Position numbers and translations under genes: made by a program. Shown here piece after piece: positions 1 through 44,127 of a stretch of DNA of 44,127 bases. The DNA comes from Vampirovibrio sp. GTDB taxonomy: Bacteria; Cyanobacteriota; Vampirovibrionia; Vampirovibrionales; Vampirovibrionaceae. The notes beneath the pieces are model-generated. The model made no database searches. It had not been told where the DNA came from and was given only the letters and a program-made list of their open reading frames with translations. How positions within the stretch are numbered: position 1 is the first letter of the stretch; the number at the start of each line of letters is the position of its first letter. The stretch is taken from NCBI GenBank assembly GCA_027448865.1, contig DAIDMR010000329.1, positions 1-44,127 of the forward strand. The letters are read 5' to 3'.

Positions 1-1322
1 GGTACTTGGCGAAACACTGGGCTTTTCTTCATCCAGCGGTGCGTCAGGGTGGTTTGAAAGTCTATACCACCATGGATGAGCCCGTGCAGGAACTGGCCGA
101 AAAAGCACTTTATGACGAGATGGACAAGATCAAATACTCCGGCGCTTCGGAAGGCTCCTTCATCGTACAAAACCTGTCCAATGGGCATATTTTGGCATTG
201 GTGGGCGGCCGGGACTTTGAAAAGAACCAGTTCAACCACGCCACCCAGCAGCACCGTGCCATTGGTTCCACCTTCAAGCCGCTGGTGTACCTGACGGCCT
301 TCCGCCTGGGGCTGGTGTCTCCGGAAAGCCAGATTTCCGACAGCCCGGTGTGCTTTAACAACGGCTACAGCAACTGGTGCCCCCACAACTGGGACGGTCG
401 CTACATGGGTTCTATGACCATCCGCAAGGCCTTAACCCTCTCTCGCAACACCCCTACGGTTAAATTAGGGTTAAAAATGGGCATTGATCCGGTCATTGAG
501 ACCGCCCGACTGGCAGGCATCACCTCCCCCATTGATGCCAATTTCTCCAGCCTGCTGGGTTCCGCGGGGATTTCTCCGCTGGAGGTGATTACGGCCTACT
601 CCACCATCGCCCGTGGCGGTATTTACCTGCCGCCCACGGTATTAATGAAAGTGGAAGACAGCCGGGGACGGGAAATCCACCTGGAACGCCCCCAGCCGGA
701 GCGTCGCTTTGAAGAAGGGCCGGTCTACAACCTGATTTCCATTCTGCAAGACGTAGTGGAAAAAGGAACCGGTAAGAACGCCATTATTCCCGGTCGGGCC
801 GTGGCCGGAAAAACGGGTACCACCGATGAAATGCGGGACATCTGGTTCAGCGGCTTCACCGCCGATATGGTGGGTAGCGTGTGGATGGGCAACGACAAAT
901 ACGTGCCCCTGCGGGGCGTTTTCAGTTCCAACTCGGTGACAGTGTGGGGTAATTTTGCCCGGGAGTACTACAAAATGTACCCGATTCAGGCGGTTGAGTT
1001 TCCCAAGCCGCCCAAAATTCTGGTGGAAAAAAAGTATCTGGGGCCCAGACAGGAAAGTCCTGAAAGCGCAGCGCTGGATGAAGAAAAGCCCAGTGTTTCG
1101 CCAAGTACCCCCACCGCCAAGGCCCCTGCCGTGGACGACCCGGCGTATGGCTATTCTCCCTTGCATCCCGGCGCTGGTGGCATTCCCATGAATAACGACA
1201 ATAACAGCGGAGAACTCAAGCCCCTCATCGATCCCGGTGCCAATCGCCGTCCCGCGACGCTGGCCGCACCATTACCGGCAACCGGCGGGGCCAACACGAA
1301 CCCTGAAAGTGGTGTACACTAG
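1..1322 (+). CDS. Class A penicillin-binding protein (PBP1A family), transpeptidase domain; 5' part missing
   Basis: SxxK (GSTFKP), SxN (SRN) and KTG (KTGT) motifs; GGLKVYTT linker; Pro-rich C-terminal tail. Bases 1-38 are an inverted copy of 1072-1109 (see findings). Confidence 0.93.
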   Translation, partial: YLAKHWAFLHPAVRQGGLKVYTTMDEPVQELAEKALYDEMDKIKYSGASEGSFIVQNLSNGHILALVGGRDFEKNQFNHATQQHRAIGSTFKPLVYLTAFRLGLVSPESQISDSPVCFNNGYSNWCPHNWDGRYMGSMTIRKALTLSRNTPTVKLGLKMGIDPVIETARLAGITSPIDANFSSLLGSAGISPLEVITAYSTIARGGIYLPPTVLMKVEDSRGREIHLERPQPERRFEEGPVYNLISILQDVVEKGTGKNAIIPGRAVAGKTGTTDEMRDIWFSGFTADMVGSVWMGNDKYVPLRGVFSSNSVTVWGNFAREYYKMYPIQAVEFPKPPKILVEKKYLGPRQESPESAALDEEKPSVSPSTPTAKAPAVDDPAYGYSPLHPGAGGIPMNNDNNSGELKPLIDPGANRRPATLAAPLPATGGANTNPESGVH

Positions 1323-1326
1323 TGCT

Positions 1327-1896
1327 ATGAAGTATCACTTTGTGCCAGAAGAAACGCCTTATACAGGCAAGGAACTCAACAACCACTGGATTTACCGGAA
1401 CTACGGTATTCTGGGTGATTCTGTCGTGGCTTTTATCGGTCCCTGCGAAGTGGATCAGGACAGCATGGTCGATCTGGAAGACGTGCTGAATGATGACTAC
1501 ATTTATTCTAAAAAAATGCTGAATTTTATTGTGGAAGTGTTCGGCATCACCCTGCAGGAAGGCGTCCTGCTACAGCGCCTGTTCACCTCCATCATTCAGG
1601 ATCGCATCAACCTGTTAAACCCGGAAGCGCGTATCCGGCGGCGGGGAGATGATTTGTTTTTTGAGGACACCGCCAAGCTGTCCGTGTCGATTTGCACGCT
1701 CAGCCCCACCTCCATCCTGATCCATACCGGTATCAATATCGACCCGCAGGGCGCCCCGGTGGAAGCCTCTGGCCTGGCTACCGAGCTGGGCATGGGCGAT
1801 CAGGTAGAACCCTTCGCCCTGGCCTGCATGCGTACTTTGGCCGAAGAATGGGCCGACATCCGGTTATCCTGTTGTAAAGTCCGGGCCGTCGTCTAA
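1327..1896 (+). CDS. DUF366 family protein (lipoate/biotin-ligase-like fold)
   Basis: Motifs YTGxEL..HWIY..YGILGDSVVAFIGPC, MVDLED, RRGDDL, KLSVSI, IHTGINI; ATG 1327 just after the PBP stop. Confidence 0.8.
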   Translation: MKYHFVPEETPYTGKELNNHWIYRNYGILGDSVVAFIGPCEVDQDSMVDLEDVLNDDYIYSKKMLNFIVEVFGITLQEGVLLQRLFTSIIQDRINLLNPEARIRRRGDDLFFEDTAKLSVSICTLSPTSILIHTGINIDPQGAPVEASGLATELGMGDQVEPFALACMRTLAEEWADIRLSCCKVRAVV

Positions 1897-1959
1897 TTAG
1901 CCACAACCCTCGTAGTTCACACAGAAAGCAGAACCAAAAGCAGAAAGAGATTCAGTGTA

Positions 1960-2586
1960 ATGGGCCCCAAGAACTTATTAATCCTCTTTTTCTCCACCGT
2001 GGCCGTTTCCCTGGTGATTCTGATCATCTTTTTCAGCCTGTTTTTCAAAAACGTGAATCTGGACTTTAATACCCGCCTACCAGAATCGGCCCCAGACATT
2101 GGGGGCGCCTTCAACCAGACGTCCACCATGAGCCCCGACAGCAAGGCTGAGGGCCTGACGCGCTCCACGGTCAACGTGCCATCGGACTCCCGGGAGGTTG
2201 ACTTCAGCGGAAAACCGGCAGATGGCGGTAAAAAAGACGCTGACGAGCCCCCCATGGCTGGCGACGTCAATCTGCCTCCCATTTCGGATGATGCCTTGCT
2301 GGAAAACGAGTACCCTCAACCTTTACCGGATAAATTGCCCCCACCACCCACGGGTAACGAAAAACAAGCCCCCCCCTTCGGCCCCCCGGGTAACGATAAA
2401 ATCCCCGCTGGCGCCAGTGGCAATCGTTCTTCCATGACAGCCCCGCCCCCCCGTATACCTCGTTCCTCCCAGGGCCCCTCACAGGAAGTACGCCGAGAGA
2501 CACCTCCTGCACAGGCGATGCCCCAGACCATGGAAGCCCCCTTGGGCCCGGAGCCTGAAGCGCAACAAGGCCCGCCCGTACCCTGA
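1960..2586 (+). CDS. Hypothetical protein with N-terminal membrane anchor and Pro-rich disordered tail
   Basis: Hydrophobic segment at residues ~6-29, then low-complexity Pro-rich sequence. Confidence 0.7.
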   Translation: MGPKNLLILFFSTVAVSLVILIIFFSLFFKNVNLDFNTRLPESAPDIGGAFNQTSTMSPDSKAEGLTRSTVNVPSDSREVDFSGKPADGGKKDADEPPMAGDVNLPPISDDALLENEYPQPLPDKLPPPPTGNEKQAPPFGPPGNDKIPAGASGNRSSMTAPPPRIPRSSQGPSQEVRRETPPAQAMPQTMEAPLGPEPEAQQGPPVP

Positions 2587-2638
2587 AGCACCTAACCGGA
2601 CGCACGGTTAAATCAGACGGGAAAACGGACGGAAAAGT

Positions 2639-3042
2639 GAAAAGAGACAGCCATAAGCCGGGTTCTGTTGTAAACGATCATCTGTCTCGACTGGCTGTTT
2701 CCAGCCAGCTCTAGCGGGATACGGGAAGCGGACGAGCAGCCCTTGCAATTGAATGCGGCTTCCATTGGAGACTTGCAAACAGTTGCCTACAGTATCTCCG
2801 GCACCTTGCACCTGTCGGGGTTTACCTGGCCAGGGCCTCTCGACCCTGCCGGTGGGCTCTTACTCCACCGTTGCACCCTTACCTGTGCCTTGCCTTGCGG
2901 CTCGGCCATCGGCGGTCATCATTTCTGTGGCACTATCCTCACGGTCGCCCGCACCGGGCGTTACCCGGCTACATGCTCTGTGGTGCCCGGACTTTCCTCA
3001 GGCGTAGCGCGTACGCCCGCGATCGTTTGTCCGTCTCTTTTC
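2639..3042 (-). ncRNA. rnpB: RNase P RNA (type A)
   Basis: Minus strand carries GAGGAAAGTCCGGGC near the 5' end and ACAGAACCCGGCTTA near the 3' end; P1 helix GAAAAGAGACGG/CTGTCTCTTTTC; about 404 nt. Confidence 0.97.
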
Positions 3043-3210
3043 AGGGGTCATCATACCCCCTTTGCATAAAACTGTATAGGGTGCGTCAGGTCAAAAACTA
3101 TCAACATTTTTGAGGTTTCGGGTTTTAAATAATTAAGTGTGTCGTCTGTTGAATCAATCGACGTATAATTTTGACGTTGTTGGTTTAGTTCGAAGTTAGG
3201 AAAACCAGTT

Positions 3211-3507
3211 ATGCTTCCCTCTGTGGGCTTTTCTTTATTTCCGACCAACTTGGCCATTGATAGTGCCGGTGCAGCTTTTGGCGCCAATCAGGCCCGAATG
3301 GCTCTGGCCAACACCGCCCCCACCGATGGTAATCCAGCCAGCGTCGCCTCTTTGGCCGCGCAGGATAAAGCGCTGACCTTGCAGGGAATTAGCGCCCAAA
3401 CCAACTACCTGGTGGCCCAGGCCATGCAGGAAGGCGGTCGGGGACTGCTGAAAAAGAATTTTGAGCAACGGCAGCGCATGATGGATAGCGGAGCGCTATT
3501 CTTCTAA
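3211..3507 (+). CDS. Small hypothetical protein (98 aa, Ala/Gln-rich, helical)
   Basis: ATG ORF after an AT-rich promoter-like region; GC-rich third codon positions. Confidence 0.65.
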   Translation: MLPSVGFSLFPTNLAIDSAGAAFGANQARMALANTAPTDGNPASVASLAAQDKALTLQGISAQTNYLVAQAMQEGGRGLLKKNFEQRQRMMDSGALFF

Positions 3508-3555
3508 ATCGCCCGTGAAATGCGTTCATGGCAAAGCCGCCAGGTTCTACTTGCG

Positions 3556-4407
3556 TTAAAACGCAGTGGTCACAATGGGCATGTGCTGACCCGACAGGTT
3601 GGGAAAGACCATCAGCTTGCCGTCATCATCCCGCCAGCGTACCCAACCGATAGGGGTGTTGCGCTCAAAATCCAGCACTTCCACCAGTAGCCAGTTGCCA
3701 CGCACATGCTTGACCTTTAAATCCCGGATTATGGTCACCGGAATGAGTTTGGCCTCATCCGTATCGCTACTGCGAATGGAGCGATAGTATTCTTTCACCC
3801 CGGTTAGCCAGTAAATTCCGTGGGCCTTGGCATTCAGCTTCATAAACTCCTGCCAGGTCTGGTAAACCCCAAAATGGGCAGGTTCCGCAGCCGCCATTTT
3901 GGAGCCGGACTGGGCGCTGGCTGGACTGGCCGCCGGTTCCGGTTGCAGCCGGGTTTGCACCCAGCCGGTTTTACCACTGGCCTGATCGTAGATGACCTCC
4001 ACCCAGCCATCGTCCGTATCGCTGGTCACGGCCATCATAGCCACATCCAGCAGGGGATAGAAACAGAAGAAAGTATGATCGGCGTAAATGGCATGGCGAT
4101 CGCCAGCCGGAGAAATCCACTCAATATTGTTGCCGCTGGTTTTTCGGCTCCAGCGAATCGCCCCGATGGGTTCCGCGCCTGCCTTTGGCTCACTGTAGAG
4201 GGTAAAGGCATAGGGGGCAAAGAAGATGCCATTACCGTAACTGTATCCGCTTTGATAGCGCTGTGGGGCGAAGCCGTACCCATTGCCAGCCGCCTGGGCC
4301 ACCGGAGCCAGCGGGGGAATCGTCACAAACAGGCTAAAAACCGTGACGGTCATTGCCATCACTGCCCACAAGGGTCGCTTTAAACGCTGGTAAATGCATT
4401 GCATCAA
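3556..4407 (-). CDS. Exported hypothetical protein with two SH3b-like segments
   Basis: Signal peptide (..AQA); GWVEV..KTGWV and GNWLLV..IGWV patterns. Confidence 0.7.
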   Translation of the reverse strand: MMQCIYQRLKRPLWAVMAMTVTVFSLFVTIPPLAPVAQAAGNGYGFAPQRYQSGYSYGNGIFFAPYAFTLYSEPKAGAEPIGAIRWSRKTSGNNIEWISPAGDRHAIYADHTFFCFYPLLDVAMMAVTSDTDDGWVEVIYDQASGKTGWVQTRLQPEPAASPASAQSGSKMAAAEPAHFGVYQTWQEFMKLNAKAHGIYWLTGVKEYYRSIRSSDTDEAKLIPVTIIRDLKVKHVRGNWLLVEVLDFERNTPIGWVRWRDDDGKLMVFPNLSGQHMPIVTTAF

Positions 4408-4593
4408 CCGATTCTCCCCAGCTTAGGAAACCATGTTACTGACCGCTGACCCGACGGGCCTTCTGCCCCGATGAAAAGGGTTCGACTTCCCAGTTCGTGC
4501 CTGATACTATGCTTTTCTATTCTTTTTTTTATTTATTATCCCCTTTTTAAACGCATTGGCCACCCCTTGGCTGGTGGAGAAACCGAAACGCCC

Positions 4594-5262
4594 ATGAAAA
4601 TCCTGACCGCCGATTACATCATCAGCGCCCCCAGCCTGAAGGACTGCCCCGACTTTCAGGGATGCCCGGAAATTGTGCTGGTAGGCCGCTCCAACGTGGG
4701 CAAATCCTCCTTTATCAACAGCCTGACCCAGCGCAAAAATCTGGCCCGCACCAGCAACACCCCCGGAAAAACCCGCTACATCAACTTCTACGATGTCAAC
4801 TACGCCAAAACCAAGTCCAGCAAGGACAAAGTCATGATGGTGGACTTGCCCGGCTACGGCTTCGCCAAAATTTCCAAAACCGAGCAGGAGAAATGGCGCA
4901 GGAATCTGGAAGCCTATTTGTCCAAACGAGAGAGTATTCGGATGGTTATCCAGCTGATTGATTCCCGCCATGGCCCCCAGGATAACGATATCCAGATGTA
5001 TGAATGGCTTCAGTACAACGGCAGGCGGGTTCAGGTAATCCTCACCAAAACGGACAAGCTGTCCAAGAACGAAGTGGCCAAACAAATGGCCCTATCCGCC
5101 CGGGCCCTGGATTTGAGCGCCAGTGATTTAATCGCCTTTTCCGCCGAAACCAACGCCGGGCGCGATCAAGCCTGGGCGGCCCTTCTGGAAGCCTTGTCCA
5201 TCCCCCAGCGACCCACCCTCGATAATGACGGCGAGCACTCGGCAGAAGATTTGGCCGAATAA
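4594..5262 (+). CDS. engB: Ribosome biogenesis GTPase EngB/YihA/YsxC
   Basis: GRSNVGKSS, TPGKT, DLPGYG and TKTDK motifs; ATG 4594 preferred. Confidence 0.96.
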   Translation: MKILTADYIISAPSLKDCPDFQGCPEIVLVGRSNVGKSSFINSLTQRKNLARTSNTPGKTRYINFYDVNYAKTKSSKDKVMMVDLPGYGFAKISKTEQEKWRRNLEAYLSKRESIRMVIQLIDSRHGPQDNDIQMYEWLQYNGRRVQVILTKTDKLSKNEVAKQMALSARALDLSASDLIAFSAETNAGRDQAWAALLEALSIPQRPTLDNDGEHSAEDLAE

Positions 5263-5369
5263 ACGACGACTTACGCTGGTGCCAGCTTCAGCTTTTGTTT
5301 GAAAACGGGGTTTGTTCCAGCTACGCTATGGGGATATTTCAATGATTCAATCCAGAAAAGGAGCATCCC

Positions 5370-6185
5370 ATGCCTGCCACTGAAGTCAATGAAGTCCCTC
5401 AAGCCGCCGTTAAAGGCTTATTGGCCGGAAAAACCGGCTTAATCTTTGGGGTGGCCCACAAAACCAGCATCGCCTGGGCCATTGCCCAAGCCCTCAGCGC
5501 CGCTGGCATGCGGTTGGCCTTCACCTACCAGGGCGAGCGCCTGGAAAAGAACGTGCGTGAGCTGGCGGAAACGCTGGAAGGCTCCCTGATTTTGCCCTGC
5601 GACGTCACCAACGACGCTGAAATCCAGTCCGTGTTCGACGCCGTGGGCCAGGAATTTGGCCAACTGGACACCCTGGTACACAGCGTGGCCTTCGCCAAAA
5701 AAGAAGATCTGTCCGGCTCCTTTGTAGATACGTCTCGTGATGGCTACCTGCTGGCCCAGGACATCAGCGCCTATTCCCTGACCGCTTTGACCAAGGCCGC
5801 GGTTCCTCTGTTTGAAAAAGCCGGTGGTGGCAGCGTGGTGACCTTAACCTATCTGGGTGGGGAGCGTGTGGTGGAAAACTACAACGTGATGGGCGTGGCC
5901 AAAGCCGCTTTGGAGATGAGCGTGCGCTATCTGGCCGCCGATTTGGGCCAGAAAAACATTCGGGTGAATGCCATTTCCGCAGGCCCCATTAAAACCTTGG
6001 CTGCCCGTGGCATTTCCGGATTCTCCAATATTCTGGGATACATGGAAGAGCACACCCCCCTCAAGCGGAACACCGAAACCGGCGAAGTGGCCGATACGGC
6101 ATTGTTCCTGGCCAGCCATCTGTCCCGTGGCGTCACCGGGGAAGTCATCCACGTGGATTCCGGCTTCCACATCATGGGTTTCTAG
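5370..6185 (+). CDS. fabI: Enoyl-ACP reductase FabI
   Basis: SIAWAIA, YNVMGVAKAALE, VNAISAGPIKTLA; AAGGAG SD. Confidence 0.97.
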   Translation: MPATEVNEVPQAAVKGLLAGKTGLIFGVAHKTSIAWAIAQALSAAGMRLAFTYQGERLEKNVRELAETLEGSLILPCDVTNDAEIQSVFDAVGQEFGQLDTLVHSVAFAKKEDLSGSFVDTSRDGYLLAQDISAYSLTALTKAAVPLFEKAGGGSVVTLTYLGGERVVENYNVMGVAKAALEMSVRYLAADLGQKNIRVNAISAGPIKTLAARGISGFSNILGYMEEHTPLKRNTETGEVADTALFLASHLSRGVTGEVIHVDSGFHIMGF

Positions 6186-6213
6186 ACGGTCTCCAAAAAA
6201 ATCGCACCCTTTC

Positions 6214-6245
6214 AAAGCCCGCTTCTGATACCAGTGGCGGGCTTT
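6214..6245. terminator. Probable bidirectional intrinsic terminator between fabI and smtA
   Basis: AAAGCCCGC...GCGGGCTTT hairpin between convergent genes. Confidence 0.6.
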
Positions 6246-6275
6246 GAGCGTAATTTTTTGAGCAAAAAAAGACAG

Positions 6276-6500
6276 TTATGAATGAGAGTCGGTTCGTTCT
6301 GCCGACACTTTGCCCATGTCATCGGTGGGCAAGGAGTAACAGGTGCAATTGGCGTGCCCGCAGCCCGGATAGTTCTGGTGGCCTTCGGCGCATTGCTTGC
6401 CGCAATAATAAAGACCGCCCTTAATGACCACACCGGGGTCCTGATGATCCACCTCGCACAAACAGCGGGGACAAGCGCAAACTTCCATAATCGTTGTCAT
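6276..6500 (-). CDS. smtA: Bacterial metallothionein (SmtA/BmtA family)
   Basis: CACPRCLC..GLYYC...CAEGH...GCGH.NCTC matches the cyanobacterial SmtA Cys/His pattern. Confidence 0.92.
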   Translation of the reverse strand: MTTIMEVCACPRCLCEVDHQDPGVVIKGGLYYCGKQCAEGHQNYPGCGHANCTCYSLPTDDMGKVSAERTDSHS

Positions 6501-6542
6501 TCCCAAACCCTCCCGTTCAAAATCCCGACCTCGGCAGTCCGT

Positions 6543-7370
6543 TTAATCCGACGCCCCCCTTTCCCGCATCCGGTTTCCTGCGGGATCAAACCCCTGCGGG
6601 AAGCGAGTCCGTCCGTCATAGACCGCTCCGGCCAGCAAAGCCTGGCTTAAATGGCTCCCCTCATCAAAACTGGTATCGCATACATCGGCCTTTTCCAGAT
6701 GGGACTCCACCAGATCGGTTCCCTGAAAATAGGCGTGCCGCATGTTGGCCTCTTGCAAGTTACCCTGGTGCATGGGCACCCCTTCAAAATGGGCGCCTTC
6801 CATATTGGCCTGAGACAGATCCACATCCACCATGCTGGAAGGGTTACCCTGTAAGGCCATCAAATGCCCTTCATGTCCCATATCCATGCGAAACAAATTG
6901 GCCTGATGCAGGTTCACCTGTTTCAGCCGGGCACCTTCCAGATCCGCTCCGCTCAGGTTGGCGCCCATCAGGTTGGTACCGGATAAAAGGGCATTAAACA
7001 GGGTGGTACCAGTTAAATCGGCCCCTTGCAGATTGGCATTGGTCAGATCCACGCCGGTTAAAATGGCGTTAAAAATTTTGGCCCCTTGCAAGTCAGCCCC
7101 GATTAAAGAAGCGCCTTTTAAAACCGCGCTGGATAGATCGGCGCCCACCAAACTGGCCCCGTCCAAAATGGCTGCGGATAAGTCCGCGTTGACCAAACTG
7201 GCCTGATTGAAATTGGCATGACCAAGGCTGGCTTGCTTAAAATTGGCTTCATCCAGGGTAGCCTTGGCAAAGTTGGCCTCATGCAAATAAGCGCTCTCAA
7301 AAACAGCTCGAGACAACCGTGCGTACGCATAATTCACCGCTTCCAAATGCTGTCCCTTGCAGCAGCGCAT
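6543..7370 (-). CDS. Pentapeptide repeat protein
   Basis: Tandem A(N/D)LxX repeats; C-terminal AVYDGRTRFPQGFDP cap. ATG 7370 has a GGGGAG SD; the ORF is open to 7532. Confidence 0.9.
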   Translation of the reverse strand: MRCCKGQHLEAVNYAYARLSRAVFESAYLHEANFAKATLDEANFKQASLGHANFNQASLVNADLSAAILDGASLVGADLSSAVLKGASLIGADLQGAKIFNAILTGVDLTNANLQGADLTGTTLFNALLSGTNLMGANLSGADLEGARLKQVNLHQANLFRMDMGHEGHLMALQGNPSSMVDVDLSQANMEGAHFEGVPMHQGNLQEANMRHAYFQGTDLVESHLEKADVCDTSFDEGSHLSQALLAGAVYDGRTRFPQGFDPAGNRMRERGASD

Positions 7371-7580
7371 GGCTGAGTCTCCCCTGAGTTGACGACTGGA
7401 ACGTGCAGGATTTTCAGAATTCAGTCTAGCACTTTGCCCAAAACCCGCCATTCGCCACTCGGACATTTCGACGGTTGAAAGTCCTTGGTGGAAAAGCTCA
7501 GGTGAAGCTGCCTCTGCAAAGCCTCGATCCACAGCGCCTTTTCCGGGCGTCCTCTAGCAGCATTAAAAAGGCCTGAGCCC

Positions 7581-8678
7581 TTACAAGCCCCGCAACCGTT
7601 CCGCCGGAGAAATAATGCTGGTAATCCGCAAGCCAAAGTTATCTTCAATGACCACCACTTCACCCTTGGCGATCAACTTGCCATTGGCCATTAAATCCAC
7701 CGGCTCCCCGGCAATGCGATCCAGTTCAATGACTGACCCTCGGGTCAACTCCAGCACGTCCTTAATGGGTAACTCGGTTCTACCCAGCTCCACGGTCAGG
7801 TTGAGCGTCACATCCATGACCAGAGAGAGATTCTTGTTCTCCTCACCATACACATTGGGCTGATGATCGAACGACCCAAATTCCACCGGACGAACGGTCA
7901 CCGGATCCACGTGAACCCCACTCCCAACTGCGGAGCGAGCATGGGGTGTGGCGGTTCCAGCCATGGCCGGTTGAGGCTCTGCGTGCGCACTGATCTGGGC
8001 AGACGCGGGAGCCTCCATATCCCTGGCGGCAGCATCCATAGTAGCCATTTCGGGCCCACCCCGGGCGGCGTCAATGGACATAAACAGGGCCACCTGCTCT
8101 TTCAACTCCGATGACACCCGAAGCTCCATCATTTCCAGCACCGTTTCCTGGTTGGCCTTCATCTGTAAATTGGTCAACACAAACGGTTCCGATAAAACCT
8201 TGGGCAAGCACTGGGCCAGCATATCGCTGGAATAGGCAATCACTTCCGGGTTGTTGATTTCCACGGTTTCATGCAACACAGAGGCCATCCCGGTGGCTGC
8301 CGAATTCATCATCTGACTCATCAACTCGCCCACAGCGCCCAGTTGCAGCTCGGTCAATTCCTCATCACTGCCTTCCTCCGTGCTGCCCAGCATCATGCCA
8401 GCCAGCTTGCGCACATCGGAGTTTTTAACGATGTACAGGGCCGTGGTAAAAATCCCTTTGACAAACTGCACCATGATGATGGTCTTGGGCGCATCCCCAA
8501 AGGGAATATCCATGCCCGCCAGATTCTCGTATTCACTAATCTGGGGCGGGGCAATCTCAATCTCCTGACCCACCAGAATGCCCAGCGTGGAACCGGCCGC
8601 ACCCATGGCGATACTGGATACTTCGCTAATCGCGTCAAGTTCTTCTTTGCTTAAACCGCCATTCAACTCGTTCATCAC
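7581..8678 (-). CDS. fliY: Flagellar switch protein FliY/FliN (CheC-like domain plus FliN domain)
   Basis: N-terminal CheC-like repeats; C-terminal FliN domain (VELGRT..GSVIELDRIAGEPVD..GEVVVIEDNFGLRIT). Confidence 0.92.
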   Translation of the reverse strand: MMNELNGGLSKEELDAISEVSSIAMGAAGSTLGILVGQEIEIAPPQISEYENLAGMDIPFGDAPKTIIMVQFVKGIFTTALYIVKNSDVRKLAGMMLGSTEEGSDEELTELQLGAVGELMSQMMNSAATGMASVLHETVEINNPEVIAYSSDMLAQCLPKVLSEPFVLTNLQMKANQETVLEMMELRVSSELKEQVALFMSIDAARGGPEMATMDAAARDMEAPASAQISAHAEPQPAMAGTATPHARSAVGSGVHVDPVTVRPVEFGSFDHQPNVYGEENKNLSLVMDVTLNLTVELGRTELPIKDVLELTRGSVIELDRIAGEPVDLMANGKLIAKGEVVVIEDNFGLRITSIISPAERLRGL

Positions 8679-9718
8679 AGGCCAAATCCCTCAATCGATT
8701 CCTCAATTTCCACACTGTCATACATATACACGGCCAGCTTGTCTTTCAACCGCCCGGGACGACAATAAAACTTGGGGCGTCCATTCACACAGGCCAGCAA
8801 ATCATCGGTGGCGGCCCTGTCCAGACGAATGACATCCCCCACCGAAAGGCCCAGCAAATCGCCCACGGTTAATTCGGTTCCACCCAGCAACACCTGAATG
8901 GGAATTTTGGCGTAATTCAGTTTTTGCAGAATTTTTTCCTGCTCTTCAAACGGAATATTAGACTGCTGACGGTGGAAAATATGCTGGGCGCTCAGCTGAC
9001 TAATCACCCCTTCCAGCACCGGGTAGGGAATACACAGACTGATCAGGCCGGAATGCTTGTTGCCCAGATTCACTTCAAAGGTAATCAGGGCCACAATCTC
9101 TCCGGGGGTAGCCACCTGAATCAGGGCGTAACTTTCCTCAAAGCCCACCATACTGGCGTTCACATTCATCATGGAGCGCCACGCCTCTTCCAGCGATAAA
9201 ATGGCCCGATCCAGCACCCGCCGGATCAGGGACTGCTCAATATCGGTCAACTCACGGGCCTTGGCCTCCGGGGTGCCCGGCCCGCCCAGCATGCGATCAA
9301 TCACGCTGGAGGTGACTTCATAACCAAATCCCAACAAAACTTGTCCTGGCAACGGGTCCAGCTCCAGAATGCTGACGGTCATGGGACTGGGCATGGAACG
9401 CACAAATTCGTCGTAAGTCAGCTGATCAACGGAAACCACGTCAATTTCCACGGTCATCCGTAAATAAGCGGTCAGCACCAGCCCCAACTGCCGGGCAAAA
9501 CTCTCGTGGATGGTTTGCAGGGCTCGTAAGTGATCCTTGGAAAATTTATCGGGTCGGCGAAAATTGTACAGCTTATAATTGCGTTTCTCGTGATGCACAG
9601 AAGGCATGGAGGGTTCAGCACCCAGTGCGGCAGTGCCGGTGCCGGGCGCTGGCGCGTTTTGATCCACTCCCACGGAGAGGGAGGAAAGCAGGCTATCAAT
9701 TTCTTCTTGAGATAGCAT
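8675..9718 (-). CDS. fliM: Flagellar motor switch protein FliM
   Basis: LSQEEIDSLL CheY-binding N-terminus; YNFRRPDKFSKD; MLGGPG; ELTDIE. Confidence 0.97.
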   Translation of the reverse strand: MLSQEEIDSLLSSLSVGVDQNAPAPGTGTAALGAEPSMPSVHHEKRNYKLYNFRRPDKFSKDHLRALQTIHESFARQLGLVLTAYLRMTVEIDVVSVDQLTYDEFVRSMPSPMTVSILELDPLPGQVLLGFGYEVTSSVIDRMLGGPGTPEAKARELTDIEQSLIRRVLDRAILSLEEAWRSMMNVNASMVGFEESYALIQVATPGEIVALITFEVNLGNKHSGLISLCIPYPVLEGVISQLSAQHIFHRQQSNIPFEEQEKILQKLNYAKIPIQVLLGGTELTVGDLLGLSVGDVIRLDRAATDDLLACVNGRPKFYCRPGRLKDKLAVYMYDSVEIEESIEGFGL

Positions 9719-9842
9719 TCAGAATCGATGAACCTCTGTCAATTTCCACTGATGACCGATAACCGTGAACCTGTAAACCAAAACCGGATGAAATCCGATG
9801 CCAGAGCGCTTTTTCCGCAGGGCGTCCTGAAGTCTTTATACC

Positions 9843-10625
9843 CTAACGCTGGATAATGAAATCCTGAAAATTCACTCGTAAAATTTGATAATCCGGGGCC
9901 ATAATGGCATTGAGCTGTTCCTTGATTTCATCTTTCAGGGCCTCCTGACCTTCCAGAGTGGCCAGCAACGTGGCGTTGCGTTTCATTAAAGACCCATTGA
10001 CCACGTCCCGAATGGTGGGTACGTACTTGGACATATTTTTCTTGAACACGTCCTCACAACTGGGCCCAGCTTCACCCCCGCTAGCCAGCAGGGTTCTATC
10101 CACCGGCGCCGCAGCACCTACGATTTTGCCCTCACCCAGCGTTCCATCGTTAAGCGGGATGGCCTCGGCATGATGCTCAATGTAGCAATTCTGGGCGTCG
10201 GGAACTTTAACGCTCAAGGCCATTTTGGCCCGTAAATACTGGCTACCCGGTAAGCTCGGATCGGGCTTTAAATTCACCATGAACTCATCCAGTTCCAGGT
10301 TCATGCCCACCTGACTACCGGGCGTTTCCGTGGAAGCGCCATCGTGACCAGCGGGGGCCTCCCCTTCGGCCCCTCCGCCGCCTGCAGCATGGGCCAGTTT
10401 TCCAATTTCGGGCACCACAAACATGGTGGTCATCAGATAGGAGGAACCAACGGAGCCGCCAATGGTGGCCACCAGAATAACCACCACCATAATGATGAAC
10501 TTCAGATCAAGGCCACCGCCGCCACCACCCGAACTACCTTCAGCAGCCGGAGCCGCCGGGGCCGCTGCGCCACCTTCGCCTTCCACTTTGGGTTTTAAAT
10601 CCTTCGGCTTGGTCGGTCTAGCCAT
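9843..10625 (-). CDS. fliL: Flagellar basal body-associated protein FliL
   Basis: Single TM; LDEFMVNL..YLR..IRD..EGQEALKDEI..VNFQDFIIQ; lies between motB and fliM. Confidence 0.88.
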   Translation of the reverse strand: MARPTKPKDLKPKVEGEGGAAAPAAPAAEGSSGGGGGGLDLKFIIMVVVILVATIGGSVGSSYLMTTMFVVPEIGKLAHAAGGGGAEGEAPAGHDGASTETPGSQVGMNLELDEFMVNLKPDPSLPGSQYLRAKMALSVKVPDAQNCYIEHHAEAIPLNDGTLGEGKIVGAAAPVDRTLLASGGEAGPSCEDVFKKNMSKYVPTIRDVVNGSLMKRNATLLATLEGQEALKDEIKEQLNAIMAPDYQILRVNFQDFIIQR

Positions 10626-10631
10626 TGAAAT

Positions 10632-11477
10632 TCAATCCTCTCGACTTGGGGAAATGCCGCCAGCGCCTGATAAATCCTCAGTGGCGGCAGGGGGTTCTTG
10701 AAGGGCCATCGTCTCATTCAATACCACTATATCCACTCGGCGGTTTTTCTGTTTCCCTTCAATGGATGAATTCTGGGCCACTGGTTTGAACTCCCCGTAG
10801 CCGGTCGCGGACAGTTGCTCCGGTCGATAATGCTTGCCCTCGATCAGGTAGCGCACGATATTGGTGGCCCGAGCCGTGGATAATTCCCAGTTGGAGGGGT
10901 AGCGGGATGTGGTGATGGGCGTGTTATCGCTGTGGCCTTCTACTCTGATTAACCGAGCCTGAGCGCCCAGTGTTTTTTTGAGTTGACTGATCAATTGCTT
11001 TAACGTGTTGCGAGCCTTCGGCGATAACTCGGCACTGCCCGGGGCAAACAAAATGTTGTCTTTCAGTGAAATAACCACACCGCGTTCCTGCTGACGAATT
11101 TCCACACCTTGCATTTTTAGGCGCTGCCTGAGTTGAGCCGACAGCGAATCCGATCCGGTCTTTTGGGCGTTCGGCAGCTTTTGGGGAGACTTTAATTTGG
11201 CCTGAGTGGCGACCGCTTGAGCGGCAGGCTTTGAGGCTGGCTGCGGCTTCAGTGGCTCTGGCTGGGCGGCAGTGACCAACACCAGAAACAAGCCTAATAA
11301 CAGCGTCAGCAAATCGGCATAGGGTACCATCCACCGATTGTGGCCGGTATGCACGTTCGATTCCATCTCCCGTTCCAGTGTCTCCAGCTTTCGGAACAAG
11401 GCCCTCACCGGAACAGCCTGAGCAGTGGATACGGCGGAAGAATCCGCGTGGTTGCGCCGATTACCAATGTGCGTCAT
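10632..11477 (-). CDS. motB: Flagellar stator MotB (OmpA-like peptidoglycan-binding domain)
   Basis: WMVPYADLLTLLL TM with conserved Asp; EGHSD, SNWELSTARA, NRRVDI. Confidence 0.95.
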   Translation of the reverse strand: MTHIGNRRNHADSSAVSTAQAVPVRALFRKLETLEREMESNVHTGHNRWMVPYADLLTLLLGLFLVLVTAAQPEPLKPQPASKPAAQAVATQAKLKSPQKLPNAQKTGSDSLSAQLRQRLKMQGVEIRQQERGVVISLKDNILFAPGSAELSPKARNTLKQLISQLKKTLGAQARLIRVEGHSDNTPITTSRYPSNWELSTARATNIVRYLIEGKHYRPEQLSATGYGEFKPVAQNSSIEGKQKNRRVDIVVLNETMALQEPPAATEDLSGAGGISPSRED

Positions 11478-11493
11478 GCCACTGCCTGCCCCT

Positions 11494-12375
11494 TCATTCC
11501 ATCATGTCCACACTGGCGCCCACTTGCAGAAAATCATCCCGCAAGACGGCCTGTGGCGGCAATGCGGTAGCGTACCCATCCGGTCTGTCGGCGTAGGACT
11601 TTCGCCCCGCGCGAGGTACGGTCAGGGTATCTGAACCCGAGATAAAGGCGTTCAATCGCTCTTCGATAATCATGGGATGCTCACCGGCCCGAATGCACAG
11701 GATGGCCTCCAGCAGCAAAGTCAGCATAAACCATTCATCCCGGGCCCGTTGCCGCAATTTACCGGCAATGGGCAGTAAAAACAGGTTGGACAGGGCCACT
11801 CCGTACAGGGTCGCGCTGAAAGCGCTGGCCACCCCCTGACCCAAAATGGCAGGCTGATGGGACGCTTGCACAATGTGGATCAGGCCAATCACCGCCCCGA
11901 TAATCCCCATGGTAGGGGCAAAGCCGCCAGCAGTTTCGTAAACGCGGGCGCAATCCTGACTCTCCCGATAGCAGACCTCAATCTCGGTGGATAAACTGTC
12001 CCGGATAAACTGCTCCGATCGGTTGTCCAGCACCAGTTGCAAGCCCTTGCGCAGAAAGGGAATTTCAATGCTGTCAATAATGGGCTGCAGGGCCAAAATA
12101 CCCTCATCCCGAACAAAGCCCACCACCTCCAGAACATACTGAATGGTCTTGCGGGTTTCCAGATGACTTTCCGCACTGCCGCCCCGCAAGGCCTGCAGCG
12201 CCCGCTTCAGCGTGGGTACATGGAAACTGACCAGCGTGGCGGTCAAGGTGCCCCCAAACACCACCAGCAAGGCTTCCGCATTCAACAGGGTATTCAGCGG
12301 GACATGCCCCAGAACCAAAGCGGCCCCTAAAATCAGGAGCCCCAGGATTAAACCGGCCAGGGTCGTAAAATCCAT
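11494..12375 (-). CDS. motA: Flagellar stator MotA
   Basis: GGFAPTMGIIGAVIGLI; AFSATLYGV..NLFLLPIAGKL; GEHP. Confidence 0.95.
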   Translation of the reverse strand: MDFTTLAGLILGLLILGAALVLGHVPLNTLLNAEALLVVFGGTLTATLVSFHVPTLKRALQALRGGSAESHLETRKTIQYVLEVVGFVRDEGILALQPIIDSIEIPFLRKGLQLVLDNRSEQFIRDSLSTEIEVCYRESQDCARVYETAGGFAPTMGIIGAVIGLIHIVQASHQPAILGQGVASAFSATLYGVALSNLFLLPIAGKLRQRARDEWFMLTLLLEAILCIRAGEHPMIIEERLNAFISGSDTLTVPRAGRKSYADRPDGYATALPPQAVLRDDFLQVGASVDMME

Positions 12376-12751
12376 GCGCAACACACCTTCGCTTTCCACA
12401 GAGGATGAACCACTCTCAGCCTAAAAGATTAACCCGGCGCTTTCCTCCTCCGAACAGGGGATCAGCGTTTCGCAAAAGCCGAAATGGAAGCGGCCATTTC
12501 GCCAACCGCGAAATTCTGCTGTTTTACAGTTTGAGACCCCTCAGTGTTGCCTGTTTGTGTTTTAACGTATAATGATGCTTGCGGTGGTTCGCTTCGTGAG
12601 GGTACATTTCATTCCGGGTCAAACAGCAACCCGACAAGCCATTCAATAAGAGGTCACACCACCTGCCAGCATCACGGCGTTTTAAAAGACGTTTTAAAAA
12701 GCATCAAAACCAGTCAACACCTAGTATAAGAGTGATTCGGGGTACTTGCAT

Positions 12752-13972
12752 ATGAATTTTGAATTGACCGAAGAGCAACGGCAAATTTGGCAATGGGCCA
12801 AGGAATTCGCGGATCAGGAAATTGCCCCGGTTGCCGCCATTAACGATCAGGATTCCAAATTTGATTTTGACCTGCTGAAAAAAATCGCCGATCAGGGCTT
12901 TTTCGGGGCCATTTTGCCGGAGGAATACGGCGGACAAGGCATCGACCATATTTCCTACGCCCTGATGACCGAGGAAATCGCCCGGGTCTGCTCCTCCACC
13001 CGCACACTGTTTTCAGTGCAAATTTCACTGGTGGAAAAGCCCATTTGGTACTTCGGCACCGAGGAACAAAAAAAGAACTACCTGCCCCGCCTGGCCACCG
13101 GTGAAATCATCGGTTGCTTTGGCCTGACCGAACCCAACGCCGGAAGCGACGCCGGGAATCAGCAAACCATGGCCACCCCGGATGGGGATTATTACGTGTT
13201 GAACGGTCAAAAAACATGGATCTCCAACGGCTGTATCTCGCAATTAGCGCTGATTATCGCCCAGACCGACAAATCGAAGGGGCATAAAGGCATGTGCGCC
13301 TTTTTGGTGGAAACCGACACCCCCGGCTTCAGCACCCGGGAAATCAAGCCCAAGCTGGGCTTGCGGGCTTCCATTACCTCCGAACTGTTTTTGGACAACG
13401 TGCGGGTACATAAATCCCAAATGCTGGGCCATCCGGGTGAAGGCTTTAAAGTGGCCATGTACTGCCTGGATCAGGGGCGCTTCAGCGTAGCCGCCGGTTC
13501 GGTGGGCGTCAGTCAGGCCTGCATTGATATTTCCACCCGGTACGCTATGGAACGGGAAGCCTTTGGCCAGAAAATCGGTGAGTTCCAGATGCTGCAACAA
13601 CTGATTGCCGATATGGCCGCCGACTGCGAAGCAGGTCGCTTTTTGGTGCTACACGCCGCCGACCTGAAGGACAAGGGCGTACGCAACACCCGGGAAACCT
13701 CCATGGCCAAACTCTTCTGCGCAGAGGCGGCCATTCGGGCCTCCAACAGCGCCGTGCAAATTTTTGGGGGTTACGGCTTCTCGGAGGAATACCCGGCGGC
13801 CCGCTACTACCGGGATGCCCGTGTCCTCAACCTCTACGAGGGCACCAGCCAGATCCATCGCCTGATTATCGCCCAGGATGAATTGGGGATTCGTCCGGCC
13901 AATGGCCCCGGCAGCCCTATGACCCCGCTGGACAGGCTCTCTCCTCGCAAGCCTTTGCCGCCCCGGACTTAA
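12752..13972 (+). CDS. Acyl-CoA dehydrogenase
   Basis: FGLTEPNAGSDA, LNGQKTWISN, REAFGQKI, QIFGGYGF, YEGTSQIHR. Confidence 0.95.
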   Translation: MNFELTEEQRQIWQWAKEFADQEIAPVAAINDQDSKFDFDLLKKIADQGFFGAILPEEYGGQGIDHISYALMTEEIARVCSSTRTLFSVQISLVEKPIWYFGTEEQKKNYLPRLATGEIIGCFGLTEPNAGSDAGNQQTMATPDGDYYVLNGQKTWISNGCISQLALIIAQTDKSKGHKGMCAFLVETDTPGFSTREIKPKLGLRASITSELFLDNVRVHKSQMLGHPGEGFKVAMYCLDQGRFSVAAGSVGVSQACIDISTRYAMEREAFGQKIGEFQMLQQLIADMAADCEAGRFLVLHAADLKDKGVRNTRETSMAKLFCAEAAIRASNSAVQIFGGYGFSEEYPAARYYRDARVLNLYEGTSQIHRLIIAQDELGIRPANGPGSPMTPLDRLSPRKPLPPRT

Positions 13973-14126
13973 AACCCGGATTTAAAACAGAATAAAGCTG
14001 CCTTCACAGTCCACTATCCATTAAGCCACTGTCCATTAAGGAAATGAAACCGAAGGAAAACACAGCGATTCCAAGCCATTTTCAGCTATGATAATCACAG
14101 ATTCAAGCTGAAAAAATCGGCTTGAG

Positions 14127-15047
14127 ATGAGGGCCTTCATGCGGATTCTGGATCAACTCATCGTCCTGACCTTGCCCTTTGCCCCCAAGGCATTGGTCAA
14201 AAAATTCGCATGGCGTTATGTGGCCGGGGAAACCCTGGAGGAAATGCTGGAGACGGTTCGCCGGCTGAACGCCCAGGGGGCCATGGCCACCGTGGATGTG
14301 TTGGGCGAATTCATTCACGCGCCGCAAGAGGCCCATCAGGCCGCTGCCCTTTATAAAACGGTGCTGGAGGCCATCGCCAGAGAGCGACTGGACGCCAATA
14401 TTTCGGTAAAGCTCAGCCAGATGGGCTTGTTGCTGGATAAAACCCTGTGCTATGAGATTATGCACGATTTGGTAGCCACAGCGGCCAAGGCCCGCATTTT
14501 TGTGCGCATCGACATGGAAGATTCGGCCTGCACCGGCGACACCATTGCCCTGTATTTAAAGTTGCGCAAGCAGTTCGATAACGTGGGCATTGTGCTGCAA
14601 GCCTACCTGCGCCGCACCGTGGGCGATGCCCGACAGATTATGAAAGACTTGAGCAAGATTAACAGCATCGCCAATTTTCGGCTGTGCAAGGGCATTTACC
14701 GGGAGCCCCGCACCCTGGCCTGGCCCAATCACACCCTCATCAACAAAAATTACACCCTTATTCTGGAAGAAATGTTCAAGCAGCAAGCCTATGTGGGAAT
14801 CGCCACCCATAACGAGGAACTGGTTTGGGAGGCCCTGCGCCTGATTGATCAGTATCGGTTAAAGCCTCACGAGTATGAATTTCAGATGCTGTTGGGCGTT
14901 GACCCGGAATTGCGGCAAATTCTGCTGAACGCCGGACACCGGGTGCGGGTTTACGTGCCCTTTGGTCAGGACTGGTTTGCCTACTGCACCCGCCGCCTCA
15001 AAGAGAACCCCTCCATTGCCGGGCATCTGCTGAAAAATTTATGGTGA
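14127..15047 (+). CDS. Monofunctional proline dehydrogenase
   Basis: YVAGET, SVKLSQMG, RIDMED, QAYLRRT, RLCKGIY, ATHN, FQMLLG, YVPFG..RRLKENP. Confidence 0.94.
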   Translation: MRAFMRILDQLIVLTLPFAPKALVKKFAWRYVAGETLEEMLETVRRLNAQGAMATVDVLGEFIHAPQEAHQAAALYKTVLEAIARERLDANISVKLSQMGLLLDKTLCYEIMHDLVATAAKARIFVRIDMEDSACTGDTIALYLKLRKQFDNVGIVLQAYLRRTVGDARQIMKDLSKINSIANFRLCKGIYREPRTLAWPNHTLINKNYTLILEEMFKQQAYVGIATHNEELVWEALRLIDQYRLKPHEYEFQMLLGVDPELRQILLNAGHRVRVYVPFGQDWFAYCTRRLKENPSIAGHLLKNLW

Positions 15048-15190
15048 GGCAGACCCGTCGCAACCCGTTTATAAAGCTGCGTGCAGCTCGAACACACAAT
15101 AGAACTATTTCTGGCAGCACTGCCAAACATCCATTTATAACTCGCTGTACTCAAACAGTTATAAACGGGTTGCGACGGGTCTGCCTCACC
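15043..15190. repeat. Palindromic dispersed element, copy 1 (32-bp perfect inverted arms around an 84-nt core)
   Basis: 15043-15074 is the exact reverse complement of 15159-15190; homologous to 33053-33198. Confidence 0.9.
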
Positions 15191-15243
15191 GATTGACAAT
15201 TAACCAATTAATGATGAGATAGACGTCGGTAACGCATGCACCG

Positions 15244-16905
15244 TTATGGCAAACGGCGAAAGCGTTTCAGCAGGCGTCCGCCAATGCGTTCCTGCAGATA
15301 CTGGGCCTCACTGACCTTCAATTGCAAGGTCACCAGCACGTACACCCCAATGCCAACAGCGGCAGCCAGGGCAATCCGCCCGTATTCCCACAAGGCAGGC
15401 GCCACCGGTAACCCTTGGGTCAAGGGCGTTAATTGCAACAGCCACTGAGTGCCGAAGCAAGTCACCATCATGAGTACACCCGCCATGGCCAACTTGCCAA
15501 AGGGCAGCACCATTTCCGCAAAGCCCAAATCAGGGATGTGTTTTTTAGAGAGAATGCCCAGCAAGGTCATGTTGATAAAGGTCACCAGCGTAATGGCCGC
15601 GGTAATGCCCCCCACGCCCAAGTGCAGTTGCGTCACCAGCAACCAGTTAAGAACCGCTTTGACCCCAATGGCCAATAAGCCCACCATCAACGGGGTGCGG
15701 GAGTCCTGAAAGGCATAAAACACACGGGTAATGGAATCTCTGGCAAAGTAGGGAATAATTTGCAAAGCCTGATAAACCAAGGCCAGCGACACCAGCTCGG
15801 TGGCCTTGGCATCGAACTTGCCGTGCTGGAAAATCAGCCGGATGAGTGGTTCCGTGTACATCATCATCAAAATCAGCAGAGGAATGCTGATCAGCCACAG
15901 GGAAATCACCCCGGTTTTAAAGGTGCGCTTGATCTCTTCAAAGTTGCCATCCGCGGCAGCCCGGCTGAACCGGGGGAAAATAGGAACCAGCAAAGCGGTT
16001 TGCAGCACACCCAGTGGCAACTGCACCAGGCGATTGGACAGCGTGACCGCCGACCAGCCCCCTGCTCCCAGCGAAGCGGCAAAGAACATATCCACATAGG
16101 TCACCAGTTGCCCAATGGTGGTACCCACGGTGGCCGGAAACAACAATTCACCGGCCTGACGAATTTCCGGCGCTTTCCAGTCCAAAGCGGGCTTTAAGGT
16201 AAACTTCTGGCGGAAAAATTCCGGCAACTGCATCACCACCTGCAAAATGCCACCGGCCAACGTCGACCAGGCCAGCACCATGCCCGTGGTGTCGCCGGGC
16301 ACCAGCCACAGCCCCAGCAGGATCGTGACACTCATAGCCACCGGCGATAAGGAGGGCCACACAAAGCAATTGTAGATATTGGATAGCCCGTACAAAATGC
16401 CCACCACCCCACCGGCCAAAATACAGGGACTCATCACTTGCAGTTGGGCAGCGGCGGAATCAATCAGGGAGGGGGCCGCCCCGTGCAAAATCAGCCCCAT
16501 GATGGGACGGGCCAGCAAAAAGGTCAGAACCGACAAGACGGTAAAGACAATGCCGGTCAGGGTGATAAACGTACTGGCCAAACGTCTGGCACGCTCGGAG
16601 GGGGCCTCCTGATCCTGAATCAGGCGGGAAAAAACCGCCACCGTGGCCGTGTGAAACGGCCCGCCCAGCCCACCCAGCAAAATAATGGCGAAAGAAGGCA
16701 ACTGAAAGGCGGCGTAATAAGCGTCGCTGACCAGCGAGGTGCCGTAAGCGTACATGACCGCCCAATCCCGAATAAACCCCAACAGCTTGCTAAAAATGGT
16801 GACCACGGCAATCAGCCCGGCGGCCTTTAACAGGCTGGGAGTCCGGCTGGATTTGGCTTGCGGGACGGGGGACTGATCGTCGGGGATGGGGGATTCTGCG
16901 CTCAT
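15244..16905 (-). CDS. murJ: Lipid II flippase MurJ (MviN)
   Basis: SKLLGFIRD..YG..SDAYYAAFQLP; RLVQLPLGV; many TM segments. Confidence 0.95.
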   Translation of the reverse strand: MSAESPIPDDQSPVPQAKSSRTPSLLKAAGLIAVVTIFSKLLGFIRDWAVMYAYGTSLVSDAYYAAFQLPSFAIILLGGLGGPFHTATVAVFSRLIQDQEAPSERARRLASTFITLTGIVFTVLSVLTFLLARPIMGLILHGAAPSLIDSAAAQLQVMSPCILAGGVVGILYGLSNIYNCFVWPSLSPVAMSVTILLGLWLVPGDTTGMVLAWSTLAGGILQVVMQLPEFFRQKFTLKPALDWKAPEIRQAGELLFPATVGTTIGQLVTYVDMFFAASLGAGGWSAVTLSNRLVQLPLGVLQTALLVPIFPRFSRAAADGNFEEIKRTFKTGVISLWLISIPLLILMMMYTEPLIRLIFQHGKFDAKATELVSLALVYQALQIIPYFARDSITRVFYAFQDSRTPLMVGLLAIGVKAVLNWLLVTQLHLGVGGITAAITLVTFINMTLLGILSKKHIPDLGFAEMVLPFGKLAMAGVLMMVTCFGTQWLLQLTPLTQGLPVAPALWEYGRIALAAAVGIGVYVLVTLQLKVSEAQYLQERIGGRLLKRFRRLP

Positions 16906-16993
16906 AGTACTGCCCATTATACGCTGAGGTCACGGATTGGGATCGGTGGCGTTTGTCAAAGGAGCCTGAAAAGAGAAGATAAGAGAAAAGAAG

Positions 16994-17728
16994 TTAATAG
17001 GGCACTAGCAAATTCAGGGCCTGCTGAATGGGCAATAAGTCCACGCCCAGTTCCGTATTGCGGAACAGATTGCCCTGCTGCAAGGCTTCCACCGAGATAC
17101 TGGGGCTGTAGGCAATCTCTCCCAGATAGGGAACGTCCGTATGGCCTCGTAGAAACAGAACATCCTGCTCCCATTCGGGCACTCGGGCCGGTTGGGTCTC
17201 CACGGCCAACCAGCCGATGGCTTTGGCATCCCGAGACCACAGATAGGACAACATGGGGGTCATGGTGCCAATGAGGTCAGGCATTTTGGCCGTCACCAAC
17301 ACCAAAGGAATCTCCAGCGCTCTGGACAAATCCACGGCGTCATTCAACGCCAGATCGACAAAGCGAATGGGTGAGGCCAAACTGCCGGGGGCCTCCAGAA
17401 TATAGGGATAGACCCGCTTGCGGCAAAGCTCCTGCAAATGCTGCCAATCTCCGGCGGTCACCTTGCGGGGAGAGGACCTGGAAAATAATTCCAACGGCTG
17501 TTTGGGCGGGCTGAGTCGATCAAAAAAGGCCTGCTCATAACCATCCCGAATGGTCACTTCCGGCTGAAAGCTGAAAGGTTTGATGGCCTGCACGGTAAAA
17601 CCCAGATCATTCAATACCCCGGCCAGCCCGGCACAAGCCACGCTTTTGCCGCATTTGGCATGGGTGCCGACCACCAGCAAGCCCCGGGCATCCAGCAGAT
17701 TTCGATCGGGTGGCTTCACCTCCCACAT
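16994..17728 (-). CDS. bioD: Dethiobiotin synthase-like P-loop protein (divergent)
   Basis: VVGTHAKCGKS P-loop, AIKP, LEAPGS and PLVLV follow the BioD layout. Confidence 0.7.
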   Translation of the reverse strand: MWEVKPPDRNLLDARGLLVVGTHAKCGKSVACAGLAGVLNDLGFTVQAIKPFSFQPEVTIRDGYEQAFFDRLSPPKQPLELFSRSSPRKVTAGDWQHLQELCRKRVYPYILEAPGSLASPIRFVDLALNDAVDLSRALEIPLVLVTAKMPDLIGTMTPMLSYLWSRDAKAIGWLAVETQPARVPEWEQDVLFLRGHTDVPYLGEIAYSPSISVEALQQGNLFRNTELGVDLLPIQQALNLLVPY

Positions 17729-17732
17729 GCGC

Positions 17733-19406
17733 CTAGCCCCCCGCCTCAGGGTGATGATCCCGCCCTGACTCGGCTTTTAACTCGGCCATACGCTCCGCGT
17801 GGGCAGCCAGCTGATTCTGGATGTATTGCACCTCTTCCAGCCGATCCGGCACATGCCCGGCCAGCTTGGCATGCAACAACTGATCCAGCAACTGGCCAAT
17901 CACCTTGCCTTCGGGCACCCCCAAGCCGATTAAATCATTGCCATCCAGCTCCACCTCGGTTTTTTCCCACTTGCGCTTATATTTTACAAAGGCTTCCAGC
18001 ACGATTTTATAACGATTTCCCCCGGCCAGCGCCAATTCCAGAATACAAGCCACCACGGTAATCAAGTGCAGCCCATGGAACAGATCGTAAATGGCCCCCG
18101 GCGATGAATACTCATGCAAGGTGCTAAAGCGCTCGGGCACCCCATCCTTCAATTTGCGGAACTGCTCCACAAACTCCCGCTCGTTGCGGGTTAACCCCAA
18201 ACGGGCCAGCGTTTTCTGAAAGTCTTCCGGTTCAAAATCCCGAAACAAAAAGCACAGGTAAACATCAAACACAAAATCGGCATCCAGAAAAGGACTCAGT
18301 GGGTCCATCAATTCCGGCAAAAAAGGCCCAAGCCCGGCCAGTTTCTCAATCAATTCCGGGCTGGGAGAAAAAGTAGTTTCCATATTAAACAGTCGGTAAC
18401 ACTGGTGCTGCATAAAGTAACGCAGCCAGTTACTTTTGGCCGGTGATTCCTCCACCCGCAAAAAGCCTTTCAGCTCTTGCTTGATTCGCTCCCCGCCGCC
18501 TTTATAGCAGGCGGCCCCCACCTGCAAAAACCGCTGAAGCAAGGTGGCGGTTTCCTCAGCCAAATCAAAATCGAACCGGGCGCAAAACTTCAGGGCCCGT
18601 AAAATACGACTGGGATCCTCAAAGAAAGAGATGGGGTGCAACACCCGAATCTCCCGCACTTCAATGTCCCGCAAGCCATTGGCGAAGTCCATCACTTGCC
18701 CCAGATGATGCACGGAAAATGAGAGGGCATTCACGGTAAAGTCCCGACGAACAATATCGTTCACCAACGGGACTCCCCGGTTGACCACCACCGGCAAGGC
18801 TCCGCAGTGCGGATAGATTTCCTGCCGGGTCGAGGCCACGTCAAACATCAAATCATCTTTGTAACTGATTTTGGCCGTACCAAACTCGGGAAACTTCTCG
18901 ATGAGGGTAAAATTGCGGGAATTGGCCAGTAAAAAGTCCGCCAAAGCCAGAGCATCGCCTTCCACCGTAATGTCCACATCCCGCACGGACAGACGTTTTT
19001 CCTGATATAGCAGCAAATCCCGTGTGATGCCACCGATTACATAGGCTTTCAGGCCCATCTTCTGAATCAGGGATTGCAATTCGTACAAGGCAGCCACAAA
19101 ATACACCGGAAAAAACGCGGACAAGCGTTTGGCCAAATCCAGGGTCGCCTGCATATTGGCCCGGTTCTCGTGACACAAGGGAGAGCGCTCCGGAATGGCC
19201 ACACTGTCAACGGGTAATTCTCCCAAACCCATGGTGGCCATTTTACTGAGGTCATCGCAAAAAGCCAGCCAAATTCGCCCCTGCACGTCACTGAAGCTGA
19301 CCGCGTCGGCGTGCTGCTCCCGGGCCTGGCTCAGCGCTTCGGCAATGGGCAGGGACTGTGCCACCTCGATTCGGGCATCCTGGTTTAAATGGCGTTTATC
19401 GTTCAT
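17733..19406 (-). CDS. cca: Class II tRNA nucleotidyltransferase (CCA- or A-adding)
   Basis: GGITRDLL..DVDIT, FGTA, RRDFTVNAL, EDPSRILRA, LDGNDLI..G..IG. Confidence 0.9.
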   Translation of the reverse strand: MNDKRHLNQDARIEVAQSLPIAEALSQAREQHADAVSFSDVQGRIWLAFCDDLSKMATMGLGELPVDSVAIPERSPLCHENRANMQATLDLAKRLSAFFPVYFVAALYELQSLIQKMGLKAYVIGGITRDLLLYQEKRLSVRDVDITVEGDALALADFLLANSRNFTLIEKFPEFGTAKISYKDDLMFDVASTRQEIYPHCGALPVVVNRGVPLVNDIVRRDFTVNALSFSVHHLGQVMDFANGLRDIEVREIRVLHPISFFEDPSRILRALKFCARFDFDLAEETATLLQRFLQVGAACYKGGGERIKQELKGFLRVEESPAKSNWLRYFMQHQCYRLFNMETTFSPSPELIEKLAGLGPFLPELMDPLSPFLDADFVFDVYLCFLFRDFEPEDFQKTLARLGLTRNEREFVEQFRKLKDGVPERFSTLHEYSSPGAIYDLFHGLHLITVVACILELALAGGNRYKIVLEAFVKYKRKWEKTEVELDGNDLIGLGVPEGKVIGQLLDQLLHAKLAGHVPDRLEEVQYIQNQLAAHAERMAELKAESGRDHHPEAGG

Positions 19407-19504
19407 GATTTTTCGTTCATGATTTTTGGTTCATGAGTCGTTATTCAGTGGACTGACCTTTTTGGGACTGACCTTTTTCGGGTCGGTTGTCTTTGGCCTC
19501 TGTT

Positions 19505-19532
19505 TTGACAAGCATGCCAGCTGTACTATAAT
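19505..19532 (+). promoter_or_regulatory. Consensus sigma70 promoter
   Basis: TTGACA (19505-19510), 16-bp spacer, TATAAT (19527-19532). Confidence 0.7.
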
Positions 19533-19539
19533 CCCTAGT

Positions 19540-19851
19540 ATGCCAGAAGATTTCCGAAAGCCCAAGCTGACCCATTACCCCCGCATGACTTTACATTGCG
19601 AGTGCGGCAATGAGTTCAACATCAACGTCATCCGCCTGAAAAACGGCGAACCGGTGTTGTGCCACATCTGCGGCGAACTCTTCCCGGAGGAACTGGGCAA
19701 AAAATTTGCCAACGCCCTGCAAGAAATGTTTACCGTGAAATACGAGCTGGAAAAAATCAACAGCGGCTTTGATTTGTCCTTCATTTACAAATCCACTTTC
19801 AAACAGCCACCGGCTCCTTACCCCTTTGAACCCACCGATTTCCCCGAATAA
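19540..19851 (+). CDS. Small hypothetical Zn-ribbon protein
   Basis: CECG...CHICG pair; ATG directly after a consensus promoter. Confidence 0.75.
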   Translation: MPEDFRKPKLTHYPRMTLHCECGNEFNINVIRLKNGEPVLCHICGELFPEELGKKFANALQEMFTVKYELEKINSGFDLSFIYKSTFKQPPAPYPFEPTDFPE

Positions 19852-19966
19852 TCCTTGTTTTTGCACACCCGGTACCCCGTCCTTTCCCTCATAATGACAA
19901 CAAAAACTGGCAACAAAATGGACTGACCGGTTTTAGTGCCGCTACAAACACAAAGGGCTATACAAG

Positions 19967-20440
19967 ATGAGTAGTATTGCCGGACTGGCGCTCTCCAGAA
20001 GTTCAGGCGCCTGGAATCAGCTTCAGCAAAAACTGGGCGACAATTTATCCGCCGAAAGCCTGCAAGGGGTTACCCGTCAGCTGGAAGGGCAGTTTCCGCA
20101 AATGGTGAACGAGGCCTTTCCCAACCGGGATAACAGCCCGCCGGTTGCCAGTCCCCCAACGCCACAACCGGGCATTGCAACCCTCACGTCCACTCTCGCT
20201 TATCCTGGCTATGCTTATCTTGGCTACTATGGGTATGGCAGGCCACTACCGACAAGCCACAACACGCCTGCCATCATGACAAGCTCGGCTCCAGCTCCCG
20301 CGTTGGCTACAGCAGGCGGAGTGCCTAGCCTTGCCCCGGGGCCGATGATGCCCCAGCCGGTGGGATATGTTGCCCCCAGCGGGTATACAGGTCATGCCCC
20401 AGCCCAAACTGGTCCAGCACCTTACCAATGGTATAGTTAA
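19967..20440 (+). CDS. Hypothetical low-complexity (Pro/Gly/Tyr-rich) protein
   Basis: ATG ORF of 157 aa; the last 116 nt overlap ubiX on the opposite strand. Confidence 0.5.
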   Translation: MSSIAGLALSRSSGAWNQLQQKLGDNLSAESLQGVTRQLEGQFPQMVNEAFPNRDNSPPVASPPTPQPGIATLTSTLAYPGYAYLGYYGYGRPLPTSHNTPAIMTSSAPAPALATAGGVPSLAPGPMMPQPVGYVAPSGYTGHAPAQTGPAPYQWYS

Positions 20441-21029
20441 TCTGCCCGTCAATACTGCCAAAGTCCGGCAGGTAGAAGGTCAGCATGGGTGGCAGAATAA
20501 CAGCCCCACACTGGGCCAGCATGCTCAAATTACGCAGATGAATCTGGTTGAAGGGGCTTTCCCGTGGCACCACCACCAGCTTGCGATGCTCTTTCAGGGT
20601 CACATCGGCGGCCCGAGCCACCAGCGTGTCGGTAATCCCGTTGGCGATGCGACCCAAAGTGCCCATGGAGCAAGGAATAACCACCATGCCCTGCGTCATG
20701 TGCGTGCCGCTGGAGGGTGCCGCATCCAGCCGGTTGTTTTCAAACACGTCCAGCAAATCCACCATGGATTCAGGTAGATTGAGATGGTCTAGCACCCGCA
20801 GGGCCTTGTTTTGCCCGCCCATTTTCAGGCCGGTTTCCTCAAAAATGACCTGATAGGACTTTTCGGTAATGACCAGCTGTACCCTCTGACCCAGTTTCAG
20901 CAGCTCTTCAATCAGGCGGAAGCCCAGAATACTGCCAGACGCTCCGGTAATCCCCACCACGATGGGTGGTTTTTTAGTGGGCTTGAGTTCTGGTCTGGAC
21001 GGGGAAGGTTCATTAACCGCGGGTGACAT
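20325..21029 (-). CDS. ubiX: Flavin prenyltransferase UbiX
   Basis: VVGITGASG, SSG, PCSMGTL, RAADVTLKE.RKLVVVPRESP..IHLRN. Confidence 0.96.
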   Translation of the reverse strand: MSPAVNEPSPSRPELKPTKKPPIVVGITGASGSILGFRLIEELLKLGQRVQLVITEKSYQVIFEETGLKMGGQNKALRVLDHLNLPESMVDLLDVFENNRLDAAPSSGTHMTQGMVVIPCSMGTLGRIANGITDTLVARAADVTLKEHRKLVVVPRESPFNQIHLRNLSMLAQCGAVILPPMLTFYLPDFGSIDGQINYTIGKVLDQFGLGHDLYTRWGQHIPPAGASSAPGQG

Positions 21030-21220
21030 GGCGAGGCTCTCCGGTTGGTAAGCGCATGGCTATTGTATCCAAACGAACCCGTTTTTAATATGAGAAAACA
21101 GGCCAGCCAGCGCTTCAACTGTCCATTCTGTAAACCGGAAAGTCACTGACAATTGTGCTTCCTGTTTGGGTTTGTTTCAATCAATTTAATGTGATTTGCT
21201 GCAATCCAAAGGGTTTCATA

Positions 21221-22273
21221 ATGCTGCCTGCTCCACTACCACGGCTGAATCCACAATGGCTAAATCCGCAATGGCCGAATCCACTATTATCCTATCCCTA
21301 TCCGCCAGCCCCGTACCCACCAGCCTCGACCGGCTCACTGCCTACCGCCGCAGGCCCCAGGGGCGTCGTTGCTGTCCCGCAGCATCCGGCCACACCGTCA
21401 CCGGCCTCAGGCTATTTCCGGTTGCCCACACAGCCCACTCCGTCCATATCCACATCCATAATCCCACCCAAGCCGAATCCTTCACAAACGCCTTTAGGGG
21501 ATCAAACGCTAAAAGGGAGACACGGGGTAGGCATTGGGGTCAAAAACGGTTTATTGTTCAGCCTAATCGCCGCTTTGCCCATTTGGGGCGTGGAGTCCTA
21601 CTCCAACAAAGCCTCACTTAAAAAAACGGGAAGATTTAAAGGTAATTTCATTCAGGATTTGGTGGCCACTCAGGAGGCAGTTTTGCGGCCCAACAACATG
21701 AGGTGGACCAAGGCCCTGCTAAAGCCCCTTCCCACCTTTTTAACCAGCGTGACGGGCACCGCCTTAATCGGCATTTCCGCAGGCATGGCTCTGGGCCCCT
21801 GGTTCGTGGGTCACGCTGCCAGCCGGTTTGAAGAAGTCAAAAAAGCAAAAGAAGAAGCCCGGCAAGGGCTTTTTCAACCCAAACCGCCCACCCTGCGGCA
21901 ACGGTTGAAACTGGCCAAGCCACCCATCACCAATCCCCATCAGGCTTATCAAGAGTTACTGGACAAGGAGCTAAACAGCCAACAGGCCTTTAAAGAAGGC
22001 GCCACCGCCGTTTTGATCTTAAAAATGCTCCCCGCCCTGGCCCCTATGGCCATGGTGCTGGCCCTGTGTGGCATTCGAAACCGGCAACTGGGCAAGAAAG
22101 TCCCTTCAGAAATCTGGCAGGCCCTGGATCAGTTTAAGTTGATCGACAACTTAAAACTGTTGATACAACCCGTGTTTCTGGTCAAAACAGCGGCCTTGCC
22201 CATCATGGGCGGTTTTATCGCCCAGCAAACCGTCCCCTGGATCAGGCAACAACTTGGCATTGACCCACCCTAG
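21221..22273 (+). CDS. Hypothetical membrane protein with Pro-rich N-terminus
   Basis: About four hydrophobic segments after a disordered N-terminus. Confidence 0.65.
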   Translation: MLPAPLPRLNPQWLNPQWPNPLLSYPYPPAPYPPASTGSLPTAAGPRGVVAVPQHPATPSPASGYFRLPTQPTPSISTSIIPPKPNPSQTPLGDQTLKGRHGVGIGVKNGLLFSLIAALPIWGVESYSNKASLKKTGRFKGNFIQDLVATQEAVLRPNNMRWTKALLKPLPTFLTSVTGTALIGISAGMALGPWFVGHAASRFEEVKKAKEEARQGLFQPKPPTLRQRLKLAKPPITNPHQAYQELLDKELNSQQAFKEGATAVLILKMLPALAPMAMVLALCGIRNRQLGKKVPSEIWQALDQFKLIDNLKLLIQPVFLVKTAALPIMGGFIAQQTVPWIRQQLGIDPP

Positions 22274-22284
22274 GAGAGCAGCTA

Positions 22285-22677
22285 TCAGGCCCAGGCCTGT
22301 TTCTGGATCATGATGCAGGCGTCATGCACCACTTCCATGCCGCCATCTTTGGCTTTTTGAACCGCCTCATCGGATTCTGAACCGGGCTGGAACCAGATGC
22401 GTTTAATGCCCGCTGCCAGACAGTCCTCCACCACCTTGAGGGAAGCGGCAGGCGGCACCACCAAATCCACCACATCGGGGATTTCCGGCAAATCCTTCAC
22501 GGAAGCGTAGCAAGGATCGCCTTCCACGGTTTGCAGCTTGGGATGCACGGCAAACACGGTGTAGCCAGCGTCCCGCATATCGCGGTAAATCTTGTTGCCA
22601 TATTTGGCCCGATCTTCGGAAACCCCCACCACGGCCCATTTACGGTACTTGGGAAACTCAGCGATATAGTTGGACAT
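22285..22677 (-). CDS. CoA-binding protein (YccU-like)
   Basis: WAVVGVS...YG; VDLVVPP; IWFQPG; ACIM. Confidence 0.9.
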   Translation of the reverse strand: MSNYIAEFPKYRKWAVVGVSEDRAKYGNKIYRDMRDAGYTVFAVHPKLQTVEGDPCYASVKDLPEIPDVVDLVVPPAASLKVVEDCLAAGIKRIWFQPGSESDEAVQKAKDGGMEVVHDACIMIQKQAWA

Positions 22678-22770
22678 AGCAGGCGCTCCTTTTCATCGGC
22701 CAGTCATACGGCTCTCTGGATTGGCATCATTATATCTGGCGGGTGCCCCGCCGAACAGGCATTGGCCGGG

Positions 22771-23238
22771 TCAAAAAACCAGACGCATGCGGTAATGGGG
22801 AATGCCTGCCTCCATAAACTCAAAGCCCTCTTTCACAAAACCCAGACGCTCATAGAAAGGCACGGCCCGGTTCTGGGCGTCCAAAATGGCCTGCTGAAAG
22901 CCCTCTGTCTTGGCATAAGACAGCATCTCACGCATTAGTTTTTCGCCGATGCCTTGCCCCCGACAAGCCTGACTGACAGCCACCCGTCCAATTTTAGCCA
23001 CCGGACGGGCCTGACAAGCCTCCTGATAAGAAAGTATCCGGGCCGTAGCCACGGGCTGCCCGGATTCTGCCTGGAATAACAACCAATGCACGGCCTCCGC
23101 ATCCAATTCATTCCACTCCAACTCCGGCGGAATCCCCTGCTCTTCTATAAATACCGAATTCCTGAGGGCTTGAGCCTTGGCAAAGCTCTCCGGAGAGTCC
23201 TCCGGGCGAAATTGCAGCGTTCGTAAATCTGGACTCAT
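22771..23238 (-). CDS. GNAT acetyltransferase (ElaA/YjcF-like)
   Basis: LRNSVFIEEQG; KIGRVAV..RGQGIG; AQ..AVPFYERLGF..EAGIPH. Confidence 0.9.
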   Translation of the reverse strand: MSPDLRTLQFRPEDSPESFAKAQALRNSVFIEEQGIPPELEWNELDAEAVHWLLFQAESGQPVATARILSYQEACQARPVAKIGRVAVSQACRGQGIGEKLMREMLSYAKTEGFQQAILDAQNRAVPFYERLGFVKEGFEFMEAGIPHYRMRLVF

Positions 23239-23556
23239 GCTCAAACCACCTTTCATTCAAGGATATCTGACAAGGATCTCTGGGGTGCCGAATTTCCGGC
23301 GATTCTCTGCCATCCGGCGAAACACGCCAACTCAAACGTGGCTTCAACCCAAGGGGCCTGGCGTATTCCCGGGATTTAATATCCCCAGCGTTTAAATTGG
23401 TCTATGATCTTATAATACAAAAGAGGATTCATGGCCCGCCCTTATCCTGGCCCAGGAATCCTCCCTGAACCATAAAACTGGAAGCCTAAAACGGCCCCAC
23501 GCCCATCCCGTCAGGCAGTGGCCCCCTTCCGAAAAGACTTTTGCAGGCGGAGTTCC

Positions 23557-24645
23557 ATGTCCATTCCACAGTACATTTTGAAACGACTGCTGGCAGCCAT
23601 TCCCACCCTGCTGATCATCTCCATGATCGCCTTTTTCATGATGCGCTACGACTTTACCGTTGGGCCCATCAACATTCCCACCCCCGGTGGACAATGGCAT
23701 CTCCTGGACGCCGTGCGCATCAAGAACCCCATTAACCCGCTGGCCGGAATCGAGACCAACCCGCAAATTTCGGAAGCGGCCAAAGCCCAGCAACGGCACA
23801 TGATGGGACTGGATCAGCCCATGTACATCCAGTACTGGCGTTGGCTGACCAATTTTTTCTCATTTCACCCGGAAGCACTGAAAAGCGGAAATCTGGCCGG
23901 ATTTTTCACCCCCAGCCTGGGCAAAACCTTTGCCAATGAAGACGTTCTGGAGCTATTGGTTCAACGGGGCTGGAATACCGTGCAACTCAATCTGGTGGTC
24001 TTCTTCTTCTCCTGGCTGGTGGCCCTGCCCCTGGGCATTTTTGCCGCCCTACACTGGCGCTCTTACACCGATCGGGCCATGACCGTGCTGGCCTCGGTGG
24101 GCATGTCTTTTCCCGGTTTTTTACTGGCCTTGCTGATGGCTGTCTTCGCCGTAAAAACCGGCTGGTTTCCCCTGGGCGGCATTCAAAGCGAGAATTACCC
24201 CAGCATGAACGTTCTGGAAAAATTCTGGGATCGGGCCCTGCACCTGGCCCTGCCTGCCACGGTGCTGATTGTGGGCTCTCTCTCCAGCATTCAGCGGCAA
24301 ATGCGGGGGAACCTGCTGGATGTACTGGCCGCCGAATATGTGCGTACGGCCCGGGCCAAAGGCCTGCCGGAGCATGTGGTCATCTACAAACACGCCGTGC
24401 GTACCGCCCTCAACCCGCTAATCACCATGCTGGGCTATGAGTTCTCATCCCTACTGGGCGGGGCCATCCTCATTGAAACCGTGCTGGGCTTTCCGGGTCT
24501 GGGACAACTGGCCTACAAGGCGGTGCTGGAAACCGATACCAATCTGGTCATGTCCACCATCATCCTGTCCGCTGTCATGCTGGTGCTGGGCAACCTGATG
24601 GCCGATATTCTGTTGAAGTTTGCCGACCCCCGGATTGAACTGTAA
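23557..24645 (+). CDS. Peptide/nickel ABC transporter permease (DppB/OppB-like)
   Basis: YILKRLL..IPTL; GLDQP..QY; EAA loop YVRTARAKGL..HAVR; DPRI end. Confidence 0.93.
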   Translation: MSIPQYILKRLLAAIPTLLIISMIAFFMMRYDFTVGPINIPTPGGQWHLLDAVRIKNPINPLAGIETNPQISEAAKAQQRHMMGLDQPMYIQYWRWLTNFFSFHPEALKSGNLAGFFTPSLGKTFANEDVLELLVQRGWNTVQLNLVVFFFSWLVALPLGIFAALHWRSYTDRAMTVLASVGMSFPGFLLALLMAVFAVKTGWFPLGGIQSENYPSMNVLEKFWDRALHLALPATVLIVGSLSSIQRQMRGNLLDVLAAEYVRTARAKGLPEHVVIYKHAVRTALNPLITMLGYEFSSLLGGAILIETVLGFPGLGQLAYKAVLETDTNLVMSTIILSAVMLVLGNLMADILLKFADPRIEL

Positions 24646-24658
24646 GGAAGGCCCGGCC

Positions 24659-25768
24659 ATGCTGAACAAACAGCCCAACACCCCCGAACTGAATTTAATC
24701 CGCCAGATGTACCAGCGGCTGTACCGGGATCGGGTGGCCTTTGTCTCCCTGCTGGTGCTGGTTGGCCTCTATCTGATGGTGGCGCTGGCCGATTTCTTGG
24801 CCCCTTACAGCGAATCGCATTTTGATCGCAGTCTGGCCAAAGCCCCGCCCACCCCGGTCTATATGCTGGATGAAACCGGCGGGCTGACCTGGCCGTATGT
24901 GTTCCGCTACGAAAAACGCTATAACCCGGCCACCTTTACCCAGGAATTTACCCCAATCCTAAGCGAGAAATACCCCATTCGCCTGTTTCCAACGGCGGAA
25001 CCCTACCGCCTGTTCGGGCTGATTCCCGGTACGATTCGCCTGTTCGGGGTGGACGCCCCTGCCCAGATTTCCCTGCTGGGTAACGACATCAACGGACGAG
25101 ACGTATTTTCCCGCATGCTGTATGGCGGGCAAATTTCGCTGACCATCGGCTTCCTCAGTTTGTTTGTGGTGTTTCCCATCGGCATGATTTACGGCGGGCT
25201 GGCCGGTTACTTTGGCGGCAAGGTGGATGATTTAATGATGCGCATTGCCGAAATTGTGATGTCCATTCCCAGTTTTTTCCTGCTGATTGGTTTGGCGGCC
25301 ATTTTGCCGCCCGGCCTGCCCAGTACCCAGCGTTTTGCCCTGGTGGTGCTGATTTTGGCCTTTATCGGCTGGGCGGGGCTCAGTCGGGTTATACGGGGCA
25401 TGGTGCTGTCTATCAAGAACGAAGAGTTTATCGAATCCAGCCGGGCCATTGGCATGAATCCCTTTACCATTATTGTGCGGCATATCTTGCCCCAAACCAC
25501 CAGTTACCTGATGGTGGCCCTAACCCTCAGCGTGCCCGGCTACATTTTGGCGGAATCAGGCCTCAGCTTTTTGGGGCTGGGCATTCAGCAACCGGACGCC
25601 AGTTGGGGCAACATGCTGAAAGAGGCCCAGGATATCAGCAACATTATTGAACGCCCCTGGATGTTGATGCCCGGTTTCCTGATTTTTCTGGCGGTACTGG
25701 CCTTTAACGTGGTGGGCGACGCCGTGCGGGATATTCTGGACCCCAAGTCCCGCCTGGCTCGCAAGTAA
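24659..25768 (+). CDS. Peptide/nickel ABC transporter permease (DppC/OppC-like)
   Basis: LGNDINGRDVFSR; EFIESSRAIG; ESGLSFLGLG..SWG; GDAVRDILDP. Confidence 0.93.
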   Translation: MLNKQPNTPELNLIRQMYQRLYRDRVAFVSLLVLVGLYLMVALADFLAPYSESHFDRSLAKAPPTPVYMLDETGGLTWPYVFRYEKRYNPATFTQEFTPILSEKYPIRLFPTAEPYRLFGLIPGTIRLFGVDAPAQISLLGNDINGRDVFSRMLYGGQISLTIGFLSLFVVFPIGMIYGGLAGYFGGKVDDLMMRIAEIVMSIPSFFLLIGLAAILPPGLPSTQRFALVVLILAFIGWAGLSRVIRGMVLSIKNEEFIESSRAIGMNPFTIIVRHILPQTTSYLMVALTLSVPGYILAESGLSFLGLGIQQPDASWGNMLKEAQDISNIIERPWMLMPGFLIFLAVLAFNVVGDAVRDILDPKSRLARK

Positions 25769-26064
25769 CTTACTTGAAAAAAACAGCCCTCAATAAAAAT
25801 AGGCCCAAAAAATGAGAAAGGGGCAGAACAATGTCTGGCCCCTGGGGAAAAATTCCCCTCACTTTCCTATTGTACCTCGGAAGCTCAGCTTGGTGTAATC
25901 CTCCAGCTTCCTGATAAGCCCCTCACCCATGAAATCCACTGGAATTGCCAGCGTTCGTTTTTCAATTTCTAACTGCGCTCTCTGTATCCAATCTCCTTGC
26001 ACATTCACTGCAAACAATCGGGCACTGCAAACAACTGCGGCACACCGGTGCCAACGCCCGCCCG

Positions 26065-27348
26065 TTAAGGACGATACCGGGCATAGGGGTATGCCCTCTC
26101 CGTCTGGACGTTCGGCGAACCGTTGGCCTGATTCAACGGCGGGGTCAGCGGGGGGGTAACCTGTCCGGTAAATTTGGCGGTGGAGGCATTGTCTGAAGCG
26201 GTTTCATGATTGCGGTAACCAATGCCGGTGCGGTAACCCGAAAAGGCAAAAAACAGGGGGATAAAGGGCTCCATAATTTCCATTCCGGCCAAGGCCAAGG
26301 CCGTGGGCAAATCGTCCACGTGCAAAATGGCGTCCGCAAATTCAATGCGCCGCTTTTCAGGGGCGTTCTGCGGCTGGGGAACTTTGCCCTGCATTTTATC
26401 AAAGAAGGGATTGACCACTTTGGTGCCCAACTGGTTGGCGATTTTTCCGCCTCCCAGAATGCCCAGACTCAGGCCGGCGCCAATAATGCCAAACTTGCCC
26501 ACTTTAGCCCCGGAAGTCCCCAGCTTTTGCAAAGCGCCCTGTACCTGGGGTAATTCCACAGCCACCAGCCCCGCCGAAGCCCCCACCGCGCACAGGGCGA
26601 TATTGGCCACAAACTGGAAAATCCCCTCTTTGCACATGTTCACATTGGCATCGGGATCTTGCACATGGTTGATTTTATTGGCCAACGCGCCACCCAACCC
26701 GCCACTGATGACCGAGGCCAGACCCACGCTGAAGAAGTCGCGCATTTTCCACAGCTCGCCTTCCTTCACCGAAATGTCGCCTTTTTGCTCCACCTTGGTC
26801 AGCTTTTGCCAAATGGCTTTAGAGAGTTGCTTAAAGTCTTTACCCTCCAAAACTTCGTTATCCCCAATGGGCAACAGTTCATCCAGATCCGCTTCAACCT
26901 TGGCTTTATCCAGGGCTTTATTCAGCTTCGGGGTATCCCGCATACCCTGAATCAAATCCTTGAATTCCCGCACGCTCAACTGCTGGCGTTGTTCAAAGGG
27001 CTGGGCCTTCAGGAGTTGCTGAATGACCGGGTATTGATCCTTCAACTTCACCAGCTTTTCGCCCAGCTCTTTCATTTCATACTGGATCAGCTTCCGGCTG
27101 GGAGGCTTCATCAATACAGCGGCGGCAGCCAGGGTACCCGCCGTGGTGGCCCCCAGCACAATGCCATCCCGAATCAGCACTTTTTTTCGATCCTGCGGTA
27201 TGGCCTTCCAGGCATCGTAGCCCATTAAGGCCCCCAAACCCACCACGCCCGCAGCGCCAGCCACCTTGGTGGAGGAGCGAACCACATTGGGCTGATCCAG
27301 ATAATGCCCAAGGGCTCTCAGGTTTACTTTCGCACTGCTCAAATCCAT
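26065..27348 (-). CDS. Uncharacterised multi-pass membrane protein (putatively Fur-regulated)
   Basis: ATG 27348; about six Gly/Ala-rich hydrophobic segments; soluble Lys/Glu-rich insert. Confidence 0.8.
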   Translation of the reverse strand: MDLSSAKVNLRALGHYLDQPNVVRSSTKVAGAAGVVGLGALMGYDAWKAIPQDRKKVLIRDGIVLGATTAGTLAAAAVLMKPPSRKLIQYEMKELGEKLVKLKDQYPVIQQLLKAQPFEQRQQLSVREFKDLIQGMRDTPKLNKALDKAKVEADLDELLPIGDNEVLEGKDFKQLSKAIWQKLTKVEQKGDISVKEGELWKMRDFFSVGLASVISGGLGGALANKINHVQDPDANVNMCKEGIFQFVANIALCAVGASAGLVAVELPQVQGALQKLGTSGAKVGKFGIIGAGLSLGILGGGKIANQLGTKVVNPFFDKMQGKVPQPQNAPEKRRIEFADAILHVDDLPTALALAGMEIMEPFIPLFFAFSGYRTGIGYRNHETASDNASTAKFTGQVTPPLTPPLNQANGSPNVQTERAYPYARYRP

Positions 27349-27449
27349 GCCGATGCACTCCTGGAAAGGCCCCGACTGATGTTGAAACAGGGCCGCTGAC
27401 TTGCAATAACTGATCTGACGATTCGGTTGATATAGGAAACCCAATTGGC

Positions 27450-27523
27450 TGAGAATAATTCTCAACAGTCAAATTAAATGATAAAGATTCTCACTTGTAA
27501 AGTACTAATGAGAGTAATTCTCA
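27450..27523. promoter_or_regulatory. Three 7-1-7 Fur-type operator boxes overlapping a minus-strand promoter
   Basis: TGAGAAT-A-ATTCTCA (27450-27464), TGATAAA-G-ATTCTCA (27479-27493), TGAGAGT-A-ATTCTCA (27509-27523). Confidence 0.75.
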
Positions 27524-27830
27524 AAAAAGTTCTTGCCCCTGCTTCCCTTTTACCTTAAAAAGAAAACATCGAATTCAGGTCGGATTGTTTTTTTGTTTTT
27601 GACAGCGTTCAACAAGTGGGTGCCGATGCCAACGATTACCAAATGGTTCTGGAATGCCATCGCAGTCATTTCATAATGATTTCACAATAATGTTGCAATG
27701 ATTTTTTTGGGGGGATTGGCCCGGAGTGTAATGGATCTCCAGCCAGCGGCCAGGACGGGTTAGTAAGACGCTGGTTACGACCAGAGAGCGAACAATTTGC
27801 ATTTACCAATGGAAGGAGTCGATTCACATT

Positions 27831-28607
27831 ATGATGACGCGCACGCTGATCCCTCAGGCTGTAGCCAGCCCCCATTTCCCCTGGCGGCACTCACAGAATA
27901 ATGACGGCGCCTCCCGTAAAAAAGCCGACAATATCCCGCCACTGGTTCGCCCCCATCATCCCACCCGCCCGGTTCCCCCACAGGAGAAGCGCGTGACCAC
28001 CCAGCGCGTTTTTGAAACTCTGAGTCATGAGAGTGAGCGAGCCAATGGCAACCCCTATGGCCTGAAAAACTACACACTGAAATATGTGCTGTACCACCCG
28101 CCCACCCAAACTTACTTCAAAGTGGATCGCGGCCAATATCCGCAAGTGGTCACCGCCGAACAGGCGAAGCTGATCTTTGAGAACAAGCTGCAGAAAAACC
28201 CGCATGCGGGTCGTTTGAGCTTTGTGGATGGCTTTCATCAAATCAAACTGTCAGCCGCTCCGTTGCAAGACAAGGAAGGCAGAGTGCTGGTGCGACTGAG
28301 GGGTCCCATTCTCTGGCCTTTGCCCTCTGAAAAAAGCAGTGCCGAAGCGGTGTCCCCGGCAGACCCCGAAAGCGCCAACACAGCTCCCGCCAAACAGCAC
28401 GGCAGGGCCTACCGTCCCTGGCAACTGGCCATACGCCGCTTTCAGTCGGAGCAGGAAAGGGCCAAAGCCAACCAGTCGCCAGAAATGGACATTGTGGTGG
28501 AATTTACCAGCTTGCTGCCCGATGGCTACACCGAGGAACTGGAGGTGTTTCCCACCGAGGATTTACCAAAACTCTGGAGCCAACAGCGGTTGGATCTGGA
28601 AGCCTGA
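27831..28607 (+). CDS. Hypothetical protein
   Basis: 258-aa ORF with an AAGGAG upstream. Confidence 0.7.
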   Translation: MMTRTLIPQAVASPHFPWRHSQNNDGASRKKADNIPPLVRPHHPTRPVPPQEKRVTTQRVFETLSHESERANGNPYGLKNYTLKYVLYHPPTQTYFKVDRGQYPQVVTAEQAKLIFENKLQKNPHAGRLSFVDGFHQIKLSAAPLQDKEGRVLVRLRGPILWPLPSEKSSAEAVSPADPESANTAPAKQHGRAYRPWQLAIRRFQSEQERAKANQSPEMDIVVEFTSLLPDGYTEELEVFPTEDLPKLWSQQRLDLEA

Positions 28608-28730
28608 GCCTCCCAGTCTGGCAACCGGCTACGTAAACATGGGCTTATCGCACACCGAAAAAGGGCACCTGAACAAAACCAGCAGGAAAAACCAGAAGAG
28701 AAAATCCCGAAACGATGGCTACAGGTCAGC

Positions 28731-28775
<45 letters not shown>

Positions 28776-28777
28776 GA

Positions 28778-29188
28778 ATGAAACTGAGTACAAGCCCAAT
28801 CGCCATGGGTTCTCCCTCCGGGCCACCGGCCATCCCCGGAGCGCCCACCCCTGGGAAGTCCCGCTACGGCCCGACACACACTGCCGCAAGCAGTGTAAAA
28901 ACGCATTGGGAGCGCCTGAGAAACAGCCACCTCATCGTGGATCGTAAAACAGGGGACTGTTTCAGCCTGAACAGAGAGCAGGTACAAAAAGCAGGCCCGC
29001 TGCCCGGCAAATGGATTCCCCTACCCAAAGCACAGGCCGATGAGCCCACCGTGGAGTACCTCAGCCCGCTCAAACGCTTTAGGCTGCCCGCCCGGAAGAT
29101 AGGGCCCGTTTCCGCCAAAGACCCCGTTCAGCTGAGCGTTTCTCTGGATGAAAACGACGAAAACGGGCGGTTTCAGGTCATCTTCTAG
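28778..29188 (+). CDS. Hypothetical protein (alternative in-frame start at 28715 across the GA tract)
   Basis: ATG 5 nt after the GA tract; weak similarity to the upstream ORF. Confidence 0.6.
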   Translation: MKLSTSPIAMGSPSGPPAIPGAPTPGKSRYGPTHTAASSVKTHWERLRNSHLIVDRKTGDCFSLNREQVQKAGPLPGKWIPLPKAQADEPTVEYLSPLKRFRLPARKIGPVSAKDPVQLSVSLDENDENGRFQVIF

Positions 29189-29260
29189 CGCCTTGAGCCC
29201 GGGGCCGGTCTGGGTTAATTTGGAGACACCCAAGCACCCAACCTCGGAAAGTCCCCGCTT

Positions 29261-29893
29261 TTGAGCCTCCTGATTCTCGACAACTTCGACTCCTTTACCT
29301 ACAACCTGTACCAGATGGTACAGGCCAGAACTAGCCTGCCGGTGCGGGTTCATCGCAACAATGAGCTGGACTGGGAGGCCGTAAAGACCCTTAGCCCTCA
29401 AGGCATCCTCATCTCCCCAGGGCCCGGGCATCCGTCCCGCCCGCAGGATTTTGGCATTTGCAAAACCGTGATTGAACGCCAACAAGAGTTAAACTGTCCC
29501 ATTCTGGGCGTCTGTCTGGGTCATCAGGGACTGGTTTACACATTGGGCGGACAAGTGGTTCCGGCCCCCCAAATCATGCACGGCAAAACCTCGGCGGTTC
29601 GCATTGTACAAAACCATCCGTTGCTGGCCGGGCTCCCCAATCCCTTCACCGTCATGCGGTACCATTCCTGGATGGTTGAAGCGGCCAGCCTACCGCGGGA
29701 CTGGGCAGTATTGGCCGAGACGGAACCGACCCCCACGGAACCCACACCCTTGATCATGGCGGTGGCCCATCGAGATCGTCCGCTGTACGGGGTGCAATTT
29801 CATCCGGAATCGGTGGGAACCCCCGAAGGCGGCCAACTGTTGCGTAATTTCATCCAGCTGGCAAACTGCCCGCTGGTTTTCCCGGGCACTTGA
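29261..29893 (+). CDS. Glutamine amidotransferase, anthranilate/aminodeoxychorismate synthase component II (TrpG/PabA)
   Basis: DNFDSFTYNL, ISPGPGHP, LGVCLGHQ, HGK, RYHS, QFHPES; TTG start. Confidence 0.95.
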   Translation: MSLLILDNFDSFTYNLYQMVQARTSLPVRVHRNNELDWEAVKTLSPQGILISPGPGHPSRPQDFGICKTVIERQQELNCPILGVCLGHQGLVYTLGGQVVPAPQIMHGKTSAVRIVQNHPLLAGLPNPFTVMRYHSWMVEAASLPRDWAVLAETEPTPTEPTPLIMAVAHRDRPLYGVQFHPESVGTPEGGQLLRNFIQLANCPLVFPGT

Positions 29894-30216
29894 GAGCGCC
29901 AAAAGCAATGTGAAACGCAATTTTTAATCATGAGCGTTTTTCTTTCACTAACGTTTCAGTTGCGGTTCACGTCTTTTTACCGTATGATTGCCCTGTTTGA
30001 CGTGGCGGCCATGTTTGCGGAGTGACAATTTGCCAACGTCAAAATTTATTCTGGGTCGTCTGAATCGCAGGATTTTGGGTCATCACATCTGATTTAAATT
30101 CGCCCCAGTACCCCTCAGTTTTCTCGTCATCCACTGGATATGTAGTTAAAAAATAACATCTTCAACCCATTTAACCGCGATTAACCCGCGCGATTAACCC
30201 GAAGGAGGATTAACGG

Positions 30217-31047
30217 TTGCTGACTACTGTGACTTTAAGAGCGGGCTTGAGAGGCCTTCGAACCCTGAGCCATACCCAAAGTCAACAAGGGCATTTTTCG
30301 CCGGTTCAACAATTCCAGCCCAAGCGGCTGACCTTTGCCGCCCGCTACCCCTCTCCCACAGGCGAGTCCTCCAGACTGACCAGCGAATCCACGACACTGG
30401 ACACGCTGGACTCTCACCCGGTGACCCTTTCCAGCACCAGCAGCAGCACCAGCAATATTTTCCGGCGACTCTCGGCCCTCAGCAGGAGCAGTCAATCCCT
30501 GAAAGAGGCCGTTCACCGGCCGGAACCCATCAAAAGCGGACTTCTGGATCGACGCAGCATTCAGCTTCCCTCGGACAAGCAGAAGCTCACCATCAGTCAA
30601 AAAATCCTGCGCCTGCTCAACGATGAAGAGCAAGCCGTTCAGCAGGACTTTAGACAACTGATGCAGAACCACCTGAGCAATTTACCCAACCCGCAGGCCC
30701 GGGCTTTAACCCTTCAGGCCCTGGATTTTTTCAACAATGGCTTGTCCAAAACCCTGCGCCAGTGGTTTTTACAAGATCTAAACAGTCATCAGCCCAAGCA
30801 CTTTACCAACACCCAGGGGTTAAGCGCCGGACTCAAAAGCTATCAGGGTAACCTGGAGGCGGTTGACGACTTTTTAAAGCAGGCCATGGAAGGTACCCGG
30901 CAACCGCACAGCGCCCATCCCAAAGCAGCTCTGTCTCCTCAGGCCCTTGAGGCCGCCCAGATGCTGGAAAAAACGGAGCAAGACGTTCACGATTATCGGG
31001 ATGCTCTGAATCACCTGATTCTAAAGCCCAGCGCGTTCAAACCTTAA
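30217..31047 (+). CDS. Hypothetical protein with Ser/Thr-rich N-terminus and helical C-terminal domain
   Basis: AAGGAGG SD before a TTG start; 276 aa. Confidence 0.7.
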   Translation: MLTTVTLRAGLRGLRTLSHTQSQQGHFSPVQQFQPKRLTFAARYPSPTGESSRLTSESTTLDTLDSHPVTLSSTSSSTSNIFRRLSALSRSSQSLKEAVHRPEPIKSGLLDRRSIQLPSDKQKLTISQKILRLLNDEEQAVQQDFRQLMQNHLSNLPNPQARALTLQALDFFNNGLSKTLRQWFLQDLNSHQPKHFTNTQGLSAGLKSYQGNLEAVDDFLKQAMEGTRQPHSAHPKAALSPQALEAAQMLEKTEQDVHDYRDALNHLILKPSAFKP

Positions 31048-31068
31048 CCCTGCACTCACGTGCAATCT

Positions 31069-31560
31069 TTATGGCAGCCCTGTTTGGGGTTCAGCCTGAC
31101 TTTTCTTCGCTTCAATATGCTCGGCCAGATCGCGCACGTAATGCACCGCGTCTTTCAGGGAGGCCTCCAGCAACGGCGCACCCTCCGCTTCTGCGGATTG
31201 GGCCTCACTGTTCAGCGGTTGCCAGTCCATGCGGAACTGCACCACCGGCAAGGCCTTGGGATCGTCATTGGCAGGGGGAATCAGCGCATTATAGACAGCG
31301 CCCTGAAACAGCGGATGATCCTCCAGCGCGTAGCGCACCTCGCCCAGCCGCTCATCAATGGTAATTCGCTCCCGCAGTGGAAAACCCTGAATCAGGATCT
31401 CTCGCACGGCGTAATCTTCGGTACTCTCCACAAACTCAAAGGAGTCGATGCCCTGCATGTAGCGTTCCGGATGCTCAATGCGATCCAGCAGTACGTCCCA
31501 AATGGTTTGCAGGGAGGCATTAACGGGGACAAAATACTCCAGCTTGGGCATGGCAGTCAC
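31069..31560 (-). CDS. SRPBCC/AtaL-like (DUF1857) protein
   Basis: VPVNAS..IWDVLLDRIEHPERYM pattern; C-terminal helix. Confidence 0.75.
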   Translation of the reverse strand: MTAMPKLEYFVPVNASLQTIWDVLLDRIEHPERYMQGIDSFEFVESTEDYAVREILIQGFPLRERITIDERLGEVRYALEDHPLFQGAVYNALIPPANDDPKALPVVQFRMDWQPLNSEAQSAEAEGAPLLEASLKDAVHYVRDLAEHIEAKKSQAEPQTGLP

Positions 31561-31699
31561 ACTCCTTCCAAGAAGTAAAAGATGAATGCCTCATCATACG
31601 ATGAAAGAACCAGCAGGGTCTATTCTCAGGCCGTGAATGGCCACCCTGAAACGTGAATGCCCGATTTCTCAAAGCCCAGCGCTGGAAACGCCTGTCCGC

Positions 31700-32716
31700 T
31701 TACTGGAACATCTCGCTGACAGACTGGTGATCGTGAATCCGGCCCAGTGCTTCGCCCAGGATTGGCGCTATGGAGAGCTGCACGATTTTTCCGGTACGCT
31801 CCAGTTCCTGAGCCGCGGGACTCAGCGGAATGGAGTTGGTCACAATCACTTCGCTAAAGACGGAGTCCGCAATACGGTCTACAGCCGGGCCGGAGAAAAC
31901 CGGATGGGCCGCCATGGCGTACACCGCCTCGGCCCCTTCGTTTAAAATCAACTGGGCCGCAGAGCAGACCGTGCCAGCCGTATCAATCATGTCATCCACA
32001 ATAATGGCCGTCCGGTTACGCACGTCCCCGATAATATTGAACACTTCGGCCACGTTGTGGGCGCTACGGCGTTTATCGATGATGGCGATGGGGGCGTTCA
32101 GCTTCTTGGCGTAAACCCGGGCCCGCTCCACGCCACCGGCGTCGGGGCTGACCACCACAATGTTCTCCAGATTTTTCTGTTGAATGTAGCGCAGCAAGAC
32201 CGGGGTGGCATACAGGTGATCCACCAGAATATTGAAAAAGCCCTGTAACTGACCGGTGTGCAAGTCCATGGCCACCACCCGGGTAGCCCCGGCGGTGGTG
32301 ATGAGATCAGCCATTAACTTGGCGGAGATAGGCTCACGGCCGGCGGTTTTACGATCCTGACGAGCGTAGCCATAATAGGGAATGACCGCGGTGATGGTAT
32401 TGGCGCTGGCCCGCTTCAGGGCATCAATAATCATCAACAACTCTATAATATTGTCGTTCACCGGGTTACAGGTGGGCTGCACGATAAAGGCATCGCAGCC
32501 ACGCACGTTTTCCTTCACCTGAACGTATGTTTCCCCATCGCTGAAGTTTTTGATTTCCACCTTGCTGAGTTCGGTACCGAGATAACGGGCGATTTCCTGA
32601 GCCAAACGGGGGTTTGCTCGCCCGGTAAAAATTTTAACCTTGCTGGTGTCGTGAATACCGCTTTCGATTTCCAGATCCGGCAAGCGAAGCTCGATAGCCA
32701 AGTCGTTATCCTCCAT
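31700..32716 (-). CDS. prs: Ribose-phosphate pyrophosphokinase
   Basis: FSDGE, PYYGYARQDR, DLH..Q.QGFF, VSPDAGG, VDDMIDTAGT. Confidence 0.98.
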   Translation of the reverse strand: MEDNDLAIELRLPDLEIESGIHDTSKVKIFTGRANPRLAQEIARYLGTELSKVEIKNFSDGETYVQVKENVRGCDAFIVQPTCNPVNDNIIELLMIIDALKRASANTITAVIPYYGYARQDRKTAGREPISAKLMADLITTAGATRVVAMDLHTGQLQGFFNILVDHLYATPVLLRYIQQKNLENIVVVSPDAGGVERARVYAKKLNAPIAIIDKRRSAHNVAEVFNIIGDVRNRTAIIVDDMIDTAGTVCSAAQLILNEGAEAVYAMAAHPVFSGPAVDRIADSVFSEVIVTNSIPLSPAAQELERTGKIVQLSIAPILGEALGRIHDHQSVSEMFQ

Positions 32717-33052
32717 AATGGTACCTTCTTGCAAGAGGTGCTTTTAACGAGAGGGAATGATGTAAGACGTTAGTACCTTCGATTGGTGTCGTGGGTGAGA
32801 GAGGGGTGGGGCAGGCCCGGCGGCAACGAGAACTCTGGCAGGACCTTGCCTGACCATCTTTGCCAATCTGCCCGGAGGAAATTTACCAGAGGTTTCGAGT
32901 GAATTTCCCGACTGTTGGATTAGCCTATTTCAATAAAAGATTAACAGAAAAAAAAGTGCTTTTCAGCCTGTAAAAACAGGATTCGCAATTTCAGAATCCA
33001 TTGCCTGGGGGATATCGGAAAGTCCAAAACCGGGAGGCTCACCCTTTAAAAT

Positions 33053-33198
33053 AGGCAGGGCTCCCTTCACCACACGTTTGTAAAACTGCGCTCAGCTCAA
33101 ACAAACTGTGGAACAGCTTTTGGCAAAGTTGCCCAGCATCTATCCTTAACCCGCTGTACTCAAACAGTTACAAACGTGTGGCGAAGGGAGCCTTGCCT
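33053..33198. repeat. Palindromic dispersed element, copy 2 (31-bp arms with 2 mismatches around an 84-nt core)
   Basis: 33053-33083 pairs with 33168-33198; core is 61/84 identical to copy 1 without gaps. Confidence 0.9.
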
Positions 33199-34226
33199 TA
33201 AAATAACTGGTTGACGAAAGCCAGCCCATCATCGGTCAGGCTGTACTCGCTGACTTCCGCAGTACCGCTTAAATCCGGCACCATGGACAAATACCCCCGG
33301 GACAAGGCCGCCTCCAGGGCACTGTGGTTCACCGGCGTCAGACCGGATTTCACCAGATTGGCGTTAATCCGCTTCAGGGAGAAACAGGCTTGCGCCTCCA
33401 CCTGACTGAGGTAGTAGGCAGCCAGCAGCAAATAATCCTCGGAACTGCCGGGATGGGCCTGATCGCACAAATCGGCCAGTGAGTTCACCAAGTCCAGATT
33501 CATGGGCTGGGCAGCCGACACCGGGGACTGCTCATAAAGCGTCTCAATCACCGGAGCGGTGGGCAACGTCGGCGGGGGAGCTTCCAAATCACGCATCACC
33601 GTATCCATCACCGATTCAAAATCATCCTTGGGCGTTGTACTGGCTGGCTGGACTGTCGCCGATGGCGGCACCACCGATAAAGCAGGCGGGGCCGAAACCT
33701 CTGGAGGCTGGGCGGGCAGAGCAACAGGGGCGGCGGTAACCGATTCAACCGTCGGCGGCAGGGGGACGACGGGCTCCGGGAGCGTTTGCACCGGGGCAGC
33801 CATGGCCGGAGCGGAAGGTTCTGGCACGGAAGGTTCTGACAAGGGAGCCGAGACTGGCAACACCGGGGGTTCCGGGACGATGACTGCTGGAGCAGGCTCT
33901 GAAGCGGGAGAGGCGGGGGACTCAGCCGCAACTGGAACCGGGGCCACAGGGGCAGTGGGGACAACCACCGGCACGGGAGGCGGGATTTCTGGCGTAATCT
34001 CAGAAACCGCGGGGCCAGAAACTACGGGTGTACTGGCCGGAACAACGGGATGGGGGGGGGCCACCGAAGCGGGTTTGGGGAGGCTGACCGGCACATAACT
34101 GTCATCCAGCAAAATGCGAAACCACTTGTCCATTTGCTTGGAGACGAAATAGACATCATCCGAGGACAGGTTGATAAACAGCCCATCTTTTTTAAGGCTC
34201 ATTTCATAACGATGTGGGGCATCCAT
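33198..34226 (-). CDS. Hypothetical protein: short N-terminal domain, long Pro/Ala/Val linker, winged-helix-like C-terminal domain
   Basis: AAGGAG SD before ATG 34226; C-terminus LLLAAYYL..FSLKRIN..ALSRGYL..YSLTDDG. Confidence 0.8.
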   Translation of the reverse strand: MDAPHRYEMSLKKDGLFINLSSDDVYFVSKQMDKWFRILLDDSYVPVSLPKPASVAPPHPVVPASTPVVSGPAVSEITPEIPPPVPVVVPTAPVAPVPVAAESPASPASEPAPAVIVPEPPVLPVSAPLSEPSVPEPSAPAMAAPVQTLPEPVVPLPPTVESVTAAPVALPAQPPEVSAPPALSVVPPSATVQPASTTPKDDFESVMDTVMRDLEAPPPTLPTAPVIETLYEQSPVSAAQPMNLDLVNSLADLCDQAHPGSSEDYLLLAAYYLSQVEAQACFSLKRINANLVKSGLTPVNHSALEAALSRGYLSMVPDLSGTAEVSEYSLTDDGLAFVNQLF

Positions 34227-34513
34227 GACTACGAGACTCCTTGCCGTGCGGGCCTGGGCCAAATACTATCTCTCTATCAGCGGGTACTCACCCAAAGAAC
34301 GGGGCCCACCATCAGCAACCTGTAAGACATCGACCAAGCCTGGCGACTGGAGAGAAAGCGGAACCAGCAGCCTCATTTTGGGCCAGCCTATTGCCGATTA
34401 AAACCATTATAGGAGGTAATAAGCCATAATACATTCTACGCGTGGTGGAGATTTGAAGAACCAGCCCAACGGGCAGCCTTGGTCACAAAGGGGCCTAAGC
34501 CGGGCGAAAGCGT

Positions 34514-34642
34514 CTACTTCTCTTCCTGTGTGACCAGCATATTGCGCCAGTTGTCCATCTGGGTCTCAATAAACTTGGCGTCATCGCTTTTCAGCTCCAA
34601 CTCCAGATCCCCTTTTTTCAGCTTGAAAACGTATTCGCTCAC
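34514..34642 (-). CDS. 42-aa microprotein MSEYVFKLKKGDLELELKSDDAKFIETQMDNWRNMLVTQEEK
   Basis: GTG start with purine-rich AAGGATAGGGA leader, TAG stop; aligns with the N-terminus of 33198-34226; below the ORF-track cutoff. Confidence 0.8.
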   Translation of the reverse strand: MSEYVFKLKKGDLELELKSDDAKFIETQMDNWRNMLVTQEEK

Positions 34643-34825
34643 GGTACTTCCCTATCCTTTTCAGCCCTGATTCATCATGGCCGATTCTACCAAATGACTT
34701 GAGCCTTATTATAATACGCCCGATCTTGATGAGGAAACATTTCCCTGACCGCCCCACGCAAAAACTCCCTGAAGCCCAAGGCGTTCAGGGAGTTTGAAAC
34801 GAATATCAAGCCGGGATCAAACCCA

Positions 34826-35191
34826 CTAGGCTTCCGTATCCAGCTTTTGTCCACAACCAAACATGGGTGCGGCAGGACTCCCAAAAGGCTGCCCTGGCAG
34901 CGGTTGGGGAGCAAACTGAGGAGCCAATGGTTGAGGGCCATACGGTGCAGCGGCCAGCCCGGGGAAAGCACCCGGCAGGGGGGCAGCGTTAGCCGGGAAT
35001 GGCTGAGTGATGCCTGGCGCCGGGAAAGGGGCCGCACCCGGGAAAGAAGGCGCTCCGGGGAAGGGTGCAGGGCCGGGAATAGGGGCAGAGCCCTGTGGAA
35101 TGGCCGGGTCTCCGTAGCCAATGGCGGGCGGAAGCTGCGGCGGGAACTGAGGCGTAAAAGGGGCGCCGGCGGGGGGGAAAGGCATTGCCAT
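34826..35191 (-). CDS. Pro/Gly/Ala/Phe-rich disordered small protein
   Basis: CAGGAG SD before ATG 35191; PFPG-type repeats; ends GQKLDTEA. Confidence 0.7.
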   Translation of the reverse strand: MAMPFPPAGAPFTPQFPPQLPPAIGYGDPAIPQGSAPIPGPAPFPGAPSFPGAAPFPAPGITQPFPANAAPLPGAFPGLAAAPYGPQPLAPQFAPQPLPGQPFGSPAAPMFGCGQKLDTEA

Positions 35192-35516
35192 TAATGAAGT
35201 CTCCTGTTGGAAAAGGGTCGGGGAAACCGCACAAGACCACCCGCTCAAAGTTATCCGGTGAGGTGCATCTTGTGAAGTGATGGTAGCTATGTAAACCCGC
35301 TACAGCCAAAAAGCTGCGAAAGCGTTCTGAATTGTAATAATAATTGTTTTTAAATTTAAAAACCGGGACGCTCACTCCGTCGTCTCCGTCCTCTTGCTCA
35401 AATCGCTGAGATTGGCTAAACTGGTTTTATCGAATTTTTTTTCGATTTTTATTGTCCAACCAATTTTTGCTGTTCGATCAACCTGTAATCTCGCCATTTA
35501 AAAGACGCCAGCCCGC

Positions 35517-36623
35517 ATGACACCGCCCTGCCGAAAAATCATTCATATCGACATGGACGCCTTTTACGCCGCCGTGGAGCAGCGGGACTTCCCACAATAT
35601 CAGGGCTTGCCGCTGGCCGTGGGCGGCACCACGGCGCAACGCGGGGTGATTGCCACCGCCAGTTACGAGGCCCGGGCTTTTGGGGTGAAATCCGCCATGT
35701 CCACCTACAAGGCCCTGAAGCTGTGCCCCCAACTGATTGTCGTACCGGGTCGCTTTGAGGCTTACAAGGAAGTTTCCCGTCAAATCCGGGCCATTTTTGC
35801 CGACTATACCGACCTGATTGAGCCCCTCTCGCTGGATGAGGCCTATCTGGATGTGACCGGGCAGAACGAGGGCAACCCTTCGGCCACGCTCATCGCCTAC
35901 GAAATCAAGCAGCGGATTTTGCGCGAAACCGGTCTGACGGCTTCCGCCGGGGTGTCCTATAACAAGTTTCTGGCCAAAGTGGCCTCCGACTACAACAAGC
36001 CCAACGGCTTGTGCGTGATCCCGCCCCACAAGGCCCAGCGGTTTATTGAGGAGCTGCCCATTGGGCGTTTTTATGGCATTGGGCAAAAAACCGAACCCAG
36101 ACTGAAGGCCATGAACATCCACACCGGCGCCCATCTCAAAGCGCTGAGCATGAAAACGCTGGAGTCTATTTTCGGAAAAAGCGCCGCATTCTATTATGAT
36201 CTGGCCCGGGGAAGAGACGATCGCCCCGTGGAAACAGATTGGGTCCGAAAATCAATCGGGTCAGAAACAACCTTTAGCCAGAATCTCTGCGATCCGGCTC
36301 CCATGCTGACAGAACTCTCCACGCTGGCCGCCGAGGTTCTGGCGTGGATGCGTCGGCATGAGACCTATGGCCGAACCCTGACCCTGAAAGTGAAATACGC
36401 CGATTTCCAACAAATTACCCGCAGCCGAACCCAGGCCACCCCCTTTGACACCCTGGAAAGCATGATGCAGACCTTGACCGACCTGCTAGAGCAAACCGAA
36501 GCGCAGAACCACCGCCCTGTCCGCTTGCTAGGGGTCTCTGTATCCAAGTTGTGGCATCCCGGCGAAGCCGATTCTCCCGTAACGCACCAGCCGGAACAAC
36601 TCAAACTGGCATTGGGCGCATAA
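35517..36623 (+). CDS. dinB: DNA polymerase IV
   Basis: IIHIDMDAFYAAVE, SYEAR.FGV.SAM, SLDEAYLD, NKFLAK.AS..NKPNG; C-terminal clamp-binding-like QLKLAL. Confidence 0.97.
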   Translation: MTPPCRKIIHIDMDAFYAAVEQRDFPQYQGLPLAVGGTTAQRGVIATASYEARAFGVKSAMSTYKALKLCPQLIVVPGRFEAYKEVSRQIRAIFADYTDLIEPLSLDEAYLDVTGQNEGNPSATLIAYEIKQRILRETGLTASAGVSYNKFLAKVASDYNKPNGLCVIPPHKAQRFIEELPIGRFYGIGQKTEPRLKAMNIHTGAHLKALSMKTLESIFGKSAAFYYDLARGRDDRPVETDWVRKSIGSETTFSQNLCDPAPMLTELSTLAAEVLAWMRRHETYGRTLTLKVKYADFQQITRSRTQATPFDTLESMMQTLTDLLEQTEAQNHRPVRLLGVSVSKLWHPGEADSPVTHQPEQLKLALGA

Positions 36624-36850
36624 GCCCTGAGGGCCAGCATTTCAGCAAAGCAACTTTACAAAACGAAACAAAACGTTCCAGACCGACAAATGTTTGTTTT
36701 TATGCAATCACAAGGACAAGGCTGGAACAAATTTAAAACTCTTCTTTCATATTGCGCTTTAACGCCATACCCGATTGCTTTTGGGTTCGGCGTTTTTTAT
36801 TTTGTTAGGCAGTACCCAAGCCCGTAACGCAACAGAAAGAAGATGGAACC

Positions 36851-37429
36851 ATGCCCCTCATTGGTGTTTCGGATTTTGTAAAACGACAAACCCCAGATAG
36901 TAAGTACGATCACTTCGCCGGGGACTGGGATGAGTTGATAAAACTGATAGAGGGTCAGTGGAAACAACGCCAGCCTTCTTCTCACAACAGCGGTGTGCTG
37001 CTGGTTCCTGTGCCGGAGGCTGAGTGTCATCGCTTTTTGGGCAGCGTGATTGCCGTGGATGAAAATACGCCCCTCACCGCTCATTTTGCCCCCCGAATGG
37101 CTGGAGAAGCGGGGTTTATTCAGGTGGAGGTCTGTGGCGGACAAAAAGTACCCGCCCACCGGGCGGAAATTATTCTCTACAGCCATGAGACCCTGGCCCG
37201 GGACGGGGATGCCCCGGCCACCCGGGAGGCCGATTACTATATTGTTTCCATCAATGCCTACGCCTCCGGGCAAGCCGAACCGATGAGCCCGATGACCATG
37301 GCCCGGAACTTTCTGGGACTCAAAGGGGGCACACGGCCGGAAACGCCCTACACCGCCCAGGAGTTCGCCGAGTCCATTATTTATTGGAGCCAGCACGCCC
37401 GCATCGGGCATTCATCCCCCGGCGGGTAA
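36851..37429 (+). CDS. DUF3228 family protein
   Basis: ILYSHETL..DYYIVSINA..EPMSPMTMARNFLG..GG..YWSQHA. Confidence 0.75.
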   Translation: MPLIGVSDFVKRQTPDSKYDHFAGDWDELIKLIEGQWKQRQPSSHNSGVLLVPVPEAECHRFLGSVIAVDENTPLTAHFAPRMAGEAGFIQVEVCGGQKVPAHRAEIILYSHETLARDGDAPATREADYYIVSINAYASGQAEPMSPMTMARNFLGLKGGTRPETPYTAQEFAESIIYWSQHARIGHSSPGG

Positions 37430-38022
37430 GACGCTCCGCCAAGTGTTCTGATCGGCCGTTAAGCGCCGATCAGCTGGGCTATCCGATCTCAAAAATCAGG
37501 CCTCAAAAATCAGACCGCCAAATCAAACACGGGGCAGGCCAGTCAAGCGCTTATTCTGATACTGAATCACGCTGATACGCAATCACGCTGCGCAACGACC
37601 ACTTTCAGCAGACCCCAGAACAGGACACTCCCCGGATCGGCTTGGGAACCACGAGTGAAAACAAAATTCGTAAAAGTGGAACCCCTCTATCGGCTAGGTT
37701 TAACTTGGATGATTTTAAACCATATAACTCATGCTGGAATTCTGGAGTTAGCAGAGTCGCCAAGTGGAGCGTCATACCATGCGAAACGCCATGTCAGTGT
37801 CCAAGTTGAAATACGCCACTCTCAAAAACAGCAGCGGGCTTTACAACTGGAGCGCCACGCACCGGAATGAATCCCGTCCGGAAGCTGAGGACACTGAGAC
37901 AACACACCCGCGACGCCCCGAAACAGACGCTTCCAGCACTGTGAATCCCCCACCCCTACCCAGGGAGCAGGCCTAATAATTCTCCCCCCAAAAAATACCC
38001 GAAGAGACAAGAGGGCTTTACC

Positions 38023-38340
38023 ATGTTCAAAAGTCAAACCCTGTCGACTGATGATTTCACGACTCAGGCCACCCAAACCTGCACTCAGTTGAGGTCGATG
38101 GACATACAAAGCTACCTGGCCCTCATGTTGTCCCAATATCATGAGGATCGGGAGCAGTGCCTATTTCTGCCCTCCTTGCTCAGTATGGCTGAATGCTTTG
38201 AATGCTCCGCGGTCGAAGTGCATCAAGCCTTGGAGCAACTAAAAACCTTTGGCTGCGACTTTTTTATTATGGGCTTTGAAAGCCCCATTACCCTGTGGTA
38301 TCCAGAACGGTTGAATGGCGCTGCCAATCAATCCGCCTAG
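38023..38340 (+). CDS. Small GntR-like winged-helix protein
   Basis: LPSLLSMAECFECSAVEVHQALEQLKTFG resembles the GntR LPSxxxLA...S..TVR.A...L..EG pattern. Confidence 0.6.
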   Translation: MFKSQTLSTDDFTTQATQTCTQLRSMDIQSYLALMLSQYHEDREQCLFLPSLLSMAECFECSAVEVHQALEQLKTFGCDFFIMGFESPITLWYPERLNGAANQSA

Positions 38341-38356
38341 CCCTATCTGAATCCTG

Positions 38357-38396
38357 AAAAAATCCCGCCCTGGCCTTAAACCGGGACGGGATTTTT
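38357..38396. terminator. Bidirectional intrinsic terminator
   Basis: AAAAAATCCCG...CGGGATTTTT between convergent genes. Confidence 0.75.
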
Positions 38397-38421
38397 GAAT
38401 TTAATCCGCTATAGCAGACGA

Positions 38422-38967
38422 CTACCAGTAGCCACGAACGGTGGTGCCACTGGAAGCGCTGCGGGAAGAGCGGCTTTCATAGTAGCGAGGCTCTGGCTTG
38501 GCGGCAGGCTCCTGGTAGGCCACTTTCTGGTTCTCGATGACCTGCTGCAGGGTACTGCCCCAAGCAGCAAACTGCTCTTTGGAAGCGGAAGAGACATTCG
38601 GAACCTGACCTTCCATGCGGCCATTCAAATCCCACTCGGCCACGGTAGCGCCATCGGCGTCCACCACCTTGTAGGCATCACCAGCCTTGTAGGGAACGGT
38701 CACGGTGTTGTTGGAAACCAGGGGAATGTACTGGCCATCGTTACCATTGAAAAACAGGGCCTTACCGGTGTTGTTGATAATGTGGAAAGAAACCTGATCT
38801 TTGGTGATGGGGGCAACAATAGCCGGACTCAGGTTGGAGACCGACGGGTTGGAATTCACTTTAATCTCAAACGTGGCGTAAGGGCCCTCTTCTGCGAATA
38901 CATTCGCCGGAACCATGGCCACAGCAACAGCGGCGGCCAACAGGGCGCCTTTGAAAAAACGATTCAT
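38422..38967 (-). CDS. Exported hypothetical protein
   Basis: AAGGAG SD; Sec signal peptide (..VFA); beta-rich domain; ends VRGYW. Confidence 0.8.
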   Translation of the reverse strand: MNRFFKGALLAAAVAVAMVPANVFAEEGPYATFEIKVNSNPSVSNLSPAIVAPITKDQVSFHIINNTGKALFFNGNDGQYIPLVSNNTVTVPYKAGDAYKVVDADGATVAEWDLNGRMEGQVPNVSSASKEQFAAWGSTLQQVIENQKVAYQEPAAKPEPRYYESRSSRSASSGTTVRGYW

Positions 38968-39244
38968 TTGATTCTCCTTCAACAAATAACTCAACCAAAT
39001 CACACAACGAAAAAGTGATTCTGCAAAGCAAAATGCCCTGCCCAATTACAAACTAAACTGCCAAACGTACATCACTCAATAATTCAATTAAAAATATCAT
39101 AACACACTTTCAGCAAGGGCCTTTTCACCCTTTACAAGCCCTTACATTTCAGACAGAAACAGCCCTGCTCCCCATTTTGCAAATCCGGAATTTAGAGATA
39201 CGCTTACGAGATACGAATCATCGTCATCCCTTAAAGGAGTTTCC

Positions 39245-39997
39245 ATGCCAGCCAGTTCTTCCACCCACCTTCAGGGGCAAGTCGCCATTATCACCGGGGC
39301 CAGCCAGGGCATTGGGCAAGCCATCGCCCACCATCTGGCCCCCTTGGGGATTCATCTGGTTTTATGCGCCCGCAACGTGGAAAAATTAGCTCAACTCTCC
39401 CACGATTTGGCGCTGGCCCACCCCAACGTGCAAACCCTCCCCCTGGCCTGCGATGTGCGAGATGTCGAACAGGTGCAACGGGTCATTGAAACCACCCAGA
39501 AAACCTTCGGTAAAATTGATGTCCTGATCAACAACGCTGGCGTGGCGGCCAAATTGGGCCTGCTTCAGGAAATGAGCATTGCCGATATCGATCGCACCAT
39601 TGATACCAACCTGAAAGGGGCCATTTACTTTATGCACGGAGTGTTGCCGGTCATGGTGCAACAGACGGGCGGCATTATCATCAACATCAACTCGGTGGCC
39701 GGAAAAACCGCTTACCCCTTCTGGGGCGTCTACGATGCCTCCAAATTTGGCCTGTACGCCATTACCGAGGCCGTGGCCGAAGAGCAGCGCAGCAACAACA
39801 TCAAGGTCATTGGCATCTATCCCGGCGCGGTGGATACCGCCATCTGGCAAGGGCTGCACACCGATGACGCCGCACCAAAACGGGAAGGTATGCTGGACCC
39901 GGAACACGTGGCCGAAGCGGTGACCTATATCCTGAACCAGCCGGAGAAAGTGTTCATCAAGGATTTGACCCTGACCCCCCTCAAGCCACTGGTATAG
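39245..39997 (+). CDS. Short-chain dehydrogenase/reductase
   Basis: TGASQGIG, NNAG, S..YDASK catalytic motif, PGAVDT. Confidence 0.94.
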   Translation: MPASSSTHLQGQVAIITGASQGIGQAIAHHLAPLGIHLVLCARNVEKLAQLSHDLALAHPNVQTLPLACDVRDVEQVQRVIETTQKTFGKIDVLINNAGVAAKLGLLQEMSIADIDRTIDTNLKGAIYFMHGVLPVMVQQTGGIIININSVAGKTAYPFWGVYDASKFGLYAITEAVAEEQRSNNIKVIGIYPGAVDTAIWQGLHTDDAAPKREGMLDPEHVAEAVTYILNQPEKVFIKDLTLTPLKPLV

Positions 39998-40124
39998 AGA
40001 CTTGTATAGAGGCAGTCAATCGGGTGTGTTTCTCTTCATAAGCAAGTAGAAATGATCAGGCATCAAATTCCAGTGAGCGACGTTTAAACCATCGTTCATC
40101 GCCCCACTGGAAGCCCCCTGTACC

Positions 40125-40916
40125 ATGCCCTTTGCCTCTCTCTTTTTCGTGCCCGACAGAATATCCGCCACTTTGACGGGACTCCTCAACCGACCAACCC
40201 CCAATCCAAATCGGGAAAAATCTTTTGCCGTGCTTCGGGAGACCTGCCAAACCCTACAGCGTCAAACAACACGTTGGCTGAGCGGGGCATTGATTGTACT
40301 GGGTCTCTGCACCCTCTACGATCAGGGGGTGGGAGATGGCAAACTCCCCAGCTTCAATGATCTATCCGGTATCCGGGAAATCCGGAGCGCAGCCCGACAA
40401 AACAGCTCCCGGAACCTGAAAGCCCCCGCCAACTGGCAACCCCTCTCCGGCGGTCGCAGCCTGCTACTGGCCCTTTCCCCGCCATTGGCGCACTGGTTGT
40501 ATCAACTGCATCATCAGCGAAAAATTGTTTATGTAACCCCTGCGCACTGGCAGTCTGCTTACGGACAATCTTCAGAGACCCCCCTGTTGGCCGCCTATGA
40601 GCCGTGGAGCGGGAAGCTTTATATTGGCACGGCTTTTTGGGCCCTGGACGACGGGGAAAAAGCGGCTATTTTGGCCCATGAGTATCGCCACGCCCGGCAA
40701 AACTGGCCCAAAGTGATCAGTCATCGGCTGGCCCAATGGTTGATCCACGGACAATTGCAATACCACACCCCGCTAGAGAGCGAGGCCTTTGACTATGAGC
40801 GTCAGGCCCGGGCCGCATTGGGCCTGTCTCCACTAACAGCCCAACGATCGCCCCAGGGCAAACAGTGGCATCGTGCCGCCATGCAGACAGGCAATCCGGA
40901 CGGACAAGGCGTATAA
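40125..40916 (+). CDS. Membrane-anchored putative zinc metallopeptidase
   Basis: One TM segment; LAHEYRH followed by ESEA; start uncertain. Confidence 0.6.
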   Translation: MPFASLFFVPDRISATLTGLLNRPTPNPNREKSFAVLRETCQTLQRQTTRWLSGALIVLGLCTLYDQGVGDGKLPSFNDLSGIREIRSAARQNSSRNLKAPANWQPLSGGRSLLLALSPPLAHWLYQLHHQRKIVYVTPAHWQSAYGQSSETPLLAAYEPWSGKLYIGTAFWALDDGEKAAILAHEYRHARQNWPKVISHRLAQWLIHGQLQYHTPLESEAFDYERQARAALGLSPLTAQRSPQGKQWHRAAMQTGNPDGQGV

Positions 40917-41000
40917 TAAACAGGGGGGTCAACAGAAAAAAATCGAAGCTGATTTCGACTTTCTGACCGGCCCGGCTATGTTGAATGGGGACTGAGCGCT

Positions 41001-42701
41001 ATGAGTATCGCACCTGCCATCGAAAACGATTCCGCCTTTCTGGACGCGCTGGAAGAAGCGTTTGCCAGCTCGAACAAAGATTTTGCCAGAGCCTACTATC
41101 TGTTTGCCACGGCCAAACTGGCAGAGACCTACAATTCGCAGGAAATTTACGCCAAGTACCCCATTCTCAGCGATGAGGCCACCTTTCATCGCCTCAAAAA
41201 ACTATACGACCAAAACCCGCAGCACGAAGAAACCAAGCGTTTATTCACCTCGGTGCTGGGCACCTATATTGGCAGCCAACTGGCCGCCCTGTCGGATGCG
41301 TTTCAGAACGCCAAGAATCAGCTAAAAATTCAGGTGGGCGATCTGGGGCTAAAAAATGGCAACGGGGAACGCATTGAAGAGCTCTTGTATGAAGATGTCT
41401 CGGAATGGTTGAAAAAAACCGCCAACAAAGCCACCCGGCAAGCCTTGTACGATCGCATGGCTCAGGCCTACACCGACAATCTGTCCGGCAAGTTTATTGA
41501 ACTGTTTGAAAAAGAAAATCGCCTGCTGGCAGCCTTGGGCTACCACAACGTCATTGACTTCTACAGCCACACCAGCGGCCACGACCTGAAAAAGCTGGGA
41601 GACAACGGCAAAAAACTGGTCACGGAGACCCAGGCCCTCTACACCCGCTTGATGGGACAGCATTATCAAGCGGTCACCGGGCTGGATTTTGCCACTGCGG
41701 CCACCCGCGCCGATATTTCCTATGTCCTGCACGGACACGCCTCCCCGGAGATGGACGCCATTAACCGGCAATTCCCGCAAAGCAAGCTGGTGCCGTTGGC
41801 CACCCAAACCTTTGACGGCCTGGGGCTGGATTTTTCCACCATCGCCCAACCCGCGGATTTCGAAAATCGGGACGCCTACGAGCAGGCCGTGGTTCAAAAA
41901 ACGGATCAGTTCGACCGCAGCCAGCCAGCCTTACGCCGCATTCTTCTGGATATCGCCAACCGGGAAGGCAAGCGATCCAGAGCGTATGTATACCCCGCAG
42001 CAGTGCCCGCTGAAATCTATCTGTCAGTCAAACCCGAGGGGGGGCTGGATGATTACTCGGCCTTTTTCCATGAATCTGGTCATGCCCAGCACTTTGCCTA
42101 CGAAAAACCGGAACTCAGCTTCGCCATGGCCTTAATGGGCAACAACACCACCACGGAAAGCTATGCCTACCTGTTCCAGAATCTGTTTATGAACGCCCAC
42201 TGGCTGACCCACATGGCAGGACTGACGCCGGAGCAGGCCCAATTGGCGGTTCAACGGCGCGCCCTGGAAGATTTATACATGCTGCGCCGCTATGCCAGCA
42301 AAATGCAGTTTGAGTTAGCCCTGTTTGCGGATGTCAATGAGCCGGGTTACACCCTGAGCGACAAAGGGGCCATTTATGCCGGGTTGCTGAGCCTGGGCTG
42401 CGGCTTTAAATACGATGCTGAAGGCTGGACCCGCGATGTGGACGCCGGGTTTTACGTGGCCGACTACTTTACGGCCTGGAGCCTGGAAGCCCAGCTCAGA
42501 GAGTACCTGTGCCAGCACTTTGGCACCCCGGGAACAAACGGGGAAGACTGGTACGCCAACCCCAAAGCGGGCGCCTTTCTGAAAGCCCTGTGGGCTGATG
42601 GGAATTTGCCCCAGCAAGCGTTAAGCGATCGCTTGGGCTATCACGATCCAACGGATTTAGAGCCACTGCTGCGGTTTATGAATACCCACTTGCAAGAATA
42701 G
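41001..42701 (+). CDS. M3/gluzincin-like zinc metallopeptidase
   Basis: FFHESGHAQH plus downstream TESYA; FY.ADYF near the C-terminus. Confidence 0.75.
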   Translation: MSIAPAIENDSAFLDALEEAFASSNKDFARAYYLFATAKLAETYNSQEIYAKYPILSDEATFHRLKKLYDQNPQHEETKRLFTSVLGTYIGSQLAALSDAFQNAKNQLKIQVGDLGLKNGNGERIEELLYEDVSEWLKKTANKATRQALYDRMAQAYTDNLSGKFIELFEKENRLLAALGYHNVIDFYSHTSGHDLKKLGDNGKKLVTETQALYTRLMGQHYQAVTGLDFATAATRADISYVLHGHASPEMDAINRQFPQSKLVPLATQTFDGLGLDFSTIAQPADFENRDAYEQAVVQKTDQFDRSQPALRRILLDIANREGKRSRAYVYPAAVPAEIYLSVKPEGGLDDYSAFFHESGHAQHFAYEKPELSFAMALMGNNTTTESYAYLFQNLFMNAHWLTHMAGLTPEQAQLAVQRRALEDLYMLRRYASKMQFELALFADVNEPGYTLSDKGAIYAGLLSLGCGFKYDAEGWTRDVDAGFYVADYFTAWSLEAQLREYLCQHFGTPGTNGEDWYANPKAGAFLKALWADGNLPQQALSDRLGYHDPTDLEPLLRFMNTHLQE

Positions 42702-42850
42702 GGCGCGATAGGAGAAATGGTCATAAAGGTTTAATTTCTGATAAACTAATCCATAAAAAGTATATTCAGATAAATAGCCTTGCGATTCCGCATGCTTCTG
42801 AAAACCTTAAAACAGCCAAAACCCCCAGGGAAAGTGATTCAACACGTATT

Positions 42851-43786
42851 ATGCTTGCCATCAAAAGCCAAAATGGCGCTTTGCTGCTGGAAATCGCCGC
42901 TGAAAATCTGCTTTACGCGGATTTAAGCGGTCAAGAGCTGCCGAATGCGGAATTCTGTCACTCCGTGCTGTTTAATTCCAATCTCTCGGGGGCCAATCTT
43001 GCCAATGCCAATTTTCGGGGTGCCAACCTGGGCAACAGCACTCTAAAAGAGGCGAATTTAAGCAAAGCCATTTTCAAAGGGGCCAAACTGGAGGGCGCCA
43101 ACCTGAGCAGCGCCATGCTGGAGAAAGCCAACCTGTCCACCGCGCACTGCGTAAAAACCAACTTTACCAGCGCCAATTTGCGGCTGGCCGATCTCAGCCA
43201 ATCCGATTTTGGACAGGCCACTTTGGTCAAAGCTTACCTGGAAATGGCCGAACTGTGGGAGGGCAAGTTTGCCCACGCCAATTTTACGGAAGCCCATCTG
43301 GTCAAAGCCAACTTTTTAAAGGCACAGGCCCACTCTGCCGTATTTGTTCAGGCCAACATGGACAAAGCCGACCTGGAGATGGCCCAGATGGGCTGGGCCG
43401 ATCTGACTCAGGCCAGCCTGCAGGGAGCCTTGATGCGGAACGCCAAGTTCCCTTCAGCCATCCTTCACCGGGCCAACTTACAGCAGGCCAACCTGAACCA
43501 GGCCCAATTCACCCAGGCCAGTCTATGCGACGCTTCCCTCCAGGGCGTTAAAGCCTTTCAGACCAATTTCAGCCAGGCCAATTTAAAAGGGGCCGATCTC
43601 AGCAGGGCGTCTCTGCAAGGGGCGATTTTCACCCTGGCGAATCTGGAAAACACCAATCTCAAAGGGGCTGACCTGCAAGGGGCCATCCTGAAAGGGGCCA
43701 AATACAACGACAACACCGTCTTTCCAAACGATATCAAACCGGAACAACAAGGCCTGATTTACGTAAAACTCATTGAACAAAATTAA
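42851..43786 (+). CDS. Pentapeptide repeat protein
   Basis: Long run of ANL-type repeats; AKYNDNTVFP cap. Confidence 0.93.
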   Translation: MLAIKSQNGALLLEIAAENLLYADLSGQELPNAEFCHSVLFNSNLSGANLANANFRGANLGNSTLKEANLSKAIFKGAKLEGANLSSAMLEKANLSTAHCVKTNFTSANLRLADLSQSDFGQATLVKAYLEMAELWEGKFAHANFTEAHLVKANFLKAQAHSAVFVQANMDKADLEMAQMGWADLTQASLQGALMRNAKFPSAILHRANLQQANLNQAQFTQASLCDASLQGVKAFQTNFSQANLKGADLSRASLQGAIFTLANLENTNLKGADLQGAILKGAKYNDNTVFPNDIKPEQQGLIYVKLIEQN

Positions 43787-43822
43787 TCACTGCCTAGCGG
43801 AAGGATCTTGCCAAGATCGCTC

Positions 43823-44127
43823 CTAGGCGGAGGCGACCTGACAATACAGATCCGGTAAATTGTCCCGCTTACGCTCGTCAAAAGGCTGGTGAGACAAATA
43901 GCGCTCAATATACCCCCCCCCAAACAACTGCCTGAACGCTGTATCGTAAAAGGCAGCAATCTGGCCCGGGGTAATGGCGGATTGAGCAGTATGCAACGTC
44001 ACTTTCAAACTTCTAGCGGCGTAATCCAACCACTCCACTCGGCCCAACACCGGCGGGGAGTTGTAGCGAATCTTCACCATCAAGTCTTGCGGGAAGGCGT
44101 TCGGTTCGTCCCGTCCGGGGACTAGCC
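43823..44127 (-). CDS. mnmA: tRNA 2-thiouridylase MnmA, C-terminal part (runs off the window)
   Basis: VKIRY...QSAITPGQIAAFYD...LFGGGYI; frame open to the window end. Confidence 0.88.
   Translation of the reverse strand, partial: LVPGRDEPNAFPQDLMVKIRYNSPPVLGRVEWLDYAARSLKVTLHTAQSAITPGQIAAFYDTAFRQLFGGGYIERYLSHQPFDERKRDNLPDLYCQVASA

What the first reader, a model, noticed from the sequence alone, without database searches (positions are those of the whole stretch)
15043..15190. Uncharacterised dispersed ~147-bp hairpin element with co-varying arms and a fixed 84-nt core (partner at 33053-33198)
Seen: copy 1 has perfect 32-bp inverted arms and copy 2 has 31-bp arms with 2 mismatches. Both enclose exactly 84 nt, 61/84 identical with no gaps, ending in an identical CGCTGTACTCAAACAG. 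The arms differ between copies (CCCGTCGCAACCCGTTTATAA vs CCCTTCGCCACACGTTTGTAA, the latter read from the 3' arm), and all four of these substitutions are mirrored in the opposite arm. An inner hairpin also co-varies (GGCAG..CTGCC vs GGCAA..TTGCC), and two more small hairpins are possible (AGCTGC/GCAGCT; AATAG/CTATT). Each copy overlaps a stop codon. Inference: a selected ssDNA or RNA structure, either a lineage-specific MITE/REP-like mobile hairpin or a multi-copy structured ncRNA. I recognise no Rfam or IS family, and no cognate enzyme is encoded in the window.
Basis: partly seen in the sequence, partly recalled or inferred. Interest (0 to 1): 0.8.

Follow-up and report, generated by a model that had tools for sequence, protein, structure and literature searches.

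The report
Mobile hairpin repeat (MITE) of Vampirovibrio
This is a small non-coding "jumping" DNA element present in dozens of copies in some Vampirovibrio bacteria; it is ordinary in kind, but its two arms keep changing in step with each other, and its copies mark a disputed "giant phage" genome record as Vampirovibrio DNA.

Summary
Both copies have the stated arms, an 84-nt core and 61/84 core identity.

[quoted passage not shown] It is about 144 bp long, with ~30-bp terminal inverted repeats that begin GG and end CC, and it is flanked by 8-bp AT-rich target-site duplications. The window's genome holds 44 loci. The family is strong in 4 of 8 genomes of the genus and only weakly matched elsewhere in the order.

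Sister genomes show a clean empty site and an excision footprint at copy 2, and a conserved ortholog at copy 1.

Arm covariation is real: 27 of 30 pairs covary. It also arises in place between orthologous copies and does not depend on insertion age. I infer hairpin-templated copying between the arms (replication template switching) rather than RNA selection.

I found no cognate transposase, no Y1/RAYT gene and no Rfam family.

In passing: the whole window is collinear (86-87.5% identity) with the record "Microcystis phage MaAM05". That record carries about 8 copies of this MITE and a bacterial RNase P RNA. This bears on a dispute published in 2026.

Verdict: a new member of a known kind, with moderate interest.

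The parts
15043..15190 (+). MITE copy 1, whole element. It sits between the convergent proline-dehydrogenase-like ORF and murJ. No target-site duplication is recognisable.
   Evidence: model R1 match 15045-15188, E 1.7e-31. Orthologous copies lie in G006 (L043) and in record MW495066.1 at 103081-103227. The element is absent at this site in G001 and G007.
15043..15074 (+). Left arm of copy 1 (32 nt). It carries a 2-nt insertion relative to the family consensus, mirrored in the right arm.
15159..15190 (+). Right arm of copy 1 (32 nt), perfectly complementary to the left arm.
15073..15094 (+). Conserved left core block of copy 1 (AAAGCTGCGTGCAGCTCGAACA). It is a diverged direct repeat of the right block.
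   Evidence: Near-invariant columns in alignment A1. The comparison of the two blocks is my own reading of the consensus.
15139..15158 (+). Conserved right core block of copy 1 (AACTCGCTGTACTCAAACAG). This is the most conserved motif of the family.
15045..15047 (+). TGA stop of the proline-dehydrogenase-like ORF (14127-15047), supplied by the element. Empty-site genomes read 5 codons further.
33054..33197 (+). MITE copy 2, whole element (GG...CC).
   Evidence: R1 match 33054-33197, E 1.8e-35.
33046..33053 (.). Left copy of the 8-bp target-site duplication TTAAAATA.
   Evidence: The empty site in G001 holds a single TTAAAACA.
33198..33205 (.). Right copy of the duplication TTAAAATA. It contains the stop codon of ORF 33198-34262 (-).
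33148..33167 (+). Conserved right core block of copy 2 (AACCCGCTGTACTCAAACAG).

Best explanation
The element is a non-autonomous DNA transposon (MITE) specific to a subclade of the genus Vampirovibrio. It is about 144 bp long. It has ~30-bp terminal inverted repeats that start GG and end CC, and an asymmetric ~84-nt core whose two ends are conserved blocks.

Shown: it inserts into AT-rich 8-mers, which it duplicates. Because such 8-mers cluster at gene ends (TAA stops), copies sit just downstream of genes and sometimes replace or duplicate a stop codon. It can also be lost, leaving a footprint.

Inferred: it is moved in trans by a transposase that makes 8-bp staggered cuts (DDE type). That enzyme is not in the assemblies.

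Shown: the two arms evolve in concert at each locus. Inferred, with about 55% of my belief for this sub-step: the cause is hairpin-templated copying between the arms during replication (quasipalindrome template switching, or intra-element conversion). This mirrors substitutions and indels, occasionally flips the core, and can extend the palindrome into the flanks. Selection for a hairpin at each locus (terminator or mRNA 3' stabiliser) is the main alternative for this sub-step (about 35%).
For: Copy number and spread. nhmmer finds 44 non-overlapping loci in the window's genome, 35 of them near full length. BLAST finds the family in 4 of 41 related genomes, all in one genus, and in 0 of the 4 other congeners. 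An exact 24-mer scan of named genome records hit only two records titled Vampirovibrio chlorellavorus (20 stretches), and all 20 lie in MITE-sized or truncated copies.

Target-site duplication. At least 7 of 8 flank positions match in 56 of 109 copies, against 9.3% of mismatched-flank controls. Of those 56, 36 are at the predicted GG/CC ends, and 20 of the 109 are perfect 8/8.

Mobility. At the copy-2 site G001 has a single TTAAAACA. G006 has TTAAAATA-GGCAAGGCTGCC-TTAAAATA, which is both duplicates plus 12 nt of terminus. G007 is empty, and record MW495066.1 is empty there too. A contig in run X4 also joins across the element. Two copies in the window's genome, C63 and C278, are 98.6% identical but have different duplications.

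Context. All 33 near-full copies in the window's genome are intergenic by crude ORF calls: 11 between convergent genes, 14 tandem, 2 divergent and 6 unclassified for lack of a flanking ORF on one side. About 10 lie within 6 nt of a stop codon or overlap one.

Arms. 27 of 30 pairs change on both sides, with 376 double-changed cells against 89.6 +/- 7.3 in shuffles and 46-73 when the partner columns are slid. Between orthologous copies there are 18 compensatory double changes in 420 pair comparisons, against 7.2 double hits expected under independence; about a third of those (roughly 2.4, my estimate) would be complementary by chance. The ortholog of copy 1 in MW495066.1 has perfect 31-bp arms although its arm sequence differs widely from the window's. 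Arm mismatch (9.6%) is unrelated to decay of the duplication (32% mismatch; rho -0.02; 74 copies). Flanks are palindromic (at least 6 of 8) in 15 of 74 copies against 7.6% in controls. At one orthologous locus (set D) the core is inverted relative to the flanks, yet the two copies are each other's closest relatives.

Literature. Template switching at quasipalindromes is an established mutational mechanism (abstract of PMC7202029; abstract and introduction of PMC8794818).
Against: No autonomous element was found. No pair of left and right conserved blocks lies 130-6000 nt apart in G001, G006 or G007, apart from one 224-nt variant. Solo ends in the window's genome are degenerate remnants. None of the transposase loci I fetched has MITE-like ends; these covered the IS1, IS4/5, IS1595, IS66 and rve Pfam families, and ISL3 and IS256 were absent altogether.

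The outer ~20 bp of the arms are far more variable than is usual for transposase-bound inverted repeats.

The two conserved core blocks are in direct, not inverted, orientation.

A related loop motif occurs in other hairpin repeats of the class. This hints at recognition of a hairpin plus loop motif rather than of the terminal repeats.

Template switching itself was not observed, only patterns that fit it. Selection for pairing is not excluded.

Copy 1 has no visible duplication.
Confidence: 0.85

Rival explanations
1. It is a multi-copy structured non-coding RNA gene, or a cis-acting RNA hairpin, whose stem is kept by selection on RNA. Dispersal and duplications would be secondary.
For: The stem covaries strongly. 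Conserved loop blocks are kept across genera with quite different stems. The core is conserved between orthologs (98% in set F) while the flanks are 84-92% identical. In most copies the core contains a small hairpin followed by a T-run (consensus).
Against: Eight-bp duplications, an empty site and a footprint show DNA mobility. There is no Rfam match at gathering threshold or at E <= 1, apart from far-sub-threshold plant miRNA hairpins. The scan found no sigma-70-like promoter or intrinsic terminator at either copy. Orientation relative to the adjacent gene is about 6:7 (my tally). G-T is not enriched over A-C on the element's strand: 61 vs 112 and 36 vs 61. The reverse excess is not consistent, being 16 vs 18 in the window's genome. 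Many compensations are transversions with no G-U path. The inner hairpins do not covary. Laying RNA-library contigs was uninformative.
Confidence: 0.05
2. It is a REP/BIME-type or IS200/IS605-type palindromic element, moved as single-stranded DNA by an HUH (Y1) enzyme that recognises hairpin shape plus a short motif.
For: The stem is variable in sequence but conserved in structure, and it has a conserved motif abutting it. In the gut-type relatives that motif fills the hairpin loop.
Against: Such elements make no target duplication (established knowledge of the IS200/IS605 and RAYT systems, recalled). Here there is a uniform 8-bp duplication. No Y1_Tnp (PF01797) match was found in 0 of 8 genomes of the genus, while the control genomes responded (one search is not this). 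The 8-mers show no fixed target tetranucleotide beside the ends. At 144 bp the element is much longer than a REP.
Confidence: 0.03
3. It is a MITE whose hairpin is kept by selection at each locus for a host function, such as a bidirectional terminator, insulator or mRNA 3'-end protector. On this reading arm covariation is ordinary compensatory evolution and not a copying mechanism. This rivals only the sub-mechanism of the best explanation.
For: Copies concentrate just downstream of genes: 11 convergent and 14 tandem against 2 divergent. Complementarity persists in old copies. Orthologous cores are conserved. MITE hairpins affecting mRNA fate are described (passages of the review PMC3184786).
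Against: Arms diverge as fast as or faster than their surroundings yet stay perfect, which slow two-step compensation does not predict. Mirrored 2-3-nt indels occur. Palindromy spreads into the flanks. A core has flipped. The steady 9-10% mismatch is the same in young and old copies.
Confidence: 0.3

Closest known systems
bcr1 repeat of the Bacillus cereus group. I know it only through passages of the review PMC3184786.
   Same: It is a dispersed element of about 155 bp, flanked by short direct repeats, with a non-conserved genomic distribution between strains. It forms a long hairpin or cruciform, and base-pair compensatory changes keep the stem.
   Different: bcr1 has 5-bp flanking repeats whereas this element has 8 bp. 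The host phylum is different. For bcr1 the compensation is attributed to RNA structure, and the element is reported as transcribed. Sequence similarity was not tested here.
Nezha and other cyanobacterial MITEs. Known to me from review passages in PMC3184786; Zhou et al. 2008 was not read.
   Same: The size is similar (130-170 bp). They have terminal inverted repeats, flanking direct repeats and a stable predicted hairpin. Filled and empty sites between close relatives serve as evidence of mobility.
   Different: Nezha shares its inverted repeats with a known IS (ISNpu3). No cognate IS was found for the Vampirovibrio element, and its outer arms are hypervariable.
Quasipalindrome-associated template-switch mutation. 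Sources: abstract of PMC7202029; abstract and introduction of PMC8794818.
   Same: This is a one-step conversion of an imperfect inverted repeat to a perfect one. It gives multi-base 'compensatory' changes without an unpaired intermediate, and it can create or repair stems.
   Different: It has been described for reporter genes and RNA genes. To my knowledge and in my searches it has not been described as the force keeping MITE arms complementary. Here it is inferred, not observed.
IS1595-family insertion sequences. That this family makes 8-bp duplications is recalled from memory and comes from no call.
   Same: A uniform 8-bp duplication. An IS1595-type transposase is present in G001 (full length) and in the window's genome (fragment).
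   Different: The inverted repeats of the G001 copy do not match the MITE profile. No IS1595 match was found in G006 or G007, which also carry the MITE.

Membership tests
MITE (as characterised in the review PMC3184786) | Small (mostly under 200 bp) and without a transposase gene | tested here: met
   Aligned copies are 124-173 nt, mostly 140-147. ORFs across copy 1 are only chance frames of 51 and 72 aa.
MITE | Terminal inverted repeats | tested here: met
   The arms are about 30 bp and 91.9% of cells are paired over 101 copies.
MITE | Flanking direct repeats (target-site duplication) | tested here: met
   The duplication is 8 bp. At least 7 of 8 positions match in 56 of 109 copies against 9.3% of controls.
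MITE | Multiple dispersed copies, with filled and empty sites between relatives | tested here: met
   44 loci in the window's genome. An empty site and a footprint at the copy-2 locus, and presence or absence at the copy-1 locus.
MITE | A cognate autonomous IS with the same ends (usual, not obligatory) | tested here: inconclusive
   None was found. However, the window's genome is only 76% complete, only seven transposase Pfam families plus Y1 were scanned, and ISfinder is not available here.
REP / RAYT system | A cognate Y1 (RAYT) gene in the genome, and no target duplication | tested here: not met
   PF01797 matched 0 of 8 genomes. 8-bp duplications are present.
IS200/IS605-derived palindromic elements | Insertion without duplication next to a fixed short target, with a Y1 transposase | tested here: not met
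Any Rfam RNA family | A score at or above the family's gathering threshold | tested here: not met
   The only matches are plant miRNA-precursor models at 19-27 bits, against thresholds of 230-330.
IS1-derived MITE (a lead from memory only) | An IS1-type transposase with matching ends in the same genomes | tested here: not met
   PF03400 gave one weak match, in G006 only. It lies in AT-rich DNA and has no MITE-like inverted repeats.

The most novel reading that the evidence does not exclude
The mobile unit may not be defined by its terminal repeats at all. It may instead be 'any stem plus a conserved ~20-nt loop motif (AACTCGCTGnnCTCAAACA)'. On this reading, an old superfamily of hairpin elements specific to the class Vampirovibrionia is recognised by shape plus loop motif, by an unidentified enzyme that nevertheless makes 8-bp staggered cuts at the base of the stem. 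The stems would then be free to drift and would be rebuilt by hairpin-templated synthesis at each generation.

Several observations hint at this. The same motif abuts the 3' strand of unrelated co-varying stems in other genera and families. Ends vary by +2 or +3 mirrored nucleotides, with the duplication lying outside them. No matching IS has been found.
Probability: 0.12. Interest if true: 0.8.

Novelty: new member of a known kind. Interest (0 to 1): 0.5.

Why it matters
1. It adds a well-documented MITE family to a little-studied lineage: predatory, non-photosynthetic relatives of cyanobacteria. My two literature searches found no paper linking Vampirovibrio with MITEs, and the genome paper does not mention one. 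The supplement of the large MITE census PMC11602168 could not be read, so the family may be listed there.

2. It is a clean natural data set for a general question: are 'compensatory' changes in long stems evidence of selection, or of hairpin-templated mutation? Orthologous copies, duplications that date each insertion, mirrored indels and a flipped core let the two be separated. They also warn against reading covariation in palindromic repeats as proof of an RNA function.

3. The element is a lineage marker. About 8 copies lie in the 274-kb record 'Microcystis phage MaAM05' (PhiMa05). That record also carries a bacterial RNase P RNA and is collinear with this window. In all 8 Vampirovibrio genomes the single RNase P RNA gene lies in this same neighbourhood. 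This is direct, simple evidence for the published 2026 dispute over whether that record is a phage genome or bacterial DNA.

Tried and rejected
IS1 origin. This was a lead from memory of IS1 ends. PF03400 gave one weak hit, in G006, with unrelated ends, so I rejected it.

Other transposase families.
- ISL3 (PF01610) and IS256 (PF00872): 0 of 4 genomes.
- IS4/5 (PF01609): 5 loci, none with MITE-like ends. One of them is an IS5-like element in the window's genome (C113), whose 32-nt inverted repeats are unrelated.
- IS1595 (PF12762), IS66 (PF03050) and rve (PF00665) across 8 genomes: only the 24 fetched loci were checked with the arm profiles. Nothing scored better than E 0.01. A 17-nt resemblance to the right block near an IS1595 fragment in G003 (L157) lies about 95 nt from that IS end, and I treated it as chance.

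Public collections. Two exact-pattern scans of the metagenome contigs and one of the viral contigs found nothing. The plasmid collection gave no match.

RNA evidence. Eighteen runs listed as RNA hold part of the stretch. I laid four of them. All are contigs. They break at the repeat or belong to other copies, and DNA may be present in them, so nothing can be concluded about transcription.

G-T vs A-C asymmetry. The counts were 61 vs 112 on 101 copies and 36 vs 61 on 74 copies (p 0.014, copies not independent), but 16 vs 18 in the window's genome. I judged this not robust.

Inner hairpins. They show no covariation, although the MAFFT alignment is noisy there.

Core inversion. Three orthologous loci have the flanks matched in inverted order. 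One (set G) is an independent insertion by a different subfamily (core identity 0.61, rank 25 of 25). One (set B) is ambiguous (rank 5 of 17). Only set D supports a flip in place.

Literature. The supplement of PMC11602168 was unreadable.
Full report
**1. The observation**

Copy 1 has arms 15043-15074 and 15159-15190, 32 nt and 100% complementary. Copy 2 has arms 33053-33083 and 33168-33198, 31 nt and 94% complementary. Each pair encloses 84 nt. The two cores are 61/84 identical without gaps and share the terminal CGCTGTACTCAAACAG. As single-stranded DNA, all four strands fold far better than shuffles: -37.8 to -50.6 kcal/mol, z -7.0 to -13.5, with 0 of 200 shuffles as good. So the structure is real and is not chance.

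**2. It is a repeat family, not a pair**

BLAST of copy 1 against the window's own assembly gave 47 matches. That assembly has 353 contigs, 2.69 Mb, and is 76% complete. Two rounds of nhmmer gave 44 non-overlapping loci, of which 35 are near full length (about 143 nt) and the rest are fragments.

Among 41 related genomes, BLAST finds the family in the window's genome and in three of its seven congeners (G001, G006, G007). It does not find it in the other four congeners or in 33 genomes of 27 other genera.

A covariance model built from 101 copies (R1) gives 51-122 matches per carrier genome when both strands are counted. Over 49 genomes of the order it gives the same four carriers, plus weak matches in three other genera.

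An exact 24-mer scan of about 185,000 named species genomes hit only two records titled Vampirovibrio chlorellavorus (20 stretches). All of those hits are MITE-sized or truncated copies. The genus is therefore Vampirovibrio.

**3. Anatomy**

The aligned copies give this consensus: GGTAAGGCTGCCTTCACAACACGTTTGTAAAACTGCGTGCAGCTCAAACAA ... (variable, with a small GGCAA/TTGCC-type hairpin and usually a T-run) ... TTAACTCGCTGTACTCAAACAGTTACAAACGTGTTGTGAAGGCAGCCTTACC.

The near-invariant positions are:
- the tips (GG/CC);
- a few spaced arm positions;
- the inner arm (GTTT..AA);
- the two core-end blocks.

The remaining outer ~20 bp of each arm vary greatly. By my own reading of the consensus, the two core-end blocks are diverged direct repeats of each other.

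**4. It is mobile DNA**

Target-site duplication. The 8 nt outside GG...CC are direct repeats. At least 7 of 8 positions match in 56 of 109 distinct copies (best of 49 offsets), against 9.3% when the left flank of one copy is paired with the right flank of another. Of those 56, 36 are at the predicted offset, and 20 of the 109 are perfect. The 8-mers are AT-rich. The 109 copies are 33 from the window's genome and 76 from congeners, with identical sequences counted once.

Copy 2 has TTAAAATA on both sides. At the orthologous site:
- G001 has a single TTAAAACA;
- G007 is empty;
- G006 carries TTAAAATA-GGCAAGGCTGCC-TTAAAATA. This is both duplicates plus 12 nt of the left terminus, as expected from a deletion between the two TGCC microhomologies of the arms.

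Record MW495066.1 is also empty there. A contig in a run of a related strain joins across the element.

Copy 1 is present in G006 (145 of 148 positions identical) and in MW495066.1, and absent in G001 and G007. In those two genomes the proline-dehydrogenase-like ORF ends ...KNLFSRGE* instead of ...KNLW*. The element therefore replaced the last codons and supplies the TGA.

The family is old. Median pairwise identity is 0.70-0.76. There is still some recent movement: copies C63 and C278 are 98.6% identical with different duplications.

**5. Why the copies touch stop codons**

By crude ORF calls, all 33 near-full copies of the window's genome are intergenic: 11 lie between convergent genes, 14 between tandem genes, 2 between divergent genes, and 6 lack a called ORF on one side. 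About 10 lie within 6 nt of a stop codon or overlap one.

AT-rich 8-mers in a 53% G+C genome cluster at gene ends and often include TAA. For copies next to a 3' end, orientation relative to the upstream gene is about 6 same to 7 opposite (my tally).

**6. The arms co-vary, and they do so in place**

On 101 copies:
- 91.9% of cells are paired, against 77.0% in shuffles and 33-42% when the partners are slid;
- 27 of 30 pairs change on both sides;
- 376 cells are double-changed, against 89.6 +/- 7.3 in shuffles (0 of 500 shuffles reach this) and 46-73 when slid.

Such counts are inflated by shared ancestry, so I looked at orthologs. Flank BLAST defined 15 loci shared between genomes. In 14 orthologous pairs there are 18 Watson-Crick-to-Watson-Crick double changes among 420 arm-pair comparisons. 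Under independence 7.2 double hits are expected, of which about a third would be complementary by chance. Many of the observed changes are transversions, such as A-T to C-G or G-C to C-G.

The most striking case is copy 1 itself. Its ortholog in MW495066.1 shares the insertion point and the copy-specific core features, and it has perfect 31-bp arms. Yet the middle of the arm sequence is almost entirely different from the window's, which is also perfect.

Copy 1 also carries a 2-nt insertion mirrored in both arms. One copy (C348) has 3 extra mirrored nucleotides, with a perfect 8-bp duplication lying outside them.

Among 74 copies with clear ends:
- the duplications have decayed to 32% mismatch on average (random flanks give 59%);
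- arm mismatch is 9.6% and unrelated to that decay (rho -0.02);
- copies with 5-7 mismatches in the duplication are as well paired as copies with none.

Flanks are palindromic (at least 6 of 8) in 15 of 74 copies, against 7.6% expected.

At one orthologous locus (set D) the core is inverted relative to the flanks, while the two copies remain each other's closest relatives (core identity 0.92, next best 0.84). A second such locus is ambiguous, and a third is an independent insertion.

**7. What keeps the arms paired**

Selection for the ability to transpose cannot explain compensation in resident orthologs.

RNA-level selection is poorly supported:
- G-T pairs are not favoured over A-C;
- transversion mismatches are as common as transitions;
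- the inner hairpins do not covary;
- no promoter or terminator pattern was found, and there is no orientation bias.

Together, these patterns fit copying of one arm from the other through a hairpin or strand switch during replication: mirrored transversions, mirrored indels, fast-drifting but perfect arms, outward spread of palindromy, and an occasional flip. This is the quasipalindrome template-switch process known from E. coli and proposed to repair RNA-gene stems (abstract of PMC7202029; abstract and introduction of PMC8794818).

I hold this at about 55%. Locus-by-locus selection for a hairpin (terminator or stabiliser) is at about 35%. It is inference, and no event was observed.

**8. The missing enzyme**

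In the window's genome no two ends lie far apart, and solo ends are decayed remnants. In G001, G006 and G007 no left and right blocks lie 130-6000 nt apart, except for one 224-nt variant.

Pfam scans gave the following:
- IS1: one weak, unrelated locus;
- ISL3 and IS256: none in 4 genomes;
- IS4/5: 5 loci;
- IS1595, IS66 and rve over 8 genomes;
- Y1/RAYT: none in 8 genomes.

None of the fetched loci has MITE-like ends. The metagenome, viral and plasmid collections gave nothing.

A uniform 8-bp duplication points to a DDE-type transposase. IS1595 relatives are the only family seen here that I recall as making 8-bp duplications, but they are missing from two of the carrier genomes.

**9. A wider, older module**

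R1's weak matches in two other genera keep the core blocks but have different or shorter arms.

I ran a 17-nt pattern search over 201 genomes of the class. Outside the genus it is mostly at control level. The exception is one family of small genomes, where G188 has 5 copies.

In those genomes the motif AAACTCGCTGnnCTCAAACAAT fills the loop of a short stem that co-varies between genomes. That stem lies inside a multi-copy element of about 190 nt. An upstream block (CTGCAAGGCT..GGCAT) is shared with the other-genus copies. There is no Rfam match. I did not take this further. It underlies the 'novel case'.

**10. Comparison with known elements**

The element meets the descriptive definition of a MITE (review PMC3184786, passages read).

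The closest described analogue is bcr1 of the Bacillus cereus group: about 155 bp, 5-bp flanking repeats, and compensatory changes keeping a cruciform-like structure (same review).

It fails the tests for REP/RAYT elements, for IS200/IS605 derivatives, and for any Rfam family.

I found no paper that pairs Vampirovibrio with MITEs. The V. chlorellavorus genome paper lists 13 transposases and mentions no MITE or palindromic repeat. A census of prokaryotic MITEs does not name the genus in its main text, and its supplement could not be read.

**11. Noticed on the way**

The MITE matched a phage-collection record, 'Microcystis phage MaAM05' (MW495066.1, 273,876 bp), at 90% identity. R1 finds about 8 loci there. 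That is one per ~34 kb, similar to the density in the carrier genomes by my estimate.

The whole window is collinear with positions 74157-118256 of that record. Identity is 87.5% over 95% of window 1-25000 and 85.6% over 89% of window 20000-44127.

The record's annotation there lists murJ, proline dehydrogenase, acdA, fabI, engB, fliM, mtgA and prs. An unannotated gap holds a full bacterial RNase P RNA (251.8 bits).

Each of the 8 genomes of the genus has exactly one RNase P RNA gene. In the six where both places are listed on one contig, it lies 12-15 kb from the proline-dehydrogenase/murJ locus. All 8 genomes hold both loci that I probed, and identity falls with distance, from 92% down to 74%.

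This stretch is therefore core Vampirovibrio chromosome. A 2026 exchange debates whether PhiMa05 is a phage or bacterial DNA. I read the whole of part 1 of the reply PMC13623530, passages of the comment PMC13623518, and only the abstract listing of the original article PMC13157829. The comment as searched does not mention RNase P, synteny or repeats.

**12. Verdict**

This is a genuine and well-supported MITE family: a new member of a known kind. It has an unusually clear record of concerted arm evolution, and it has side value as a lineage marker.

Noticed in passing
whole window 1-44127; MW495066.1 74157-118256 (loci L189, L198, L199): The entire window is collinear at 86-87.5% identity with the record 'Microcystis phage MaAM05' (PhiMa05). 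That record carries about 8 copies of this Vampirovibrio MITE, housekeeping genes and a full bacterial RNase P RNA. Every one of 8 Vampirovibrio genomes has its single RNase P RNA gene in this same neighbourhood. This supports the view, disputed in print in 2026, that at least this part of the record is Vampirovibrio chromosomal DNA.
   Followed up: partly
L175 1501-1624, L176 1501-1646, L177-L187 (other genera and families of the class): A ~20-nt motif (AAACTCGCTGnnCTCAAACAAT) and an upstream block are shared with other multi-copy hairpin elements of the class. Those elements have unrelated stems that co-vary between genomes. In one family of small genomes the motif fills a hairpin loop inside a repeat of about 190 nt. 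There is no Rfam match.
   Followed up: partly
window 1-43 and 1067-1109: The first 43 nt of the contig are the reverse complement (98%) of 1067-1109, inside a penicillin-binding-protein-like ORF. This is probably a fold-back artefact at the contig end.
   Followed up: no
window 2639-3038 (-): A bacterial class A RNase P RNA, 245 bits.
   Followed up: yes
window 6785-7250 and 42960-43700: Two arrays of degenerate 15-nt-periodic repeats on opposite strands, which also match each other as inverted repeats. They look like genes for pentapeptide-repeat proteins (this is my reading and was not tested).
   Followed up: no
L053 (G006), orthologous to window 33046-33205: An excision footprint: both 8-bp duplicates are kept, with 12 nt of the element's terminus between them. 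This fits a deletion between 4-nt microhomologies in the two arms.
   Followed up: yes
L165 (G000:C224) 395-770: A cluster of nested inverted and direct repeats of TGTAACCAGTGTAACC-type units, next to an rve-type transposase ORF. It is unrelated to the MITE.
   Followed up: no
L144 (G001:C6, 1264 nt): A short, very G+C-rich contig that holds only a DDE transposase fragment. Its composition is unlike the rest of the genome, so it may be contamination.
   Followed up: no
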